Part shown: positions 1 through 64,000 of the stretch, one piece after another
How positions within the stretch are numbered: position 1 is the stretch's first letter
How the letters are laid out: each line of letters starts with the position of its first letter
Assembly: GCA_035701845.1 (NCBI GenBank)
Contig: DASSRJ010000170.1
Span: 9,175 to 73,174 of the forward strand
DNA: 64,000 nucleotides
Direction of reading: 5' to 3'
Source of the DNA: Pseudolabrys sp.
GTDB lineage: Bacteria > Pseudomonadota > Alphaproteobacteria > Rhizobiales > Xanthobacteraceae
The notes under the pieces: model-generated
Seen by the model: only the letters and a program-made list of their open reading frames with translations
The model's database searches: none
Told to the model about the DNA's origin: nothing
Position numbers and translations under genes: made by a program

Positions 1-171
1 CTTCGCAGTTCGAGGTTCGAGACAGCGGGGACGGCCGCTGCCCCATGACAAAAGTAATTACCGCGGTCCGCCAGGCAACTGCGTTCCAGAGTTAAGCTAA
101 AACATAAACCTTAAGTGTGCCGGTCTGCCGGCTCTCGGACCAGCGTTCCCGGCTTTTTCAGGCCGCCCTGT

Positions 172-588
172 TCAGATCTTGTCTTCCTGCGCGCTTTTCT
201 CGCTCTTCAGCCGAAGCAGGACGTATCCGTATCTGAAGCTGCGGCTCTTGTCGCCGGCCGCCTCGATCCTGAATTCGCCGATCGTCTGGAACGCCCGCAG
301 CCCCTGCCCGCGGATGATCGTCGTCTGGCTGCCATCCTTTGATTTCCAGTAGATCTTCGCCTCAGTGTTCGATTCCAGGATTGTGAACAGCACCGTGTGC
401 CGTTCGTTGTCATCGACGATCGTCTTCGTCGGCGAGCCGCCCGTTTGTGTGCCGGAGCCGAGCGACTCGAATTCCTCGATCTGGCCGAAGTCAAAAACCT
501 GCGCGCGCGCGCCCGACTGAAGGCCCATACAGAGAAGCGTCAGGATCGCCGCGACGCATATCAACACCCGCCTGTTCAGGGCTGCCAT
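172..588 (-). CDS. Hypothetical exported protein (138 aa)
   Basis: Signal peptide MAALNRRVLICVAAILTLLCMGLQSGARA followed by a globular beta-rich sequence; no family recognised. Confidence 0.7.
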   Translation of the reverse strand: MAALNRRVLICVAAILTLLCMGLQSGARAQVFDFGQIEEFESLGSGTQTGGSPTKTIVDDNERHTVLFTILESNTEAKIYWKSKDGSQTTIIRGQGLRAFQTIGEFRIEAAGDKSRSFRYGYVLLRLKSEKSAQEDKI

Positions 589-915
589 CTCACCGCCTCA
601 ATAACCCGCCCGCCAGCGATCCTGCCCCCGCGCCGCCGCCATGACAGCGACCAGGAGCACCTGCAAAGAACGCGATTTAGTTGGCACAGGCTGCATGTCC
701 GAAAAGGCTAAGGTCCAAAGAGGACGCCTTTAAGGCTATAGAGGCAAAGCGTAGCGGGACGGGTGCCAATGGCGGAGCAGCAATGCTGCCCTTTACCGTA
801 ATGTTGCAGCCGCAAAAAGTCGCACGTGGCTCGGCTTTAAGAAAAAAGGCCGATTCGACAGCGGCTCCTGTTCCCTTTTGTACAGTCCGGGCACGCGACC
901 CGGTTTCTGGTCTTT

Positions 916-1476
916 TTAGTTTACGCTTGAATGGCGGCCGGAGGGATTTTCGGCATAGGAGCCGCGCGGGTTGACGATCACGTAGCCTTTGATTGATCGG
1001 ACGTGCTCGCGCGTCAGCCCGCCGCCGGAATTGCCGTCGTGAACGAGCCAGTCGTTGCCGCCGACATGGCTCATGAGGACCATGACATGACCGCTGCGCG
1101 CAGCAGCCATGCCGGGCGCCGGTGACGTGCGGGGGAATTTCCTGATCCAGTTCGAAGCCAGATTGAGCTCAGGCCGAATCTTTCCGAATAGATAGAGCGA
1201 AGCCTCGCAGCCACAGAACCGATGCGGGCAGCCTTGCGGCCTGCGGCTCACCACCTCGCCGCCATTGGCATCGACCGCGCCATTTGCCTCGGCCCGCGCA
1301 GCCCGTGCCCGCCTCACCTGATCGGAACAGCCTCGCATGTCGCAGACAATCGTCTGGCGCTGTTGTTTGTGCCGAGGCGTCGCATGGGCGCTCACCGCGA
1401 ACGTAATCGAAAGCGCAATTGAAAGAAGTGCAATCAACGTGGTTTGTTTTTTCAAAACTGATACTCCATCCATCAA
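916..1476 (-). CDS. Exported protein with CHAP/NlpC-P60-like Cys-His domain (putative cell-wall hydrolase)
   Basis: Signal peptide ending AHA; RPQGCPHRFCGC, then LASNW, PAPGMAAARSGHV and DGNSGGG in CHAP-like order. A TTG start at 1455 with an SD is also possible. Confidence 0.6.
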   Translation of the reverse strand: MMDGVSVLKKQTTLIALLSIALSITFAVSAHATPRHKQQRQTIVCDMRGCSDQVRRARAARAEANGAVDANGGEVVSRRPQGCPHRFCGCEASLYLFGKIRPELNLASNWIRKFPRTSPAPGMAAARSGHVMVLMSHVGGNDWLVHDGNSGGGLTREHVRSIKGYVIVNPRGSYAENPSGRHSSVN

Positions 1477-1718
1477 AGCGGTCAGGCCGTGTGAACGGTG
1501 TTTTCCGCTTTTCCTTTCATGTGATGGATGAAGCCGTAGCCACTCGCGTTTGCCACAGCCAGCAAATCCGCTCGGTAAGCTGACCAGGTAAGGTTAAACG
1601 TTAAGATGAAGCGCCCTGTCCCGATACTTTCGATAGTAAATGACCCACACGGCGCCGGAAACGCAAAAGAGGCCGCCATAACAGCGGCCTCCACTAGTTT
1701 GATCCAAGCCAGGGACGC

Positions 1719-1976
1719 CTAGCTCTGGCTGCCGATTCCGAAATCGCGGAAATACCGAAGGCCGTAACCCTCGAAGGATTCCGCCGGTTCAGAGGCCATC
1801 GAGTCGAGGGCATGGCTCTTTCGTGTGTGGTCGCGAACGCCGTCGTCCATCGTATGCGGCGCGCGTTTTCCAGCAGCATGTATCCGATGATCCATTGCGA
1901 TGTCGTCTGCAAGCGCCGGAGCGGTTGCGGCCAGCGCCAAAGCCGAGGCGAGGAATACCTTGGTAATGATCTTCAT
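1719..1976 (-). CDS. Small secreted His-rich protein (85 aa)
   Basis: MKIITKVFLASALALAATAPALA signal peptide; GGA SD upstream of ATG 1976; the ORF-track N-terminal extension is unlikely. Confidence 0.75.
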   Translation of the reverse strand: MKIITKVFLASALALAATAPALADDIAMDHRIHAAGKRAPHTMDDGVRDHTRKSHALDSMASEPAESFEGYGLRYFRDFGIGSQS

Positions 1977-2226
1977 GGTTTTCCGTCCATTCGTTCGGGC
2001 AAGATGGATTTTCTTGCGTACGCCCGATGTGGCGGAGCGCCGCTTCACGCTCAATCCACGGTTTGGTCACGGGCGTCGCACTCCCGCTCACGAGAAAAGG
2101 AGGGAATAGTCACAACTCGCTGCCGTTTGGCGTCATGACTGCTGCGCACGCACCGGATGCTTCGTGCGCATAGGTTTCACACACACGTTATTTGTTATTG
2201 AGTTTTTTGGTCTTTAATCGCGTGTC

Positions 2227-2616
2227 ATGCGACGCGCAGACCGAAGGCCCGGCCAGAACTTCGCGCAGCGTTTGCCTGTGCAGGCAATCGCTCTGTGCAT
2301 TTTTGCCGGCGTCTCCATTCTCGCGCCATTCACTGGCGCAAGCCATGGCTTCATCGGCGCGGCTCCATCGAACGTCGGGCAAACAATTGCCGTCGTAGAA
2401 AACACTGCACCGGCATTGGGAGGCCGTTGCCATGGCGGTGTTGCGCCGACCGCAAGCGTCTTCTGTGCGATGCCAGGATTTTCCGTAACGCTTTCCTTTT
2501 GTGACGCCGCCTGCGTTGCGCCATCGGCCGTCGCTGAAAAAGTAGCAATCGCAACCAGGCCCGCGCGCACGCATCAATGGCGCAGAGGCCCGCCCTACCG
2601 CCCTCCGCGCGCCTAG
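2227..2616 (+). CDS. Putative DUF2946/CruR-like upstream ORF with C-terminal RGPP arrest-type motif
   Basis: Basic N-region, hydrophobic segment QAIALCIFAGVSILAPF, Cys/His residues (CH, C, CxxxC), C-terminus RRGPPYRPPRA; co-oriented 116 nt upstream of the DsbA-like gene. Confidence 0.6.
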   Translation: MRRADRRPGQNFAQRLPVQAIALCIFAGVSILAPFTGASHGFIGAAPSNVGQTIAVVENTAPALGGRCHGGVAPTASVFCAMPGFSVTLSFCDAACVAPSAVAEKVAIATRPARTHQWRRGPPYRPPRA

Positions 2617-2732
2617 CCACAGCCAGAACGCCCCTCCAACAACCTAGTCGGGACCTTGTGTCTCACTCTGGCGCGGCGCACGTCGCCGCAGGCCCTGCTG
2701 CAGGGCACCCATCGAACTGGAACGAAATCATC

Positions 2733-3380
2733 ATGATCAACCGACGATCCTATGTTGCAATGAACCTGACCTTGCTCGCGTCGGCGGCAAATCCATTGAC
2801 CGGCTTTGGATATACCCTCGCTGCCGCTGACAATCGTGACGTCCTCAGCCGTGAGAGTGTTTGGAATGACCCGGACATCCCGGCCTTGGGTAACCCTGAA
2901 GGGGACATCACATTGGTCGAGTATTTCGACTATCAGTGCCCGATATGCAGAGCGGTTCACCCCGATCTATCGCGCGTGATCCGCGACGACGGCAAGGTGC
3001 GTTTGGTATCGAAGAACTGGCCGATCTTCGGCGAGGCATCGATCTATGCCGCGCAGATTGCACTTGCAGCCAAATACCAGGGCAAATTCTCAGAAGCTCA
3101 CGAAGCGCTTTTTGCCGCAAAGATCTCATTCAGGCAGGGCGTTGTTCACGACATTCTGTCGAAGGCGGGCGTGAATGTTACGAAAGCCGCAAGCGACCTT
3201 GACGCCAATCGCAGGACAGTCGAAGCCGTCCTGGCGCGCAATCAGCAGCAGGCGGTCGCATTCGGTTTTCTCGGCACACCGGGTTTTATTGTTGGCACGT
3301 TCCGGATTGGCGGCGGGCTCGATGCGACTGGTTTCCGGCAAGCCATCGCTGCCGCACGCCTAGCGGTAAAATCTCCATGA
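2733..3380 (+). CDS. DsbA-family thiol-disulfide oxidoreductase with twin-arginine-like signal
   Basis: GNPEGDITLVEYFDYQCPIC active site, KNWPIFG and the GTP cis-Pro loop; N-terminus MINRRSYVA. Confidence 0.9.
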   Translation: MINRRSYVAMNLTLLASAANPLTGFGYTLAAADNRDVLSRESVWNDPDIPALGNPEGDITLVEYFDYQCPICRAVHPDLSRVIRDDGKVRLVSKNWPIFGEASIYAAQIALAAKYQGKFSEAHEALFAAKISFRQGVVHDILSKAGVNVTKAASDLDANRRTVEAVLARNQQQAVAFGFLGTPGFIVGTFRIGGGLDATGFRQAIAAARLAVKSP

Positions 3381-3769
3381 GAGCACCGATCCTTCGGATC
3401 GCTCGCATGAGCGTCGACCTCGAGACGGTCCTGCGATTCTACCGGGACGGCCTTGGGCTGACTTTACTGTTCGAGTTCAAAGACCATAACGGCTTCGACG
3501 GTGTCGTGCTCGGCCGGCGCGACGCACCGTACCATCTCGAGTTTACAAAAAAGCGCAGCCACCAGGCGGGTCCGGCACGGTCACACGACAATTTGCTTGT
3601 TTTCTATCTGCCAGACCCAGCCGCCTGGCTAACGGCAGTGCAAAGGATGCGGGAGGCAGGCTTTGCACCGGTCTCGCCCTTTAACCCATACTGGGAATGG
3701 GCAGGCGTAACTTTCGAAGATCCCGATGGCTATCGCGTCGTATCGCACAATGCGAACTGCGGCGTGTGA
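3377..3769 (+). CDS. VOC/glyoxalase family protein (YycE-like)
   Basis: LRIAR, FYRDGLGL, HLEF, NPYW and TFEDPDGYRVV motifs; ATGA overlap with the dsbA stop. Confidence 0.85.
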   Translation: MRAPILRIARMSVDLETVLRFYRDGLGLTLLFEFKDHNGFDGVVLGRRDAPYHLEFTKKRSHQAGPARSHDNLLVFYLPDPAAWLTAVQRMREAGFAPVSPFNPYWEWAGVTFEDPDGYRVVSHNANCGV

Positions 3770-3793
3770 CCCACCGCCATTCTGCGCCTTCGC

Positions 3794-4552
3794 CTAGGCG
3801 TTCTGGCGGTCGTTATCGATCGGGATCACCTGCCCCGAAATCGCCTTCGCGGCGTCGGACGCGAGGAATACCGCCAGCTGCGCGATATCCTTCGGATCGA
3901 CCATGGCCTTGATCGACGCCGCGGCCAGCGCATCCACCTTCACCTCCTCGAGCGAGCGCCCGCTGATCTGCGCACGGCCCTGGAAAACGCGCACGATCCG
4001 GTCGCCCTCCACCGCGCCAGGCGCGATTGCGTTGGCGCGGATGCCCCATTCGCCGAGCTCCATCGCCAGCGTCTTGGTCAGGCCGATGACGCCCCATTTC
4101 GTCGCGGCATAGGGGCTTCGATTGGGAAAGCCGTAACGGCCTGCAACCGACGACATGTTGATGATGCAGCCCGCCTTCGATTTCTTCAGATGCGGAATGG
4201 CAAGCCGCGAGACGTCGAACATGGCCGTAAGGTTGACCGCAACAACCTTGTCCCAATCGTCAGGCGGGTAGTCGGCGATCGGCAGCGTCAGGCCGGCAAT
4301 ACCGGCATTATTGATAAGCACGTCAAGCCCGCCGAGCGCGCCCACAGCCTCCGGCACCATCCGCTCGATCTCGGCGCGGCTCGCCATGTCGCAGCGCCGC
4401 GCGGTAATGCCGGGAATTTCCTTGACGATTGCGGCAAGAGCCTTCTCGTCGATGTCGCACACGAAGACTTTGGCGCCGTTCGCAGCGAATGCGCGAGCAA
4501 ACTCCCGGCCGATGCCGGCGGCCCCGGCCGTTATCAGGACGCGTTGCGACAT
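3794..4552 (-). CDS. SDR family oxidoreductase
   Basis: TAGAAGIG, NNAG, catalytic YAATK and NAIAPG. Confidence 0.92.
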   Translation of the reverse strand: MSQRVLITAGAAGIGREFARAFAANGAKVFVCDIDEKALAAIVKEIPGITARRCDMASRAEIERMVPEAVGALGGLDVLINNAGIAGLTLPIADYPPDDWDKVVAVNLTAMFDVSRLAIPHLKKSKAGCIINMSSVAGRYGFPNRSPYAATKWGVIGLTKTLAMELGEWGIRANAIAPGAVEGDRIVRVFQGRAQISGRSLEEVKVDALAAASIKAMVDPKDIAQLAVFLASDAAKAISGQVIPIDNDRQNA

Positions 4553-4785
4553 GATTCGTGGCAATCAGACCATACTGATCAGCACGGGACAACGGCCCGC
4601 CGCTACTGCGTTCACCCTTGAAAGGCCCGAATCGGCTAAGCTCCCGCCGTTGATTCGGTTGTCGTTACTGCGCGCCCGGGCGGCTTGGCCCTGGAGCGGG
4701 TTTGCATTGGAGTGAGGTGCCCTGGTTCGAGTGAATTGAGGTGCAGTGCCGTGCGTTGGCAACACCATCGAGGGAGCTCTACGCC

Positions 4786-5130
4786 ATGGCGAAGAAGCGA
4801 AAGGCAGCAAGCAAACGGGCAAGTCGCAGGCGTCCCGCACGCCGGCGCGCGAGTGCGGATCAGACCGTCAACACACTAGTCATCCTGGTGGTGATCGTGA
4901 TCGTGCTCGGTGGCCTCTATCTCTACGCACAGAACAACAAGAAGCAGGCCGCACTGCTACAAAGCCTTTCGCCGGCAATCGCATCCATCGTAGCGCCGTT
5001 TAAGGCGGCGCTGGCACCTCAGGCTGTCGCGATTACGCCGGCAGCCCAGTCGGCGGCGATGGCACAGCCGCCCGAGCCCGCGGCGGGCCCCGATGGGCGC
5101 CAGCCGGTCGCTCAGATCGAAGCAAAATAA
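4786..5130 (+). CDS. Small single-pass membrane protein with very basic N-terminal tail
   Basis: GAGGGAG SD; MAKKRKAASKRASRRRPARRR, one TM segment (LVILVVIVIVLGGLYLY), Ala/Pro/Gln-rich C-terminus. Confidence 0.75.
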   Translation: MAKKRKAASKRASRRRPARRRASADQTVNTLVILVVIVIVLGGLYLYAQNNKKQAALLQSLSPAIASIVAPFKAALAPQAVAITPAAQSAAMAQPPEPAAGPDGRQPVAQIEAK

Positions 5131-5145
5131 GAGGCGAAGCCAGGC

Positions 5146-5511
5146 CTAGATGCCGTTGCTTTCGCTTAACTGCGCAATGCGTTTGCGCAGGGCTGCTTTT
5201 TCGGCCTCGCAGTCGCGCAGCCGCTTTGCCCATTCGAGCGGCACCGGCACATCCTGATTGTACTCGTTGAGGAATGCGACACCGGCCTCGTTCGGCGTGC
5301 GCCATATCATGCGCGCCCGGAACGAACGCTCCTTGCGTGCGACCTTCAGATCAAACCGATCCGGCACAACAGCTGTACTGTCGAAAGTCACTTTGGCGCC
5401 GCCGGTCGACAGGTTCCGCACTTGGCAATCCATCGTCGACGCACGATCGTTGAATGCGATCACGCCGCCGAGCAGCGTGCGCGAGCGGGCGGCTTTTCTT
5501 TTTTCAACCAT
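5146..5511 (-). CDS. PilZ domain c-di-GMP receptor
   Basis: RKAAR (RxxxR) and NLSTGG (D/NxSxxG) motifs; C-terminal coiled-coil-like helix. Confidence 0.9.
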   Translation of the reverse strand: MVEKRKAARSRTLLGGVIAFNDRASTMDCQVRNLSTGGAKVTFDSTAVVPDRFDLKVARKERSFRARMIWRTPNEAGVAFLNEYNQDVPVPLEWAKRLRDCEAEKAALRKRIAQLSESNGI

Positions 5512-5619
5512 CGACTTGCTCCAGGCGATTTCGCGAGAGCGATATCAAGGGGCGGACGCGCGACAAATCGACCAAACGCACAAACTGCGCGTTAGCGTTA
5601 AGTGCAAGGTTAGCGGAGA

Positions 5620-6024
5620 TCAGTTCTGGCAGCGCGTGACTGAAACGACTCGCTCGCCGCCATCTTCCGACCGGACCGTCATCGGCTGTTGGACGCGCTG
5701 GCATGGCCGCGATGTTTCGACCGCGACTGCAACCGGCACGGCAACCGTTTCTGTGATGGCAGGCTGCGTCGCATACACGCCGCCATAGCCGTAGTACCGC
5801 CACTTGTTGCTCTGCCACCACAACTGGCCGTTATTCATCGCGTACCACCAGTTATTATTGTTGTTCTTCCACCACTGGCCCTTGTTGTTCATCGCGTGGT
5901 GACCGTGGCCGCCGGATTTAAAACCGGGCCCGCCCTTCCCGCCGCCGGGCCCGGACACCGCAGCGTCAGGCTGGGCGAGAAGCAGGACCGTTACGGCAGC
6001 CACCGCAAATGCGATCTTTTTCAT
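5620..6024 (-). CDS. Secreted Gly/Asn/Trp-rich low-complexity protein (134 aa)
   Basis: Signal peptide MKKIAFAVAAVTVLLLAQ, internal repeat AMNN(K)GQ(L)WW x2, C-terminal PC...SEDGGER..VTRC module. Confidence 0.75.
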   Translation of the reverse strand: MKKIAFAVAAVTVLLLAQPDAAVSGPGGGKGGPGFKSGGHGHHAMNNKGQWWKNNNNNWWYAMNNGQLWWQSNKWRYYGYGGVYATQPAITETVAVPVAVAVETSRPCQRVQQPMTVRSEDGGERVVSVTRCQN

Positions 6025-6123
6025 AAAATGATGATTCAATATTCCGTATCCCGGTTCAAGACGCAGGCGCAAAAAAGCCGGCTGCAGCGCCCGGCAGGGC
6101 TCTGATTGGGGCGTGAAACGGCC

Positions 6124-6573
6124 CTATTCGGCCGGTCGTAGCGCCGAATCTGCCTTTCGGCGAGCCAGTACCGCATCGAGGCTCCATGGTCCGCCCCCGA
6201 CGAAGGCGATGTAGAGAAAGATAAAGCAATAAAGGATTGCGGCTTCGCCGCGATTGTTGATCGGGAAAAAGTCGCGCGGCGCGTGACTCATGAAATAGGC
6301 AAAGGCCATTTCCCCCGACATGACGAATGCCGACGCACGCGAGAAGAGCCCTATTGCGAGCAGCGCGCCGCCGACCAGCTCGATTGCGCCCGCGAACCAC
6401 GACAGCGAGAAGAGAACAGGCGATGGGGAGGCTTGCGGAAAGCCGAACAGCTTTGCCAAGCCATGCTCAAAGAACAGCAGCGCGACCATGATGCGCACGA
6501 TGCTCAGCACCTGCGGCGCATAACGCGACCAGGTATCCTGGTCCGCCACCGTGCTTTGCCTGAATTGCGTCAT
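6124..6573 (-). CDS. DoxX family membrane protein
   Basis: RIMVALLFFEHGLAKLFG, IELVGGALLAIGLFSR and GGGPWSLD; GGAGGGA SD before ATG 6573. Confidence 0.9.
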   Translation of the reverse strand: MTQFRQSTVADQDTWSRYAPQVLSIVRIMVALLFFEHGLAKLFGFPQASPSPVLFSLSWFAGAIELVGGALLAIGLFSRASAFVMSGEMAFAYFMSHAPRDFFPINNRGEAAILYCFIFLYIAFVGGGPWSLDAVLARRKADSALRPAE

Positions 6574-6790
6574 TTGTCCCTCCTGTCCCTCCACCTTCCA
6601 GCTTGGCCCGGTCTGGATGGCACCTTGAATAACGCCTGTCGTCCGCTTCGGCGATCACAACCGATCACAACAATGTGTGAAGTCTCACGCGACAATGGCG
6701 ACCCAAAATTGTGGAACTTGCGCACTCTCGACCATTTGCTCCACCATTTGGAGGACGCGAGGAGTCAAAAAATACGCCAAACGCCTGAAA

Positions 6791-7258
6791 ATGTCGGGGC
6801 GAGGTCACGCGATACGAATACGAAATTGCATCGTTGCAGCCACACTCGCTGCGTTGAGCGCCTGGCCGTCGCAGGCCGAGACCATCGATATCGTCGGCGA
6901 TCGTGGCGGCAGCGGCAGCGGCAGCAACTACGTTGCGCGCTGGGCCCAGTATCGCCGCGATGGGGTTCACGTCCGAATTGCCGGCCCATGTGAATCCGAG
7001 TGCACAATGATCATCGGTTATCTCAACCGAGACCACATTTGTGTCACGCCGGAGGGTCGTTTTGGCTTCCGCCTCGCCGACCTGCCCCGCGAAACGGCGG
7101 CGCTCTGGCGATCGTACCCGATGGACATCAAGGTCTGGCTCAGCCGGAACGGCGGCCTGACGCATCAATTCATGTGGATGCGGTCTCCGGAAGTCTACCG
7201 CTTCTTCCACCGATGCGAAGAAACGCGACGTTATTCCTCTTTCTCGGTCGTAAAGTAA
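6791..7258 (+). CDS. Exported protein of the rhizobial ClpP/crotonase-fold-like hypothetical family
   Basis: Signal peptide ending PSQA; DRGG, IAGPCESEC, ICVT, FGFR, SYP and GGLT pattern matches from memory a family with GG...CxSAC...GFH; the fold call is inference. Confidence 0.6.
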   Translation: MSGRGHAIRIRNCIVAATLAALSAWPSQAETIDIVGDRGGSGSGSNYVARWAQYRRDGVHVRIAGPCESECTMIIGYLNRDHICVTPEGRFGFRLADLPRETAALWRSYPMDIKVWLSRNGGLTHQFMWMRSPEVYRFFHRCEETRRYSSFSVVK

Positions 7259-7539
7259 AGCGGATAACCTTTTGCACGACCCATCTCGGTCGCTTCCTTC
7301 GCCTTGGTCTCCGCCACGTCGCGCGTATAGACAGCGATCACGCAAGCACCCTTCTGGTGCGCCGTCATCATGACCTTGTAGGCATGGCTTTCGTTCATCC
7401 GGAAGACGGCCTTAAGAACCAGGACGACGAATTCGCGCGGGGTATAGTCGTCGTTGAGCAGAATTACTTTCCACAGCGGCGGCCGCTGCGTCTTCGCTTT
7501 CACTTTGGTCCGCGGTTTCTCGAGGGTCTTCTGGCTCAC
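7231..7539 (-). CDS. clpS: ATP-dependent Clp protease adaptor ClpS (orphan, ClpS2-type)
   Basis: KVILLNDDYTP.EFV, MMTAH..G and YPL motifs; GTG start with AGAGGA SD; no clpA next to it. Confidence 0.93.
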   Translation of the reverse strand: MSQKTLEKPRTKVKAKTQRPPLWKVILLNDDYTPREFVVLVLKAVFRMNESHAYKVMMTAHQKGACVIAVYTRDVAETKAKEATEMGRAKGYPLYFTTEKEE

Positions 7540-7700
7540 ATAGAATCCTCTTGAGCCGGCTTCCCGTCACAAGCCCGCATCTTGCCCCCAACCCAGAGGG
7601 CGTTCCACTGCTTCAGCTTGCGCGTCGGTATCCGTCGAAAACTTCGACAAAATACAAGGCGACGACAACCGCAGTCGCCATAGGCAGGTTGGTAATGGCG

Positions 7701-7985
7701 CTATTTGCTTTTGTCCGGCGCAACGGTCGTCTTTGAAGAGCCTTCGGGGGCCGTCTGCATCCCTGGCGGACTTTGACCCTGCGGGCTCTCCGCGGGTGCA
7801 CCGCCGGACCCGGTTTCGAGGGGACCGGTCCGGCCCTGCGGCTGCCTCTGGCCCGTCGTCTCGGGAGTCTGCTGGCGGCCGGTGCTGTAGCCCGATTTAT
7901 CGGCCGGTTTGTCGTCGGCCCGAGCCGGCGCGGACGCAATGCCGCAGACGCACGCCAGGCAAAGTGCAGCAAATGCAACGCGCAT
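7701..7985 (-). CDS. Small secreted, probably disordered protein
   Basis: MRVAFAALCLACVCGIASAPARA signal, then Gly/Pro/Gln/Ser/Thr-rich GGAPAESPQGQSPPGMQ. Confidence 0.75.
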   Translation of the reverse strand: MRVAFAALCLACVCGIASAPARADDKPADKSGYSTGRQQTPETTGQRQPQGRTGPLETGSGGAPAESPQGQSPPGMQTAPEGSSKTTVAPDKSK

Positions 7986-8055
7986 GGTTGTCCCTCTCTT
8001 GAGCATGTAGCCTAACCGCGGTCCACGCACCGGGTTCCATCCGACGGAGGCTCGA

Positions 8056-8406
8056 ATGCTCTACCTGACCGTCAAAGCCGCGCTGTCCGGCCTCATCATT
8101 GCCGTCGTTTCGGAAGTGGCGCGACGCTCACCGACCCTCGGCGCGCTGATCGTGTCGCTGCCGCTGGTGTCAATCCTCGGGATTCTGTGGCTGTGGCATG
8201 ATACCAGCGACGCCGAACGTATCGCGGCGCACGCACAGTCAACGTTCTGGTATGTACTCCCAACGCTCCCGATGTTTCTCGTGATGCCGGCGATGCTGCG
8301 GCACGGAATCGGTTTCTGGCCAACACTTGCGACGTGCTGCGCTCTCACCTTGGTGCTTTACCTTGCGACAATCTGGACCTTGGGAAAATTCGGCAGCACG
8401 CTTTGA
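8056..8406 (+). CDS. DUF3147-like small membrane protein
   Basis: KAALSGLIIAVVSEVARRSPTLGALIVSLPLVS...STFWYVLPTLPMFL; four hydrophobic helices. Confidence 0.8.
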   Translation: MLYLTVKAALSGLIIAVVSEVARRSPTLGALIVSLPLVSILGILWLWHDTSDAERIAAHAQSTFWYVLPTLPMFLVMPAMLRHGIGFWPTLATCCALTLVLYLATIWTLGKFGSTL

Positions 8407-8535
8407 TGCAGCGCAGTAAAACTTGAATCAGCAGCGGGCTGAAAATTTTGACCCGCGCTTGATCGTTCTGCCGCAAAAATATCATGAGCCGCGTGCAAGG
8501 TATGTCAACGCTCCTGCTTCATTCGCGCGCCGCCG

Positions 8536-8563
8536 TTGCACTACGGTCGAACAAGCATATAAG
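8536..8563 (+). promoter_or_regulatory. Sigma70-like promoter for the zinc-ribbon gene
   Basis: TTGCAC-N16-TATAAG. Confidence 0.5.
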
Positions 8564-8609
8564 CGCGAGGGGTACGGGCCGCGTCAGAGTTTGGTCGGGA
8601 GGAAGGCCC

Positions 8610-8798
8610 ATGGAACTGTCCCGCGATATCGCAAAGTTTGCGCGCTCGCGTCCTGTGATTGAGTGCGCACAGTGCGGTGAGCGCATCTACATTCCTGAAT
8701 GGTCTGAATGCCTCGACGGGAGCCGCGTGCGTCATCTGTGGCAATGCGACGCGTGCGGCACCTCTTTCGAGACGACGGTGCGCATAGCGGCGGCGTAA
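8610..8798 (+). CDS. Small zinc-ribbon protein (62 aa)
   Basis: Strong SD GGGAGGAAGG; CAQC...CDAC Cys pairs with PEWSE and RHLW. Confidence 0.75.
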   Translation: MELSRDIAKFARSRPVIECAQCGERIYIPEWSECLDGSRVRHLWQCDACGTSFETTVRIAAA

Positions 8799-8869
8799 AT
8801 GCCGCCGAGCGCCCGAATTTCACGGAGTTTTGCGCAGCAGGCCGAATGTCGGCACGCTATAGTGTCGGC

Positions 8870-9436
8870 ATGATTGACCGCAGACATTTCATTGCACTCG
8901 CCGCCATCCCCCTCACCCTCGGTGTCCGCCCCGCTCGTGCAACCGCTATGAGCCGCGTGACCGCCTACGCCTTCACATTCAAAGGCCTGGATGGGGACGA
9001 TATCCTGCTCTCATCCTATGCCGGTCACCCTTTGCTGGTGGTCAATACGGCGTCGCAATGCGGCTATACCCCCCAATATGCTGGCCTCCAGCAAATCTGG
9101 ACGCGCTACCGCGACCGCGGATTGATCGTGCTGGGCGTGCCGTCGAACGACTTCGGCGGACAGGAGCCGGGCGGCAAAAACGAGATCCACGCGACCGCGC
9201 AGGGGACGTACCACGTCACATTCCCAGTGACCGAAAAGGTCGCCGTGAAGGGCAAGGACGCCCACCCGTTCTACAGGTGGGTGGCGGCCGACCATCCGCG
9301 CGAGGCCCCTCGCTGGAATTTTCACAAATACCTCATCGCACGCGATGGCCAATTGAAGGCGGCCTTCCCCTCGGCGGTCGAGCCAACGGACCCGCTCGTG
9401 ATCGCCGCCATCGAGCAGGTCCTGGCAGACGCATAG
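8870..9436 (+). CDS. Glutathione peroxidase family protein with Tat signal
   Basis: MIDRRHFI signal; NTASQCGYTPQY, PSNDFGGQEPG and WNFHKYL. Confidence 0.92.
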   Translation: MIDRRHFIALAAIPLTLGVRPARATAMSRVTAYAFTFKGLDGDDILLSSYAGHPLLVVNTASQCGYTPQYAGLQQIWTRYRDRGLIVLGVPSNDFGGQEPGGKNEIHATAQGTYHVTFPVTEKVAVKGKDAHPFYRWVAADHPREAPRWNFHKYLIARDGQLKAAFPSAVEPTDPLVIAAIEQVLADA

Positions 9437-9556
9437 CTCCGGCGAATCGCCGCGCCGCGCGTCGCGCACTCGCCGCCGCGAAACCAAAGCGGCGGAGCCT
9501 GTCAACTTTGGCGAGGCAGGGAGGGAAATCTTCTGTCACAATATTGAAAAATTAGA

Positions 9557-9585
9557 TTGACGAATCGGTGCGCGCATGACGGATT
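9557..9585 (+). promoter_or_regulatory. Orphan housekeeping-type promoter between convergent genes
   Basis: TTGACG-N12-CATG, same layout as the aspS upstream element TTGACA-N12-CATG; the -10 is weak. Confidence 0.4.
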
Positions 9586-9591
9586 GTCAGC

Positions 9592-9697
9592 ACGACATTC
9601 GGTCACGTGGGCCGGCGGGTTCAATCGCCGACCCGTAAAGAGGTTCCTCCCGCGTGGCGTTTTAACTGGGCGGCCGCAAGGCCGCCCCTTTTCATTT
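9592..9697 (+). ncRNA. Candidate small RNA with anti-SD-like GUUCCUCCC motif
   Basis: Promoter-like element upstream, stem CACGTGGG/CCCGCGTG enclosing an inner hairpin, strong terminator, no plausible ORF; 5' end is estimated. Confidence 0.5.
9668..9697 (+). terminator. Rho-independent terminator
   Basis: GGGCGGCC-GCAA-GGCCGCCC followed by CTTTTCATTT. Confidence 0.85.
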
Positions 9698-9718
9698 CAG
9701 CAAATCGTCGGCAAGTGG

Positions 9719-11338
9719 CTAGGCGGACGCAGCCATGCGCTCGGCGCCGCCAAATTCAAATGCGGCCGATTGCAGCGGGTCGAGGGCTTCCACGAGCTGC
9801 AGGAACGAGCTTCCGGGCAAAGGCGGCGCGAAGACGTAACCCTGCGCCGACCGCACGCCCAGCGTCCGCAAATGCATGACCTGCTCGAAATTCTCGACGC
9901 CCTCCGCAACGACATCCATGCGCATGTTGCGTGCGAGGTCGACAAGCGTCTCGACGATGGTCGTTGAATTCCGATCGGTACCGATGGCGTCGACGAACAT
10001 CTTGTCAATCTTGATGATGTCGACGCCGAGTTTGAGCATGTAGGAAAGACCGCTGTGGCCGGTGCCCACGTCGTCGATCGCAATACGAACGCCGAGGCCT
10101 TGCAGTGCTGCGATCGTCCGGCGGGTTTCTGTGAAGTTCTCGATCGGATCGCGCTCGGTGACTTCAAGAACGACCTGGGAGAATTTTATCGGCGAATCCA
10201 CGAAGATGTTGCGAACGTCCTTGACGATCGATGGCTTGCTGAAAAGTTTTCCCGCAAAGTTGAATGAAATCCTCAGGTCTGGACGCCGCCCCAGTGCCGG
10301 GCCGACCTCCGTGGAGGCTTTCCGCATCAGACGGCGCGTCAGATCGTCGATGAGGTCGCTCGATTCCATCAGTGGGATAAATGCGCCCGGCAGGACCAAA
10401 GTGCCATCCGATTTGCGCCAACGAACCAGGACCTCAGCCCCCCGCAATTGACCGGAACGGATGTCGACGACGGGTTGGTAGTACGGGATGAATTCGCCCG
10501 CTTCGAGCGCACGTTCGATTTCGGCCACCGGGTTACGGGGGGCGCGGCGTGGAACCAACACCACAAATCCCGTGACGGTCATCATGATGACACCGGCCGC
10601 AAAAAGACCGAACCATTTGAGGTCGGCGTGCTCCGCCTCGATCCGCGCCCGCGGATTGAGAACCTCGACATCAAAGCCGAACTTGTTCGACCTTATTTCG
10701 GCACTGAAATTTCCGCTCTCGCTGTCGGCTGTCCGCGCGCCGACCTCTCCGATCTCTGCGCCTTGTACGGTCACGATGCGTGCGTAGCCGCTGAAAGGCC
10801 CGCCACGCGTCGACACCTGCGGCAAAAACAATACCGTCGGCACGAGAGCGCTGATGGCGTTCGCGGCGGAGCCGACATCTCGTCGCAAGCGCACCATTCG
10901 CTCGCCGCCCGGCAGAGATATGATGTCCAGACGATACCCGCCGGCGCCGACCAATGGCTCGGACGAGATCACGTCCCGCTCGCCTGGAGGCAAGCCGAGA
11001 TGATTGCAAAGCGTCCTGCCGTCGGGGCCGATGATGGCGATTTCCTTGACAGGAATCGTATTAAAGGCGGCGCGGCGCATCGCCTCCATGTCGTGCTGAT
11101 CGCAGGAGCTGACGCCCGCCAAAGCCAGGGTGTCGAGCGTTCCGACCGCATCCCGGACGCGCGCCTCGGCAAGTGCGATTGCGCGCTTGGCGGCCGTGCT
11201 TACCTCCGACTGGCCTTGCCGCTCTATGAGATTGTCGAGCCAGAGGTTAAAGGCGATGAACGGACCACCGGCGAGCACGGCGCCGACGATAATCGCAAAT
11301 AAATTCCGGCGCGTAACGGCGCGCACAAAAAACCCCAT
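9719..11338 (-). CDS. Membrane-bound EAL c-di-GMP phosphodiesterase with two-Cys (CSS-type) periplasmic sensor
   Basis: Two TM segments flank a domain with exactly two Cys 32 aa apart; EVL, ISFN, LEVTE, DDVGTGHS, IKID, EGVE and QGY catalytic motifs are present. Confidence 0.9.
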   Translation of the reverse strand: MGFFVRAVTRRNLFAIIVGAVLAGGPFIAFNLWLDNLIERQGQSEVSTAAKRAIALAEARVRDAVGTLDTLALAGVSSCDQHDMEAMRRAAFNTIPVKEIAIIGPDGRTLCNHLGLPPGERDVISSEPLVGAGGYRLDIISLPGGERMVRLRRDVGSAANAISALVPTVLFLPQVSTRGGPFSGYARIVTVQGAEIGEVGARTADSESGNFSAEIRSNKFGFDVEVLNPRARIEAEHADLKWFGLFAAGVIMMTVTGFVVLVPRRAPRNPVAEIERALEAGEFIPYYQPVVDIRSGQLRGAEVLVRWRKSDGTLVLPGAFIPLMESSDLIDDLTRRLMRKASTEVGPALGRRPDLRISFNFAGKLFSKPSIVKDVRNIFVDSPIKFSQVVLEVTERDPIENFTETRRTIAALQGLGVRIAIDDVGTGHSGLSYMLKLGVDIIKIDKMFVDAIGTDRNSTTIVETLVDLARNMRMDVVAEGVENFEQVMHLRTLGVRSAQGYVFAPPLPGSSFLQLVEALDPLQSAAFEFGGAERMAASA

Positions 11339-11393
11339 CCCGCCTCCAGCCAGGGGCCCCGTCCTGGTGCCTCTCCAGTCAGCCATGCCGCCG

Positions 11394-11408
11394 TAAAGAC
11401 AACCTTAA
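11394..11408. promoter_or_regulatory. CtrA-like box
   Basis: TAAA-N7-TTAA, one mismatch to TTAA-N7-TTAA, upstream of the EAL gene. Confidence 0.4.
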
Positions 11409-11466
11409 GCTTAAAGGCGGGTAACCCCAGCTACTGCGCGAAAAACTGCCGCCCGCGCCGCCATGG

Positions 11467-11481
11467 TTAGTAATGGGTTAA
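11467..11481. promoter_or_regulatory. CtrA-like box
   Basis: TTAG-N7-TTAA, one mismatch; the minus strand reads TTAACCCATTACTAACCAT. Confidence 0.5.
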
Positions 11482-11529
11482 AATAACGCGGTCGGTCAGG
11501 CGCGCCTGGCTCCGATCGGAGGATTGTCG

Positions 11530-12372
11530 ATGAAATGGCGTTTCGAGTGGATCGCGGCGTGGGTCGCTTTGACGACCGGGATTCTGGCCGCGCAGGCACA
11601 GCAGCGGATCGAAATTTTCGACGCGCATCTGCATTACAACCAGGAGCCCAAACCATTTTACTCGCTCGACCAGGTGCGCGACGCATTCCGCCGCAATGGC
11701 ATCAGCGGCATCATTGCGACCAGCCGGCCCAACAAGGGCACCCATGAGCTGATGGATGCAAAATGGCCGGAGCTGAAGGTCGTGCCGTTCATCCGGCCTT
11801 ACCGCGTGCGCAGCGATATCCAGACCTGGTTCAACGATCCGACGATTTTCGAGCTCATCAACGAAGAATATGCCCGCGGCTATTACCGCGGCATCGGCGA
11901 ATTCCACATCTACGGAAAATCCGCCCAATCGGACTGGGTGAAGAAGATGGTCGACTTCGCGGTCGAGCGAAACCTGTACCTGCATGCGCATTGCGACGAA
12001 GAGGCGCTGCTTATTCTGTTCAAACACAATCCGAAGGCAAAAATCATCTGGGCACATACCGGATTTTCGGTGGCGCCGGCGCGCGTCGCCGAATTGCTTG
12101 ATCAGCACGAGGACGCGCTCTGGGGCGAATTGTCGTACCGCGGCGGTATCACCGGCGGCGACGGCAAGTTGACAAGCGACTGGCGCAACCTATTTGCACG
12201 TTATTCCGACCGGTTCCTGCTCGGCTCGGATACCTGGATCAACGAGCGCTGGTTCGGCTACGACTCGATCTTCAAGGAATATCGTGGATGGCTCGCCCAG
12301 CTTCCGGCCGATCAAGCGCAGCGGATTGCAAGCGGTAACGCGTTGCGGCTGTTCGGGTTGCGACGCGAGTAA
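11530..12372 (+). CDS. Exported amidohydrolase-family (TIM-barrel) metalloprotein
   Basis: GGAGG SD; signal peptide ending AQA; DAHLH, GIGEFH, HAH, WAHTG and GSDTW metal-ligand motifs. Confidence 0.85.
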
Positions 12373-12389
12373 TCGATGGGAGTCTCATC

Positions 12390-13310
12390 ATGAGTTTCTT
12401 TCCCGGCAAGGATCCGGCTGCGGGCGACGCGCATCAATGCGACGCCATTTCTCAGGTCATCGTGCCGCGTACGGTCGATCTCGGCGACTTCGCGGTCCGG
12501 CGGGCGCTGCCGTCGGCCCGGACGCGCATGGTCGGCCCTTTCATTTTTTTCGATCATTTCGGACCGGCGGAGTTTCACGCAGGGAACGGGCTCGACGTTC
12601 GCCCCCATCCGCATATCGGCCTCGCCACCGTGACCTATCTGTTCGACGGCGAGATCATGCATCGCGACAGTCTTGGCACCGCCATGGCGATCAAGCCGGG
12701 CGAAGTCAACTGGATGACGGCCGGACGCGGCATCGTCCATTCCGAGCGCACCCGGCCTGAACGCCGGGTCGACGGTGAACCGATCCACGGCCTGCAGATG
12801 TGGGTCGCGCTGCCCGCGGCCAGAGAGGAGATGGAGGCCGGCTTTGCGCATCACGCGACCGCGGAATTTCCGGTCATCAGGGAAAACGGAAAGAACGTGC
12901 GCGTGGTGGTAGGTTCCCTGTATGGCGCCTCATCGCCGGTGCCGACGGTGCACGAGACGATATTCGGCGATGTGCATCTGAACGCCGGCACATCGCTGCC
13001 GCTCGACGCGGACCACGAAGAGCGCGCGATCTACGTCATCGAAGGCGTCGTCGATATTTCCGGCGACAAGTTCGAGCCCGGACGCTTGCTGGTATTCAAG
13101 CCGGGCGACGCCCCGACCATTACGGCCGTCAACAACGCCCATTTCGTCATCCTCGGCGGCGCACCGATGGACGGCCCGCGCCACATCTGGTGGAATTTCG
13201 TTTCATCCCGGAAGGAACGCATCGAGCAGGCCAAGGCGGACTGGAAGGCCGGCCACTTCGACAAGGTGCCGGGCGACGAGATCGAGTTTATTCCGCTGCC
13301 CGACAAGTAA
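12390..13310 (+). CDS. Pirin family protein
   Basis: [40 protein letters not shown] and WWNFVSS. Confidence 0.95.
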
Positions 13311-13343
13311 AGCGGTCGCGATGCCTTTCAGTCGTCTACCGGT

Positions 13344-13398
13344 AAGACGTGGATGCGAAAGCACGCCGTCCGTCGGACTGCTATGCCCGGCCATGACG
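13344..13398. repeat. Degenerate rhizobial REP/RIME-like intergenic element
   Basis: AAGACGTGGATG...CGCCGTCCGTCGGACTGCTATGCCCGGCCATGACG between convergent genes resembles, from memory, the common Bradyrhizobium-type repeat; single copy in this window. Confidence 0.55.
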
Positions 13399-13408
13399 CC
13401 AAGAGGCG

Positions 13409-15202
13409 TCATTTCTTCGGCAAATCGAGTCTTATGTGCAGCTCCTTGAGCTGCTTGGGCGCAGCTTCGGACGGCGCGCCCATCATCAGGTCTTCGGCGC
13501 GCTGATTCATCGGAAACAGCACGACCTCGCGCAGGTTCTCTTCGCCGGCAAGCAGCATGACGATGCGGTCGATTCCGGGCGCGATGCCGCCGTGGGGCGG
13601 CGCGCCGAGCGACAGCGCATGCAGCATGCCGCCAAATCTCGTCTCGAGCACGTCCTCACTGTAGCCGGCAATCGCAAAAGCCTTCTTCATCACCTCCGGC
13701 CGGTGGTTCCGGATCGCGCCCGACGACAGTTCAACGCCGTTGCAGACAATGTCGTACTGAATCGCGTTGATCGACAGCAGCCTGTCGCTGTCCCTGGGAT
13801 CGAGCGCGAGGAATTCCTCGACCGGCAGGTTCGGCATCGAGAACGGATTGTGGGAGAAGTCGATCTTCTTCTCCTCCTCGTTCCACTCGTACATCGGAAA
13901 ATCGACGATCCAGCAGAACTCGAAGCGGTTTTTGTCGATAAGCCCGAGTTCCTCGCCGATCCTGGCGCGCGCCGGCCCGGCGAATTTCACAAAGTCCTTC
14001 GGCTTGCCGGCGACAAAGAAACAGGCGTCGCCGATACCGAGCTTCATCTGGTCCGCGATCTGCCTGGTGCGCTCCGGCCCGATATTCTTGGCCAGCGGAC
14101 CCGCGCCGCCCTCCTCGCCTTCGCGCCAGAAGATGTAGCCGAGGCCGGGCTGCCCCTCGCCCTGCGCCCAGGAATTCATGCGGTCGCAGAAGGCGCGGTT
14201 GCCGCCTTTCGGCGCCGGGATCGCCCACACGGCGTTTCCGGGAGTCTCCAGGATCTTTGCGAAAATCTTGAATCCGGAGCCGCGGAACGCCCCGCTCACG
14301 TCCTGCATCACGATCGGGTTGCGCAGATCGGGCTTATCGCTGCCGTATTTGCGCAGCGCGTCGGCGTAAGGGATGAGAGGAAACTTTGGCGTCACCGGTT
14401 TGCCGTTGGCGAATTCCTCGAAGACGCCGCGGATCACCGGCTCGACCGCATCAAAAACATCCTGCTGGGTGACAAAGCTCATCTCGAGGTCGAGCTGATA
14501 GAACTCGCCCGGCGAGCGGTCGGCGCGCGCGTCCTCGTCGCGGAAGCACGGCGCAATCTGGAAATAGCGGTCGAAACCCGCGACCATGATCAGCTGCTTG
14601 AATTGCTGCGGCGCCTGCGGCAGCGCGTAGAATTTTCCCGGATGCAGCCGCGATGGCACCAGATAGTCGCGCGCGCCTTCGGGTGATGACGCCGTGAGGA
14701 TAGGCGTCTGGAATTCAAAGAAGCCCGCTTCCTTCATGCGCCGCCGGATCGAGTCGATGACCTTGCCCCGCAGCATGATGTTGTTGTGCAGATGCTCGCG
14801 GCGCAGATCGAGAAAGCGGTATTTCAGCCTGATCTCTTCCGGGTACTCCTGCTCGCCGAAAACCGGCATCGGCAGTTCTGCGGCGGGACCGAGAACTTCG
14901 ATTTCATCGATGTACACTTCGACTTGCCCGGTGGGCAGCTCCGGATTCTCGGTGCCCCCCGGACGCCTGCGCACCTTCCCGTCAATGCGCACGACCCATT
15001 CGGCGCGCAGTGTCTCGGCCAGCTTGAACGCCTTGCTGTCGGGGTCGGCAACGACCTGGGTCAACCCATAGTGGTCGCGCAGGTCGATGAACAGCACGCC
15101 GCCGTGATCGCGGATACGGTGACACCATCCTGAAAGGCGCACGGTCTTGCCAATATCGCTCTCGCGAAGTGCGCCGCAGGTATGGGAGCGATAGCGATGC
15201 AT
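13409..15202 (-). CDS. aspS: Aspartate--tRNA ligase, probably non-discriminating (Asp/Asn)
   Basis: [28 protein letters not shown] and [12 protein letters not shown]. Confidence 0.97.
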
Positions 15203-15257
15203 TGTCCGTTCTTTGGGCTTGCCGGGGATGAGTCAGAATCTCGGTGTGAGGCGGGCG

Positions 15258-15286
15258 AAAAGCGCATGAGGGGTCGATTTTGTCAA
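15258..15286 (-). promoter_or_regulatory. Putative aspS promoter
   Basis: Consensus TTGACA -35 on the minus strand; -10 is poorly defined. Confidence 0.45.
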
Positions 15287-15378
15287 GGCAAGCGGCCGCG
15301 AAAGGCGGGATTCACGCGGGTGCCTCGACACACTTGCCCGGGGCCTGCACAGTTGGTTTTAAAGTGACCGGGTCCTCA

Positions 15379-17046
15379 ATGCGCAAAGCCAGAAAAAAGA
15401 CAAAGACGACTTCGGCGGAGACTGAAATGTCGACCGCCGAAGCGGCGGTGGCGACCTTGATTGCGCACGGCCTCGACACCGTCTATGCGCTCCCGGGCAT
15501 CCACAACGACCACCTGTTCGACGCCTTTCGGCGTGCTTCCGAAAGCCTGCGCGTGGTCCATACCCGTCACGAGCAAGGTGCCGCTTACATGGCGCTCGGC
15601 GCGGCGCTCTCGACCGGCAAGCCGCAAACTTACGCGGTTGTCCCCGGACCCGGTCTGCTCAATTCCAGTGCCGCTCTACTGACCGCATATGGAATGAACG
15701 CACCGGTGCTCGCGCTCATCGGGCAAATTCCGGAGGCGGCAATCGGGAAGGGCTACGGTCACCTGCACGAGATCCGAGATCAGGCCGGCATCGTGGCCCG
15801 TCTTGTCGACCATTCGTCCTTTATCCGCGCGCCGGCCGAGGCGTCCGCGAAAGTTGCAAAGGCCCTTCAATCCATGAATCGCGGGCGCCACGGTCCGGCA
15901 GCAATCGAATGCCCTATCGACGTTTGGGGCAAACGTGCGCCGGTGCACGCAATCGTCGCACCGGCACCGCAGCGCCGGCCAAAAACCGACATCGACAAGG
16001 TGCGTGCCGCGGCAAGGATTCTCGGCAAAGCGGGGCGCATTCTCATCGTTGCCGGCGGCGGCGCGCAAGATGCGTCGCCCGAAATCACGCTGCTCTCGAA
16101 CATGCTGCAGGCGCCCGTGCTCGGCTATCGCCGCGGCCGTGGCGTGCTGGACTCACGAGACCCGTTCAGCGTGACCCTGCCGTTGGGCCGCGAATTATGG
16201 GCCGAAGCCGATGCCGTGCTCGCCGTCGGCACACGTCTTCTCAATCCGATCAACCAGTGGGGCGTCGACAAGACGCTGCAGATCGTGCGGGTGGACGCCG
16301 ATCCCGAAGAACCCGGACGGATTACCAAACCGAAAGTGGCGCTTGTCGGCGATGCCGCACCGATCCTGCGCGCGCTGATCGACGAGCTCGTCAAATTCAA
16401 CGTCCGGCGGGCATCACGCCGCGATGAAATGCTGGAGCGGCAGGCCAGGCTGCGTCAACGCCTCGCGAAACTCGGGCCCCAGCTCGCTTTCCTCGAGGTC
16501 ATCCGTGCCGAACTGCCTGAAGACGGCATTCTCGTCGACGAAGTTACGCAGATCGGCTTCGCCGCGAGGCTAGCCTTTCCGGTCTATAAGCCGCGCACGT
16601 TTCTCTCGCCGGGTTATCAGGACAACCTCGGCTGGGGCTATGCGACCGCACTCGGCGCGCAGCATGCGAGGGCCGACGTCCCGGTCCTTTCGATCAATGG
16701 CGACGGCGGATTTCTCTATACGGGCAACGAGCTCGCCACCGCGATCCGGCACGGCATTCCGTTGGTGGCACTCGTGTTCGTTGATGGCGCATTTGGCAAT
16801 GTCCGTCGCATTCAGCAGGAGCAGTTCGGCAACCGGCTGATCGCCTGCGATCTGGCCAATCCAGATTTCGTCAAATACGCGGAAAGTTTCGGCGCGGCCG
16901 GACGGCGCGCCCGGGGGCCTGATGAACTGCGCGTCGCCTTGCGCGAATCAATTGCACGGCGCGAACCGACCCTCATCGAAGTGCCGGTCGGCCCGATGCC
17001 GAGCCCGTGGGAATTCATCATGATGCCCCGGGCGCGCGGAAAATAA
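15379..17046 (+). CDS. Thiamine diphosphate-dependent enzyme (acetolactate synthase-like family)
   Basis: [15 protein letters not shown] and the TPP motif GDGGFLY...N; start may be 15427. Confidence 0.88.
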
Positions 17047-17093
17047 ATCGGGTTGCCATGACGGACCCTGATGAGTTTATTGTCAGCCCGGCA

Positions 17094-18242
17094 ATGGACC
17101 TGATTACGACCACCGACCAACTAGCGGCAGCTTGCGCGCGGGCGGCGAAACACCCCTACGTGACGGTCGATACCGAATTCCTCCGCGAAACCACCTATTA
17201 TCCGCTGCTGTGCGTGGCGCAGATGGCCTCACCCGACGAGGCCGTCGTGATTGACGCCCTGGCCAACGGCATCGACCTCGCGCCGTTTTTCGACCTGATG
17301 GCCGACGAGACGGTCATCAAGGTTTTCCACGCCGCCCGACAGGACATCGAAATCGTCTGGAACCTGGCCCAGAAGATCCCCCACCCGATCGTCGATACGC
17401 AGGTCGCCGCCATGGTCCTCGGCTATGGCGACTCGATCTCCTACGACCAGCTGGTGCAGCGCATCACAGGCGATACGCTGGACAAATCGCACCGGTTCAC
17501 CGACTGGACGCGGCGGCCGCTCAGCGACGCGCAGATTTCCTACGCACTGTCGGATGTGACGCATTTGCGTGCGGTCTATCTCAAACTTGCCGAGGACCTC
17601 GAAAAACGCGGCCGCAGCAACTGGGTCGAGGCGGAAATGGATGTTCTCACTTCGCCCGACACCTACCGGGCCGACCCGGAACGCGCATGGGAGCGCCTGA
17701 AAAGCCGCGTGCGCAAACCGAAAGAACTGGCAGTACTCATCGAAGTTGCAGCATGGCGCGAGCGCGAGGCAAAGGTGCGCGACGTGCCGCGCGGACGCGT
17801 GCTCAAGGACGATGCCATTGGGGATATCGCCATCCAGGCGCCGACCACAATGGAGCGGCTTGGCCACATGCGCTCGCTGCCGAAAGGATTCGAGCGGTCG
17901 CGCTGGGGCGAACAGATCCTCGAGGCGGTCAGACGCGGGGTAGAACGTGATCCGAAGACGCTGCCGCGCCTGGAACGCTTCCGCCCCGCGGTCAATGGCG
18001 CTGCGACAGTCGAGCTGCTCAAGGTTCTGCTGCGCATGATCGCCGAGCGGCACGGGGTCGCCGCCAAGGTCATTGCGACCGTCGACGAGCTCGACCGGAT
18101 CGCCGCCGATGACGCGGCCGACGTTCCCGCGATGAAAGGCTGGCGCCGCGAATTGTTCGGGGAGAAGGCGCTCGCGCTCAAGCACGGGCGCCTGGCGCTC
18201 GCCGTCGACAAGGGAAAAGTCGTTACGGTGGAGAAAGACTGA
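17094..18242 (+). CDS. rnd: Ribonuclease D
   Basis: VDTEF, FHAARQD, DTQVAA, DWTRRPL, YALSDV and an HRDC-like C-terminal part; start may be 17058. Confidence 0.95.
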
Positions 18243-18255
18243 CGCCGCCGGCCGA

Positions 18256-19833
18256 TTACGCTTCGATCGCCGACTCGCGGCCAACCAGCCGTCCCAATTG
18301 TCGCAACCGGCTGGCCAGCCGATCACTTGCAAGCTCGCCGTATGCACCCGGCAGTTTGAGAATGAGCTTGCCGCCTTTGACCTGCATCGGCGTTTTTGGA
18401 AGAACCCCCGCCTGCCCGGCGGTCAGGATATATGCGACGCGCATGGCAGCTCCGACCACCCGCGCACGATCAAGCATCCGGGTTGTCGCGAGTTCGCGCA
18501 GCCGCGGCGACAGATCCTCCTCGCTCAAGCCTGCATGGCGGAAATACACCGACAGCGCGAGGTAGGCACGGCCGGGATGGTCGATCGCCACGAAAGCACC
18601 ATTCGCAACGATGTTCATCGACTGCTCGCCGCGATAGTCCGGATGCGCGCGCCAGCCGATGTCGCCAAGCAGGCAGGCGGCATGCCGCAGGCGCTGCTCG
18701 TCTGTTGTCTCTTCCAGACCAGACGATGCAATAAAGCGGTCAGTCCAGACGATCAGCTCCTCGCCGTGGCGCGGCGAGCGTGAGCGCAGCACGTTGAGGT
18801 TGGCCGCCGCCGAAATAAGCGGATCGCGCGCGCGTTCCCGCGCGTTCAGTAACGAATAGAGCAAGCCCTCGCGTACGCCGAGCACCGAGATGATGACTTG
18901 TTTCGGCTTGATGGTGCGGACAAGATTTTCCATCACCAGCGCCGCATAAGCGAGCAGCGGCCGGCGCGCCGCGTTGACGACTTCGATCTTCGACAGGGTC
19001 TCCGGATCGACGTGATGCACCAGACGGGAGAATTCCTGCGCCTCACGCGCGGAAATCCGGTAATTGTGCATCACGTGGAACGGGTAGCCGGTTTGCCACA
19101 TGTGCAGGCGCGCCAGCGCACGCCAGGTGCCGCCGACAGCGTAAAAGGTGCGGTCTTCGCCATCGTGGAGGATATCGAGATCCTCGAAGGCCTGCTCGAC
19201 GAACTTTTCCGCTTTTTTCAGGGATTTGCCGGTGATGTCCTGCAGGGCCAGGCCGCCCAAGGGCAGCGTCACCCCACCGCGCACGCGCGTGCCATGCACA
19301 TCGACAAGCTCGAGCGATCCACCGCCGAGATCGCCGACGATACCGTCCGGCTTGTGGATGCCGGAGACGACACCCAACGCGGTGAGATGAGCCTCACGCT
19401 TGCCCGAAAGGATCGAAATGCGGGTGCCACAGATGCGTTCGGCTTCGGCGATGAATGCGCGGCCGTTGCGCGCGTCCCGGCACGCCGCCGTAGCAATCGC
19501 CCAGATGTGCCGGACATGCAGGATGTCGCAAAGGGCGCGAAATCGCCTCAGCGCGCTGAGCGCGGTCTCGATGGCATCGGCAGGCAACAAGCCGGTCGAC
19601 TGGACCTGCCGTCCGAGACCCGCCAGCACTTTCTCGTTGAAGATCGGCGTCGGCGCGCGCGTCAGGCCTTCATAGATGACGAGGCGAATCGAGTTCGAGC
19701 CGATGTCGATGACGGCGATCGACGGACCGTGATCAAGTCGGCCCTTCGGGCTGATCGCGGGTGAATACTTACGCGCCTTCGATGAGGCGGCGTATAAGGC
19801 TGCGCGGCGACGACTCTTTGAGCGATTTCCCAC
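18256..19833 (-). CDS. ppx: Exopolyphosphatase Ppx/GppA
   Basis: [27 protein letters not shown] and GVREG; start uncertain (GTG overlapping ppk). Confidence 0.93.
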
Positions 19834-22000
19834 GGCCCGAAAGGCTCGGATTTGTCATAAAGTACTTGTGGGCGTTGAAGAGCTCCTCGCCCGGGGCCGC
19901 CTTTATGCGCGTGGAACTGCCGTCGGGCAAGAGCTTCCAGCTCTGCTCATTGTCCTTGAAGTTCGCCACCATGATCTGGCCAAGGACCTGCTCATGCACG
20001 GTGACATTGAGGATCGGGCACAGGACTTCAACGCGCCGGTCGAGATTGCGCGGCATCATGTCGGCCGAGGAAATATAGACCGCGGCTTTCGAATGCGGCA
20101 GCGCATGACCTGCGCCAAAGCAATAAATACGTCCGTGCTCCAGGAACCGGCCGACGATGGATTTGACGCGGATGTTCTCCGACAGACCGGGAACGCCGGG
20201 CCGCAGGCAGCAGATTCCGCGCACCACGAGGTCGATCGCAACGCCCGCAACCGAAGCATCGTAGAGCGCGTCGATGATGCCCGGATCGACCAGTGCGTTC
20301 ATCTTCATCCAGATCGCCGCCGGCTTCCCTGCCCTGGCATGCGCGATTTCCTGCGCGATGTGGTCAAGAATCCGCTTGCGCAGGCTGATCGGCGAGACCG
20401 CCATCCGCTCGAGCTCGGCCGGCTCGGCATAGCCGGTGATGTAGTTGAAGATGCGCGCCACATCGCGGCCGATCACCGCATCGGCGGTAAAGAACGACAA
20501 GTCGGTATAAATGCGCGCGGTCACCGGATGATAGTTGCCGGTACCGACATGCACATAGGTCGCAAGCTCGCCCGCCTCGCGACGAACGACGAGTGACAGC
20601 TTGGCGTGCGTCTTCAGTTCGATGAAGCCGTAGACAACCTGGGCACCGGCGCGCTCGAGGTCCCTCGCCCAGCGGATATTGGCCTCCTCGTCAAACCGCG
20701 CCTTCAATTCGACCAGCGCGGTCACCGACTTTCCGGCTTCCGCCGCCTCGACCAGCTGCTTCACGATCGGGGACTCCGCCGACGTGCGATAGAGCGTCTG
20801 CCTGATGGCGACGACGTTCGGGTCGCGCGCGGCCTGCTGCAGAAACTGCACGACCACGTCGAAGGATTCGTACGGATGATGGACGACCAGATCTTTCTGT
20901 CGAATGGCCGCGAAGCAATCGCCGCCGTGATCGCGGATGCGCTCGGGGTAGCGCGGATTGTAGGGAACGAATTCGAGATCCGGGCGATCCAGCCTGGTCA
21001 GCTGGTTGAGGTCGTTCAGCGCCAGGACGCCATTGACCCTGAAGACCTCGTCGTCGGCGACCGCCAGTGCGCGCTGCACGAAATTGCACAATTCGCCCGG
21101 CATCGACGCCTCGAGCTCGAGACGGATCACCGAACCGCGCCGCCGCCGCTTGAGCGCGGTCTCGAAAAGCCGCACCAGATCCTCGGCTTCTTCCTCGATT
21201 TCGACCTCGGAATCGCGGATCGCACGGAATGCTCCGTGTCCTTTGACGGTATATCCGGGAAAGAGCCGGCCGATGAAAAGCGCCGTCGCCTCTTCCAGCG
21301 TGATGAGCCGCATTCCCTGATCGCCGCCGCCCGGCAGCCTTATGAACCGCTCGATCTTCTGCGGCATGCGGATCAGCGCGTTCATTGCTTTGCCGTCTTT
21401 GCTGCGCGCAAGCTGCAAAGCGATGGAAAAGGCCAGATTTGGAATAAAGGGGAACGGATGTGCCGGGTCGATCGCGAGCGGCGTCAGCAAGGGAAAAATG
21501 TGCGTAAGAAAATGCTCTTCGAGCCAGTTGCGGTCGGATTTCTTGATGTCGCTGCCGTCAACCAGAACGACGCCGGCGGCCGCAAGCTCCGGCCGCAGCT
21601 CGATCCAGCGCTGCTGCTGGTCGTGCGCGAGCTGCGACACCGCCTCGCCGATACGCGAAAGCTGCTCGGCCGGCGTCAGACCGTCCGGACTCTGGGTGAG
21701 AATGCCCTCGCGCAGCTGACCCTTGAGACCGGCCACGCGCACCATGAAGAATTCATCGAGGTTGTTGGCGGAGATCGACAGAAAACGCACGCGCTCCAGC
21801 AACGGATGCTGTGCGTTCGCCGCTTCTTCGAGCACCCGGCGATTGAAATGCAGCCAGGACAGCTCGCGGTTGATGAATCGCGCCGGCTGCGACCTCAACG
21901 ACTGGATGATGCCATCCGCACTCGGCGCAGCGACATTTGCGCGACCGCCCGTCGATGAGATTTCTTCAACCGAAGCAATAGCTTGGCCACGATCAGCCAT
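19769..22000 (-). CDS. ppk: Polyphosphate kinase 1
   Basis: [33 protein letters not shown] and RFLEH. Confidence 0.97.
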
Positions 22001-22098
22001 TTGAAAAGTCCGCAAAATCAAGCCCTAACCGAAAAACATGGCTGCTGCATGACAGTCAGCGCCCGCATGGCGGGTGCGTCAAGCATTGCACAACTGCG

Positions 22099-22776
22099 TT
22101 AAGGGATGCGAAACAGTTCGGCGGCAAGCGCACGCGTGACCGGCCGGTGCCGGCGCATCGACTCTTCGTCGAGGCGGCGGACCGCCTGATGGGCTGCAAC
22201 AAACGACCGCTCAATGCGATTGGTGAGAAATGTGACGAGCGATTCGTCGACAGGGATCTGCCGGTCGAGCGCAAGCTTGATGATGAGCGCTTTCAGCAAC
22301 GCATCGTCGGGCGCGGTGAGCGCCACGCTCGGCACCGCGCGCATGCGGGAGACGAGATCGCGGATCGCCACCGGAAATGTCGTGAGCGGCGACCGCGAAG
22401 TGACGAGAACATAGGCCGCCTGCTCGCGTGCAAGATTGAGGAAATGAAAAAGCGCGCGCTCGTCGAGGCCTTCGAACTCGAGGTCTTCGAGCACAAGAGA
22501 TCCGGTCGCGAATGCGGCCGGCAAATCGATATGCGGCAATAACTTCGCAGACAGCACGCGCGCGCCGGCGGTCTCCGCCCAGATCGCTGCAAGATGACTC
22601 TTGCCTGAACCCTGCGGGCCAACCAGGGCGACGATCCGGTCCGGCCAGTCCGGCCATCGTTCGATCAGATTGAACGCCGCAACATTCGGCGGGCCTTGCA
22701 GGAAATCCTCGCGCGCAAAGCTCACGGAATGATCGAGCGCCAGCAAAAGCTGGCGTGGGGCAACTGCACTGTCCAT
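22099..22776 (-). CDS. hdaA: DnaA regulatory inactivator HdaA
   Basis: N-terminal clamp-binding-like RQLLL, Walker A GPQGSGKSHL, DLVSR and RIERS; conserved position near purM. Confidence 0.85.
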   Translation of the reverse strand: MDSAVAPRQLLLALDHSVSFAREDFLQGPPNVAAFNLIERWPDWPDRIVALVGPQGSGKSHLAAIWAETAGARVLSAKLLPHIDLPAAFATGSLVLEDLEFEGLDERALFHFLNLAREQAAYVLVTSRSPLTTFPVAIRDLVSRMRAVPSVALTAPDDALLKALIIKLALDRQIPVDESLVTFLTNRIERSFVAAHQAVRRLDEESMRRHRPVTRALAAELFRIP

Positions 22777-22781
22777 CCCGG

Positions 22782-23927
22782 TCAATCCGCCTCTTCCCCG
22801 GTATAAAGAGAGCTTTGCAGATAGTGGCGCAACGCAAAGCGAGTGAGCACGCCGATTGTGGCCGCAAGCGGAACGGCGACCAACAACCCGACGAAGCCAA
22901 ACAGGTAGCCGAAGGCAAGCAGCGCAAAAATCAGCCAGACCGGATGAATTCCGACGCTTTCGCCCACCAGCTTCGGGGCAAGCACGTTGCCTTCGACAAA
23001 TTGGCCGACAAGGAAAATTCCGAGCACGATCAGGATCGATCCGTAGGCCGGCCAAAACTGCGCGACCGCGACGCCAAGCGACAGCACGAGACCCGTCATA
23101 GACCCGACATACGGGATGAATGTGATGAGGCCGGAGATCAGGCCGATGAGCAGCCCGAAATTGAGCCCGGTGAGGGTGAGCGCAACCGCGTAAAACGAGC
23201 CGAGGATAAGGCACACCGCGGTCTGCCCGCGCAGGAAGCCGGCAATCGCGGCATCGACCTCGCGGGCAAGCGCGCGCACCGTGTCGCGTTGCTGGATCGG
23301 AATCCAGCTGTCCACGCTGCGGATCATGCGGTGCCAGTCGTAGATCAGGTAGAAGGCAACCACAGGCGTCACGACAACAAGCGAGAATATCGAGACGAGC
23401 GCGCGTCCGCCCGACCACAATGAGCGAAGGAATGTCGTCAACCAGCCGACTCCTTGCGTGACGAGGTCGCTGATCGACTTGTCGGCACTGAAGCCGGCAC
23501 CCAGCAGCTTCTGCAGCCAGGGCCGGCTCCTGTCGCCAAGAAGCGCCTGCAGGGTGTTCACATAGCCCGGCACGCTGTCGATAAAGGACGACAGCTGCGT
23601 GCCCACGATCGGTGCAATCAGCAAGATGATGTAGACAAGCGCAAGTACGACGACGGCGATGATGAACAGTGCCGCTGCCAGACGGTTGACGCCCAGGCGC
23701 TCGAGCCGGTCCGCAAGAGGCGTCAACAAATAGGCAATGGCAAGGCCGGCTACAAACGGCAACAGGATTTCACTCAGGAGCCATAGCGCCAGAACCACAA
23801 TCGCCAGCATCGCGAGCCAGAAAATGACCTGGCGTTCGACAACGGCGCGATCAAGAACGTGCTTGCGGCGCGATCCGGCGCGCGGGCTCACGGTTTCGCC
23901 ACCGTCGAATTCATATGCCGCACCCAT
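22782..23927 (-). CDS. AI-2E (PerM-like) family transporter
   Basis: Multi-TM; PYVG, LAPKLVGESVGIHP and GFVGLLVAVP. Confidence 0.92.
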   Translation of the reverse strand: MGAAYEFDGGETVSPRAGSRRKHVLDRAVVERQVIFWLAMLAIVVLALWLLSEILLPFVAGLAIAYLLTPLADRLERLGVNRLAAALFIIAVVVLALVYIILLIAPIVGTQLSSFIDSVPGYVNTLQALLGDRSRPWLQKLLGAGFSADKSISDLVTQGVGWLTTFLRSLWSGGRALVSIFSLVVVTPVVAFYLIYDWHRMIRSVDSWIPIQQRDTVRALAREVDAAIAGFLRGQTAVCLILGSFYAVALTLTGLNFGLLIGLISGLITFIPYVGSMTGLVLSLGVAVAQFWPAYGSILIVLGIFLVGQFVEGNVLAPKLVGESVGIHPVWLIFALLAFGYLFGFVGLLVAVPLAATIGVLTRFALRHYLQSSLYTGEEAD

Positions 23928-24433
23928 TCAGCCACATAGGCCGCGACCGACAGGAGTGTCAGCACTGCCACCAGGCTCATCAGCACAAGCGTCAGGGTCG
24001 GCAGGTTGTAGCCGAAGCCAAGTGTCCCCAGCACCACGCACGCGAACACGATCTGCGCGACGGTGTTGAGCTTTGAAACGAGCAGCGGCTTGACCTTCAG
24101 CGGCGAGCCCACAAGCCAGGACAGCATGACCGCGCCGATGATCATGATGTCACGCGAGACCACGAGGATGACCAGCCAGCCCGGAATCAGATTGTTGATG
24201 CCAAGCGTGATGTAGATCGACACGATCAACGCCTTGTCGGCAAGCGGATCGAGATAAGCGCCGAGCATGGTGGTCATCTGGAAGCGCTTGGCGAGATAGC
24301 CGTCGACCGCGTCGCTTACGCCGGCTGCCAAAAACAATATGAACGCAATCCACATCGCGCCGGATGCGATCGCCCAGACTACGATCGGCACCAGCAAAAT
24401 GCGTCCCAGCGTAATGAGATTAGGAATACTCAA
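23888..24433 (-). CDS. CDP-alcohol phosphatidyltransferase family protein
   Basis: PNLITLGR and DAVDGYLAKR...GAYLDPLADK signature; TTG start inferred. Confidence 0.9.
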   Translation of the reverse strand: MSIPNLITLGRILLVPIVVWAIASGAMWIAFILFLAAGVSDAVDGYLAKRFQMTTMLGAYLDPLADKALIVSIYITLGINNLIPGWLVILVVSRDIMIIGAVMLSWLVGSPLKVKPLLVSKLNTVAQIVFACVVLGTLGFGYNLPTLTLVLMSLVAVLTLLSVAAYVAEWVRHMNSTVAKP

Positions 24434-24627
24434 GGCAATCCCGGCTCGCGCGCGCACCCCGGCGTCAGGTGCCGGAACAGCGTCAGTCCCCCGGGCAGAG
24501 TATAACGGCGCCTGGACCATTGCACGACTTGCGATTCCAACGTAGGACCCCGGCGTAACATTTTGTCTGCGCATGATCTTTTCCGGAGTTCCGGGCATCC
24601 GAGGTCATGCGTTTGCGAGGGCGTATC

Positions 24628-25698
24628 ATGCCAGAAAATCGGCGCGGGCTCACTTACGCGCAGGCCGGTGTTGATATCGATGCCGGCAACCGGATGGTGG
24701 AGTTGATCAAGCCCCTGGTGCGGGCAACGGCACGGCCCGGCGCCGATTCCGAGATCGGCGGCTTCGGCGGAATTTTCGATCTCAGGCAGGCAGGGTACCG
24801 GGATCCCGTTCTTGTTGCAGCAACGGACGGCGTCGGCACCAAGCTCAAGGTTGCCGTTGAAACCGGCCGGCACGACACCATCGGCATTGATCTGGTCGCG
24901 ATGAGCGTGAACGACCTGGTCGTGCAAGGCGCCGAGCCCCTGTTCTTCCTTGACTACTACGCGTGCGGAAAGCTCGAGCCCGAGCTCGGCGCCGCCGTTG
25001 TCGCCGGTATCAGCATTGGCTGCCGCGAGGCCGGCTGCGCCCTGATCGGCGGCGAAACGGCGGAAATGCCCGGCGTCTATCGGGGCGACGACTACGACCT
25101 TGCAGGTTTCGCGGTCGGTGCGGTCGAACGGGACGCCGTGCTGCCGCGTGCCGACATCGCGGAAGGTGACGTCATCATCGGCCTTGGGTCTTCGGGCGTG
25201 CACTCCAACGGCTACTCGCTGGTCCGCAAGGTCGTCGAACAAGCCGGAATTGGCTGGAGCGCGCAGGCACCGTTCATGGCCGGCAAAAGCCTGGGTGAAT
25301 CAATTCTGGCGCCGACCCGGATTTACGTAAAATCATGCCTGGCGGCAATCCGCGGCACAAAGGCGGTGAAGGGGCTGGCGCATATCACCGGCGGCGGATT
25401 CCCCGATAATATTCCACGCGTGCTGCCAAAAGGTCTTGGAGCGCGCATCGATCTTGCGGCCGTGCCTGTTCTCCCGGTCTTCAAATGGCTCGCCGGCGCA
25501 GGCCGAATTGCGCAGAACGAAATGCTGCGCACATTCAATTGCGGCATCGGAATGGTCGTCGTCGTATCCGCCATGGATGCGGATGCTGTCTCGCGAGAAC
25601 TCGAGCGCGCCGGGGAAAAGGCGGTGGCGCTCGGCAAGGTCATCAAGACGTCAAGTCATGAGCGTGTCGTGTACGACGGCAAGCTCAATCTCGGGTGA
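24628..25698 (+). CDS. purM: Phosphoribosylformylglycinamidine cyclo-ligase
   Basis: [30 protein letters not shown] and TFNCGIG. Confidence 0.97.
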
Positions 25699-25701
25699 GA
25701 C

Positions 25702-26355
25702 ATGAGCCGCAAGCGGGTCGCCGTTCTCATCTCCGGCCGCGGCTCCAACATGGCCGCCCTGATCGAAGCCGCGAAGGACAAGACTTATCCCGCGCAAATC
25801 GTGCTGGTGATGTCAAATCGTCCGGATGCGGGCGGCCTTCTGGTTGCGCAGGCCAACGGAATTGCCATCGAGGTTGTCGATCATACCGCCTACGGAAAGG
25901 ACCGCACAGGCTTCGAGCGCGCGCTGCAGACCGTGCTCGAAAAATATCGCATCGACATCGTCTGCCTGGCGGGATTCATGCGGCTGTTGACCGCAGACTT
26001 TGTCAGGCAATGGCAGCATCGAATTATCAATATCCACCCCGCTCTGCTGCCCGCATTCAAGGGGCTTGATACCCACAGACGGGCTCTTGAGGCTGGCGTC
26101 AAGGTTCATGGCGCAACCGTCCATTTCGTGGTGCCTGAAATGGATTCCGGGCCGATCATCGCACAGGCCGCAGTGAGCGTGCGGCCCGGCGACACCGAAG
26201 AGGAACTCGCTGCGCGCGTGCTCAGGGTCGAGCATCAAATCTATCCATTGGCGCTCAGGTTATTGGCCGAGGGGCGTCTGCGTGTCGAGAACGGCCGCTG
26301 CCTGATCGACGGCATTCCGGTGCCGGATCCGGCTGGTTTGATTCCGGTACCTTGA
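25702..26355 (+). CDS. purN: Phosphoribosylglycinamide formyltransferase
   Basis: SGRGSNM, LAGFMR, NIHPALLP, GATVHFV and EH..YP. Confidence 0.97.
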   Translation: MSRKRVAVLISGRGSNMAALIEAAKDKTYPAQIVLVMSNRPDAGGLLVAQANGIAIEVVDHTAYGKDRTGFERALQTVLEKYRIDIVCLAGFMRLLTADFVRQWQHRIINIHPALLPAFKGLDTHRRALEAGVKVHGATVHFVVPEMDSGPIIAQAAVSVRPGDTEEELAARVLRVEHQIYPLALRLLAEGRLRVENGRCLIDGIPVPDPAGLIPVP

Positions 26356-26571
26356 TGGGGATATTTCGCGCTGCAACAACGCATGGATGTGAATAGCCGC
26401 CCCGATCCGGTGTTGTAAAAACACTGCAACCGATGTCGTCGACGGCATCCTCCGTCCCCGACTCGGCTGCTTTAGCTTCCTTTGGGAACTTTCCCATAGT
26501 TCAACGTGAAATGTCGCCTAGGATAGCGGTGTTTGTAGTTCGAACACCGGCCAATCGAGGGAGAATGCGCA

Positions 26572-27033
26572 ATGAACGCGCGAGCAGCCAGCGACCCACG
26601 CCCAATCATTCCGGCACTAGGTCAGCACTATGGACTTGCATCCGATTTAGCTTACCTGATCATTCGTGTGACGGCAGGCGTGTTTGTCTTCGTGCATGGC
26701 TGGGTCAAAGTTACAGCGATGAGCCACGCGGGCCTAACCGGATATTTTGCAAAGCTTGGAATCGAGCCAGCGGGTTTCTGGGCCTATTACATCCCCTTCA
26801 ACGAGACAGTTGTCGCGCTAATGGTCGCGATCGGCCTGCTGACCCGTCCTGCCGCCCTTCTTTTGGTCATAGAATTCATCGTTCTAATCTTGGTCGTGCA
26901 TATCCCGCGCGGCTTCGGTGCGGCCGTGAACGGTTGGGAATTTCCATTGTTCTGGCTGCTGGTGTTGATTTCGATTGTGCTACGGGGTGGCGGGCCCTAT
27001 TCGATTGATCGCCTCATCGGCAAGGAATTCTAA
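26572..27033 (+). CDS. DoxX family membrane protein
   Basis: RVTAGVFVFVHGWVK, GLLTRPAA, NGWEFP and GGGPYSID. Confidence 0.9.
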   Translation: MNARAASDPRPIIPALGQHYGLASDLAYLIIRVTAGVFVFVHGWVKVTAMSHAGLTGYFAKLGIEPAGFWAYYIPFNETVVALMVAIGLLTRPAALLLVIEFIVLILVVHIPRGFGAAVNGWEFPLFWLLVLISIVLRGGGPYSIDRLIGKEF

Positions 27034-27054
27034 CCTCATTCTACATTATGCGAC

Positions 27055-27115
27055 CTCTACAAAAACCTGGCGATCATCGAAACTTGCTTTCCGTGATCGA
27101 TGCGGGCCCGGACGG
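27055..27115 (+). pseudogene. Frameshifted remnant of a DoxX C-terminus
   Basis: Reads LYKNLAII, then after a 1-nt shift LLSVIDAGP, aligning to KNLAIAGGLLVLFVTGGGR of the next gene; no N-terminal part is seen. Confidence 0.55.
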
Positions 27116-27205
27116 TAATGCTGGACAATTGCTTGACGAGGAGTTGACCACCAGATCGGCGGACGCAAATATTGTTCATCGCAACGATCATACCGGGGGG
27201 ACTAC

Positions 27206-27649
27206 ATGGCTAAGGGATCATCGCATCCGTTGCTTTCGCACACCGATGGCATTGCCTCAGGCATGGCCGACATCTTGCTGCTTATTGGGCGAATCCTTAT
27301 CGCGTGTGTTTTCTTGATGACCGTATGGGGTGGATCTCCGACTGTTCCCTATCTCACCTCCATTAACTTTACGAACCCGGGCATCATGAGCCCGCTGGCG
27401 AATATCGCCGAGTGGGTCATCGTCGCTTCGCTCATTCTTGGTGTCGGTACCCGCTACGGTGCTTTGCTCGGCCTCGCCTTTGTCATCATCGCGACGGTGA
27501 CGGCACACCGTTACTGGGGATATCCGCAGGCCGCCCAACTCGTGCAATACATATTCCTAACGAAAAATCTGGCAATTGCAGGCGGACTGCTCGTGCTGTT
27601 CGTGACAGGCGGCGGCCGCTTTAGTGTCGATGAAAAATTAAAGGGCTGA
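27206..27649 (+). CDS. DoxX family membrane protein
   Basis: LIGRILIA, LILGVGTR, HRYW and KNLAIAGGLLVLFVTGGGRFSVD; start may be 27260. Confidence 0.88.
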   Translation: MAKGSSHPLLSHTDGIASGMADILLLIGRILIACVFLMTVWGGSPTVPYLTSINFTNPGIMSPLANIAEWVIVASLILGVGTRYGALLGLAFVIIATVTAHRYWGYPQAAQLVQYIFLTKNLAIAGGLLVLFVTGGGRFSVDEKLKG

Positions 27650-27666
27650 CGAAAAGATACGGCGGT

Positions 27667-29772
27667 TCAATTCGAGAGCCGCCGTATCCAAACTTTGTTG
27701 TCGTGGACGGCCGCTCCGCCGTAAGGCGCGATCGAATCCGCGCCGACGAGCGTATTGATGCCGCAGCCGTCGGCATAGGCGGCGTTCGGCCAGATCGATT
27801 CCGCAATCAGAACCCCTTGCCGCACGCCATCGAAAACGCGTGCGTGCAGACGCACTTCTCCCCGCTTGTTGCCGAGAACCACATAATCGCCGGTCGAGAT
27901 CCCGCGCGCCGCAGCGTCGTCGGGATGGATCATCACCGTCGGCCGGCTTTCCTGAGCCAGCGACGTCGGTGTCTCGTTGAAAGTCGAATTGAGGAAGCCG
28001 CGCGCCGGCGACGTAGAGAGCCGGAATGGATGCTTTTCATCCGTAACTTCGATCGATGTCCAGTAGTCTGGCAGCCGCGGCATGTCGGCAATCGGCCCGC
28101 TCTTGTAAGGGCTGCGAAACGGAACGTTGGGCCAGTCCGGCTTGAACCTGAACTTCCCGTCCGGCCAGGGAAAGCCATCGAGATAATGCGATTCACGGAA
28201 CGGCGGCTGACAGTCGATCCACTTGTTGGCCTCGATCTCGGCCAGCGTGCCCCGCTTCGACACCTGCAGCATCTGGTCGATGAGTTCGCGCGGGCTCATC
28301 ACAAAGCCGCGATGCCCGGCACCAAGCCGCTGCGCCAGCCCGCAGATCACCTCGTGATTGTTGCGGCACTCGCCCGGCGGTTCGACCAGTTTCGGTCCGA
28401 GAATGAGGTACTGGTGCCCGCCACCGCGGTAGATATCGTCGTGCTCGAGAAATGTCGTTGCCGGCAACACAACGTCCGCGACTTCCGCAGTTTCCGTCAT
28501 GAACTGCTCGTGCACGCAGACGAAGAGATCTTCGCGCGCAAACCCGCGTTTCACCTGCGTCTGGTCGGGACATACCGATACCGGATTGGTGTTCTGGATG
28601 ATCATCGCGGTGACCGGAGCACCGCCGTGCAGCGCCTCACGCTCCCCGGTCAGGATTGCCCCGACACGCGATTGATCCAGCATCCGGATCGACCGATCCC
28701 AGGCGTCAAGACCCTCGATCAACGTCTTGTCGAGCCTGAAAATGTCGGCGCTGATATGGAAGGCGCCACCGCCCTCGTATTGCCAGGCGCCCGTCACCGC
28801 CGGAATGCAACTCGCCGCGTGCATGTTCACCGGGCCATTGCGCGAGCGCGAAAAGCCGTAACCAAGACGGAAAAACGCACGCTTGCGTTCTCCGATCAGC
28901 CGCGCAAATTCCTCGATTGTCTCCACAGGGGCACCGGTGATTGCAGCGGCCCATTGCGGATCGCGCGAGCGCAGATGCGCTTCGAGCTCGCGTGGAGCAT
29001 CGGTATATTTTTCGAGATAGCCCCAGTCGGCTCTGCCGTCACGGAACAGGCAATGCATGACCGCGCAAGCGAGCGCGCCATCGGTGCCCGGCTTGATAAG
29101 CACAGGCAGGTCGGCCTGCTCCATCGTTCCGTTCATGTAGATGTCAACAGCCGCAATCTTGGCGCCCCGCTCTTTCCGCGCGCGCACCGCATGGGTCATG
29201 ACATTGATCTGCGTGTTCACCGCGTTGGTGCCCCAGATGATCACCAAATCCGATTTCGCCATCTCGCGCGGATCAACGCCGGCGATGCGTCCGATTCCGG
29301 CGGCGTAGCCGGCATAAGCGGGGTTGACGCAGATGGTCGAGTGAAATCCGGAGTATTTCTTGACATGGCGCAGGCGATTGATGCCGTCGCGCATCACCAG
29401 GCCCATCGTGCCTGCGTAGTAGTAGGGCCAGACGCTTTCCGCGCCATAGCGGCGCTCGGCTTCGATGAATTTCTCGGCCACAAGATCGAGCGCGTCGTCC
29501 CACGAGATACGTTCGAATTTTCCCGAACCCTTGGCGCCGGTACGGCGCAGCGGGTGCAGCAGGCGCCCGGCATGATGCTCGCGTTCGGCGTAGCGCGCGA
29601 CCTTGGCGCAGATCACGCCGGCCGTATAGTCGTTGTCTTCTGAGCCGCGCACGCGTCCGATCGTGCGCTCGTCGAGAATCTCCACCTCCAGCGCGCAGGT
29701 CGACGGGCAATCATGCGGACAGGCCGAGTGGCCGATCCGCACCGCCTTCGCGAGCTGTACCGATTGGTTCAT
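27667..29772 (-). CDS. Molybdopterin-dependent oxidoreductase, uncharacterised cytoplasmic subfamily
   Basis: CPHDCPSTC...C Fe-S motif, ISWDDAL, WGTN, DVVLPATTFLE and a C-terminal MopB_CT-like domain; no Tat signal. Confidence 0.92.
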   Translation of the reverse strand: MNQSVQLAKAVRIGHSACPHDCPSTCALEVEILDERTIGRVRGSEDNDYTAGVICAKVARYAEREHHAGRLLHPLRRTGAKGSGKFERISWDDALDLVAEKFIEAERRYGAESVWPYYYAGTMGLVMRDGINRLRHVKKYSGFHSTICVNPAYAGYAAGIGRIAGVDPREMAKSDLVIIWGTNAVNTQINVMTHAVRARKERGAKIAAVDIYMNGTMEQADLPVLIKPGTDGALACAVMHCLFRDGRADWGYLEKYTDAPRELEAHLRSRDPQWAAAITGAPVETIEEFARLIGERKRAFFRLGYGFSRSRNGPVNMHAASCIPAVTGAWQYEGGGAFHISADIFRLDKTLIEGLDAWDRSIRMLDQSRVGAILTGEREALHGGAPVTAMIIQNTNPVSVCPDQTQVKRGFAREDLFVCVHEQFMTETAEVADVVLPATTFLEHDDIYRGGGHQYLILGPKLVEPPGECRNNHEVICGLAQRLGAGHRGFVMSPRELIDQMLQVSKRGTLAEIEANKWIDCQPPFRESHYLDGFPWPDGKFRFKPDWPNVPFRSPYKSGPIADMPRLPDYWTSIEVTDEKHPFRLSTSPARGFLNSTFNETPTSLAQESRPTVMIHPDDAAARGISTGDYVVLGNKRGEVRLHARVFDGVRQGVLIAESIWPNAAYADGCGINTLVGADSIAPYGGAAVHDNKVWIRRLSN

Positions 29773-29798
29773 GGCTCCGCAGTATAGCCGATTGCGGG

Positions 29799-30566
29799 CT
29801 AGGATTCGCTCTCCGGCTGAAGCCTGGAACGGCGCCACAAGCCGCCGACCAGAAGCACCAGGGCGGCGCCCACCGCGGCCGCGCCGATTTCGACCTTGTG
29901 CGCCGTCGCAGCCCCGTACTGGCTGGTCAGCCAGTTCGCGATCACCGGATCGGTAGCGATGACTTCGCCCACAATCCAGCCGAGCAAAGCGGCGCCGGCC
30001 CAAACCAGGATCGGGAACCGATCGAGAAGAGACATGATCAGCGCGGCTCCTGCCACGATCAGGGGAATGCTGATTCCCAGGCCAATGACGAGCAGCGCCA
30101 TGTTGCCGCCTGCCGCGGCGGCGATCGCAATCACGTTATCAAGGCTCATAATGATATCGGCAATCGCAACGATACGGACCGCACGCCAGAGGTGCTCGGC
30201 TGCTTCGGCCTCGCTCTCGTCCGGATCATCCGGAACGAGCAATTTCGCCGCTATGTAGAACAACGCGAGGCCACCGACGATCTTGAGGTAGGGGAGCAGC
30301 ATCAGCGAGGCGACGACACCGGTGAAGATCACCCGCAGCCCGACGGCAACACCGGCGCCAAGGATCATGCCCCAGATCCGCTGGCGGTGCGGCAAGCCGC
30401 GGCACGCCATCGCGATGACGACCGCGTTGTCGCCCGACAGCAGAATGTTGATCCACATGATCTTGGCGAGCGCGATCCAGAACTCGGTATGACCTATGTC
30501 GTTCCAGCCGGAGCTGACCAGCGCCCACCAGCTCGCAGGATCCATAAACTGTGACATCGAGCCCAC
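29799..30566 (-). CDS. TerC family membrane protein (YjbE-like)
   Basis: LLSGDNAVVIAMA and ADIIMSLDNVIAIAAAA. Confidence 0.92.
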   Translation of the reverse strand: MGSMSQFMDPASWWALVSSGWNDIGHTEFWIALAKIMWINILLSGDNAVVIAMACRGLPHRQRIWGMILGAGVAVGLRVIFTGVVASLMLLPYLKIVGGLALFYIAAKLLVPDDPDESEAEAAEHLWRAVRIVAIADIIMSLDNVIAIAAAAGGNMALLVIGLGISIPLIVAGAALIMSLLDRFPILVWAGAALLGWIVGEVIATDPVIANWLTSQYGAATAHKVEIGAAAVGAALVLLVGGLWRRSRLQPESES

Positions 30567-30659
30567 TTGCCTCTCCTCCCCTGCACCGCGTTCTGATGCT
30601 CGCGGTTTGTCCCGGTATTCGGCAAGGACCGGTACCGCCCTTGCGATTACGCGCTGCCT

Positions 30660-31082
30660 CTATCCGACGATTTCGTTGTCCGAAAAGAATTGTGCAATTT
30701 CCCGTACCGCGGTGTCAGGAGCATCCGAGCCGTGCACCGAGTTTTCACCGATTGACCTTGCGTGGATTTTACGGATCGTCCCGTCAGCCGCCTTTGCCGG
30801 ATCGGTGGCGCCCATGACTTCGCGATACCGCGCAATGGCGTTCTCGCCTTCAAGAACCTGCACGACGACGGGACCCGAGATCATGAATTCGACGAGCTCG
30901 CGAAAGAACGGCCGCTCGCGATGCACCGCATAGAATTTCTCCGCCTGCTCGCGCGAAATGCGCACGCGCTTCTGCGCCACAATTCGCAATCCGGCCTTTT
31001 CGATGATGGCGTTGATCGCGCCGGTCAAATTACGTTCGGTCGCATCGGGCTTCAGAATCGAAAAAGTACGCTCTACAGCCAT
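30660..31082 (-). CDS. ndk: Nucleoside diphosphate kinase
   Basis: [16 protein letters not shown] and NSVHGSD. Confidence 0.98.
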
Positions 31083-31223
31083 CCTACTGTCCTTCACTGG
31101 AATTAATCGGTGAGTTTAAGGGGTTTCATTTGGCGAGACCGGATCGCGCGGCTTATACCGGGGGGCATTTCAGGCGGCAAGATCAGCCCGCAACGGCGGC
31201 AGACTTCGCGCAGGAGACAGAAA

Positions 31224-31751
31224 ATGCTGGCCCATTACCGGATGTTCGCCGGGTACAATGCCTGGTGCAATGAGCGGCTCTACGCGGCTGCCGCGCAGAT
31301 TCCAGATGCCGCATACCGGGCCGATCGGGGAGCTTATTTCCGGTCCCTTCACGGCACACTCAATCATTTGCTTGTGGGTGACCGCATCTGGATGCGGCGT
31401 TTTACCGCCCAGGGCGAAGTCTCGCCCGGTCTCGATGCCATCCTTTACGACGATTTTTCCCGGTTGCGCGCAGCGCGCCGCTCCGAGGATGCACGGATCA
31501 GCGATTACGTCGGACGTCTGAACGAGAGTGATCTCTCAAAACCCATCCGATATCGGACCTTCGTTAATCCCCAGGACATAGAACAGATACTCGCGCCGGC
31601 GCTCGATCATTTCTTCAATCATCAGACCCATCATCGCGGCCAGGCCCACGCGCTGGTCAGCGGAATATTGGGCAATGACAGAACGCCAAGTTTTGATTTG
31701 ATCATCTACCAGCGCGAGACCGGCGAAGGAGGCCTGCGAACAGTCGGCTGA
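31224..31751 (+). CDS. DinB/YfiT-like family protein
   Basis: AGGAG SD; YNAWCNERLY, SLHGTLNHLLVGD and HFFNHQTHHRGQ. Confidence 0.92.
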   Translation: MLAHYRMFAGYNAWCNERLYAAAAQIPDAAYRADRGAYFRSLHGTLNHLLVGDRIWMRRFTAQGEVSPGLDAILYDDFSRLRAARRSEDARISDYVGRLNESDLSKPIRYRTFVNPQDIEQILAPALDHFFNHQTHHRGQAHALVSGILGNDRTPSFDLIIYQRETGEGGLRTVG

Positions 31752-31757
31752 TGCGCC

Positions 31758-32468
31758 TTACTGGACGTAGCTGCGCTCGAAATTCTGACTCGCGGTCTTG
31801 GGCGCGCCGGATTTTTTCTTTGGCGTCTTCTTGGCCGGAGCGCCGGCGGGCTTTGGCTGCTCGGGCGCGCGGTCGATGACCTTAAGCCTGCCGTCGGCAA
31901 ATGTGTAAATTCCGGGCCAAGGTCCACTGAGAAAAGTCAGCACCGCCCGGCGCTCGCCTTTGTCGCCGGCGCTGATCGCTACGTTGGTCGGAACGCCCGC
32001 CCGTTGCACGGTCTGGCATTCCGTCATGCCGAGCGCGATACCGCCCGCAACCTGGGGCATCGTCGGCTCGGGCTTCTCAAGGCTTGGCCCAGCACCAGTC
32101 GAAGTACGCGCCGGCGCCGCTGCGCCGGCAAGATCCCCGGCAACCGAGCCGACGTCACGGTCGGCACTCGCAGGCGCTTCGGATTGAGCCGGCGCGGACT
32201 CTGCTGCTTGCGCGGTCGCGGCTGGCGGCGGCGCGCACCGGCCATCGGCACCCACCAGGTCTTCCGGGCCCACCGGACCGTGCGGACCGAGGCTGACCTT
32301 TGACGTGCTGGGACGCGCCCAAGCGGGCTTGCTGAAGACATCCGCCGGCTTGAACAATCCGCCTTCGTTCTGATCATCCAAAATATGCGTCGTATTCTTG
32401 CAGCCGCCGACGAGGAGTACGGCACTGCAGACGAGTGCAAAACTGACGGAAACGCGGTGACGCGGCAA
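31758..32468 (-). CDS. Conserved hypothetical lipoprotein
   Basis: Lipobox-like LLVGGC; Pro/Ala linker; compact domain GIALGMTEC...PGIYTFADGRL; Lys-rich tail. Confidence 0.7.
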   Translation of the reverse strand: MPRHRVSVSFALVCSAVLLVGGCKNTTHILDDQNEGGLFKPADVFSKPAWARPSTSKVSLGPHGPVGPEDLVGADGRCAPPPAATAQAAESAPAQSEAPASADRDVGSVAGDLAGAAAPARTSTGAGPSLEKPEPTMPQVAGGIALGMTECQTVQRAGVPTNVAISAGDKGERRAVLTFLSGPWPGIYTFADGRLKVIDRAPEQPKPAGAPAKKTPKKKSGAPKTASQNFERSYVQ

Positions 32469-32636
32469 ACTTCCGATCCCGGCTGACTTATCTGCTTGTC
32501 CCTTAAAACGTATTTTGCGTCATCACAATGGCGCGCGGCAAGCCCGTGTCGTTCAAAGGATTACCTGAGATCGGCCATTGGCGGATCGTGCATTGGCCGA
32601 CCGCCCGGAGCCGGAACCTCAACGCGCTTCCTTGCT

Positions 32637-33089
32637 TCAGCTCTTTTTTGTCCAGCGCCCGCGTTCGTCCGCTTGCCAATAGGTTGCCTCAAAACCTTTC
32701 GCCCTGACATCGGACCAGTGCGCACGTGCCGCAGCCACAGCTTCCTCGTCGTCACCATCGAACACCAGCACGATCCGCTGATACCGTTCGACGTCAGCGG
32801 GCAACGGTGCGCGATCGACAAGGAAACGTACGGTCGCACCATTTGGATTGCCGTCATTGGAGGTGAGCAGGACCGGTTGCTGTGCCGCCTCGGATTCGCG
32901 CCATGTGCCGTGCGGGAGAAAGCCATCGTCGCGGTAAGTCCACAAATGCGCGTCAAGTGCTTCGATGCGCTCGTCGGTGGAACCCTGCACCACAACTTTC
33001 CAGCCCCGTTCCAGCGATTTCTCGAGCAGCGCAGGCAACACGTTTTCGAGTTTCTGCCCCTGCATATGATAAAATAAGATCTCGGTCAT
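32637..33089 (-). CDS. holC: DNA polymerase III chi subunit
   Basis: MTEILFYH, LDAHLWTY...FLPHG and QPVLL; directly downstream of pepA. Confidence 0.95.
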   Translation of the reverse strand: MTEILFYHMQGQKLENVLPALLEKSLERGWKVVVQGSTDERIEALDAHLWTYRDDGFLPHGTWRESEAAQQPVLLTSNDGNPNGATVRFLVDRAPLPADVERYQRIVLVFDGDDEEAVAAARAHWSDVRAKGFEATYWQADERGRWTKKS

Positions 33090-33109
33090 GGGAGTGGATG
33101 CCACTGTCG

Positions 33110-34612
33110 CTATTTTTCGTAGTGATCCGCAACAAGCCGATCGAGAAGCCGCACCCCCCAACCGGAACCCCAGCTTTTGTTGATATCGGTCTGCCGCGAG
33201 TCGAACCCTGTTCCCGCAATGTCCAGGTGAGCCCATGGAATTTTGTCGTCAACGAAGCGCTTGATGAATTGCGCGGCCGTGATCGCACCACCCCAACGGC
33301 TTCCACCCGTATTCTTCATGTCTGCGAACTTGGAATCGATCATCTTGTCGTACTCGGGAGCAAGCGGCATGCGCCAGACCAGCTCTCCCGTCTCATTCCC
33401 TGCTTTGGTCAGGCGCTCGGCAAGCTGATCGTTGTTCGAAAACATGCCGGCGTATTCCTGTCCGAGCGCAACCATGATTGCGCCCGTCAGGGTTGCCAGA
33501 TCCACTATGAATTTCGGCTTGAAGCGCTGCGCCGCGTACCAGATCACGTCCGCAAGAACGAGCCGACCCTCCGCATCCGTATTGATAATCTCGATCGTCT
33601 GTCCCGACATTGATTTGACGATGTCGCCGGGGCGCTGCGCATTGCCATCCGGCATGTTCTCGACCAGACCAATGAGCCCGACGGCATTTACCCGCGCCTT
33701 GCGTGCCGCGAGCGCATGCATCAGCCCGACGACGCAGGCCGCGCCAGCCATATCGCCCTTCATGTCCTCCATGCCGGAAGCCGGCTTGATCGAGATACCT
33801 CCGGTATCGAAGCAGACGCCTTTGCCGATGAATGCGGCGGGAGCCTCCCCCGCTCTTCCGCCGTTCCAACGCATCACCACGACGCGGCTTTCGCGCGCCG
33901 AACCCTGGCCGACACCGAGAAGAGCGTTCATGCCGAGTTTCTTCATCGCCCTGGCATCAAGGACTTCGACTGCGACACGAAGTTTTTTCAATGCCCCCGC
34001 TCGGCGCGCGAATTCTTCCGGGTGAAGGACGTTGGCGGGCTCGTTGACCAAATCACGGGCCAGGACGACGCCGTCGGAAATTGCCGTGCGCGGCGCATCC
34101 GCTTTGCGCACGGCGGCGATATCACCGACAGCGATGGTGACGTTCCGAACGTCGGGCGGCTTTTCGTCTTCCTTGCGTTTGGTCTTGTAGCGATCGAAGG
34201 CGTAGGCGCGCAGGCGCACCCCCTGCGCCAGATCTGCCGCCTGCTCCGCCCGCATGGCGCCGCCCGGCAGTTCGGCGAAGATGCTGGCGTCGGCGGTCGA
34301 ATTCGGCAGCCTGCCGACCGCAAGACCCCCGAGCCGGATAAAGTCCTTTGGCGAGAGGTCGGCGACCTTCCCGACGCCGATCACGACCAGACGCGACGCC
34401 TTGAGCCCGGCCGGCATCACGAGGTCCAAGGTTGAGCTTTTTTTCCCTTTAAACCCTTCTGACCTCGCAGCGCTCGCCACCATTTCGGTGACCCCGCCGA
34501 GCACCTTGCGGGTCGCTGGGCCGAATCTCAGGCCATCATCGCAAAACACCACGAACGCGCCCCTTGCGGGAGCCGTAAAGGGGCCAAAGCCAAGCTTCAG
34601 AACGTTGGGCAT
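33110..34612 (-). CDS. pepA: Leucyl aminopeptidase (M17)
   Basis: [25 protein letters not shown] and WAHLDIAG. Confidence 0.97.
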
Positions 34613-34767
34613 CGAAAAAAGGTCCTTTTAGGCAGGGGCGCAGTCGGCGGGAGCGTGTTTGGTCCATATGGCGCCGACGCCGGGTCCCTGCAAAGCCTAA
34701 TTGCCCGGCTTTCAGCGTTTTCCTCACGGATCCGGTCGGTTTGGCGGCAAAAACATCAGCAATTTAC

Positions 34768-34781
34768 GGTATTTAAATACC
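34768..34781. promoter_or_regulatory. Perfect 14-bp palindrome, operator-like
   Basis: GGTATTTAAATACC in the pepA/lptF divergent region. Confidence 0.4.
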
Positions 34782-34989
34782 AACCCGGTCAGTGGCCGAA
34801 CACGCTTCTCCCCCGTCTACGGCAGCCGCAGCTTTTACGTTTTGTTGTGCATGTTCAACGGCTTTGCCTTTGCCCGGCCATTTTGTCAGGCGATCAAGGT
34901 AAGTCTGACGGCGTGACTTTTAAGCTGAAGACATGGCGCCTGGTGGGGGAACCATGCGCGGGGTCCGGTTCATGCCGGATCAGGGGACG

Positions 34990-36159
34990 ATGCTGCGGAT
35001 GGGGTCCATCAACGAATACATTTTGCGCACTACGCTTGGTGCGTTCCTGATCGTGCTGGTCAGCCTGACCGCTGTGATCTGGGTGACGCAGGCGTTGCGC
35101 GACATCGACATCATGACGAGCCAGGGGCAGACCATTCTTGTCTTCGTCGGCATCACCGGCCTGATCATACCCCTGCTGATTCTGGTGATTGCGCCCATCG
35201 CGTTGCTGATCGCGGTCGCGCATGTGCTCAACAAACTGTCCAACGATTCAGAAATCATCGTCATGAACGCGGCAGGCATGTCGCCTTGGGTTTTGTTCCG
35301 CGCGTTCATCGCGGCCGCCCTGGTCGTGTCGCTGCTCGTCGGCGCGATCAGCGCCTATTTCGCCCCAAAGGGCCTTCGCATGCTGCGCGACTGGCTGACC
35401 GAAGTTCGCGCCAACGTCGTCAGCAGCATCGTTCAACCCGGGCGCTTTACGACGATCGAAAACGGCGTGACCATTCACATCCGAGAGCGGCGTCCGAACG
35501 GCCAACTGGCCGGAATATTTCTGGACGATCGACGCAATCCGAACGAGCGCATTACCGTCCTTTCGGAAATCGGCGAACTGCTCGAGAATGAAAGCGGCAC
35601 ATACCTGGTCCTTCAAAAGGGTATCGTCCAGCGGCAGGAGACCGGCCAGCGCGATCCCGCGATGGTCGTCTTCGATCGCTACGCTTTCGATCTATCGCAA
35701 TTCGCCGGAGGCGCGCAGTCCGCCAAATACTCGATCCGCGAGCGTTATCTCTGGCAACTGTTGTTTCCTGACCCGAAGGACCAGTTCTACATCGAGCAGC
35801 CCGGCCAGTTCAGGGCCGAATTGCACGACCGGCTGATGGCGCCGCTTTACCCGCTTGCATTCGTTGTCATCGCTTATGCCTATCTCGGCGCTCCCCGTAC
35901 GACCCGCCAGAGCCGTACATTGTCGATGCTTGGCGCAATCGGCGGCGTTGCCCTGCTGCGCTTGATCGGATTCGCCTCGACCGTCTTTGGCGCCACTATC
36001 CCCTGGGTGCTCGCGCTGCAGTATCTGACTTTGGCCGCTGCAATCGGTGCTGGCCTGTACGTCATACGCCGCGGTGTGATCATTGAACCTCCTGTCCTCA
36101 TCTCCGATTGGCTCGCCGCGCTCACCGAGCGTCTGGGCCGACGTTTCGTTGCACCGTGA
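34990..36159 (+). CDS. lptF: LPS export ABC transporter permease LptF
   Basis: YjgP/Q topology, DSEIIVMNAAG and ELHDR; divergent from pepA. Confidence 0.93.
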   Translation: MLRMGSINEYILRTTLGAFLIVLVSLTAVIWVTQALRDIDIMTSQGQTILVFVGITGLIIPLLILVIAPIALLIAVAHVLNKLSNDSEIIVMNAAGMSPWVLFRAFIAAALVVSLLVGAISAYFAPKGLRMLRDWLTEVRANVVSSIVQPGRFTTIENGVTIHIRERRPNGQLAGIFLDDRRNPNERITVLSEIGELLENESGTYLVLQKGIVQRQETGQRDPAMVVFDRYAFDLSQFAGGAQSAKYSIRERYLWQLLFPDPKDQFYIEQPGQFRAELHDRLMAPLYPLAFVVIAYAYLGAPRTTRQSRTLSMLGAIGGVALLRLIGFASTVFGATIPWVLALQYLTLAAAIGAGLYVIRRGVIIEPPVLISDWLAALTERLGRRFVAP

Positions 36160-36168
36160 TGTGACCCT

Positions 36169-37266
36169 ATGCCGATCATCGCCGGAACACTTGCACGGTA
36201 CTTCGGGCTGCGATTTGTCAACGCAGTGTTGGTGGTCTTCGTCGGCATCTTCGCACTGGTCGCATTGATCGATTACATCGAGTTGATGCGGCGTGCCGGT
36301 GATATTCCAAACGTATCGGCTGCACTTGTCGCGAAGACCTCGTTATATCGCGTACCACAAGTGGTCGAACGCATCCTGCCGTTCTGCGTGCTGATCGGTG
36401 CCATGTCCTGCTATCTCAACTTGTCCCGACGGCTTGAGCTGGTGGTTGCCCGGTCAGCCGGAATGTCCGCGTGGCAGTTCGTCATGCCGGCCGTCGTGAC
36501 CGCATTCGTGTTCGGTGTCATTGCCACCGCCGTCTACAATCCAATATCGGCCACTTTGCAGGAGCGCTCGAAGCGCTTCGAGGCTGAACTTTTCGGGCAG
36601 ACGGCAACAGCGCTCGGCCGGAGCGGCGGCACCTTCTGGATGAATCAGCGTACTGACGAAGGGCAGGCCATCATCAACGCAGCTGGTAGCCGCGACCAGG
36701 GTATCAATCTCAACGGAGTGTCGATTTATGTGTTTGACACCGACGGTCGTTTCAAACAGCGGATCGAAGCGCGCGCCGCCGTTCTGATCCCTGGCGCATG
36801 GATCCTGCGAGACACCCGCATCTATGGGCTCGGCACCGTCCCCACCACCGAACCGGAATACCGGCTCAAGACCAGCCTGACCCCCGAGCAAGTCCGGGAA
36901 AGTTTTGCTACTCCCGAAACCGTCCCGTTCTGGGATCTGCCCGTGTATATTCAGATTGCCGAGCACGCGGGACTCGTGGCCGCAGGCTATAGGTTGCAGT
37001 TTCAAAAGCTTTTGGCGCGGCCATTTTTGCTTGCAGCGATGGTACTTCTTGCAGCTGCTGTAAGTCTACGCTTCTTCCGCTTCGGCGGAATCCAGAAGAT
37101 GGTTTTAAGTGGCATAGCTGCCGGGTTTCTGCTTTACGTTTTATCGAAAGTAACTGAAGATTTGAGCAAGGCTGAGCTGATGCACCCTGTAACAGCAGCT
37201 TGGCTGCCCGTGATCGTTGGCGGCGTCACGGGGTTTGTCGCGTTGTTGTACCAGGAGGACGGGTGA
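36169..37266 (+). CDS. lptG: LPS export ABC transporter permease LptG
   Basis: RLELVVARSAG and AAWLP; follows lptF. Confidence 0.93.
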   Translation: MPIIAGTLARYFGLRFVNAVLVVFVGIFALVALIDYIELMRRAGDIPNVSAALVAKTSLYRVPQVVERILPFCVLIGAMSCYLNLSRRLELVVARSAGMSAWQFVMPAVVTAFVFGVIATAVYNPISATLQERSKRFEAELFGQTATALGRSGGTFWMNQRTDEGQAIINAAGSRDQGINLNGVSIYVFDTDGRFKQRIEARAAVLIPGAWILRDTRIYGLGTVPTTEPEYRLKTSLTPEQVRESFATPETVPFWDLPVYIQIAEHAGLVAAGYRLQFQKLLARPFLLAAMVLLAAAVSLRFFRFGGIQKMVLSGIAAGFLLYVLSKVTEDLSKAELMHPVTAAWLPVIVGGVTGFVALLYQEDG

Positions 37267-39746
37267 TGGCGGGGCTTTTTAGCGCTCGTCCATCAGGGCC
37301 GCGGCTGTATTGCCGTGGCCTGACAATGCTTGCAGCCGTCCTCGGCCTGTTGGCCTTCGACGGACTGGTTGCGTCTGCGCCTGCGCAGGAGCTGCAATTT
37401 CCGCAGCGGCCGCCCCCGCCCAAAAAATCCAAGATTGCGCTGGAGCGGGAAAAATCCGGGCAAAAGCAGATGCTCGTCCAGGCCAGCGAGGTCGACTACG
37501 ACTACACGAACAACCGCGTTGCTGCCGTTGGCAACGTGCAGATCTATTATGGCGGATCAACTCTCGAAGCGAACCGCGTCGTCTATGATCAGAAGACCAA
37601 ACGGCTTCATGCGGAGGGCAACGTCAGGCTCACGGAGGAGGACGGCAAGGTCACCTATGGCGAGATCATGGATCTGTCCGACGACTACCGGGACGGATTT
37701 GTTGATTCGCTCCGCCTGGACGCTCCCGATCAGACACGCATGGCCGCCGCGCGCGCCGAACGTTCGAGCGGCAATTTCACCGTGTTTCATAACGGCGTCT
37801 ATACGGCCTGCGCGCCGTGCAAGGACGATCCGAAGAAGCCGCCTCTGTGGCAGGTAAAGGCCGCCCGTATCATTCACGATCAGACCGAAAAAATGATCTA
37901 TTTCGAGGACGCGCGGCTCGAGTTTTTCGGTCGGCCCCTTGCGTGGCTGCCTTACTTCTCGGCACCGGATCCGACCGTCAAGCGCAAGACCGGATTTCTC
38001 ATGCCGTCGTTCGGATCGAGCTCTGTTTACGGCGGAGCGATCGAGGTCCCCTACTATTGGGCGTTGGCACCGGACTACGATGCGACATTCGCGCCAATGA
38101 TCACGACGAAACAGGGACCGTTGCTGCAAGGCGAATTTCGCCAACGTCTGATCAACGGCGCTTACTCAATTCGTGCCGCAGGAATTTACCAGCTCGACAA
38201 GGACTATTTTATTCGTAGCGATGGCAGCACGACGCCCGGCTATCGCGATTTTCGCGGAAGCCTGGAAAGCTCGGGCTTGTTCGCGCTCAACAATAAATGG
38301 GTGTGGGGCTGGGACGGGGTGCTGTTGTCCGACAAAACGTTTTTTCAGGATTACAACCCGCGCCTGTCGAGATACCGGACGACTGATCCATTCCAGAATC
38401 CCTATAGCGAGGCGATTTCACAGGCCTTTCTCACCGGCAAGGGTAACCGCAGCTATTTTGAAGCGCGATCCATTTATTACTTCGGCTTCTCCGAGGCCGA
38501 CGTGCAAAGCCAGATCCCCATCATTCACCCGGTGATCGACTATAATTATACGTTTGATCGTCCGATCCTTGGCGGCGAGCTTGGCTACCGGTTAAACTTC
38601 ACCAGTCTCACGCGCCAGGATGCCAACTTCGATGCGATAACCCAGAGCGCTCTCAACAACGGGACCTGCACACAGACTGCGGACCCCGCGATAAAAACAT
38701 CGACGAGCTGCCTGCTGCGCGGCGTTCCCGGCACCTACACCCGCTTCTCGGCAGAGACACAATGGCGACGGAGGATTACCGACCAGTTTGGTCAGGTGTT
38801 CACGCCATTTGCGTCGGTAAGGGTCGATGCAGGATCGATGCAAATCAAGGACCAGCCCGGTGTTGCCAACTACATTCAGACCGGCGATGACAATCTCGTG
38901 CGCGCGATGCCGACCGTCGGAGTCGAGTACCGGTATCCGTTCATCAATATTCAGTCATGGGGTACGCAAACGATCGAACCGATCGCGCAGGTGATCGTTC
39001 GCCCGAACGAGCAGCAGATTGGCCGATGGCCGACCGAAGATGCGCAAAGCCTGGTGTTCGACGACAGCAACCTGTTCCGCGTCGACAAGTTTTCCGGCTG
39101 GGATCGCGTCGAAGGCGGCAGCCGCGCAAACTACGGCATGCAGTACACCGCCCAGATCAATCAAGGTGGATTTGTCAACGTGCTCTTCGGCCAGTCGTAC
39201 AATCTGTTCGGGCAAAATTCGTTTGCGCTCGGCGGCACGACCAACACGGGCCTCGACAGCGGTCTTGATACAACGAAATCCGACTATGTGGCGCGGATGT
39301 CCTATCAGCCGAACAGCACTTACATGTTCACCTCGCGGTTCCGCTTCAACAACGATACTTTCGAGGTCCAGCGAACCGAACTCGAGGGCCGCGTCAATTT
39401 CGATCGATGGTCAGGAGCTTTGCTTTACGGCAATTACGCCGCCCAACCAGCGCTTGGATTTCTCGATCGTCGACAGGGCATCCTGGGAACAGGCCAGGTC
39501 AAGCTTGATGCCAACTGGATCTTGCTGGGATCGGCGCGCTACGACATTAATGCAGGGAAATTCGATCAAACGCGCGTTGGGGTCGGCTATGTTGACGATT
39601 GTCTGATCCTGGGTCTGAACTACATTACCAACTACACCTATAGCGGAAACGTGCAGGCCAATCATACGGTCATGCTGCAACTCAGTCTGCGCACGCTCGG
39701 TGGCACGTCGGTTGGCCAGCCGGTTGGTCGGCCGGCCTCAAATTAG
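37266..39746 (+). CDS. lptD: LPS-assembly protein LptD
   Basis: OstA-like N-domain, YTACAPC, PPLWQVKA, DRVEGGSR, YVDDC and a beta-barrel C-terminus. Confidence 0.95.
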   Translation: MAGLFSARPSGPRLYCRGLTMLAAVLGLLAFDGLVASAPAQELQFPQRPPPPKKSKIALEREKSGQKQMLVQASEVDYDYTNNRVAAVGNVQIYYGGSTLEANRVVYDQKTKRLHAEGNVRLTEEDGKVTYGEIMDLSDDYRDGFVDSLRLDAPDQTRMAAARAERSSGNFTVFHNGVYTACAPCKDDPKKPPLWQVKAARIIHDQTEKMIYFEDARLEFFGRPLAWLPYFSAPDPTVKRKTGFLMPSFGSSSVYGGAIEVPYYWALAPDYDATFAPMITTKQGPLLQGEFRQRLINGAYSIRAAGIYQLDKDYFIRSDGSTTPGYRDFRGSLESSGLFALNNKWVWGWDGVLLSDKTFFQDYNPRLSRYRTTDPFQNPYSEAISQAFLTGKGNRSYFEARSIYYFGFSEADVQSQIPIIHPVIDYNYTFDRPILGGELGYRLNFTSLTRQDANFDAITQSALNNGTCTQTADPAIKTSTSCLLRGVPGTYTRFSAETQWRRRITDQFGQVFTPFASVRVDAGSMQIKDQPGVANYIQTGDDNLVRAMPTVGVEYRYPFINIQSWGTQTIEPIAQVIVRPNEQQIGRWPTEDAQSLVFDDSNLFRVDKFSGWDRVEGGSRANYGMQYTAQINQGGFVNVLFGQSYNLFGQNSFALGGTTNTGLDSGLDTTKSDYVARMSYQPNSTYMFTSRFRFNNDTFEVQRTELEGRVNFDRWSGALLYGNYAAQPALGFLDRRQGILGTGQVKLDANWILLGSARYDINAGKFDQTRVGVGYVDDCLILGLNYITNYTYSGNVQANHTVMLQLSLRTLGGTSVGQPVGRPASN

Positions 39747-39781
39747 ATACCCGCGCCAGGGCTCGGAGCCGGTACATCTCG

Positions 39782-40711
39782 ATGCTGAAGGTGTCGATGA
39801 AGCGATATCAGTGGTTTCTCGGCGCGATGATCGCCATTGCCCTTGCTTGCCCTGCCGCCGCGCAGGTCGTCGTCATAGCCAATGGCTCCCCCATAACCGA
39901 GTATGACATTCAACAACGCATGAAGCTCGATGCGAGCGCCACGCACAAAACTGCGACCCGTCAACAGATTATCGACGATCTGATTGACGACCGTCTCAAG
40001 ATTTCAAAGGCGAAGGTTTACGGCCTCGAAGTTGACGACTATGAAGTGAGCCGTGCGTTCGAAGGCATGGCGACCAGACAGCACATCACTGTTCAACAAT
40101 TCTCTCAGGTCCTTGAACGCGCCGGTATTTCCCCGAATACAGTCAAGGCGCGGATCCGCGCCGAATTGACCTGGCAGCAACTGATCCGCGGTAAGTTCGG
40201 CTCGTCATTGCAGGTCGGCGACAGCGATGTCGCCAATGCTCTGAAGAGCCGCAACGAAAGCGAGGCGCCGGCTGTCGGCTACATCTACACGCTTTATCCG
40301 GTGACCATTGTGGTTCCGCGAGGCTCAAATGAAGCTACGATAGCGGCCAAGCGCAGCATTGCGGACAATCTGCGGTCCCGATTCGTGTCCTGCAACGAAG
40401 GCCTCGCTACGGCCCGCGCCTTGCGGGATGTAGCCGTTCGGGAGCCGATTACGCGCAGCTCGGCGGACCTGAGCGCCCAGCTGCGTGAAATTCTGGGAAA
40501 CATCGAGGTAGGACACCTGACCGCTCCGGAAGTGACCCCACAGGGGCTGCAGATGTTCGCTGTCTGCAACAAGAAGGAAACGACAGCTGAATCTCCGCTC
40601 CGGCGCGAGGTGCGGGAGCAGCTTTACACCAAGCGCTTCGAAGCCGAGTCGAAAAGATTTCTCGATGAAATTCGCAAGTCGGCGATGATCGAATACAAGA
40701 ACAAGAAATGA
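39782..40711 (+). CDS. surA: SurA-like periplasmic chaperone
   Basis: Signal peptide and NGSPITEYDI SurA N-domain; lptD-surA-pdxA-rsmA synteny. Confidence 0.8.
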   Translation: MLKVSMKRYQWFLGAMIAIALACPAAAQVVVIANGSPITEYDIQQRMKLDASATHKTATRQQIIDDLIDDRLKISKAKVYGLEVDDYEVSRAFEGMATRQHITVQQFSQVLERAGISPNTVKARIRAELTWQQLIRGKFGSSLQVGDSDVANALKSRNESEAPAVGYIYTLYPVTIVVPRGSNEATIAAKRSIADNLRSRFVSCNEGLATARALRDVAVREPITRSSADLSAQLREILGNIEVGHLTAPEVTPQGLQMFAVCNKKETTAESPLRREVREQLYTKRFEAESKRFLDEIRKSAMIEYKNKK

Positions 40712-41742
40712 GCGGACCGGGCGGTCTTCCACTGGTGCTGACGCTGGGCGAGCCCGCAGGCATCGGCCCTGACCTGACAATCGGGATTTGGCGACGCCGC
40801 GAGAAGTTCCGGCTGCCGCCCTTCTATCTTGTCGGGGATCCGGACTTTGTCCGTCATCGCGCGCGCCAGCTCGGATCCGAGATCGCGTTGAGCGTCGGAA
40901 CTCCCGCACAGGCGGCGGAAGTCTTTTCCCGTGCTTTGCCAATCGTACCGCTTGAAATGTCTGTGACGGCCGCGCCAGGAAAGCCGGACGAATCCAGCGC
41001 GCCCGCCGCCATTGCCTCGATCCGGCACGCTGTCTCCGACGTCCTTGCGGGTCATGCCGCGGGGATCGTGACCAATCCGGTCGCAAAGAACGTGCTTTAT
41101 CGATCAGGTTTCGCCGAGCCGGGGCATACGGAATTTCTTGCCAAACTTGCGCAGGAAGCGACCGGGAAAAGCGGCCGCCCGGTGATGATGCTTTGGTCGC
41201 CCGAGCTTGCCGTCGTGCCGGTAACGATCCATTTGCCGCTCAAGGACGTTGTTTCAAAACTAACCTGCGAATTGGTGGTCGAGACTGGGCGCATCGTCGC
41301 ACACGATCTTACCAGGCGTTTCGGCATCCTGCGTCCGCGTCTCGCCGTCGCCGGACTCAACCCGCATGCCGGCGAAGATGGTGCACTTGGCGAGGAAGAT
41401 GCCGCAATCGTCGCGCCGGCCGTCGAACGGCTGCGCGATGAAGGGATCGATGCCATCGGTCCTCTTCCCGCCGACACGCTGTTTCACGAGCAGGCACGCG
41501 CGACTTACGACGTTGCTTTGTGCATGTATCACGATCAGGCGTTGATCCCCATCAAGACCCTCGCGTTCGATCATGCCGTCAACGTCACGCTTGGCCTGCC
41601 GTTCGTGCGCACGTCGCCTGACCACGGCACCGCCTTCGATATTGCGGGCAAAGGCACCGCAGACCCTTCCAGCCTGGTCGCTGCGATCTCGCTTGCCGCA
41701 CGTCTCTCGGCAACCGCACCGGCTTTGGTTCCGGCAAAATAA
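40708..41742 (+). CDS. pdxA: 4-hydroxythreonine-4-phosphate dehydrogenase
   Basis: [23 protein letters not shown] and RTSPDHGTA. Confidence 0.97.
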
Positions 41743-42602
41743 TGACACAACTCGACGACCTGCCGCCGCTGCGGGAGGTCATCCGCAGGCATCGCCTGAC
41801 TCCCAAAAAGTCTCTTGGCCAGAATTTCCTGTTCGATCTCAACCTGACCGCCCGTATCGCCCGCGCAGCCGAACCGCTCGAAAACATCACCATAGTCGAG
41901 GTTGGTCCCGGGCCGGGCGGCCTCACGCGCGCGCTTCTGGCGCTTGGAGCCCGGCGTGTTATTGCGATCGAACGCGACCCGCGCGCAATCGATGCGCTCG
42001 CCGAGATCAGCGCGCGGTATCCCGGACGCCTCGACATCGTTGCGGGTGATGCACTCGAGATCGACCCGCGCGACCAGCTTGGTCCCGAACGAGCCCGCGT
42101 CGTTGCAAACCTTCCCTACAATGTTGCTACACCTCTTCTTGTCGGCTGGCTTACTGCAGAACCGTGGCCGCCGTGGTATGATTCCCTTGTCCTGATGTTC
42201 CAACGGGAAGTCGCGGAGCGCATCGTCGCTGCGCCCGGCGGCAAATCCTATGGCCGCCTTTCAGTGCTTGCAGGATGGCGCACCGAGGCGAAGATCCTTT
42301 TTGACGTGGCGCGCTCGGCTTTCGTGCCCCCGCCGAAGGTCACTTCGTCGGTGGTACGGCTGACCCCGAAGCAAGTGCCGGCGCAATGCAGTGCAGTAGC
42401 GCTGCAACGGGTAACCGAGGCGGCCTTCGGCCAGCGGCGGAAGATGCTGCGACAAAGCCTGAAGACTTTGGGTATCGATGCGAACGCTCTGCTGGAGCTG
42501 GCGGGAATTGATCCGACCGCACGGGCCGAAGAGATTCCGGTCGACGGCTTCGTCGCTATGGCCAATATTTTTGCCGGGCACGCCCATGCCGTGTCGTCCT
42601 GA
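41742..42602 (+). CDS. rsmA: 16S rRNA m6,2A1518/1519 dimethyltransferase
   Basis: [21 protein letters not shown] and FGQRRKML. Confidence 0.97.
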
Positions 42603-42606
42603 CGAT

Positions 42607-43257
42607 TTAGAGCTTTGCCTGCAGGCCACGGACGAAGTCTGACAGCCCCGGTTGACGTTCGCGCTTGAGCCGCTCCGCCGCCAGGATCGCCGTCACATCG
42701 GCAAAAGCAAGCTCCAGATCTCGATTGACAACGACGTAATCGTACTCAGCCCAATGGCTCATTTCATCGGCGGCCTTGGCCATCCGGCGATGGATCGTTT
42801 CATAGTCGTCCTGCGCGCGCGCGTGCAGGCGGCGCTCCAGTTCGGGAATCGAAGGTGGCAGCACAAAGACGCTGACCAGATCCATTCGCGCCTTTTCGCG
42901 CAGCTGTTGCGTGCCCTGCCAATCGATGTCGAACAACACGTCGCGTCCGCCGACCAATGCATCCATGACCGGCTTCGTCGGTGTGCCGTAATAGTTGTCA
43001 AAGACTTCGGCCCACTCGAGCAGCTCATTTTTGTCTACAAGCGCATCAAATTGCCGCCGATCGATAAAGTGATAGTCCCGTCCGTCTTTTTCACCAGGAC
43101 GCTTCTTTCGTGTCGTCACCGATACGGACAACATGACGTTCTTGTCCCGATCGAGCAGCTTGCGCGACAACGTGGTCTTGCCTGCTCCCGAAGGAGAAGA
43201 GAGAACAAGCATCAGGCCGCGCCGGGCAACCTTCTCTCCCTTTTCCCGGCCTGCCAT
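42607..43257 (-). CDS. gmk: Guanylate kinase
   Basis: SPSGAGKTT, YYGT and DIDWQG. Confidence 0.97.
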   Translation of the reverse strand: MAGREKGEKVARRGLMLVLSSPSGAGKTTLSRKLLDRDKNVMLSVSVTTRKKRPGEKDGRDYHFIDRRQFDALVDKNELLEWAEVFDNYYGTPTKPVMDALVGGRDVLFDIDWQGTQQLREKARMDLVSVFVLPPSIPELERRLHARAQDDYETIHRRMAKAADEMSHWAEYDYVVVNRDLELAFADVTAILAAERLKRERQPGLSDFVRGLQAKL

Positions 43258-43264
43258 CGCGTGG

Positions 43265-44152
43265 TTACTCCAGGTTCTGCACCTGCTCGCGGAATTGCTC
43301 GACGACGCCCTTGAGTTCAAGGCCGATATTCGTGAGTTCGAGATCATTGGCCTTGGCGGTCAGCGTATTCGATTCGCGATGCAATTCCTGCGCCAGAAAG
43401 TCGAGCTTGCGTCCGATCGCACCGCCGTTCGCCAGCAGCTTCTTCGCCTGCGCGATATGCGAGACAAGACGATCGAGCTCCTCGCGGATATCGGATTTGG
43501 CGGCAAGCAGGACGGCCTCCTGGTAGAGCCGATCCGAATCAAAACGCTCGGAGGCCTGGAGCAACGTCGATACTTGTTCGGCAAGGCGCGCCTTGATCGC
43601 TTCCGGCTTGCGCCCCGGGGCGTTCTCCGCTTGTGCGGAGAGCGACGCAATTTCATCAAGCCGCTTCGATAACAGTCCTCCCAGTGTCTTGCCTTCCGCC
43701 CGCCGCATGTTGAGCAAAGCCGTCAATGCCTCTTCAAAGCCGGAGACAATCGCCGCCTCGGCGGCACGATGCTCCTCCTCGCTCTCATCATCTTCCGCGA
43801 CCTCGATGACACCCTTGAGCGACAAGATGCCGTCGAGAGTCGGCGGTGCTGCCTGGACCTGCTCCGAAAGGCCCTTGAGCGCCGAAAGGACCGCACCGAG
43901 GACAGGCTCATTCACCTTCACGGTCGGTTGTGTGCCTTTGCGTTCAACGGTGAGGTTGGCGTAGACGGTGCCCCGCGAGAGCTTTTCGGCGCCGCGGGTG
44001 CGCGACGGCAATTCCACCGCGTCCCACCCCGCCGGAAGGCGAAAACGCAGGTCGAGACCTTTGGCGTTTACAGATTTGATCTCCCACGCCCACGCGTAAG
44101 CGCCGGCTACGCCATGACTTCGAGCGAAACCGGTCATGCTCGACAAAGCCAT
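43265..44152 (-). CDS. yicC: YicC/YloC family endoribonuclease
   Basis: SMTGFAR, DIREELDRL, GRKLDFLAQE and EQFREQVQNLE. Confidence 0.93.
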   Translation of the reverse strand: MALSSMTGFARSHGVAGAYAWAWEIKSVNAKGLDLRFRLPAGWDAVELPSRTRGAEKLSRGTVYANLTVERKGTQPTVKVNEPVLGAVLSALKGLSEQVQAAPPTLDGILSLKGVIEVAEDDESEEEHRAAEAAIVSGFEEALTALLNMRRAEGKTLGGLLSKRLDEIASLSAQAENAPGRKPEAIKARLAEQVSTLLQASERFDSDRLYQEAVLLAAKSDIREELDRLVSHIAQAKKLLANGGAIGRKLDFLAQELHRESNTLTAKANDLELTNIGLELKGVVEQFREQVQNLE

Positions 44153-44233
44153 GGCTCAGGGTCTCGCGTTGATACTTTCTCGAAGGTGTGGCGACCTTAG
44201 CCGCGGCAACCACGCGTCACAAGGGCGAGCAGA

Positions 44234-45394
44234 TCACTGCCTGCCGCTCTGGTTGCCGTTTGCATGCTCTATGCCCCGCAACCGCGCAACGTTCTTCTGG
44301 TGTTCGGCATAATTGTCCGAGAACAAGTGGCCGCCGCTGCCGTCGGCGACGAAATAAATTTCCTTGGTGCGCGCCGGATTTGCCGCAGCTTCCAATGAAG
44401 CCCGTCCTGGATTGGCGATCGGTCCTGGCGGCAGGCCGTCGATGACATAGGTGTTGTAGGGCGTTGGTTGCTCGATTTCGTTCTTCTGAATTGGGCGGCC
44501 GAGCGAGCCCTTTCCGCCCGTCAAACCGTAGATGATCGTCGGGTCCGATTGCAGTCGCATTCTGGCTTTGAGGCGATTCACAAACACCGCGGCCACCCGT
44601 GTTCGCTCGTCAGGTCGCCCGGTTTCCTTTTCCACAATCGATGCAAGCGTTACCAGTTGCTCCGGCGTCTTGACAGGCAGATCCGGCATCCGGTGATCCC
44701 AGACGTCCTGCAGCACACGCCGATGCGCTTGCTGCATACGCTGGATAATCTGCTCGCGCGTCATTCCCCTGGTGAACCGGTACGTTTCCGGCAGCAGAGT
44801 CCCCTCGCGCGGGATCTCTTTGATTTGTCCCGTCAGCGCAGTGTTCTCGAGAAGCCGTGCAACAATTTGCTCCGACGTCAGCCCCTCAGGGACAGTGAAA
44901 GCATGCTGCACCACTTTGCCATCAATGATCGTGTCGACGACGTCGGCGATGCTCGCATGTTTGCTGAACTGATATTCACCGTATTTGAGCTCGCCGCGCG
45001 CCTTGAGGGCGATGACTCCACCCATGAAAATATAGGGTTGGTCGATCACTCCCTCGCGCTGCAGTACGTCGGCAATGTCGCGGATTCCCAGCCCGCGCGG
45101 AATATTGACCACCTTGTCGTCGGCGAGCGGCCCCGCGGCTTCGAAGCGCTGCTTTCCAAAAAACAGCGCGGCACCGACCGCAACCGAAATCACGATCAAA
45201 ACTGTAAAGATTGCATTCCCGACCACGATGACCGGATGCCGGGCACGGCTGGAGCGGCGGCTCGGCATTGGCACACGTTCCGGCTCGAGCGCGGCGCGCG
45301 GGCTACGCGGCACTGCCGGCTTTGCAGCCGACAAGCCATTCCCACTCCCTCCCGGCGGCAAACTGGAATTCACCTCGTCCGCTCCATCAGTCAT
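44234..45394 (-). CDS. mltG: Endolytic transglycosylase MltG
   Basis: Single TM, EGTLLPETY, LASIVEKE, LQSDPT and PGPIANPG. Confidence 0.95.
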   Translation of the reverse strand: MTDGADEVNSSLPPGGSGNGLSAAKPAVPRSPRAALEPERVPMPSRRSSRARHPVIVVGNAIFTVLIVISVAVGAALFFGKQRFEAAGPLADDKVVNIPRGLGIRDIADVLQREGVIDQPYIFMGGVIALKARGELKYGEYQFSKHASIADVVDTIIDGKVVQHAFTVPEGLTSEQIVARLLENTALTGQIKEIPREGTLLPETYRFTRGMTREQIIQRMQQAHRRVLQDVWDHRMPDLPVKTPEQLVTLASIVEKETGRPDERTRVAAVFVNRLKARMRLQSDPTIIYGLTGGKGSLGRPIQKNEIEQPTPYNTYVIDGLPPGPIANPGRASLEAAANPARTKEIYFVADGSGGHLFSDNYAEHQKNVARLRGIEHANGNQSGRQ

Positions 45395-45484
45395 CACCGT
45401 TCTGCCACGCCGACGAAGCACCAACGCATGCCGCACGTTAGAAAAAATTATGGCGAAAGCGGGGGGACCCTGTCGATGCCTTTT

Positions 45485-46750
45485 TTAGTTCGTATACCGG
45501 CGGAAAATCAGGGAGGCATTTGTTCCGCCGAAACCAAACGAATTCGACAGCGCCGTGTCGACCTCCCGCTTGCGCATCTGGTGGGGCACCAAATCGATCG
45601 GGGTATCGACCGAGGGATTGTCGAGATTGATCGTCGGCGGGGCAACCCCATCACGGATCGCGAGGATCGAGAAAATTGCTTCAACCGCACCCGCAGCACC
45701 GAGCAGATGGCCGATACATGATTTGGTCGAAGACATCGACATGCGGCCGGCTGTATTGCCAACCAGTTTTTGCACTGCACCGAGCTCGATTTCGTCGCCC
45801 AGCGGCGTCGAGGTGCCATGGGCATTGATGTAGTCGATGTCGCCCGCGGAGATGCCGGCGCGGCGGATCGCCGCGCCCATGCAGCGCAGCGCGCCATCGC
45901 CGTCCGGGGCCGGCGCCGTGATGTGGTAGGCATCGCCGGACAGCCCATAGCCAATCAGCTCCGCGTAGATCCTGGCACCCCGCGCTTTCGCGTGCTCGAG
46001 CGATTCCAGCACCACAACGCCCGCGCCCTCACCCATCACAAAGCCGTCGCGGTCCTTGTCATAAGGTCGCGACGCGTGCGTCGGGTCATCATTGAAACTG
46101 GTCGAAAGCGCGCGCAAGGCCGAAAACCCGGCAAGCGAGATGCGGTTGACGGGCGATTCTGCGCCGCCCGCCACCATCACCTCGGCGTCGCCAAGCGCAA
46201 TGAGCCTCGCCGCATCGCCGATCGCATGAGCACCCGTTGAGCACGCCGTGACGACCGAATGGTTCGGGCCTTTGAGCCCGAAAGCGATCGATACAAACCC
46301 CGACGCAAGATTGATGATGCGTCCCGGAATAAAGAACGGCGATACCCGCCGCGGGCCACGTTCGTGGAGTGCCACCGCCGTCTCAGCAATTCCCTCGATA
46401 CCGCCGATGCCGGACCCAATCAGCACGCCGGTCGTGGTCTGCTCTTCATAGCTCTTGGGGTGCCATCCTGCATCGTCGAGTGCCTGACGCGCCGCGCACA
46501 TCGCAAAAACGATGAATTCGTCGACCTTGCGCTGCTCCTTCGGCTCCATCCATTGGTCGGGATTGTAGGTCGCGTTGGTTCCGTCACCGCGCGGGATCAC
46601 GCAGGCGATCTTGCAGGCGATATCTGAAACCTCAAAGGTGTCGATCTTCTTCGCGCCGCTCTCACCGTTGAGCAGCCGCATCCAGGTTGCTTCGACGCCG
46701 CAACCCAGCGGGGTAAGCATCCCCATCCCGGTAATGACAACACGCCTCAT
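45485..46750 (-). CDS. fabF: 3-oxoacyl-ACP synthase II
   Basis: TACSTG, NAHGTST, GHLLGAAG and NSFGFGG. Confidence 0.97.
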   Translation of the reverse strand: MRRVVITGMGMLTPLGCGVEATWMRLLNGESGAKKIDTFEVSDIACKIACVIPRGDGTNATYNPDQWMEPKEQRKVDEFIVFAMCAARQALDDAGWHPKSYEEQTTTGVLIGSGIGGIEGIAETAVALHERGPRRVSPFFIPGRIINLASGFVSIAFGLKGPNHSVVTACSTGAHAIGDAARLIALGDAEVMVAGGAESPVNRISLAGFSALRALSTSFNDDPTHASRPYDKDRDGFVMGEGAGVVVLESLEHAKARGARIYAELIGYGLSGDAYHITAPAPDGDGALRCMGAAIRRAGISAGDIDYINAHGTSTPLGDEIELGAVQKLVGNTAGRMSMSSTKSCIGHLLGAAGAVEAIFSILAIRDGVAPPTINLDNPSVDTPIDLVPHQMRKREVDTALSNSFGFGGTNASLIFRRYTN

Positions 46751-46843
46751 GGCCGGCTCCGAGCGCATCTATTGCTGCCGCTGCGCCACGCGCACCCGAA
46801 GCCATTGACGAGCAAAACAATCGAGCAGCTGCCTAGAGCGCGC

Positions 46844-47083
46844 TCAGCTTTTGGCGTTCTTTTCAAGAAATTTAACCGCGTCGCCAACGGTCAGAATGGT
46901 TTCAGCGGCATCGTCGGGGATCTCACAGCCGAATTCTTCTTCGAAGGCCATCACGAGCTCGACCGTGTCGAGGCTGTCGGCGCCAAGATCGTCGATAAAG
47001 CTGGCTTGATCGTTCACCTTGTCGGGTTCTACGCCCAGGTGCTCCACGACGATCTTTTTCACCCGCTCGCCAATGTCACTCAT
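46844..47083 (-). CDS. acpP: Acyl carrier protein
   Basis: [12 protein letters not shown] phosphopantetheine site. Confidence 0.98.
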
Positions 47084-47354
47084 CGTTCCAACCTCGTGCG
47101 TTATGAATTGGGTTGCGAGTCAAGCTCAGTTCGCAACCATCGCGATACGGCCTCGTCGTGGTTGACGGTGATGAGACGATCCCCAATTGCGGAACATTAC
47201 TCCGCACTTAGCCGCCCCAGCCGGGCCGAAAGTCGGTTACCATACTTCAAATCCATTGACTAGCGCGTGCCGGACGAGCGAGCAACCCCCGAAAACCGCG
47301 CATATCCACCGCGGCCAGTTTGAAGATCGTTCCCCGGATTTTTAGGACCGCGCG

Positions 47355-48095
47355 CTATATCATCGCCATCCCGCCATTGACATGGATGGTTTGCCCGTTG
47401 ACGTAGGCCGCCTCAGTCGAGGCAAGAAAGACTGCAGCCGCGGCCACATCATCCGGGGTGCCGAGTTTGGCGGCGGGAATGCGGGCAAGGATTGTCTCGC
47501 GTTGCTTCTCATTGAGCTTATCTGTCATGGCCGACCCGATGAGGCCGGGCGCTATGCAGTTGGCCGTGATGTTTCGCTTGGCATACTCGGCTGCAATCGA
47601 CTTGATCATTCCGACCATGCCGGCTTTGGAAGCGGTGTAGTTGCCCTGCCCCGGATTGCCGGTAAAGCCGACCACTGAAGAGATACCGATCACGCGGCCC
47701 CAGCGTCGACGCATCATGCGTGACACCGCGGCGCGGGCCAGCCGGAACGTCGCGGTAAGATTGACGGCAATCACCTTGTCCCAATCTTCGTCGCGCAGCT
47801 GGACAAAAAGGTTGTCGCGATTGACGCCTGCATTCGCAACCAAAATATCGAGCTTTCCCATTTTATCTTCAGCGCTCGGCACCAGCGCCTCAACGGCCTC
47901 CTTGTCCGCAAGATCGCAAGGAAGGACAAACACGCGATTGCCGAGCGCACCTGCCAGACCTTCAAGCGCTTCCTTTCGCGTTCCGGAAACTGCCACGATC
48001 GCGCCCTGGGCATGGAGAGCGCGCGCGATCGCGCCGCCAATCGCCCCGCTGGCCCCGGTCACCAGCGCAGTCTTGCCGTTCAAATCGAACATCAT
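47355..48095 (-). CDS. fabG: 3-oxoacyl-ACP reductase
   Basis: TGASGAIG, GNPGQGNYTASKAG; in the fab operon. Confidence 0.95.
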   Translation of the reverse strand: MMFDLNGKTALVTGASGAIGGAIARALHAQGAIVAVSGTRKEALEGLAGALGNRVFVLPCDLADKEAVEALVPSAEDKMGKLDILVANAGVNRDNLFVQLRDEDWDKVIAVNLTATFRLARAAVSRMMRRRWGRVIGISSVVGFTGNPGQGNYTASKAGMVGMIKSIAAEYAKRNITANCIAPGLIGSAMTDKLNEKQRETILARIPAAKLGTPDDVAAAAVFLASTEAAYVNGQTIHVNGGMAMI

Positions 48096-49039
48096 GGATT
48101 CCTCCCCGCCTTGAAGGCGGCGACATCCTCAGGATTTCCGATTGCAACCGTCGTGGCACCGGCGGCAAGACGCTTGATCAGCCCGCTCAATACTTTCCCG
48201 GCGCCGACCTCGTAGAAACTTGAAACGCCCGCACCTGCCATGAACACAACGGATTCGCGCCAGCGAACCGTTCCGGTTACCTGCGCGACGAGAGCACGCA
48301 TGATTTCGCCGGGGTCGCGGATGGGCTTCGCCTGCACATTGGCGACCACGGGGATACCGGGTGTCTTGATTGTCGTTTTGGCGAGCGCCTCGGCCATCAC
48401 ATCGGCGGCTGGTTGCATCAACGCGCAATGGAAAGGTGCGGACACCGGCAACAGCATCGCACGCTTTGCACCTTTTGCTTTTGCGATTTCGACCGCCCGT
48501 TCGACGGCTGCCTTGTTTCCCGAAACAACCACCTGGCCCGCGCCGTTGTCGTTCGCCGCCTGGCAGACCTCGCCCTGGCGGGCTTCGGCCGCAACCGCGG
48601 CGGCGGCGTCGAACTCGAGCCCGATAAGCGCCGCCATCGCGCCGACGCCGACGGGAACCGCCTTCTGCATGGCCTGGCCCCGTGTCCGCAGGAGACGCGC
48701 GGCATCAGCCACGCTGAAGGCGCCGGCCGCGGCCAGTGCTGAATATTCACCAAGCGAATGACCGGCTACAAACTGCACGTCGCGCGCAAGATCCAGCCCC
48801 GCTTCGGCTTCGAGGACGCGCTGCACGGCAAGTGACACAGCCATAAGGGCGGGTTGGGCGTTTTCCGTGAGCGTCAGCGTATCGGCTGGGCCTTCGAAAA
48901 TGATGGTGCTGAGCCTGCTTCCAAGCGCGGCGTCAACTTCGTCGAAGATCTGGCGCGCCGGACTGAAATTTGCCGCAAGGGCTTTGCCCATCCCGACGGC
49001 CTGGCTGCCTTGCCCGGGAAATACGAAAGCGGTTGCCAT
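48092..49039 (-). CDS. fabD: Malonyl-CoA:ACP transacylase
   Basis: FPGQGSQ, GHSLGEY and VSAPFH. Confidence 0.97.
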   Translation of the reverse strand: MATAFVFPGQGSQAVGMGKALAANFSPARQIFDEVDAALGSRLSTIIFEGPADTLTLTENAQPALMAVSLAVQRVLEAEAGLDLARDVQFVAGHSLGEYSALAAAGAFSVADAARLLRTRGQAMQKAVPVGVGAMAALIGLEFDAAAAVAAEARQGEVCQAANDNGAGQVVVSGNKAAVERAVEIAKAKGAKRAMLLPVSAPFHCALMQPAADVMAEALAKTTIKTPGIPVVANVQAKPIRDPGEIMRALVAQVTGTVRWRESVVFMAGAGVSSFYEVGAGKVLSGLIKRLAAGATTVAIGNPEDVAAFKAGRNP

Positions 49040-49120
49040 GATTGTCCATATTCAAATTTGTCGCAGAAATCGCGCCGAAAGACACCGCACAGGCGGTCCT
49101 GTCAAGCGCCGGGAAGCTGT

Positions 49121-49160
49121 CAAAAGCAAAAGGCCTCGCTGTCAACGAGGCCTTTGTTGC
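49121..49160 (-). terminator. Rho-independent terminator of the omp gene
   Basis: AAAGGCCTCG/CGAGGCCTTT stem followed by TTTTGCTTTTG on the minus strand. Confidence 0.8.
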
Positions 49161-49168
49161 GATTGTGC

Positions 49169-49981
49169 TTAGTTGAATTTGTAGTTCACGCCGACCCGCA
49201 CGATGTTGTCGGTGATTTTTGAGCTGAACTGAGCGCGTATCGGGATAAAATTCGTTGTGAGAAGTCCCGTCGTGTCGACCGTACCGAGATCCATGTACAG
49301 ATATTCGATCTTGCCGGTCCAATTGCCGGTGATCCGTCCTTCGATGCCGCCGCCAACTGTCCAGCCGGTCTTGGTCTTGTCGCTGCTGAAGGCCGAAGAC
49401 GTCGGGACGCCGCCACCGGTAAAGCCGGTCAGTACTCCATCGGTTTCGATATGCCCATAGGCGAGCCCACCCGTTACATAGGCGAGAATTGTGGGCGTCA
49501 CGGTATAGCCCGCACGGGCGCGTAGGGTGCCAAACCAGTCCAGCTTTTGATTGAAAGTGATAACCGAGACCGGTGCGTTCACGGCCGCTATTGCGGTCAG
49601 GCCAAAGTTACAAACCGTGCCTGGACACAGAAAAGCGGTATCGCCTTTCTGCCCTGAAGCCTGAATATCGGCTTCGACGCCGAGAACGACGTTGCTCCAC
49701 TGCCAATTATATCCAATCTGTCCGCCGCCGATCACGCCATTGAGATGGAAGCTTTGGTTGGCCGCCAAAAGTAAGGCGCCGGTGGTATTGTTAAAAAAGG
49801 CGGCATCGGTATCCGAATTGCCCCAGCTGTATCCGATATTGAGACCGGCGTAGAAACCGGACCAATTCCACGGCGCAACGATTGGCGCCGGCGGGGCCTT
49901 CATCGGCATGTCCGCAGCATTCGCGGACCCCATAGTTAAAGCGCCGAATACGGCTGCGCTCGCAGCAACAAGCGTTTTCAT
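49169..49981 (-). CDS. Omp25/RopB-family outer membrane beta-barrel protein
   Basis: Signal ending ANA-AD, WSGFYAG, GGQIGYNWQ, GWTVGGG, KIEYLY and terminal YKF(N). Confidence 0.92.
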   Translation of the reverse strand: MKTLVAASAAVFGALTMGSANAADMPMKAPPAPIVAPWNWSGFYAGLNIGYSWGNSDTDAAFFNNTTGALLLAANQSFHLNGVIGGGQIGYNWQWSNVVLGVEADIQASGQKGDTAFLCPGTVCNFGLTAIAAVNAPVSVITFNQKLDWFGTLRARAGYTVTPTILAYVTGGLAYGHIETDGVLTGFTGGGVPTSSAFSSDKTKTGWTVGGGIEGRITGNWTGKIEYLYMDLGTVDTTGLLTTNFIPIRAQFSSKITDNIVRVGVNYKFN

Positions 49982-50116
49982 GAATGCCCCCAAACTGCAG
50001 TCGGCTGAAGCCGATAAACTGCATTGTATATAGCGACTGCCGGATATGGCCAGTTTCAATTGCGTGACTGTGCAAGGTTTTCTCAAGGCCCCCGAGGCCT
50101 GGAACCGCCATTTGCC

Positions 50117-50144
50117 TTGCGTTTTTGCCAAAACCGCCTATAAA
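50117..50144 (+). promoter_or_regulatory. rpsF operon promoter
   Basis: TTGCGT-N16-TATAAA. Confidence 0.6.
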
Positions 50145-50249
50145 CCGCGCGCTCCGTCGATCCTGGTTGGGAGCTGAACGGACGGCCGGTTGGGTCTTTG
50201 ATTAGCCGGTAGGGCCACTTGGTCCGGCGTCCCGTGTTTCCGCCTTCAG

Positions 50250-50337
50250 AGCATTCGAGCCTTTCCCCGAAGGGCTCGAGGGGCTTGGCGCCGGGATCGA
50301 GGACCGAGGACTTGAAAAGAAGGGAAAGGCATTCATG
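50250..50337 (+). promoter_or_regulatory. Putative S6:S18 autoregulatory leader
   Basis: GCCTTTCCC (50259-50267) is complementary to the SD region GGGAAAGGC (50322-50330), and its 3' end runs into CCG. Confidence 0.55.
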
Positions 50338-50772
50338 CCGTTGTACGAACACGTCTACCTTGCGCGCCAGGACCTGAGCGCGCAGCAGGTCGAGGAATTG
50401 ACCACCCAACTGTCCGGCGTCATCGGGCAAATGGGCGGCAAAGTCACGAAAAGCGAATATTGGGGCCTGAAGTCCCTCACCTACCGCATCCGCAAGAATC
50501 GCAAAGCGCATATGACCTTGCTCAATGTTGATGCGCCGCCCGCCGCGCTCAACGAAATTGAGCGCCAGGAACGTCTCCACGAAGATGTGCTTCGCTATCT
50601 TTCGATCCGCGTCGATGCACTCGAGGACGGCCCTTCCGCAATGATGCGCAAATCCGACCGCGATCGCGATGAGCGCGGAGACCGTGGCGACCGCGGTGGG
50701 CGCGGCGAACGCCGGCGTCGTGACGAAGGCGACGATGTGGAAAGTCCTGACGCCAACGGAGGAGAGGAATAG
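50335..50772 (+). CDS. rpsF: 30S ribosomal protein S6
   Basis: [13 protein letters not shown] and [12 protein letters not shown]; Asp/Arg-rich tail. Confidence 0.98.
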
Positions 50773-50775
50773 ACC

Positions 50776-51024
50776 ATGGCATTCGCGCCACAGGGCGGCG
50801 CGCGCCGTCCCTTCTTTCGCCGCCGCAAGACTTGTCCATTCTCGGGCGCTAATGCACCGAAGATTGACTACAAGGACGTGAAGCTGCTGCAACGGTATGT
50901 TTCGGAGCGCGGCAAGATCGTTCCAAGTCGCATCACGGCAGTTTCGGCCAAGAAACAGCGCGAGCTGGCGCAGGCCATCAAGCGCGCGCGCTTTCTCGGC
51001 TTGCTGCCGTATGTGATACAATAA
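50776..51024 (+). CDS. rpsR: 30S ribosomal protein S18
   Basis: [21 protein letters not shown] and KRAR. Confidence 0.98.
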
Positions 51025-51113
51025 GCGCAGACGAGGCATCCGGGACACCCGGACGCCGATGGTTGGGGCGGAAAACTCCGTCTCTAACCGCTCGATGAGG
51101 AGCGGGACAGCTC

Positions 51114-52082
51114 GTGATGATGCAGATCGCAATTGTTGGGATTGGCGCAGGCGCCGCGGCAGCCCTGTTGTTTGCCTCGGTGACGTCCGGATCGTGGCTG
51201 TCGATCCCGCTGTTTTATCTTGCACCGCTGCCAATCATGATCGCAGGCCTTGGCTGGAGCCACTGGGCCGCGATGACTGCGGCACTTGCGGGCGCGCTTG
51301 GCCTGGGTGCGGTTTTTGGCACCGTCTTCCTGCTGGCGTTTCTGGCCGGAGCCGGTTTCCCCGCGTGGTGGCTCGGCTATCTCACGATGCTTGCCCGCCC
51401 GGTCGCCGCCGGCAACAGCACCGGTCACGGTGCCGCTTCGTTTGAGTGGTACCCGCCCGGCAGACTGGTCGTATGGGCAGCGGCATTGGGCATTCTTGTC
51501 GTGATTGTCGCCATTCCCAATTTCGGGATCGATGCAGACAGCTTCCATGCCAGTCTGCGCGATGCGCTCAACGCCGTGCTGCGCACCAACGGCACATCCG
51601 GCAAGGCTGCGAGCAGTCCCGAGCGACTGATTGACTTTCTGGTCAATGCGATCCCGCCGGCAGCCGCCGTGCTCGCGACTATCACCAACTTGCTGAACCT
51701 GTGGCTTGCGGCGCGCGTCGTGAAATTTTCCGGCCGTTTGGCACGTCCCTGGCCGCAGCTTTCGTCAATGAGCTTTCCGCCGTTGATGACCGCAGCGCTC
51801 GCCGTTGCGATCGCGCTGAGCTTTCTGGACGGCATGCTCGGCATTGTCGGCGGCATCGTCGCGGCAAGTTTGCTCTTGGCCTATGGCGTACTCGGATTCG
51901 CGGTGCTTCACGCCATCACACAAGGAACGAGTGCACGCCCGTTCGTGCTCAGCATCACCTATGCCGGTGTACTTCTGCTCGGCTGGCCGATGCTTGCCCT
52001 CTGCCTGCTCGGACTGGTCGATACGGCGATCGGATTGCGGGGTCGGGTATCGGCCAAACGTGGTCCACCTGCCCGTTCTTGA
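51114..52082 (+). CDS. DUF2232 (YybS-like) membrane protein
   Basis: Multi-[15 protein letters not shown] and WYPPGRL; usual position between rpsR and rplI. Confidence 0.85.
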
Positions 52083-52125
52083 ACATGAGACAGCCAACCA
52101 AAAATCGAATCGAGGAGTAACAGCT

Positions 52126-52803
52126 ATGGAAGTGATCCTGCTCGAGCGCATCGGCAAACTCGGCCAAATGGGTGATGTCGTTCGCGTGAAAGACGGTTTC
52201 GCTCGCAATTTCCTGTTGCCGCGCGGCAAAGCGCTTCGCGCAACCGCGGACAACAAGAAACGGTTCGAGGACATGAAGGCCGAATTGCAGGCCAGGAGCC
52301 TTGAGCTCAAAGGCGAGGCCGGCGTGCTTGCCGGCAAGCTCGACGGCAAGACCTACGTTGTCCTCCGCCAGGCAAGCGAGAGCGGCCAATTGTTCGGCTC
52401 AGTTTCCACGCGTGACATCGCAGGCCTGATCAAGACCGATGGTGCCGAAGTTGGCCGTTCTCAAATCGTGCTCAATGCACCGATCAAGACGATCGGACAA
52501 TACAAGGTGCCGCTGGCGCTTCATCCGGATGTCGAAGTGTCAATCACCGTCACGGTCGCACGCAGCGCCGATGAAGCGCAGCGCATTGCGCGCGGCGAGG
52601 ATGTGACCGTACGGCGGACGGAGGCCGAAGAAGATGCGGCCGCTGCTGCCGCCGCAGCGGAAACAATGTTCGACCCGGAAGCGAAGACGCGGCGCGATGA
52701 ACCCGGTGCCGAGGCTGCTGCGCCGGACGTGAAAAGCCCGGATACGCCGGCGAAACCGGCCAAGGCCGCCAGGGCAAAGAAGAAAACCGACGAAGAGGCC
52801 TGA
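52126..52803 (+). CDS. rplI: 50S ribosomal protein L9
   Basis: [22 protein letters not shown] and LFGSV; GAGGAG SD; long acidic/Ala/Lys tail. Confidence 0.98.
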
Positions 52804-52806
52804 CGC

Positions 52807-53316
52807 CTATTCTGGTTTTTTCCGGCCCTCGGCCGGTTTGGCGCCACCGGCCGCGGGCGAATTTATCTTGGTGTCACTCGTCTTCGGCTCTGGCGCCAAT
52901 ATACCCGGCGGCCTCAGTTCCTCGCTCGCGGTATCCGGCTTCTTCTCGGCGCCCTTCCCTTCCCCGGATTTGGCCGCCGGCTTCTTCTTTGCCTCAGGCC
53001 TGGCCTCGCCTTTGGTCGCCCGCTTGGTTGCCCGCCCCGGACCGGAGGGCCCACCCTCCATCGATTTGAGGTAGTTCGCGATGACCGCCGCAGATTCCCG
53101 GCTGGCCGTGTAATGCTCGCGCAGAAAGCCGTCGAGACCAAAAAGGCCGCCCGACTTTGCGAGTCCCTGCGGTGACTTGTGGCACGGCGAGCAGTCCGAC
53201 GCGAACAGCTGGGCGGGCGTCTTTCCTCGATCGAGGCTTTCCTGGCTGGCCGCCGGACCTGCCAAAATTACAGTTACAAGGCCGATTATTGGCCATCGCA
53301 ATGATCCGCTGATCAT
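52807..53316 (-). CDS. Exported single-CxxCH c-type cytochrome-like protein with low-complexity tail
   Basis: GGAGG SD; signal peptide ending AAS; LFASDCSPCH; Lys/Pro/Ala/Gly-rich C-terminal half. Confidence 0.75.
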   Translation of the reverse strand: MISGSLRWPIIGLVTVILAGPAASQESLDRGKTPAQLFASDCSPCHKSPQGLAKSGGLFGLDGFLREHYTASRESAAVIANYLKSMEGGPSGPGRATKRATKGEARPEAKKKPAAKSGEGKGAEKKPDTASEELRPPGILAPEPKTSDTKINSPAAGGAKPAEGRKKPE

Positions 53317-53430
53317 CAAACCTCCTGCTTCGCCCACCCGTGCGAAAGACCCTTGATAGCGCATTCTTGCGGGATTGTGACCTGTGGTGGCTTTGGAGCC
53401 TCATTGCATTTGCAGGATTGCTGCTGCCGC

Positions 53431-53458
53431 GGAACTTTGATTAATTATCGCGGTCCGA
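53431..53458 (+). promoter_or_regulatory. Possible ECF-sigma promoter upstream of cfa
   Basis: GGAACTT-N16-TCCGA. Confidence 0.35.
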
Positions 53459-53538
53459 ACATTTATAGCTTCGCTGCGTTGAGCCTTTTGGGGCGGATGT
53501 AGACAGCAGCGCGCGGATTTGGGTGATGGAGGCGGCCG

Positions 53539-54789
53539 ATGGACCGGTTGCTTCAGTTTTTGCTTGGTCAATTTGTCCGGCGAGGGACATTCAAAGTCAC
53601 AACCTCGCGGGGCCGGACATTTACATGCGGCGACGGCACCGGAAGCCCGGTCGCGGTACGATTTACGACCCGGGCCGCCGAGCTCGGCACATTGCTCGAT
53701 CCCGAGCTCAAATTCGGCGAAGCGTATATGGACGGCACATTGGTCGTGGAGCAAGGCACGATTGCCGATGTGCTGGCGATCGCACTTGGACAACAGACGG
53801 AGCTGCCCAACTGGGCGCGGCCACAGTGGCTGCTGCGGTACATCGGGCGCCGCCTCGCCCAATTTAATCCTCGCAGACGGGCGCGCCGCAACGTCGCCCA
53901 TCACTACGACCTCGACGGTCGTCTTTATTCACTCTTTTTGGACGCCGACAGGCAATACAGCTGCGGCTACTTCGAAACGCCGGACACATCGCTCGACGAC
54001 GCGCAGCTTGCGAAAAAGCGTCATCTTGCCGCAAAGCTGAGACTGACCGGAGGGCAACGCGTTCTGGACATCGGCTGCGGCTGGGGTGGGCTTGGTCTTT
54101 ACCTGGCGGAATTTGGCGGCGCGAACGTCACCGGAATCACCCTGTCGCGAGAGCAGCACGCGATCGCAAACGAGCGCGCGGCCGAGAAGCATTTAAGCGA
54201 GCGCGCCAGTTTCCTTTTGCAGGACTACCGTGATGTGCGAGGGCCGTTCGACCGCATCGTTTCGGTCGGCATGTTCGAGCACGTTGGCGTCGGCTACTAC
54301 GATACGTTCTTCAAGAAATGCGCAACGCTGCTCGCCGACGACGGCGTGATGGTCCTGCATTCCATCGGCCGCTCGGAAGGCCCGAGCGTCACCAATCCGT
54401 GGATCGCCAAATACATCTTCCCCGGTGGCTATATTCCGGCACTGTCGGAAGTTCTGCCTGTGATCGAGCACGCCGGCCTGCTGGTGACGGACATTGAAAT
54501 CCTGCGCCTGCATTACGCCGAGACGCTGAAAGCGTGGCGCGAGCGGTTTTTGGCCCACCGGGACGACGTTGAACGCATTTACGAGCCGCGGTTCGTGCGA
54601 ATGTGGGAATTTTACCTCGCAGCGGCCGAAATGTCCTTCCGCGAGCAGAATATGATGGTCACGCAGATCCAGCTGACCAAACGGCAAGGCGTCGTGCCGA
54701 TCACGCGAGACTATATTTCCCGGGAAGAGCGGCGTTTTGCCGATGCGGAAAGCAGGCGTCGGCCGCCATTGCGGCTCGCCGGCGAGTAG
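53539..54789 (+). CDS. cfa: Cyclopropane-fatty-acyl-phospholipid synthase family methyltransferase
   Basis: HHYDL, QYSCGYF, LDIGCGWGG, SVGMFEHVG, YIFPGG and RMWEFYL. Confidence 0.92.
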   Translation: MDRLLQFLLGQFVRRGTFKVTTSRGRTFTCGDGTGSPVAVRFTTRAAELGTLLDPELKFGEAYMDGTLVVEQGTIADVLAIALGQQTELPNWARPQWLLRYIGRRLAQFNPRRRARRNVAHHYDLDGRLYSLFLDADRQYSCGYFETPDTSLDDAQLAKKRHLAAKLRLTGGQRVLDIGCGWGGLGLYLAEFGGANVTGITLSREQHAIANERAAEKHLSERASFLLQDYRDVRGPFDRIVSVGMFEHVGVGYYDTFFKKCATLLADDGVMVLHSIGRSEGPSVTNPWIAKYIFPGGYIPALSEVLPVIEHAGLLVTDIEILRLHYAETLKAWRERFLAHRDDVERIYEPRFVRMWEFYLAAAEMSFREQNMMVTQIQLTKRQGVVPITRDYISREERRFADAESRRRPPLRLAGE

Positions 54790-54951
54790 ATCACGGGCCG
54801 CTCAACCCCCGTCGCCGGCCTGCGGTCAAGAAAAAACCGGTCTTTCCCACCGCTCGATGCAGCTTGTGAATTGCGGGACAACTGCAGCCCCGGCACGTTG
54901 CCGTCACAGAACGCGTGCTATGCCACAATTTCCGGGTAAGCACCGACGTCC

Positions 54952-56451
54952 ATGGCACTCGCTGATTCGACAGCCCGCAAGCAGGCCGAAGAACCTGCCC
55001 TGCTCTACCGTTCCGCTCCCCATAATATCGAGGCGGAGCAGGCATTGTTGGGCGCTATCCTGGTCAACAACGAAGCTTTTTACCGCGTTTCGGATTTTCT
55101 CGAACCGGTGCATTTTTTCGAGCCAATCCATCAGAAAGTCTATCAGCTCGCGCGTGATTTGATCCGGGCCGGAAAGCTCGCGACGCCGGTGACGCTCAAA
55201 ACGTTCCTTGATGCAAGTATCGATATCGGGGGCCTCACCGTCAGCCAATATCTTGCCCGGCTTGCGGCTGAAGCAACGACAATCATCAACGCCGAAGACT
55301 ACGGCCACACCGTCTATGATCTCTCGATACGCCGCGCGCTGATTCAGGTTGGCGAGGACATGGTGAATGTGGCGTACGACGCGCCGGTCGACTTTTCGCC
55401 ACGCAACCAGATCGAGGATGCCGAGCGGCGACTCTACGAACTGGCGGAGACCGGCCGCTATGACGGCGGTTTCCAGCGCTTCGCGCAGGCGCTTACGACC
55501 GCGATCGACATGGCCGCGCACGCCTTCCAGCGCGACGGAAAGCTATCGGGCGTCGCCACGGGGCTGGATGATCTCGATCGCATGATGGGCGGGTTGCAGC
55601 AGTCCGACCTGATTATCCTCGCCGGCCGGCCGGGTATGGGTAAAACGGCGCTTGCAACAAACATCGGATACAACATCGCAAAGGCCTGGCGCGGCGAGGT
55701 GAAGCCCGACGGTCACACGGTAACCGTTAACGGCGGCATCGTCGGATTCTTCTCGCTGGAAATGTCCGCCGAGCAACTTGCTACCCGCATCATCGCCGAA
55801 CAGACCGCAATTCCATCGAACCAGATCAGGCGCGGTGGCATCACCGAAAGCGACTTCGAGAAGATCAAGGACTATTCGATCGAGTTGCAGAACATTCCGC
55901 TCTATGTCGACGAAACCGGCGGTCTCTCTGTGGCCCAACTCGCCGCCCGCGCCCGCAGGCTCAAAAGACAGCGCGGTCTCGACCTGCTGGTGATCGATTA
56001 CCTCCAACTGCTGCAAGGCTCAACCCGACGCTCGGCCGAAAATCGCGTACAGGAAATCACCGAAATCACCACCAAGCTCAAGGCCTTGGCAAAAGAATTA
56101 AATGTGCCGATTCTGGCGCTTTCGCAATTGTCGCGCCAGGTTGAAAGCCGCGATGACAAGCGGCCTCAGCTGTCGGATTTGCGTGAATCCGGGTCGATCG
56201 AACAGGATGCCGACGTGGTGCTGTTTGTCTATCGCGAAGAATACTACCACCAGATGCGTAAACCTCTGGAATCAAGCCGCGACAAGTTTGCGGAATGGCT
56301 GGCCGAGGCAGATAAAGTGCACGGCAAGGCCGAGGTCATCATCGGCAAACAGCGTCATGGGCCGACCGGAACTGTCGAGTTGCAATTCGATGCGGCAGTG
56401 ACACGGTTTTCCTCGCTCGCGCGCGACACGTATCTTCCCGAGCGCGCCTAA
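54952..56451 (+). CDS. dnaB: Replicative DNA helicase
   Basis: PHNIEAEQ, AGRPGMGKT, FSLEMS, IDYLQL and DLRESGSIEQDAD; no intein. Confidence 0.98.
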   Translation: MALADSTARKQAEEPALLYRSAPHNIEAEQALLGAILVNNEAFYRVSDFLEPVHFFEPIHQKVYQLARDLIRAGKLATPVTLKTFLDASIDIGGLTVSQYLARLAAEATTIINAEDYGHTVYDLSIRRALIQVGEDMVNVAYDAPVDFSPRNQIEDAERRLYELAETGRYDGGFQRFAQALTTAIDMAAHAFQRDGKLSGVATGLDDLDRMMGGLQQSDLIILAGRPGMGKTALATNIGYNIAKAWRGEVKPDGHTVTVNGGIVGFFSLEMSAEQLATRIIAEQTAIPSNQIRRGGITESDFEKIKDYSIELQNIPLYVDETGGLSVAQLAARARRLKRQRGLDLLVIDYLQLLQGSTRRSAENRVQEITEITTKLKALAKELNVPILALSQLSRQVESRDDKRPQLSDLRESGSIEQDADVVLFVYREEYYHQMRKPLESSRDKFAEWLAEADKVHGKAEVIIGKQRHGPTGTVELQFDAAVTRFSSLARDTYLPERA

Positions 56452-56507
56452 AGAGCCCGCCTTGCCGGCATGGACGGCCGGCGCGCGGACAGCTAAACCC
56501 AAACGCT

Positions 56508-57686
56508 ATGACCGACACCGCCCTGCAGCCTGCCTTGCCTGCGGAGTCCGCTTCCGCGGGCGCCGCCGATTCCAACCCCGCGAAGGCAAACGCAGGCGGT
56601 ATCCTGACGATCAATCTTTCAGCCATTGTCGCAAACTGGGAGCTGCTGGGCCGGCAGGCAATGCCGTCGGAGTGCGCCGCCGTCATCAAAGCCGACGGGT
56701 ATGGCTGCGGCATCGAACCGGCCGCGCGCACGCTCGCTCATGCGGGTTGCAGGACATTCTTTGTCGCGGACATCTCGGAGGCGCGGCGAGCGCGCGCCGC
56801 TGCGCCGAACGCCACCCTTTATGTGCTTAATGGCCTGTTGCCTGGAACTGCGGCAACCTTCGCCGATATCGGCGCCCAGCCGGTGATTGGTAGTCTCGTT
56901 GAACTCGCGGAGTGGGACGCATTCTGCTCGGCCAATCGGTGGCGCGGTGGCGCGGCGCTGCATGTCGACACCGGCATGAACCGCCTCGGCATTTCCGTTG
57001 AAGAAGCGGCAGCGCTGGCACCCCGCATCCGAGCCGAAAATCACGGGATCACACTGCTGATGAGTCACCTCGCTTGCGCCGAACAGCCGGCGCATCCCCT
57101 CAACCAGCGTCAGATCGAGCTCTTCCGTGAAGTCCGCCTGCTCTATCGCGGCATTGCCGGCTCGCTTGCAAATTCGTCCGGCATCTTCCTCGGCAACAGC
57201 GCGCATTGCGACCTGGTCCGCCCCGGTGCGGCCTTGTTCGGCGTCAATCCGACGCCCGGTCACCGCAACCCGATGCACCCGGTGATCGAACTGCGCGCAC
57301 GTGTTGTGCAGGTGCGGAGCGTTCCGAAGGGCGAAACGATCGGCTACAACGCGACCTGGACCGCGAAACATGCGGCGCGAATTGCCGTTGCCGCGGTCGG
57401 CTACGCTGACGGATATCCACGTGCGGCCAGCGCCTCCGACACGACGCCCGGTTCTGATGCCATTGTTGCCGGCACGCGCTGCCCACTGGCCGGGCGCGTA
57501 TCGATGGACCTGCTGGCGGTAGATGTGACGGCATTGCCCGAAAATGCGGTGCGTCGTGGCGACTTCATCACCCTTATCGGGGATCCGATCGGGGTCGATG
57601 AGCTGGCGGCGGCCGCCGGGACGATCGGCTACGAGGTGCTGGTGAGCCTAGGCCGCCGGTATCACCGCCTGTATCGCGACAACTGA
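56508..57686 (+). CDS. alr: Alanine racemase
   Basis: AVIKADGYG (PLP Lys), DTGMNRLG, IGY, VGYADG and GRVSMD. Confidence 0.96.
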   Translation: MTDTALQPALPAESASAGAADSNPAKANAGGILTINLSAIVANWELLGRQAMPSECAAVIKADGYGCGIEPAARTLAHAGCRTFFVADISEARRARAAAPNATLYVLNGLLPGTAATFADIGAQPVIGSLVELAEWDAFCSANRWRGGAALHVDTGMNRLGISVEEAAALAPRIRAENHGITLLMSHLACAEQPAHPLNQRQIELFREVRLLYRGIAGSLANSSGIFLGNSAHCDLVRPGAALFGVNPTPGHRNPMHPVIELRARVVQVRSVPKGETIGYNATWTAKHAARIAVAAVGYADGYPRAASASDTTPGSDAIVAGTRCPLAGRVSMDLLAVDVTALPENAVRRGDFITLIGDPIGVDELAAAAGTIGYEVLVSLGRRYHRLYRDN

Positions 57687-57704
57687 CGCTCAAAACCGTT
57701 GAAA

Positions 57705-57719
57705 TTAGCGTCTTCTTAA
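57705..57719. promoter_or_regulatory. CtrA-like box upstream of radA
   Basis: TTAG-N7-TTAA, one mismatch. Confidence 0.35.
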
Positions 57720-57724
57720 AAAAT

Positions 57725-57739
57725 GTTCTTGTATTGTTC
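57725..57739 (+). promoter_or_regulatory. Alphaproteobacterial LexA (SOS) box
   Basis: Exact GTTC-N7-GTTC upstream of radA. Confidence 0.75.
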
Positions 57740-57786
57740 TCATGGCCGCTTTAGCGTCCCGATCGGCCATTTTTCGGCGATTCCCT

Positions 57787-59193
57787 ATGTCCAAGCGCAA
57801 CCTCACCTTTGTTTGCCAGAATTGCGCCGCCGCCTTCAGCCGTTGGCAGGGCAAATGCGAGGCTTGCGGCGAGTGGAACACGCTCAGCGAGGAAGGCGCC
57901 GAACGGCCGTCCGGGCCGGGTCGCAAACCGGGCCGGGGTCGTTTGTTTGCGCTCGAAGCCCTGACCGGAGAGGCCCACGAGGCCCCTCGCCTGGTGTCCG
58001 GGATTGCCGAATTCGACCGTGTCACCGGCGGCGGCTTCGTGCGCGGTTCGGTGCTTCTGGTCGGCGGTGACCCAGGCATTGGAAAGTCGACTTTGCTGAT
58101 TCAGACGGCGGCCGCGCTCGCACGCGCCGGTCACCGGGCGGTCTATATTTCCGGCGAGGAAGCGGTGGCTCAAGTACGTCTGCGGGCCGAGCGCCTCGGC
58201 TTGCGTGAAGCGGCTGTCGAACTGGCGGCGGAGACGTCGGTCGAGGACATCATCGCAACATTGTCGGAAGGGAAGATTCCGCGTCTGATTGTTATCGATT
58301 CAATCCAGACGATGTGGACCGACACGGTCGAATCTGCCCCGGGGACGGTGACGCAAGTTCGTGGCAGCGCACAGGCATTGATCCGCTTTGCCAAGAGGAC
58401 GGGCGCCTCAATCATCCTGGTCGGCCATGTTACCAAGGATGGGCAGATTGCCGGCCCGCGTGTCGTCGAACATATGGTTGATGCGGTGCTTTCGTTCGAG
58501 GGTGAGGGCCCGCACCAATTCCGCATTCTGCGCGCAGTCAAGAACCGGTTCGGACCGACCGATGAAATTGGTGTTTTTGAAATGACCGGTTTGGGTTTGC
58601 GCGAGGTTGCCAATCCGTCCGAGCTGTTTTTATCCGAGCGAGATCTTGGCCAGCCTGGTACCGCGGTCTTTGCAGGCATCGAAGGCACGCGGCCTTTGCT
58701 GGTCGAGATCCAGGCGCTTGTTGCACCCACCTCGCTCGGCACACCGCGGCGCGCAGTGGTCGGCTGGGATCCGAGCCGCCTGTCCATGATACTGGCGGTG
58801 CTCGAAGCCCATTGCGGAGTGCGGCTGGGCGGGCACGACGTCTACCTCAACGTGGCTGGCGGCATGCGCATTCAGGAGCCAGCCGGCGACCTTGCGGCGG
58901 CTGCGGCACTGGTTTCGTCCCTTGCGAACGCCCCTCTTCCGGCCGACGCCGTCTTTTTTGGAGAGGTATCGCTGTCGGGTGCGGTGCGCCCGGTGGCGCA
59001 AGGCGCTGCCAGGCTCAAAGAAGCGGCCAAGCTCGGATTCAATCGCGCCATTGTCCCTGAATCTGCGCGCGCCGAGACAGCTGAACCGGGCCTTAAGGTT
59101 ACCGACGTCAGCAGTCTTGCGGGCCTCGTCGCGGACATTGCTGCTCGTGGTAAAGCGCCCCGGCTCGTCAAAACTGGTGCACAAGACCGGTGA
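57787..59193 (+). CDS. radA: DNA repair protein RadA/Sms
   Basis: CQNC...CEAC zinc finger, GDPGIGKST, KNRFG and a Lon-like C-terminal domain. Confidence 0.97.
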   Translation: MSKRNLTFVCQNCAAAFSRWQGKCEACGEWNTLSEEGAERPSGPGRKPGRGRLFALEALTGEAHEAPRLVSGIAEFDRVTGGGFVRGSVLLVGGDPGIGKSTLLIQTAAALARAGHRAVYISGEEAVAQVRLRAERLGLREAAVELAAETSVEDIIATLSEGKIPRLIVIDSIQTMWTDTVESAPGTVTQVRGSAQALIRFAKRTGASIILVGHVTKDGQIAGPRVVEHMVDAVLSFEGEGPHQFRILRAVKNRFGPTDEIGVFEMTGLGLREVANPSELFLSERDLGQPGTAVFAGIEGTRPLLVEIQALVAPTSLGTPRRAVVGWDPSRLSMILAVLEAHCGVRLGGHDVYLNVAGGMRIQEPAGDLAAAAALVSSLANAPLPADAVFFGEVSLSGAVRPVAQGAARLKEAAKLGFNRAIVPESARAETAEPGLKVTDVSSLAGLVADIAARGKAPRLVKTGAQDR

Positions 59194-59415
59194 CGGCGGC
59201 CCGGCGCCCCGCTATATATGCGGCGCACCAAAACCAGCTCCGGCGGCCTCTTCCGGCACCCTGCAGCCAGCGCAGAAATGGGCTAAAAATTAAGCACTTA
59301 AGGTCGACATTGCCGCCCCTATCTGGAGCCGCTATGGCTGGCCCGGATTCGTCGCCCTGGCCCTGTGCCAGGCGCCACGGCGAACGCCTGTGCACGCGGA
59401 GCGCCTGAGCAACCG

Positions 59416-60006
59416 ATGCCGATCACGCTGCTCGACATCATTCTGCTGGCTGTCATGTTGATCTCGGGGCTGCTCGCCATGATCCGCGGGTTCATGCGCG
59501 AGATTCTGTCGATCGGCGCCTGGGGCGTCGCGGCCCTGGTGACGCTGTATTCATATTCGCGGCTGCTGCCGACGGCAAAGCAGTACTTCAGCAGCGACAT
59601 GGTTGCAGCAGCGGCAACGGCCGGCGGCGTTTTTCTGGCCACGCTCCTGGTCGTCTCGATCATCACCGCGCGCATTTCCGACATGGTGCTCGACAGCCGG
59701 GTCGGCGCGCTCGACCGCACGCTCGGATTTCTTTTCGGCTTGGGACGCGGCCTCATCATCGTCGTCGTCGCATTCCTGTTTTTCGCATGGCTGGTGCCCG
59801 ACCGCAGCCAACCGGAATGGGTGCGCAGCGCCAAGTCAAAAGTCGTGCTGCAAAACACGGGACAATGGCTGATGTCGATGTTGCCGGACGACCCCGAGAG
59901 CACCATCTTAAAGAGGCTGAAGAGGCCGAAGCCTGAGGATCAGGATGCCGACACTCCCGATCAGCGGTCCGAGCTATTGACGCAACCGAGAGCAAGCGTG
60001 CGGTGA
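59416..60006 (+). CDS. cvpA: CvpA (colicin V production) family protein
   Basis: RGFMRE and LDRTLGFLFG; overlaps the purF start. Confidence 0.92.
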   Translation: MPITLLDIILLAVMLISGLLAMIRGFMREILSIGAWGVAALVTLYSYSRLLPTAKQYFSSDMVAAAATAGGVFLATLLVVSIITARISDMVLDSRVGALDRTLGFLFGLGRGLIIVVVAFLFFAWLVPDRSQPEWVRSAKSKVVLQNTGQWLMSMLPDDPESTILKRLKRPKPEDQDADTPDQRSELLTQPRASVR

Positions 60007-61493
60007 CAATGGACAACCGAGACCTCGTGCCCGTGCCCGATGGAGCGTTCGATCCCGACGCCGACCGCCTGCGCGAGGAGTGCGGCGTCTTCGGCATTTT
60101 CGGTCATCCTGACGCCGCTGCTATCACAGCGCTCGGCCTGCACGCGCTTCAGCATCGCGGCCAGGAAGCCGCCGGAATCGTCTCCTTCGACGGCAAGCGC
60201 TTTCATTCCGAGCGCCGGCTTGGCCTCGTCGGCGACGCCTTTGCCCGCCGTGAGGTGATCGACCGCCTGCCGGGCACGTCTGCGATCGGGCATGTGCGCT
60301 ATTCGACCACCGGCGAGACGATTATCCGCAACGTGCAGCCGCTGTTCGCCGAGCTCAACGCCGGCGGCTTCGCCATCGGTCACAATGGCAACCTCACCAA
60401 CGGCATCAAGCTGCGACGCGACCTCGTGCATGAGGGCGCGATGATGCAGTCGACCACCGACACCGAAGTGATCCTGCACCTTGTGGCGCGGGCCAAGCGC
60501 AATCGTTTCGTCGATCGTTTCATCGAGGGCTTGCGCCAGCTCGAGGGCGCCTATGCCTTCGTCGGTCTCACCAACAAGAAATTGGTCGGCGCACGCGACC
60601 CGCTCGGGATCCGGCCGCTGGTCATCGGCAAGCTCGATGGCTGCCCTATCCTCGCGTCGGAAACCTGCGCGCTCGACATCATTGGTGCCCAATACGTGCG
60701 CGACGTCGAAAACGGTGAGGTCGTTATTTTCGAAGAAGACGGTGCCCAGTCGCACAAGCCGTTTCCACCGATGCCGGAGCGGCCGTGCATTTTCGAGTAC
60801 ATCTACTTTTCGCGGCCGGATTCGATCATCGGCGGTCGTCACGTCTACAACGTCCGCAAGACGATGGGTGCGCAACTGGCGCGCGAGGCGCCCGCGCCGG
60901 CCGACGTGATCATCCCCGTGCCGGATTCCGGCGTACCGGCCGCAATCGGATTTGCGCAGGAATCGGGAATTCCTTACGAGCTCGGCATCATCCGCAACCA
61001 CTATGTCGGTCGCACTTTCATCCAGCCGACGCAGGCGATCAGAGACCAGGGCGTCCGGCTCAAGCACTCCGCCAATCGTGCTGTCGTTGCGGGCAAGCGC
61101 ATTGTCCTTGTGGACGATTCCATCGTCCGCGGCACGACCTCGCGCAAGATCGTGCAGATGATGCGCGATGCCGGGGCCCGCGAAGTGCACTTCCGCATAG
61201 CCTCACCGCCGATCACCCACCCCGACTATTACGGCATCGACACCCCCGAGCGCGACAAGCTGCTCGCCGCAACCCACGATCTCGAGGGCATGCGGAAATT
61301 TATCGGGGCGGATTCACTCGCTTTCCTTTCGGTCGACGGAATCTATCGGGCGATGGGATTCGAGGGACGCGACCCCGTGCGGCCGCAGTTTACCGACCAC
61401 TGCTTCACCGGCGACTATCCGACACCGCTCACCGATCTCGCCGCACAGGAAGCCAGCCCGCGGCAGTTGTCGCTCCTGGCGGAAGCCATTTAA
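60003..61493 (+). CDS. purF: Amidophosphoribosyltransferase
   Basis: EECGVFG, LQHRGQE, GHVRYST, VPDSG and DDSIVRGTT. Confidence 0.98.
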   Translation: MTMDNRDLVPVPDGAFDPDADRLREECGVFGIFGHPDAAAITALGLHALQHRGQEAAGIVSFDGKRFHSERRLGLVGDAFARREVIDRLPGTSAIGHVRYSTTGETIIRNVQPLFAELNAGGFAIGHNGNLTNGIKLRRDLVHEGAMMQSTTDTEVILHLVARAKRNRFVDRFIEGLRQLEGAYAFVGLTNKKLVGARDPLGIRPLVIGKLDGCPILASETCALDIIGAQYVRDVENGEVVIFEEDGAQSHKPFPPMPERPCIFEYIYFSRPDSIIGGRHVYNVRKTMGAQLAREAPAPADVIIPVPDSGVPAAIGFAQESGIPYELGIIRNHYVGRTFIQPTQAIRDQGVRLKHSANRAVVAGKRIVLVDDSIVRGTTSRKIVQMMRDAGAREVHFRIASPPITHPDYYGIDTPERDKLLAATHDLEGMRKFIGADSLAFLSVDGIYRAMGFEGRDPVRPQFTDHCFTGDYPTPLTDLAAQEASPRQLSLLAEAI

Positions 61494-61513
61494 GACCGGT
61501 CATGGCCGGACCA

Positions 61514-62263
61514 ATGACCGGCGCACCCAAGCCCCTTTCCGACCGCATTGCTTTGGTCACCGGAGCCTCGCGTGGAATTGGCGCAGCGGTAGCGCTCGAG
61601 CTTGCGCAAGCCGGGGCCCATATCGTGGCCGTCGCGCGCACCGTCGGCGGGCTGGAAGAGCTTGATGACAAGATCAAGGCCGTCGGCAGTTCGTCGACCC
61701 TGGTGCCGCTCGACATGAAGGACAGCGACGGCATTGCCCGGCTCGCAATAGCTCTTAATGAGCGCTACCAGCGGCTCGATGTGCTGATCGGCAATGCCGG
61801 CATATTGGGAACTTTATCGCCGCTTTCACATTACGAGCCGAAAGATTGGGACAACATGATCGCGGTCAATGTCACCGCGAACTGGCAGCTCATCCGCTGC
61901 ATGGATGCCCTCCTCCAGCGTTCACAGTCCGGCCGTGCGGTATTCCTGACGTCGGGGGTTGCGCATTTGGGCCGTGCCTACTGGGGGCCTTACGCAGCGT
62001 CAAAGGCGGCGCTGGAGACCCTGGTGCGCACTTATGCAGCCGAAACCGCGACCACAAACGTGCGCGCCAACTTGTTCGGGCCCGGGCCCACGCGAACGCG
62101 CATGTATCTCGGCGCGTTCCCGGGCGTCGATCCATTGACACTGCCGACACCCGAGGAGGTCGCCAAGGCGATCCTGCCCCTTTGTCTGCCGGACTTCACG
62201 GAGTCCGGCAAGCTCTATGACTATCGCGACCGCAAGCTGAAGTCGTTTCAACCTCCGGCCTAG
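61514..62263 (+). CDS. SDR family oxidoreductase (YciK-like)
   Basis: TGASRGIG, YWGPYAASKAA and PGPTRTRM; start may be 61502. Confidence 0.9.
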   Translation: MTGAPKPLSDRIALVTGASRGIGAAVALELAQAGAHIVAVARTVGGLEELDDKIKAVGSSSTLVPLDMKDSDGIARLAIALNERYQRLDVLIGNAGILGTLSPLSHYEPKDWDNMIAVNVTANWQLIRCMDALLQRSQSGRAVFLTSGVAHLGRAYWGPYAASKAALETLVRTYAAETATTNVRANLFGPGPTRTRMYLGAFPGVDPLTLPTPEEVAKAILPLCLPDFTESGKLYDYRDRKLKSFQPPA

Positions 62264-62278
62264 TCGACTTCACTCCGA

Positions 62279-63640
62279 TCAATGCTTGCGCTTTGCCCGG
62301 CCTTTGTATGGATTATCCTTTTCGCGCAACGTCAGACGGATCGGCGTTCCCGGAAGATCAAATGTCTCGCGCAAAGAATTCAGCAGATACCGTTTGTAGG
62401 CATCGGGGACGGCATCGGCGCGGGTGCAGAAAATGACAAAACTGGGCGGACGGCTCTTGGCTTGCGTGATGTAATTGAGCCGCAGTGAACGCCCCGAAAC
62501 CGCGGGCGGCGGATGTGCGCTCACGGCATGCTCGAACCAGCGGTTCAGCCCGCTGGTCGGAATGCGCTTGTTCCAAATGTCATAGGCGTCGACGATTGCC
62601 TGCATCAAGCGGTCGAGCCCTTCACCGGTGAGGCCAGAGACGGCAACCAACGGCACGCCTTTGAGCTGGGTTAGTTTTTCCTCGGACTGCTCGCGCAGCC
62701 TGCCGATCGCTCCCGCCGTCTTGTCCTTCAGGTCCCATTTGTTGACGGCAATGACGATCGCGCGGCCTTCCTGCTCGACCATGTCGGCAATGCGTTGGTC
62801 CTGCTCTTCGAAGGCATTTTCAACATCAAGCAGCACAACCACGACCTCGGCAAAACGGACCGCATTGAGTGCGTCCGCGACCGAAAGTTTTTCCAGTTTC
62901 TCCTCGACGCGGGAGCGACGCCGCAGGCCGGCTGTGTCGTAAATCCGGAATTTGTGGTCCTGCCAGACATGCTCGACCGCAATCGCGTCGCGCGTGATAC
63001 CCGCCTCCGGTCCCGTGAGCAGCCGCTCCTCCCCGATCAGACGGTTGATCAATGTGGATTTTCCCGCATTGGGCCGGCCGACGATAGCGACGCGGATCGG
63101 ATGGGCTGAGTCCGGTTCGATGCCGGAAGGCTCGACCTCCGCATGCTCGGGCAGCACTGCCCGCAACGCATCGTAGAGATCGGACATGCCTTCGTCGTGC
63201 TCGGCCGAGACTGGTATCGGTTCGCCGAGACCGAGCGCATAGGCCTCGAGCCGTCCCGCCTCTCCGGCGGTGCCTTCACTCTTGTTGGCGACAAGAACGA
63301 CCGGCTTGCCGGATTTGCGTACGACATCCGCGAATGCGTGGTCGGCCGGTAGCGGGCCGGCGCGCGCATCGATCATAAAGAAGACAGCATTCGCCTGATC
63401 GATGGCCGCTTCAGTCTGCGCCCGCATGCGGCCCGGCAGGCTTTCCGGCGCGGATTGCTCGAGCCCGGCGGTGTCGATGACCGTGAAAGCAAGATCGCCG
63501 AGCCTGCCTTCGCCCTCGCGGCGGTCGCGGGTAACGCCCGGCCTGTCGTCGACGAGCGCAAGCCGGCGGCCGACCAGCCTGTTGAACAGGGTCGACTTAC
63601 CGACATTGGGGCGGCCGATAATGGCGACTGTGAATGGCAT
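62279..63640 (-). CDS. der: Ribosome biogenesis GTPase Der (EngA)
   Basis: Two G-domains (GRPNVGKS and GRPNAGKS), DTAG twice, and a KH-like C-terminus. Confidence 0.98.
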
Positions 63641-63694
63641 TGAGTGACCGTCCGGCTGCACAAGGCGACCCAGGTTTTTAGCCTGCCACCGGTG

Positions 63695-64000
63695 TCAGCG
63701 CGAGAAGGTGCCGGGCTGCGGCGACGATGGCGACGATGGCCACGGTGACTGGGCCTGTTGCGGCGCCGGTTGCGGGCTTTGCTGCGGCCAAGGCGCCATT
63801 TGCTGGCTTGGGGCCGGTGTGGACTGCTGCGACGCCGTGCGCGGCTTCGCGGTGCGTTTTGGTTTTGGTTTTGGCTTCGGCTCAGATTCGGCAGCGGCGG
63901 ATTTTTTCTCCGGCTCAGTCTCGTCCGCGGCCTTGCCCTGTTCAGACGCAGGCGCCTGCAAAGCTTGCGCGGTTTCCGGCGGCGGTTGGTTGCCTTTTAT
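63695..64000 (-). CDS. 3' part of a Pro/Gln-rich hypothetical protein, truncated by the window edge
   Basis: Frame stays open to position 64000 (IKGNQPPPETAQAL...PWPSSPSSPQPGTFSR). Confidence 0.7.
   Translation of the reverse strand: MKGNQPPPETAQALQAPASEQGKAADETEPEKKSAAAESEPKPKPKPKRTAKPRTASQQSTPAPSQQMAPWPQQSPQPAPQQAQSPWPSSPSSPQPGTFSR

What the first reader, a model, noticed from the sequence alone, without database searches (positions are those of the whole stretch)
2227..3769. Candidate ribosome-arrest uORF (RGPP motif) controlling a DsbA-like/VOC operon
Seen: a 129-aa ORF with a basic N-region, a signal/TM segment, Cys and His residues (GRCHG, VFCA, CDAAC = CxxxC) and the C-terminus RRGPPYRPPRA (RGPP at 2584-2595). 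A C-rich, G-poor stretch (~2593-2650) and a 116-nt gap follow before the co-oriented dsbA-like start, which has only a weak SD. Established: RAPP/RGPP/RAGP-type motifs stall ribosomes (SecM, ApdA/ApdP/ApcA), and the DUF2946 protein CruR uses a CxxC plus RAPP architecture to regulate a downstream gene in response to copper. Inference: this is an export-coupled nascent-chain sensor of metal or periplasmic thiol status that tunes dsbA expression, with the C-rich spacer as a possible Rho site. I do not recall an arrest peptide being described for a disulfide oxidoreductase. Automatic callers may prefer the antisense ORFs and miss it.
Basis: partly seen in the sequence, partly recalled or inferred. 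Interest (0 to 1): 0.85.

Follow-up and report, generated by a model that had tools for sequence, protein, structure and literature searches.

The report
Unannotated leader gene of Scs operons
The 129-codon reading frame is a real but unannotated gene for a small exported, two-cysteine protein that heads disulfide-enzyme operons in soil alphaproteobacteria, and its invariant proline-rich end suggests, without proof, that it pauses the ribosome to control the enzyme genes behind it.

Summary
ORF length and codon composition give no support for a gene; comparative evidence does.

- **Conservation:** start, stop and frame are kept in relatives, the only indel is 3 nt, and dN/dS is about 0.4.
- **Family:** the ORF matches a profile built without it (E=6e-13). 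About 85 unannotated or "hypothetical" proteins share a signal peptide, an invariant C-x11-C pair, a fixed 42-45-residue spacer, Q[W/C] and an almost invariant RPP(R) 1-3 residues before the stop.
- **Context:** in every locus with readable downstream sequence it is the first gene of a ScsB/ScsC-type thiol-disulfide oxidoreductase operon, with or without an L,D-transpeptidase.
it is not DUF2946. RGPP and CDAAC occur only in the window's own lineage; the family motif is [F/Y/D]RPP.
- **Peptide-level selection:** six Arg codons and all four Pro codons are used at the motif.
- **Downstream platforms differ:** this locus has an extreme C-rich, G-poor tract across the stop codon plus a conserved GC hairpin. 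Bradyrhizobium relatives have helices pairing the Pro codons with the next gene's Shine-Dalgarno sequence.

A cis-acting, export-coupled arrest-peptide sensor is the best reading but is untested. RGPP uORFs upstream of DsbA-family genes were reported in 2025, so this is a new variant of a known kind.

The parts
2143..2170 (.). Inverted repeat TGCGCACG-N12-CGTGCGCA in the divergent promoter region. It may be an operator.
   Evidence: Read. It is kept in L006 and largely in L090, but not in the distant L091. Function unknown.
2192..2220 (+). Promoter-like TTGTTA-N17-TAATCG that ends 6 nt before the ATG. This spacing implies a leaderless or near-leaderless mRNA, and there is no SD.
   Evidence: A T(T/C)GTnn-N17-TA(A/T)T(C/G)G block at a fixed distance from the ATG is conserved in window, L006, L090, L091 and L088. 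The generic sigma-70 scan did not flag it. This is inference only.
2227..2616 (+). Leader ORF of 129 aa, unannotated, and a member of a new small-protein family.
   Evidence: Same start, stop and frame in L006 and L090, with one 3-nt indel. Substitutions by codon position are 28/23/43 and omega is 0.38-0.44, against about 0.95 in the other + frames. A profile built without it gives E=5.9e-13, with the next-best window ORF at 0.06.
2227..2349 (+). Predicted Sec-type signal peptide (about residues 1-41): basic n-region, hydrophobic core at 21-35, small residues TGASHG.
   Evidence: Hydropathy. The AF2 helix at 16-32 is the only confident internal element. All family members have the same layout, with AFA/ARA-type sites in the Bradyrhizobium type. 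No dedicated signal-peptide predictor was available.
2428..2466 (+). Invariant cysteine pair C68 ... C80 (C-x11-C), the candidate sensing element.
   Evidence: Both Cys are invariant in alignments A1-A3. The spacing is 11 residues in 80 of 85 members. The second Cys lies 42-45 residues before the R of RPP (43 in 75 of 85; 44 in the window).
2500..2514 (+). It is lineage-specific.
   Evidence: Present in window, L006 and L090 only. Absent from all other subfamilies.
2584..2595 (+). RGPP (R120-P123), a published strong arrest motif, here with the rare AGA Arg codon.
   Evidence: Kept in window, L006 and L090 with synonymous changes. Relatives have RGGPP, RGFPP, RTLPP or LAAPQ instead. RGPP arrest strength is from PMC12992588.
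2599..2610 (+). RPPR (R125-R128), the family-wide C-terminal motif. It is followed by one codon and then TAG at 2614-2616.
   Evidence: P126 and P127 are invariant, and R125 and R128 nearly so. In 23 distinct DNA sequences R125 uses six Arg codons and P127 all four Pro codons. P126 is CCT in 19 of 23, although CCT is only 8% of Pro codons in the window's long ORFs.
2589..2648 (+). C-rich, G-poor tract (32 C, 10 G) straddling the stop codon. It is a candidate Rho-loading (rut) site.
   Evidence: It lies in the top 0.003% of 60-nt windows in the 64 kb. The composition, but not the sequence, is kept in L006 (28 C / 9 G) and L090 (26 C / 12 G).
2673..2689 (+). GC hairpin GCGGCG-CACGT-CGCCGC with no U-run. 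It may be an RNA polymerase pause or structural element.
   Evidence: The stem is invariant and the loop varies in window, L006 and L090. There is no covariation, and the overall IGR fold has z=0.0.
2733..3380 (+). ScsC-type DsbA-like periplasmic thiol-disulfide oxidoreductase (CPIC active site, N-terminal signal).
   Evidence: Pfam Thioredoxin_4 at 1.4e-18 and DSBA at 2.5e-16. The best solved relatives include 7rgv, 4gxz ("Suppression of copper sensitivity protein"), and 6nen, 6mhh and 4xvw.
3377..3769 (+). YycE-like VOC/glyoxalase-fold protein. Gene callers start it at 3407 (120 aa).
   Evidence: Pfam YycE-like_N and YycE-like_C plus Glyoxalase. The 120-aa form is the one called in public contigs.

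Best explanation
ORF 2227-2616 is a genuine, translated gene. It encodes a small Sec-exported protein of a previously unnamed alphaproteobacterial family whose conserved job is to be the first gene of ScsB/ScsC-type envelope thiol-disulfide oxidoreductase operons.

I propose it acts mainly in cis as a regulatory nascent chain. The steps are:
1. The ribosome pauses or arrests at the almost invariant [F/Y/D]RPP(R) motif 1-3 codons before the stop. In this lineage the RGPP five codons earlier reinforces the pause.
2. At that moment the invariant C68/C80 pair, a fixed 42-45 residues from the arrest point, is emerging from the ribosome into the Sec translocon and periplasm.
3. What happens to those cysteines (oxidation, mixed disulfide or Cu binding), together with the pull of export, sets how long the ribosome stays.
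4. The parked ribosome controls the downstream genes. In this window it would cover the C-rich rut-like tract that straddles the stop codon and so prevent Rho-dependent termination before the scsC-like gene. In Bradyrhizobium and Afipia relatives it would occupy the 5' strands of helices that otherwise pair the Pro-Pro codons (CCUCC) with the GGAG Shine-Dalgarno sequence of the next gene.

Shown: gene reality, family membership, motif and spacer conservation at the peptide level, and operon linkage.

Inferred: stalling, the sensed signal, its direction, and the Rho or SD-unmasking read-out.
For: **Coding and conserved.** Start, stop and frame are kept, the only indel is 3 nt, omega is 0.38-0.44, and dS is about equal to that of the neighbouring dsbA-like gene. 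The antisense frames carry stops in one relative or another.

**Family.** A word-index search found 62 clusters and an exhaustive HMM search found 23 representatives, none with a Pfam domain. The window ORF scores E=5.9e-13 against a profile that excludes it.

**Architecture.** C-x11-C in 80 of 85 members, a Cys-to-RPP spacer of 42-45 residues, and a tail of 1 or 3 residues. The rest of the mature part is poorly conserved and AF2 predicts it disordered, with pLDDT below 50 for residues 39-119.

**Peptide-level selection on the C-terminus.** The last 14 codons show 2-5 synonymous against 0-1 non-synonymous differences. Six Arg codons and four Pro codons are used at the motif.

**Linkage in every locus with readable downstream sequence, in four gene orders.**
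- Leader, then ScsC-like gene (window, L006, L090).
- Leader, then YkuD L,D-transpeptidase, then ScsB, then DsbA-like gene (L019 and others, L093, L096/097).
- Leader, then ScsB, then DsbA-like gene (L094/095).
- Leader, then a ScsB-like gene with no further gene seen (L091, L088).

**Read-out elements.** The C-rich tract is extreme and compositionally conserved. The Bradyrhizobium-type consensus structure pairs CCUCC with GGAG, with 97% of cells paired and one covarying pair in the hairpin next to the stop.

**Precedents.**
- CruR has Cys and RAPP motifs 45 residues apart and uses Rho (PMC9426467).
- CutF uses a stem-loop over an SD (PMC9973294).
- RGPP is the strongest and most avoided arrest motif, and RGPP uORFs are enriched upstream of DsbA-family genes (PMC12992588).
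Against: - No experiment or ribosome-occupancy data exist for any member. The RNA-labelled public runs were uninformative.
- xRPP is not a published RAPP-like (RxPP) motif, so its arrest capacity is unknown. In CutF a proline-rich C-terminus did not stall on its own in reporter assays.
- RGPP is lineage-specific, so it cannot be the ancestral mechanism.
- The window's intergenic region has no unusual folding energy (z=0.0) and no covariation.
- The Bradyrhizobium-type helices barely vary, so they are supported by conservation only.
- A C-rich tract is partly a by-product of Pro and Ala codons.
- An independent promoter for the scsC-like gene in 2617-2732 cannot be excluded.
- Only 21 of 80 ScsC-like loci from the genome scan carry a family member within 4 kb, so the leader is optional.
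Confidence: 0.5

Rival explanations
1. The small protein is a working periplasmic component of the Scs-like system, for example a redox- or copper-binding accessory, substrate or adaptor for ScsB/ScsC, and so a positional analogue of Salmonella ScsA. On this view the conserved C-terminus serves protein-protein recognition or processing, and there is no cis regulation by ribosome arrest.
For: It is conserved as the first gene of the operon, as scsA is in scsABCD. ScsA is also a small Cys-containing protein of unknown function (PMC10907172). The family has an exported architecture and two invariant cysteines. AF2 hints at a beta-hairpin around C80, at residues 77-90, though with low confidence.
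Against: Apart from the two Cys and the last ~12 residues, the mature sequence is poorly conserved and predicted disordered, yet its length is fixed to within 1-2 residues. That is a ruler-like pattern, unusual for a binding domain. The strongest conservation is at the last residues translated, next to structured or C-rich RNA that differs between subfamilies. Rare codons sit at the motif: CCT at P126, and AGA at R120 in the window. Homology to ScsA was not tested, and the described ScsA features (lipobox, CLAC, TAQRMAGLHAL) are absent from this sequence.
Confidence: 0.3
2. One reading: a DUF2946/CruR-type copper sensor in which the CDAAC CxxxC senses metal and RGPP is the operative arrest site, releasing or imposing Rho termination before dsbA.
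For: RGPP is present and kept in three orthologues with synonymous changes. RGPP is the strongest known RAPP-like motif. There is a C-rich tract after the stop. CDAAC is kept in the same three orthologues.
Against: There is no DUF2946 match by HMM or by profile-profile comparison. RGPP and CDAAC are absent from every other subfamily that keeps the same operon linkage. CDAAC would lie only 23 residues from RGPP, inside the exit tunnel, when the ribosome is on RGPP. C68 and C80, not CDAAC, are invariant.
Confidence: 0.1
3. There is no functional gene: the ORF is a chance open frame in a conserved non-coding 5' leader or promoter region of the scsC-like gene.
For: GC by codon position is flat and no frame has a positive coding score. 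No SD is present, gene callers skip it, and overlapping antisense ORFs of similar length exist.
Against: The evolutionary signature is frame-specific. The only indel is in frame, whereas the flanks carry indels that are not multiples of three. The profile match is E=5.9e-13 to proteins from other genera that are annotated as genes. Synonymous codon turnover occurs at invariant residues.
Confidence: 0.03

Closest known systems
CruR (Bordetella pertussis Bp2923; DUF2946) - PMC9426467
   Same: A small protein with an N-terminal signal-like segment. A Cys motif lies at a fixed ~45-residue distance from a C-terminal Arg/Pro-Pro motif a few residues before the stop, with a W about 8 residues before the PP. 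It is the first gene of an envelope-homeostasis operon. It has a long (162 nt versus 116 nt here) GC- and C-rich intergenic region, where Rho terminates unless the ribosome is arrested.
   Different: No sequence homology was detectable. The Cys motif is CXXC versus C-x11-C here. The Pro motif is RAPP versus [F/Y/D]RPP here. The downstream gene is a TonB-dependent transporter versus ScsB/ScsC oxidoreductases here. CruR's regulation is independent of its signal peptide, and nothing is known on that point for this family.
CutF (Rhodobacter capsulatus cutFOG; DUF2946) - PMC9973294
   Same: A Sec-exported alphaproteobacterial leader protein with a Cys motif and a proline-rich C-terminus. Its translation and export in cis open a stem-loop that hides the SD of the next gene. 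This matches the CCUCC:GGAG pairing predicted in the Bradyrhizobium and Afipia members.
   Different: It belongs to a different family, has a CxxxC motif, and sits upstream of a multicopper oxidase. The window's own locus has no SD-sequestering helix that I could find.
RAPP/RGPP-type arrest peptides (SecM, ApdA, ApdP, ApcA; S. lividans SLIV_27375 upstream of a thioredoxin-like gene) - PMC12992588, PMC10951233, PMC7897499
   Same: RGPP lies near the C-terminus of a small secretory protein with a co-oriented downstream gene. DsbA-family and thioredoxin genes are among the enriched downstream classes (376 RGPP versus 16 AGPP uORFs).
   Different: The DsbA-linked RGPP uORFs reported there are predicted to be mostly TM proteins (335 TM versus 22 signal-peptide), and the examples shown are Streptomyces proteins of about 220 aa. 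Here the protein is a ~125-aa signal-peptide protein whose family-wide motif is RPP(R), not RxPP. The window ORF is not in the public protein collection searched here, so a proteome-based screen may well have missed it.
ScsA of the Salmonella scsABCD operon - PMC10907172
   Same: A small Cys-containing protein of unknown function, encoded as the first gene ahead of scsB, scsC and scsD.
   Different: ScsA is described with a lipobox, a CLAC CX2C motif in its N-terminal hydrophobic segment, and a peroxidase-like signature. No proline-rich C-terminus is reported. Homology was not tested here because no ScsA sequence was at hand.

Membership tests
DUF2946 (PF11162; CruR/CutF-like) | Match to the Pfam DUF2946 model | tested here: not met
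   The window ORF, L006 and three Bradyrhizobium/Afipia members gave no hit at E<=1-10. None of 24 family members hit it at E<=10. hhalign of the family against six DUF2946 proteins gave 3.2% probability over 14 C-terminal columns.
DUF2946 (PF11162; CruR/CutF-like) | Conserved CXXC/CxxxC metal-binding motif | tested here: not met
   CDAAC exists in window, L006 and L090 only. The family-invariant cysteines are C-x11-C.
DUF2946 (PF11162; CruR/CutF-like) | C-terminal RAPP/RGPP about 3 residues from the end, at a fixed ~45-residue distance from the Cys motif | tested here: inconclusive
   The spacer is 42-45 residues and the tail is 1-3 residues, which matches. The motif, however, is [F/Y/D]RPP(R). 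RGPP occurs in one lineage only.
RAPP-like arrest peptides (Fujiwara/Chiba class) | RAPP, RGPP, RAGP or RAPG near the C-terminus of a small (<300 aa) secretory or membrane protein with a co-oriented downstream gene | tested here: met
   RGPP lies at residues 120-123 of 129, the hydrophobic N-terminal core is at residues 21-35, and the scsC-like gene lies 116 nt downstream on the same strand.
RAPP-like arrest peptides (Fujiwara/Chiba class) | The RxPP motif is conserved among homologues | tested here: not met
   It is kept only in window, L006 and L090. About 80 other members lack R-x-P-P in register.
RAPP-like arrest peptides (Fujiwara/Chiba class) | Demonstrated elongation arrest (peptidyl-tRNA accumulation, toeprint) that depends on the Arg | not testable with these tools
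   This needs in vitro translation or toeprinting. No Ribo-seq was found.
New family defined here (Scs-operon leader protein) | Signal peptide, C-x11-C, a 42-45-residue spacer, Q[W/C]-x5-6-[F/Y/D/L]RPP and a 1-3-residue tail, with a profile match | tested here: met
   E=5.9e-13 against a profile built from 81 other members, and E=4.5e-4 against the Bradyrhizobium-type members alone. All motifs are in register in A3.
New family defined here (Scs-operon leader protein) | First gene, co-oriented, of an operon encoding ScsB-like DsbD and/or ScsC-like DsbA | tested here: met
   The window has the leader followed by a ScsC-like gene. Relatives are covered. No ScsB or L,D-transpeptidase homologue lies elsewhere in the 64 kb.
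Rho-dependent attenuator masked by a stalled ribosome (TnaC/CruR type) | An unstructured C-rich, G-poor tract of about 60-80 nt adjoining the leader's stop codon, followed by a pause element | tested here: met
   32 C and 10 G over 2589-2648, in the top 0.003% of the window. The composition is kept in orthologues. A conserved hairpin lies at 2673-2689.
Rho-dependent attenuator masked by a stalled ribosome (TnaC/CruR type) | Termination in the intergenic region that depends on Rho and on leader translation | not testable with these tools
   This needs bicyclomycin or rho mutants, Term-seq or reporter fusions.
ScsA (Salmonella) | Sequence homology to ScsA; lipobox and CLAC motif | not tested
The described features are not visible in the window protein.
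ScsC / DsbA-like (downstream gene 2733-3380) | Thioredoxin fold with a CxxC active site, similarity to solved ScsC proteins, and a signal peptide | tested here: met
   Pfam DSBA and Thioredoxin_4. The CPIC motif is in the sequence. PDB matches are 3gyk (7.5e-35), 7rgv (8e-23) and 4gxz ScsC (2.4e-16).

The most novel reading that the evidence does not exclude
This is a previously unrecognised class of exported, cysteine-based nascent-chain sensor. It uses a non-RAPP arrest motif ([F/Y/D]-R-P-P, preceded by Q-W). It couples the thiol-redox or copper state of the periplasm directly to expression of the ScsB/ScsC reducing pathway and its client L,D-transpeptidase. The same sensor peptide is wired to different read-outs in different lineages: Rho attenuation here and SD unmasking in Bradyrhizobium and Afipia.
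Probability: 0.35. Interest if true: 0.8.

Novelty: new variant of a known kind. Interest (0 to 1): 0.62.

Why it matters
If correct, it would extend regulation by arrest peptides from protein export and copper uptake to envelope disulfide and redox homeostasis in alphaproteobacteria. It would also add a new arrest motif (xRPP) to the RAPP/RGPP set.

It would show one sensor peptide coupled to different RNA read-outs in different lineages. It would give a handle on how ScsB/ScsC operons, and the L,D-transpeptidase they accompany, are induced.

On the practical side, it exposes a conserved gene family that annotation pipelines either miss (the window lineage) or label "hypothetical". Screens keyed on RAPP/RGPP motifs in predicted proteomes would overlook it.

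Tried and rejected
- **Family libraries.** Pfam and NCBIfam scans of the ORF, its antisense ORFs and relatives gave nothing.
- **Rfam.** A scan of 1900-2800 at E<=1 gave no family.
- **Composition.** Codon-usage and GC3 scoring showed no coding signal in any frame, so composition cannot decide.
- **DUF2946.** The profile-profile comparison gave no homology.
- **Promoters and terminators.** The sigma-70 scan of 1700-4000 found no promoter. The terminator-like hits are at chance level and none lies in the intergenic region.
- **RNA structure in the window.** Folding 2560-2760 gave z=0.0. RNAalifold of the three window-type intergenic regions gave no covarying pair.
- **Structure prediction.** AF2 with a 20-sequence alignment gave mean pLDDT 52, which is not usable for a fold search.
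- **Sequencing runs.** Two metagenome runs labelled "GENOMIC RNA-Seq" hold only short contigs over 2058-2460. The Bradyrhizobium "RNA" runs contain 16-52 kb contigs, presumably DNA, so they give no information on transcription units.
- **Metagenome scan.** The query with the full family alignment failed for lack of a conserved block. The subfamily query returned only three loci.
- **Other ScsB contexts.** On plasmids of Indioceanicola, Paraburkholderia, Jannaschia and Martelella there is no such leader.
- **Azospirillum.** A plasmid ORF has the same architecture but only a 7.9-bit profile score, so homology is unproven.
- **Literature.** No paper links ScsB with arrest peptides, and none mentions RPPR stalling.
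Full report
**1. Observation.**

The ORF runs from ATG 2227 to TAG 2616 on the + strand and encodes 129 aa:

MRRADRRPGQNFAQRLPVQAIALCIFAGVSILAPFTGASHGFIGAAPSNVGQTIAVVENTAPALGGRCHGGVAPTASVFCAMPGFSVTLSFCDAACVAPSAVAEKVAIATRPARTHQWRRGPPYRPPRA

- RGPP is at 2584-2595 and RPPR at 2599-2610.
- The Cys residues are at 24, 68, 80, 92 and 96.
- The hydrophobic core is at residues 21-35.
- The next gene starts 116 nt downstream at 2733. It is a DsbA/Thioredoxin_4 protein, and a YycE-like VOC protein follows it.
- The 60 nt from 2589 contain 32 C and 10 G. Only 0.003% of all 60-nt windows of the 64 kb, counting both strands, are as skewed.

The ORF by itself is not evidence of a gene. Two antisense ORFs of 129 and 118 aa overlap it. 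GC by codon position is flat at 0.65/0.62/0.61, against about 0.65/0.45/0.65 in the neighbouring genes, and no frame has a positive codon score. Neither it nor the antisense ORFs were ever called as genes in public assemblies.

**2. It is a real gene.**

The organism is a Xanthobacteraceae/Bradyrhizobium-like soil bacterium known from metagenomes. I compared the ORF with two diverged relatives.

- In L006, the closest genome in the scan (DsbA-like protein 82% identical), the same ATG, stop and frame are kept. The single indel inside the ORF is 3 nt, whereas the flanking non-coding DNA has indels that are not multiples of three.
- Against L006, substitutions fall 28/23/43 on codon positions 1/2/3. 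dN/dS is 0.40, against about 0.95 in the two other + frames. dS is 0.55, about equal to that of the neighbouring dsbA-like gene at 0.62.
- A third orthologue, L090, gives omega values of 0.38-0.44 in the pairwise comparisons. In the last 14 codons there are 2-5 synonymous against 0-1 non-synonymous differences.
- The antisense frames carry stops in one relative or another.

**3. It belongs to an unnamed family.**

A tblastn search of the loci fetched around DsbA homologues first showed weak hits to ~125-aa ORFs in Bradyrhizobium and Afipia that end in QWLAAPQ(F/Y)RPPRxxA*.

- A profile search of the 5.8-billion-protein collection found 62 clusters. All are "hypothetical" and none has a Pfam domain.
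- An exhaustive HMMER scan of 1.84 billion representatives found 23, including intermediates that bridge to the window type, such as ...AHQWRGFPPDRPPRS.
- A profile built from 81 members without the window lineage scores the window ORF at E=5.9e-13. The next-best of 739 six-frame ORFs in the window scores 0.06.

The family signature comes:
- A basic and hydrophobic signal peptide, with AFA/ARA-type cleavage sites in many members.
- Two invariant cysteines spaced C-x11-C, in 80 of 85 members.
- A poorly conserved stretch of fixed length, with 42-45 residues from the second Cys to the Arg of RPP. The value is 43 in 75 of 85 members and 44 in the window.
- An invariant Q followed by W or C.
- [F/Y/D/L]-R-P-P, usually followed by R, and then 1 or 3 residues to the stop.

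AlphaFold2 predicts only the signal-peptide helix with confidence. Residues 39-119 have pLDDT below 50.

**4.

RGPP (R120-P123) and CDAAC (C92-C96) occur only in window, L006 and L090. Sister subfamilies have RGGPP, RGFPP, RTLPP or LAAPQ, and none has a CxxxC. The family-wide elements are C68, C80 and RPP.

Conservation acts on the peptide. In 23 distinct DNA sequences:
- R125 uses six different Arg codons.
- P127 uses all four Pro codons.
- R128 uses four Arg codons.

One nucleotide-level oddity stands out. P126 is CCT in 19 of 23 sequences, although CCT supplies only 8% of Pro codons in the window's long ORFs. In addition, R120 of the window's RGPP uses AGA, which supplies 1.2% of Arg codons.

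**5. Context.**

Wherever downstream sequence could be read, the gene is the co-oriented first gene of a thiol-disulfide oxidoreductase operon. Four gene orders occur.

- **Window, L006, L090:** leader, then a ScsC-like DsbA, with a VOC gene next in the window.
- **Afipia broomeae and many Bradyrhizobium, L093, L096/097:** leader, then a YkuD L,D-transpeptidase, then a ScsB-like DsbD of about 700 aa. In L019 a DsbA-like gene and a 159-aa gene follow; L093 and L096/097 end in or just after the gene that follows YkuD.
- **L094/095:** leader, then ScsB-like, then DsbA-like.
- **L091, L088:** leader, then a ScsB-like gene, with no further gene seen.

The window's DsbA-like protein has ScsC proteins among its closest solved relatives: 7rgv, 4gxz, 6nen, 6mhh and 4xvw. 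No ScsB or L,D-transpeptidase homologue lies elsewhere in the 64 kb.

The leader is optional. Only 21 of the 80 ScsC-like loci from the genome scan have a family member within 4 kb, and ScsB operons on several plasmids lack it. An Azospirillum plasmid has an architecturally similar ORF, with C-x11-C and ...LPPPRPSA*, ahead of dsbD-dsbA. Its profile score is only 7.9 bits, so homology is unproven.

**6. Cis elements.**

*Upstream.* A block T(T/C)GTnn-N17-TA(A/T)TnG ends 6 nt before the ATG in five lineages, and no SD is present. I infer a leaderless or near-leaderless mRNA. Together with the flat composition, this would explain why gene callers miss the ORF.

*Downstream, in the window lineage.* The C-rich, G-poor composition across the stop codon is kept although the sequence is not, at 28 C / 9 G in L006 and 26 C / 12 G in L090. 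A GCGGCG-N5-CGCCGC hairpin at 2673-2689 is invariant. Overall folding of the region is unremarkable (z=0.0) and shows no covariation.

*Downstream, in the Bradyrhizobium and Afipia type.* The intergenic region is about 55 nt. Its features are:
- A hairpin begins 1-3 nt after the stop and has one covarying pair (U-A to C-G).
- RNAalifold stacks three further helices around that hairpin.
- Their 5' strands are the Pro-Pro codons (CCUCC), the Arg-Ile codons (GGAUC) and the last sense codon with the first base of the stop (CGCA).
- Their 3' strands include the GGAG Shine-Dalgarno sequence of the L,D-transpeptidase gene.
- 97% of cells are paired, but there is almost no variation to test the structure.

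A ribosome held with the second Pro codon in its P site would cover exactly those 5' strands.

*Downstream, in L088 and L091.* These have long GC-rich intergenic regions, with a strong hairpin just after the stop.

**7. Mechanism proposed.**

The pattern resembles the anatomy of SecM, MifM, CruR and CutF. It has four parts:
- An exported, otherwise unconstrained chain.
- Two invariant cysteines held at a fixed distance from an invariant Pro-Pro at the very end.
- Rare codons at that spot.
- RNA elements next to the stop that differ between lineages.

When the ribosome sits on RPP, C80 is 47 residues and C68 is 59 residues from the P site. That is about the distance needed to reach the translocon and the periplasmic face. 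This is an inference from published arrest-peptide force studies, not something measured here.

I therefore propose the following sequence. The ribosome pauses at RPP, helped in this lineage by RGPP. The fate of the Cys pair during export (oxidation, mixed disulfide with a Dsb/Scs enzyme, or Cu(I) binding) modulates the pulling force and so the dwell time. The dwell time then sets downstream expression.

Here the read-out would be occlusion of the rut-like tract that spans the stop codon, as with TnaC and CruR. In Bradyrhizobium it would be freeing of the SD, as with SecM and CutF. I cannot tell the direction of the response or the identity of the signal.

My confidence by step is:

| Claim | Confidence |
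|---|---|
| Real gene and family member | about 0.95 |
| Functional link to Scs-type operons | about 0.85 |
| Cis-regulatory pausing | about 0.5 |
| Rho as the read-out in this window | about 0.3 |

**8. Comparison with known systems.**

It works like CruR or CutF but is not a DUF2946 member.

Taken alone, the window protein satisfies the descriptive criteria of the RAPP/RGPP class, but the family does not keep RxPP.

Fujiwara et al. 2025 (PMC12992588) already reported that RGPP uORFs are enriched 42-fold upstream of "DsbA family protein" genes (376 versus 16). These are predicted to be mostly TM proteins, and the examples shown are Streptomyces proteins of about 220 aa. The authors also showed that one RGPP protein upstream of a thioredoxin-like gene arrests in vitro. 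The general idea is therefore published.

What is new is this alphaproteobacterial signal-peptide family, its xRPP motif, its C-x11-C pair with a fixed spacer, and its link to ScsB/ScsC and L,D-transpeptidase operons. No paper in the searchable library connects Scs operons with arrest peptides, and none mentions RPPR stalling.

ScsA of Salmonella is a positional analogue of unknown function. Homology to it was not tested.

**9. Verdict.**

It is a new variant of a known kind. The regulatory mechanism is plausible but wholly untested.

Noticed in passing
window 1719-1976 (- strand): Divergently transcribed 85-aa gene for a small secreted, His-rich protein (MKIITKVFLASALALAATAPALA|DDIAMDHRIHAAGKRAPHTMDDGVRDHTRKSHALD...). 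It is called by gene finders, has no Pfam match, and is conserved next to the leader ORF in L090. It may be a metal-binding periplasmic protein sharing the promoter region with the leader.
   Followed up: no
window 2143-2170: Perfect 8-bp inverted repeat TGCGCACG-N12-CGTGCGCA between the divergent genes. It is kept in L006 and mostly in L090, and is absent from L091. It could be an operator or an RNA hairpin.
   Followed up: partly
window 2587-2604 and family loci: There is rare-codon use at the putative pause sites. The first Pro of RPP is CCT in 19 of 23 distinct family sequences, against 8% CCT in the window's genes. R120 of the window's RGPP is AGA (1.2% usage). This could reflect slow decoding or an RNA-pairing constraint (CCUCC).
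   Followed up: partly
L010-L060 (Bradyrhizobium/Afipia loci), about 25 nt before to 60 nt after the leader's stop: The predicted nested helices pair the leader's last codons (CCUCC, GGAUC, CGCA) with the region holding the GGAG SD of the L,D-transpeptidase gene. They enclose a hairpin with one covarying pair. Almost no sequence variation is available to test them.
   Followed up: partly
window 3377-3410: The VOC gene has two possible starts. ATG 3377 overlaps the dsbA-like stop (ATGA) and gives 130 aa. ATG 3407 gives 120 aa, and that form is the one mostly called in public assemblies.
   Followed up: no
window 2058-2460: Two metagenome runs labelled "GENOMIC RNA-Seq" hold short, 100%-identical contigs that cover only 2058-2333 and 2307-2460. 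That is the promoter region and the 5' two-thirds of the leader ORF, and nothing of the dsbA-like gene. This is suggestive of a leader transcript, but the library type is ambiguous and the depth is very low.
   Followed up: partly
L098 1805-2194 (Azospirillum sp. TSA2s plasmid p1, WP_136705905.1): An annotated hypothetical protein of 129 aa with a signal peptide, C-x11-C and a C-terminal ...DLPPPRPSA*, lying 130 nt upstream of dsbD-dsbA. It has the same architecture as the family but only a 7.9-bit profile score. It may be a distant or convergent relative in Rhodospirillales.
   Followed up: partly
L025, L044, L059, L078, L085 (photosynthetic and other Bradyrhizobium): A subfamily ends in ...TTQCHASSPYRPPCRRS*, with Cys in place of the Arg after RPP and Q-C in place of Q-W. 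This shows that only R-P-P and Q are strictly kept.
   Followed up: partly
L094 161-4384 and L096 1432-4840: In some relatives the leader-scsB operon sits next to sulfur-oxidation and sulfur-transfer genes: flavocytochrome c sulfide dehydrogenase-like genes, Sulf_transp, and rhodanese with TauE and an ArsR/MarR-type regulator. This hints at a link with reactive sulfur or thiol stress.
   Followed up: no

Follow-up and report, generated by a model that had tools for sequence, protein, structure and literature searches.

Between gpx, which codes for a glutathione peroxidase, and a convergent gene coding for a CSS-motif EAL protein, the genome of a Pseudolabrys species contains a gap of 282 bp (9437–9718) that an earlier note on this DNA proposed to be the seat of a small RNA (sRNA). 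The note pointed to a TTGACG-N12-CATG element, which is present at 9557–9578, to a stem CACGTGGG (9604–9611)/CCCGCGTG (9649–9656) around CGGCG (9613–9617) and CGCCG (9626–9630), to the CU-rich motif GTTCCTCCC, present at 9643–9651, and to a + strand terminator about 230 nt past the gpx stop, which begins 232 nt after this stop. All of these features sit where they had been placed. The question that the locus raises is whether they belong to an RNA gene in its own right and, if so, to which kind of RNA and with which role.

We give a probability of roughly 0.6 to the reading that 9592–9697 of the + strand is the gene of a trans-acting regulatory sRNA of about 104 nt, belonging to a family that is undescribed. 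Pseudolabrys, Rhodoplanes and their kin are widespread in metagenomes and are represented here mostly by uncultured metagenome-assembled genomes (MAGs), and literature searches found no riboregulator for Pseudolabrys, Rhodoplanes or their relatives. The element would provide these soil genera with a first well-defined sRNA family, for which a covariance model, an invariant core of 20 nt and a clear candidate seed are at hand. Table 1 lists the features of the locus by their positions in the window, i.e., the whole stretch of 64,000 nt that was analyzed.

Table 1. Features of the gpx-EAL locus. Decimal scores are mean majority fractions among 30 orthologs of the genus.
Feature	Position	Strand	Remarks
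gpx (glutathione peroxidase)	8708–9436	+	PF00255
Putative upstream promoter element: GTCACA (9535–9540) and A-tract GAAAAATTAGA (9546–9556)	9535–9556	+	Mean 0.70, against 0.49 further upstream
Predicted −35 box TTGACG	9557–9562	+	TTGACGAATC 0.99 in genus
Predicted extended −10: TG (9577–9578), one base, CGGATT (9580–9585)	9577–9585	+	17-bp spacer after −35
Predicted sRNA, ~104–106 nt	9592–9697	+	Predicted start at ~9590–9593; 3′ end in U-tract
Closing stem P1′, 5′ strand GTCACGT	9602–9608	+	Pairs with GCGTGGC (9652–9658)
Inner hairpin P2′: GGGCCGGC (9609–9616), variable loop (9617–9626), GCCGACCC (9627–9634)	9609–9634	+	Covariation
Junction with seed: GTAAAGAGGTTCCTCCC; anti-Shine-Dalgarno motif UUCCUCCC at 9644–9651	9635–9651	+	Single-stranded in the covariation-supported fold
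Invariant core GGTTCCTCCCGCGTGGCGTT	9642–9661	+	1.00 in 30 genus orthologs; spans seed and P1′ 3′ strand
Rho-independent terminator: 8-bp G+C stem, GCAA loop, then CUUUUCAUUU	9668–9697	+	Terminator scan
CSS-motif EAL gene, convergent	9719–11386	−	PF00563 and PF12792

Conservation and Distribution

Comparison of 30 oriented orthologs from the genus delimits a conservation island with sharp edges at 9535–9697. Scored as the mean majority fraction per region, the upstream flank reaches 0.49 and the downstream flank 0.44, and conservation stays at background level from the gpx stop to 9534. Within the island, the score is 0.70 for GTCACA and the A-tract, 0.99 for the TTGACGAATC of the −35 box, 0.62 for the spacer, 0.83 for the −10 region and 0.52 for the leader; it then rises to 0.86–0.87 for the stem strands, drops to 0.43 in the hairpin loop, and reaches 1.00 in the core (9642–9661) and 0.96 in the terminator.

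By DNA search, the stretch is single-copy in 32–33 of 37 Pseudolabrys genomes, with 74–91% identity, and it was found in none of the 24 other families of the order in a search of relatives. A covariance model of the transcript (R1) scores 119 bits at 9592–9697, detects one copy in the genome of origin, and, of the 62 genera sampled within Xanthobacteraceae, gives strong matches (36–119 bits) in 12; in the remaining genera, weaker matches are mostly partial and below about 30 bits, and those inspected cover little beyond the terminator. The exact core occurs in at least 119 genome records in a pattern scan of named records, the named carriers among the matches listed being Pseudolabrys, Pseudorhodoplanes, Rhodoplanes and Xanthobacteraceae MAGs, and in at least 120 metagenome contigs, all of them longer than 1 kb. 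Matches of a broader model (R2) outside the family were rejected as look-alikes of 31–39 bits that are devoid of the core.

A lack of conservation had been named in the earlier note as one outcome that would speak against an sRNA; what emerges is conservation across the genus and in 12 of the 62 family genera. It is this conservation, rather than the single sequence, that lifts the observation above chance. The promoter-like element, the RNA body and the terminator are one conserved unit set between unconserved flanks, and this unit is kept in Pseudolabrys and at least 11 further genera of Xanthobacteraceae despite changes in the neighboring genes.

Within the genus, gpx lies upstream of the predicted sRNA in about 26 of 30 loci, and 28 of 30 have the EAL gene in convergent orientation on the downstream side. 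In other genera, the EAL gene is downstream in about 10 of 27 loci, and gpx is absent upstream, where it is replaced by a different, co-oriented gene coding for a protein of 187 aa. This protein (e.g., L038:847-1410, + strand), which ends in ...LTVWRR, is without a Pfam match and without a homolog in the genome of the window. In many genomes, the sRNA and the EAL gene are set apart by a DoxX-like gene together with a small one that is Cys/Trp-rich, an arrangement that is frequent in the other genera. A small secreted-looking protein with the end ...GYYWYxDGCWxRRRDGSYxRVxxxxC is encoded at this position in many genomes (L038:2228-2575, − strand; Pseudolabrys loci L005, L006, L022, L024, and L027), and is missing between the sRNA and the EAL gene of the window. 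A search for tRNA and tmRNA genes found none.

Promoter-Like Element and Terminator

The upstream part of the island has the layout of a housekeeping-type promoter, composed of an A-tract, TTGACG, a 17-bp spacer and TG-n-CGGATT, from which transcription would start near 9592, i.e., 6–8 nt past the −10 hexamer. All 30 genus orthologs share the letters TTGAC, the TG and the last T of the hexamer without exception. The position of 9535–9556 suits an UP element, and this stretch may act as one; an A-rich stretch occupies the equivalent place in other genera. Family-wide, (T/G)TGACG is kept at an unchanged distance from the RNA body, and the other genera present the motif GTGACGAATC-N4-CGAATCAG followed by a TTTTAT-like −10. 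A consensus sigma-70 scan of 9300–9900 called no promoter because CGGATT is without the canonical A at position 2.

The earlier note had likened this layout to the region upstream of aspS. A TTGACA-N12-CATG sequence does lie upstream of the 597-aa open reading frame that the note called aspS (15265–15286, − strand), and its TG stands at the same distance from the −35 as in the putative sRNA promoter. The loose pattern occurs 3 times in the window for 2.35 expected, i.e., at chance frequency, so the resemblance to aspS amounts to a shared ordinary promoter type only. The shared position of the TG suggests that this organism makes frequent use of extended −10 promoters. A promoter regulon was also sought: genome patterns of TTGACGAATC and TTGAC-N14-16-TGACG yield no recognizable set of genes.

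At the other end of the unit, the terminator reads GGGCGGCC-GCAA-GGCCGCCC (9668–9687), then CTTTTCATTT up to 9697; in the alignment, 99.6% of its cells are paired, and two of its pairs show compensatory changes. Between the gpx stop and 9556, there is no intrinsic terminator and no unusually stable structure (z −0.36), and the terminator of the sRNA is therefore the first one after gpx. Since no terminator separates gpx from the element, read-through transcripts from gpx are also likely. These observations make room for another reading, in which the element is a 3′-UTR module of the upstream gene, here gpx, the RNA arises by read-through and processing, the hairpin is the terminator of the gene, and the box is no promoter. 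Such a module would agree with the upstream gene being co-oriented in the genus as well as in other genera, and with the silence of the sigma-70 scan. On the other hand, the upstream gene varies (gpx or the unrelated 187-aa gene) and yet the TGACG box, the A-tract and their spacing are kept, which speaks for a promoter and against a passive 3′ UTR; conservation is at background between the gpx stop and 9534, and the canonically spaced TG and final T of the −10 show no variation. We regard a 3′-UTR module as unlikely; a mixed form of it, in which an sRNA embedded in the 3′ UTR has its own internal promoter, is also possible. The proposal of a stand-alone sRNA of about 105 nt is thus the one that agrees best with a conserved unit that is independent of the upstream gene and contains covarying pairs.

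The proximity of the convergent gene raises a further alternative, that of an element acting in cis-antisense, or as a bidirectional terminator, for the gene on the opposite strand, here the EAL gene, whose read-through transcripts would pair perfectly with the sRNA. A distance of 22 nt separates the EAL stop from the terminator's end, the convergent gene of another genus likewise ends about 12–25 nt from it, and the EAL gene is downstream in most loci of the genus and in over a third of those of other genera (see above). Yet past the hairpin the minus strand reads AGUUAAAA, which makes a poor U-tract; the DoxX-like and Cys/Trp-rich genes intervene before the EAL gene in many genomes; and the conserved promoter, the seed and the inner hairpin would all be left unexplained. 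We consider this alternative very improbable, and the suggestion of the earlier note that the RNA could run antisense to the EAL gene is disfavored because other genes intervene between the two in so many genomes.

Predicted Structure of the RNA and Its Putative CU-Rich Seed

The putative + strand transcript folds at −51.1 kcal/mol (z −3.57 relative to shuffled sequences). The minus strand also folds better than its shuffles (z −3.44); folding energy therefore cannot identify the transcribed strand. The pattern of substitutions is more informative. In the RNAalifold structure applied to 100 homologs (A3), 95.6% of cells are paired, within an overall range of 91.6–95.6%, and 10 pairs are changed on both sides, a count that was reached by none of 500 shuffles and lies well above slid controls; these counts come from mutually related sequences whose alignment had been fitted to the model. 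The covariation check that the earlier note had called for in orthologs thus has a positive outcome for the inner hairpin and for the terminator, the latter with two compensatory pairs.

In the inner hairpin P2′, two-sided changes affect seven of the eight pairs, and the C.A mismatch of this species is replaced by U-A in 16 sequences and by C-G in 18, while the sequence and the length of the loop vary freely. The closing stem P1′ evolves differently: its central four pairs form in 87–92 of 94 distinct sequences (summed per-pair counts), its two outermost pairs in 63 and 74 of 94, and nearly all changes are one-sided because the 3′ strand is invariant. Compensatory changes that seemed to support the stem P1 were rejected, as they came from L052 and L056, divergent members of doubtful alignment where the real core is CCUCCUCCCGG, and are treated as alignment artefacts.

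Two folds of near-equal energy compete for the seed. In the fold supported by covariation, GGG at 9609–9611 pairs with CCC at 9632–9634 and so lengthens the inner hairpin, GUCACGU/GCGUGGC closes the structure, and GUAAAGAGGUUCCUCCC stays unpaired as the junction. In RNAalifold and in the minimum-energy fold, GUCACGUGGG pairs with CCCGCGUGGC and the last CCC of the seed is buried; in this species, the minimum-energy fold pairs this CCC with GGG at 9609–9611, which involves about half of the seed. With this competition, access to the seed would come at a cost of a few kcal/mol: the predicted price of opening all 8 nt is 5.5 kcal/mol in this species and 3.4–8.4 kcal/mol in orthologs, and in some orthologs the seed-open form is already the minimum-energy fold.

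The core is invariant over 17–20 nt across genera, longer than a seed requires, and UUCCUCCCGCGUGGCGU is kept in nearly all strong matches of the family. Part of this invariance arises because the constraints on the seed and on the P1′ strand overlap. It does not resemble that of a coding sequence, given that the core varies at none of its codon positions and the indels in the leader and loop are not multiples of 3. A small open reading frame (9576–9638, 20 codons) was rejected, since its frame is not kept in orthologs and indels break the frames. With covarying structure and without a conserved open reading frame, the predicted transcript is non-coding, and the alignments make the locus a well-supported candidate for a non-coding RNA gene.

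Relationship to Known sRNA Families

The earlier note could not assign the sRNA to a family, and the comparison with Rfam leads to the same outcome: a scan against 4227 families at gathering threshold came back empty for the window as well as for 18 homologous loci. A permissive scan of 9400–9760 (E ≤ 10) returned chance-level matches only. RF00519 (suhB/MmgR), with 13.1 bits and E = 4 at 9642–9702, for a threshold of 41 bits, was the only sRNA family to match weakly over the seed; BjrC1505 was absent both from the E ≤ 10 list for 9400–9760 and from the scans at gathering score. Literature searches by sequence and by organism found no description of the element.

The most pertinent comparison is with MmgR (alpha-r8), as the same genome contains a true member of this family (G000:C154:2282-2358, − strand; L061) that scores 70.9 bits with RF00519, carries GUUUCCUCCCUAGACUU, and has a promoter that differs from that of the predicted sRNA. 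The existence of this separate gene indicates that the gpx-EAL sRNA is not MmgR. Both RNAs are short and combine a 5′ hairpin, a UUCCUCCC-type motif, an ACU-containing linker and a G+C-rich Rho-independent terminator, and the anti-Shine-Dalgarno (anti-SD) motif of MmgR was proposed to do the targeting (PMC7143759). Unlike MmgR, the gpx-EAL sRNA has its motif followed by the invariant GCGUGGCGU, which is part of the closing stem, and it occupies a different genomic neighborhood. By their sequences, at least two distinct genes for putative CU-rich sRNAs are present in this genome, so the CU-rich anti-SD design would be represented by at least one more independent family beside MmgR.

AbcR1 and AbcR2 (alpha-r15) also present a CU-rich anti-SD motif in an unpaired region, and the best predicted sites of the gpx-EAL sRNA, like their targets, fall in mRNAs of transporter binding proteins. 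AbcR RNAs have two anti-SD motifs and three stem-loops and adjoin the LysR-type gene lsrB (PMC7143759), whereas the gpx-EAL sRNA has a single CCUCCC motif, neighbors gpx and the EAL gene, and has no Rfam match to this family at E ≤ 10. NfeR1 (alpha-r14) and the cuckoo RNAs share with it a CCUCC-type anti-SD motif, a sigma-70-type promoter (predicted in the case of the sRNA) and a terminator. In alpha-r14, each of the three hairpins exposes the motif unpaired in its loop, and the genes are often multicopy (PMC7143759); the gpx-EAL sRNA is instead single-copy, with a single motif in the internal-loop junction between P2′ and P1′, and again has no Rfam match. A few divergent members of its own family (L056, L058) carry CCUCCUCCC. 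In kind, the new family would belong to the CU-rich trans-acting sRNAs of Alphaproteobacteria.

The cell-cycle sRNAs EcpR1 and GspR of Sinorhizobium offer a lead only, by way of GANTC sites in the promoter, DnaA boxes in a sister clade and the presence of the core in the ctrA 3′ UTR. The gpx-EAL sRNA has no sequence or Rfam similarity to either, and EcpR1 pairs with its targets via a GC-rich stem-loop, not through an anti-SD motif (PMC7143759).

Proposed Mode of Action and Candidate Targets

As we picture it, the closing stem GUCACGU/GCGUGGC would fold around the hairpin GGGCCGGC/GCCGACCC and thereby display GAGGUUCCUCCC on the 3′ side of the internal loop, where this CU-rich stretch could pair with the GGAGG-type ribosome-binding sites of several mRNAs and block the initiation of their translation. 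The stretch of the sRNA expected to engage its targets is GGUUCCUCCCGCG. This mode of action is the one proposed or shown for AbcR, NfeR1, and MmgR; AbcR1, AbcR2 and NfeR1 silence transporter mRNAs through unpaired CU-rich anti-SD motifs (PMC7143759). By analogy with these RNAs, anti-SD silencing is the best candidate for the mechanism, at about even odds.

The motif UUCCUCCC is complementary to GGGAGGAA. In the start regions of its own genome, the longest complementarity to the seed is found mostly in genes coding for transporter binding proteins (DctP, Peripla_BP_6 twice, TctC, and NMT1) and for ABC ATPases, with FixP, acylphosphatase and acs also among the best. Genes for transporter binding proteins are the target class reported for AbcR and NfeR1 (PMC7143759), and their enrichment here may just reflect strong ribosome-binding sites. 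The TRAP binding-protein gene DctP was rejected as a target, as its complementarity beyond a plain Shine-Dalgarno sequence is lost in orthologs; the gene itself is present in only about a third of the genomes of the genus. The acs gene was likewise set aside: its start region pairs no better where the sRNA is present than where it is absent, and complementarity beyond the plain Shine-Dalgarno sequence is not kept in acs orthologs. The start regions of the EAL gene and of gpx offer nothing complementary beyond a plain Shine-Dalgarno sequence, and a search of the genome for a long complementary site found none.

These outcomes could also be read in favor of an RNA that binds a protein or acts as a decoy, with the core being the site of an RNA-binding protein, or mimicking or competing with another carrier of the motif, e.g., the 3′ UTR of ctrA. 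The core, invariant over 17–20 nt across genera, exceeds usual seeds; a long complementary site is missing, and neither of the two targets examined keeps its complementarity; apart from the sRNA, C[CT]CCCGCGTGGCG occurs just once in the genome, as a same-sense copy with 19 of 20 nt in the ctrA 3′ UTR, and the related UUCCCCCGCGUUGCG is found in the ctrA 3′ UTR of several sister genomes. Against this, no candidate protein is known, the overlap of the seed with P1′ explains part of the invariance, and the CU-rich motif and the layout of the RNA fit known pairing sRNAs. A decoy or protein-binding role thus appears rather unlikely to us, and a pairing sRNA with an anti-SD seed remains the preferred reading.

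GANTC Sites, DnaA Boxes and the ctrA 3′ UTR

GANTC is the site methylated by CcrM. One such site, GAATC at 9562–9566, overlaps the −35 box, and GANTC occurs in the promoter or leader of 95% of 219 distinct homologs, at 1.21 per 90 nt compared with 0.15 in the flanks; this frequency expresses conservation and not independent enrichment, because the sequences are homologous. The site recurs one to three times in the 90 nt that precede the RNA body, mostly as GAATC in the promoter, and the variants GATTC, GAGTC, and GACTC are also found in the leader. In a Rhodoplanes-like clade, DnaA boxes (TTATCCACA or one mismatch) cover the −10/+1 region and recur about 75 bp before it, at about −75 and −150 nt from the core (L034, L036, L038, L073, L109, L123, L124, and L079); none was found in the Pseudolabrys loci. 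A nearby replication origin was rejected for this genome, as the window shows no GC-skew switch and Pseudolabrys has no DnaA boxes at the locus.

Taken with the core copy in the 3′ UTR of ctrA, the gene for the master regulator of the cell cycle, the GANTC sites over the −35 and spacer and the DnaA boxes of the sister clade could point to a cell-cycle-coupled riboregulator, a reading that we deem quite unlikely. If it were true, transcription of the sRNA would be tied to replication and methylation state, and a single partner would be shared by, or contested between, the sRNA and the ctrA 3′ UTR; were these promoter features and the ctrA look-alike functional, riboregulation of the nutrient-uptake type would be linked to the cell cycle. 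Whatever the regulation of the sRNA, it is possible that it and the ctrA 3′ UTR have a common partner, either a protein or an RNA.

The ctrA copy lies at G000:C135:29184-29300 (− strand; L188) and reads UUCCCCCCGCGUGGCGUUUG. It appears as an opposite-strand match in the search for complementary targets because it is a same-sense copy, and the ctrA 3′ UTR, the only near-perfect match of that search, was for this reason discarded as a long complementary target. The motif is followed there by a hairpin, CUCUCCUAUCC and a strong terminator; the part composed of the hairpin, CUCUCCUCCC and the terminator scores 29 bits with RF00519, and the ctrA 3′ UTR may, from these features, give rise to a 3′-UTR-derived MmgR-like sRNA. 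Several sister genomes keep UUCCCCCGCGUUGCG ... GAGCC-loop-GGCUCUCUCCUCCCAACUCAA and a terminator in the 3′ UTR of their ctrA gene.
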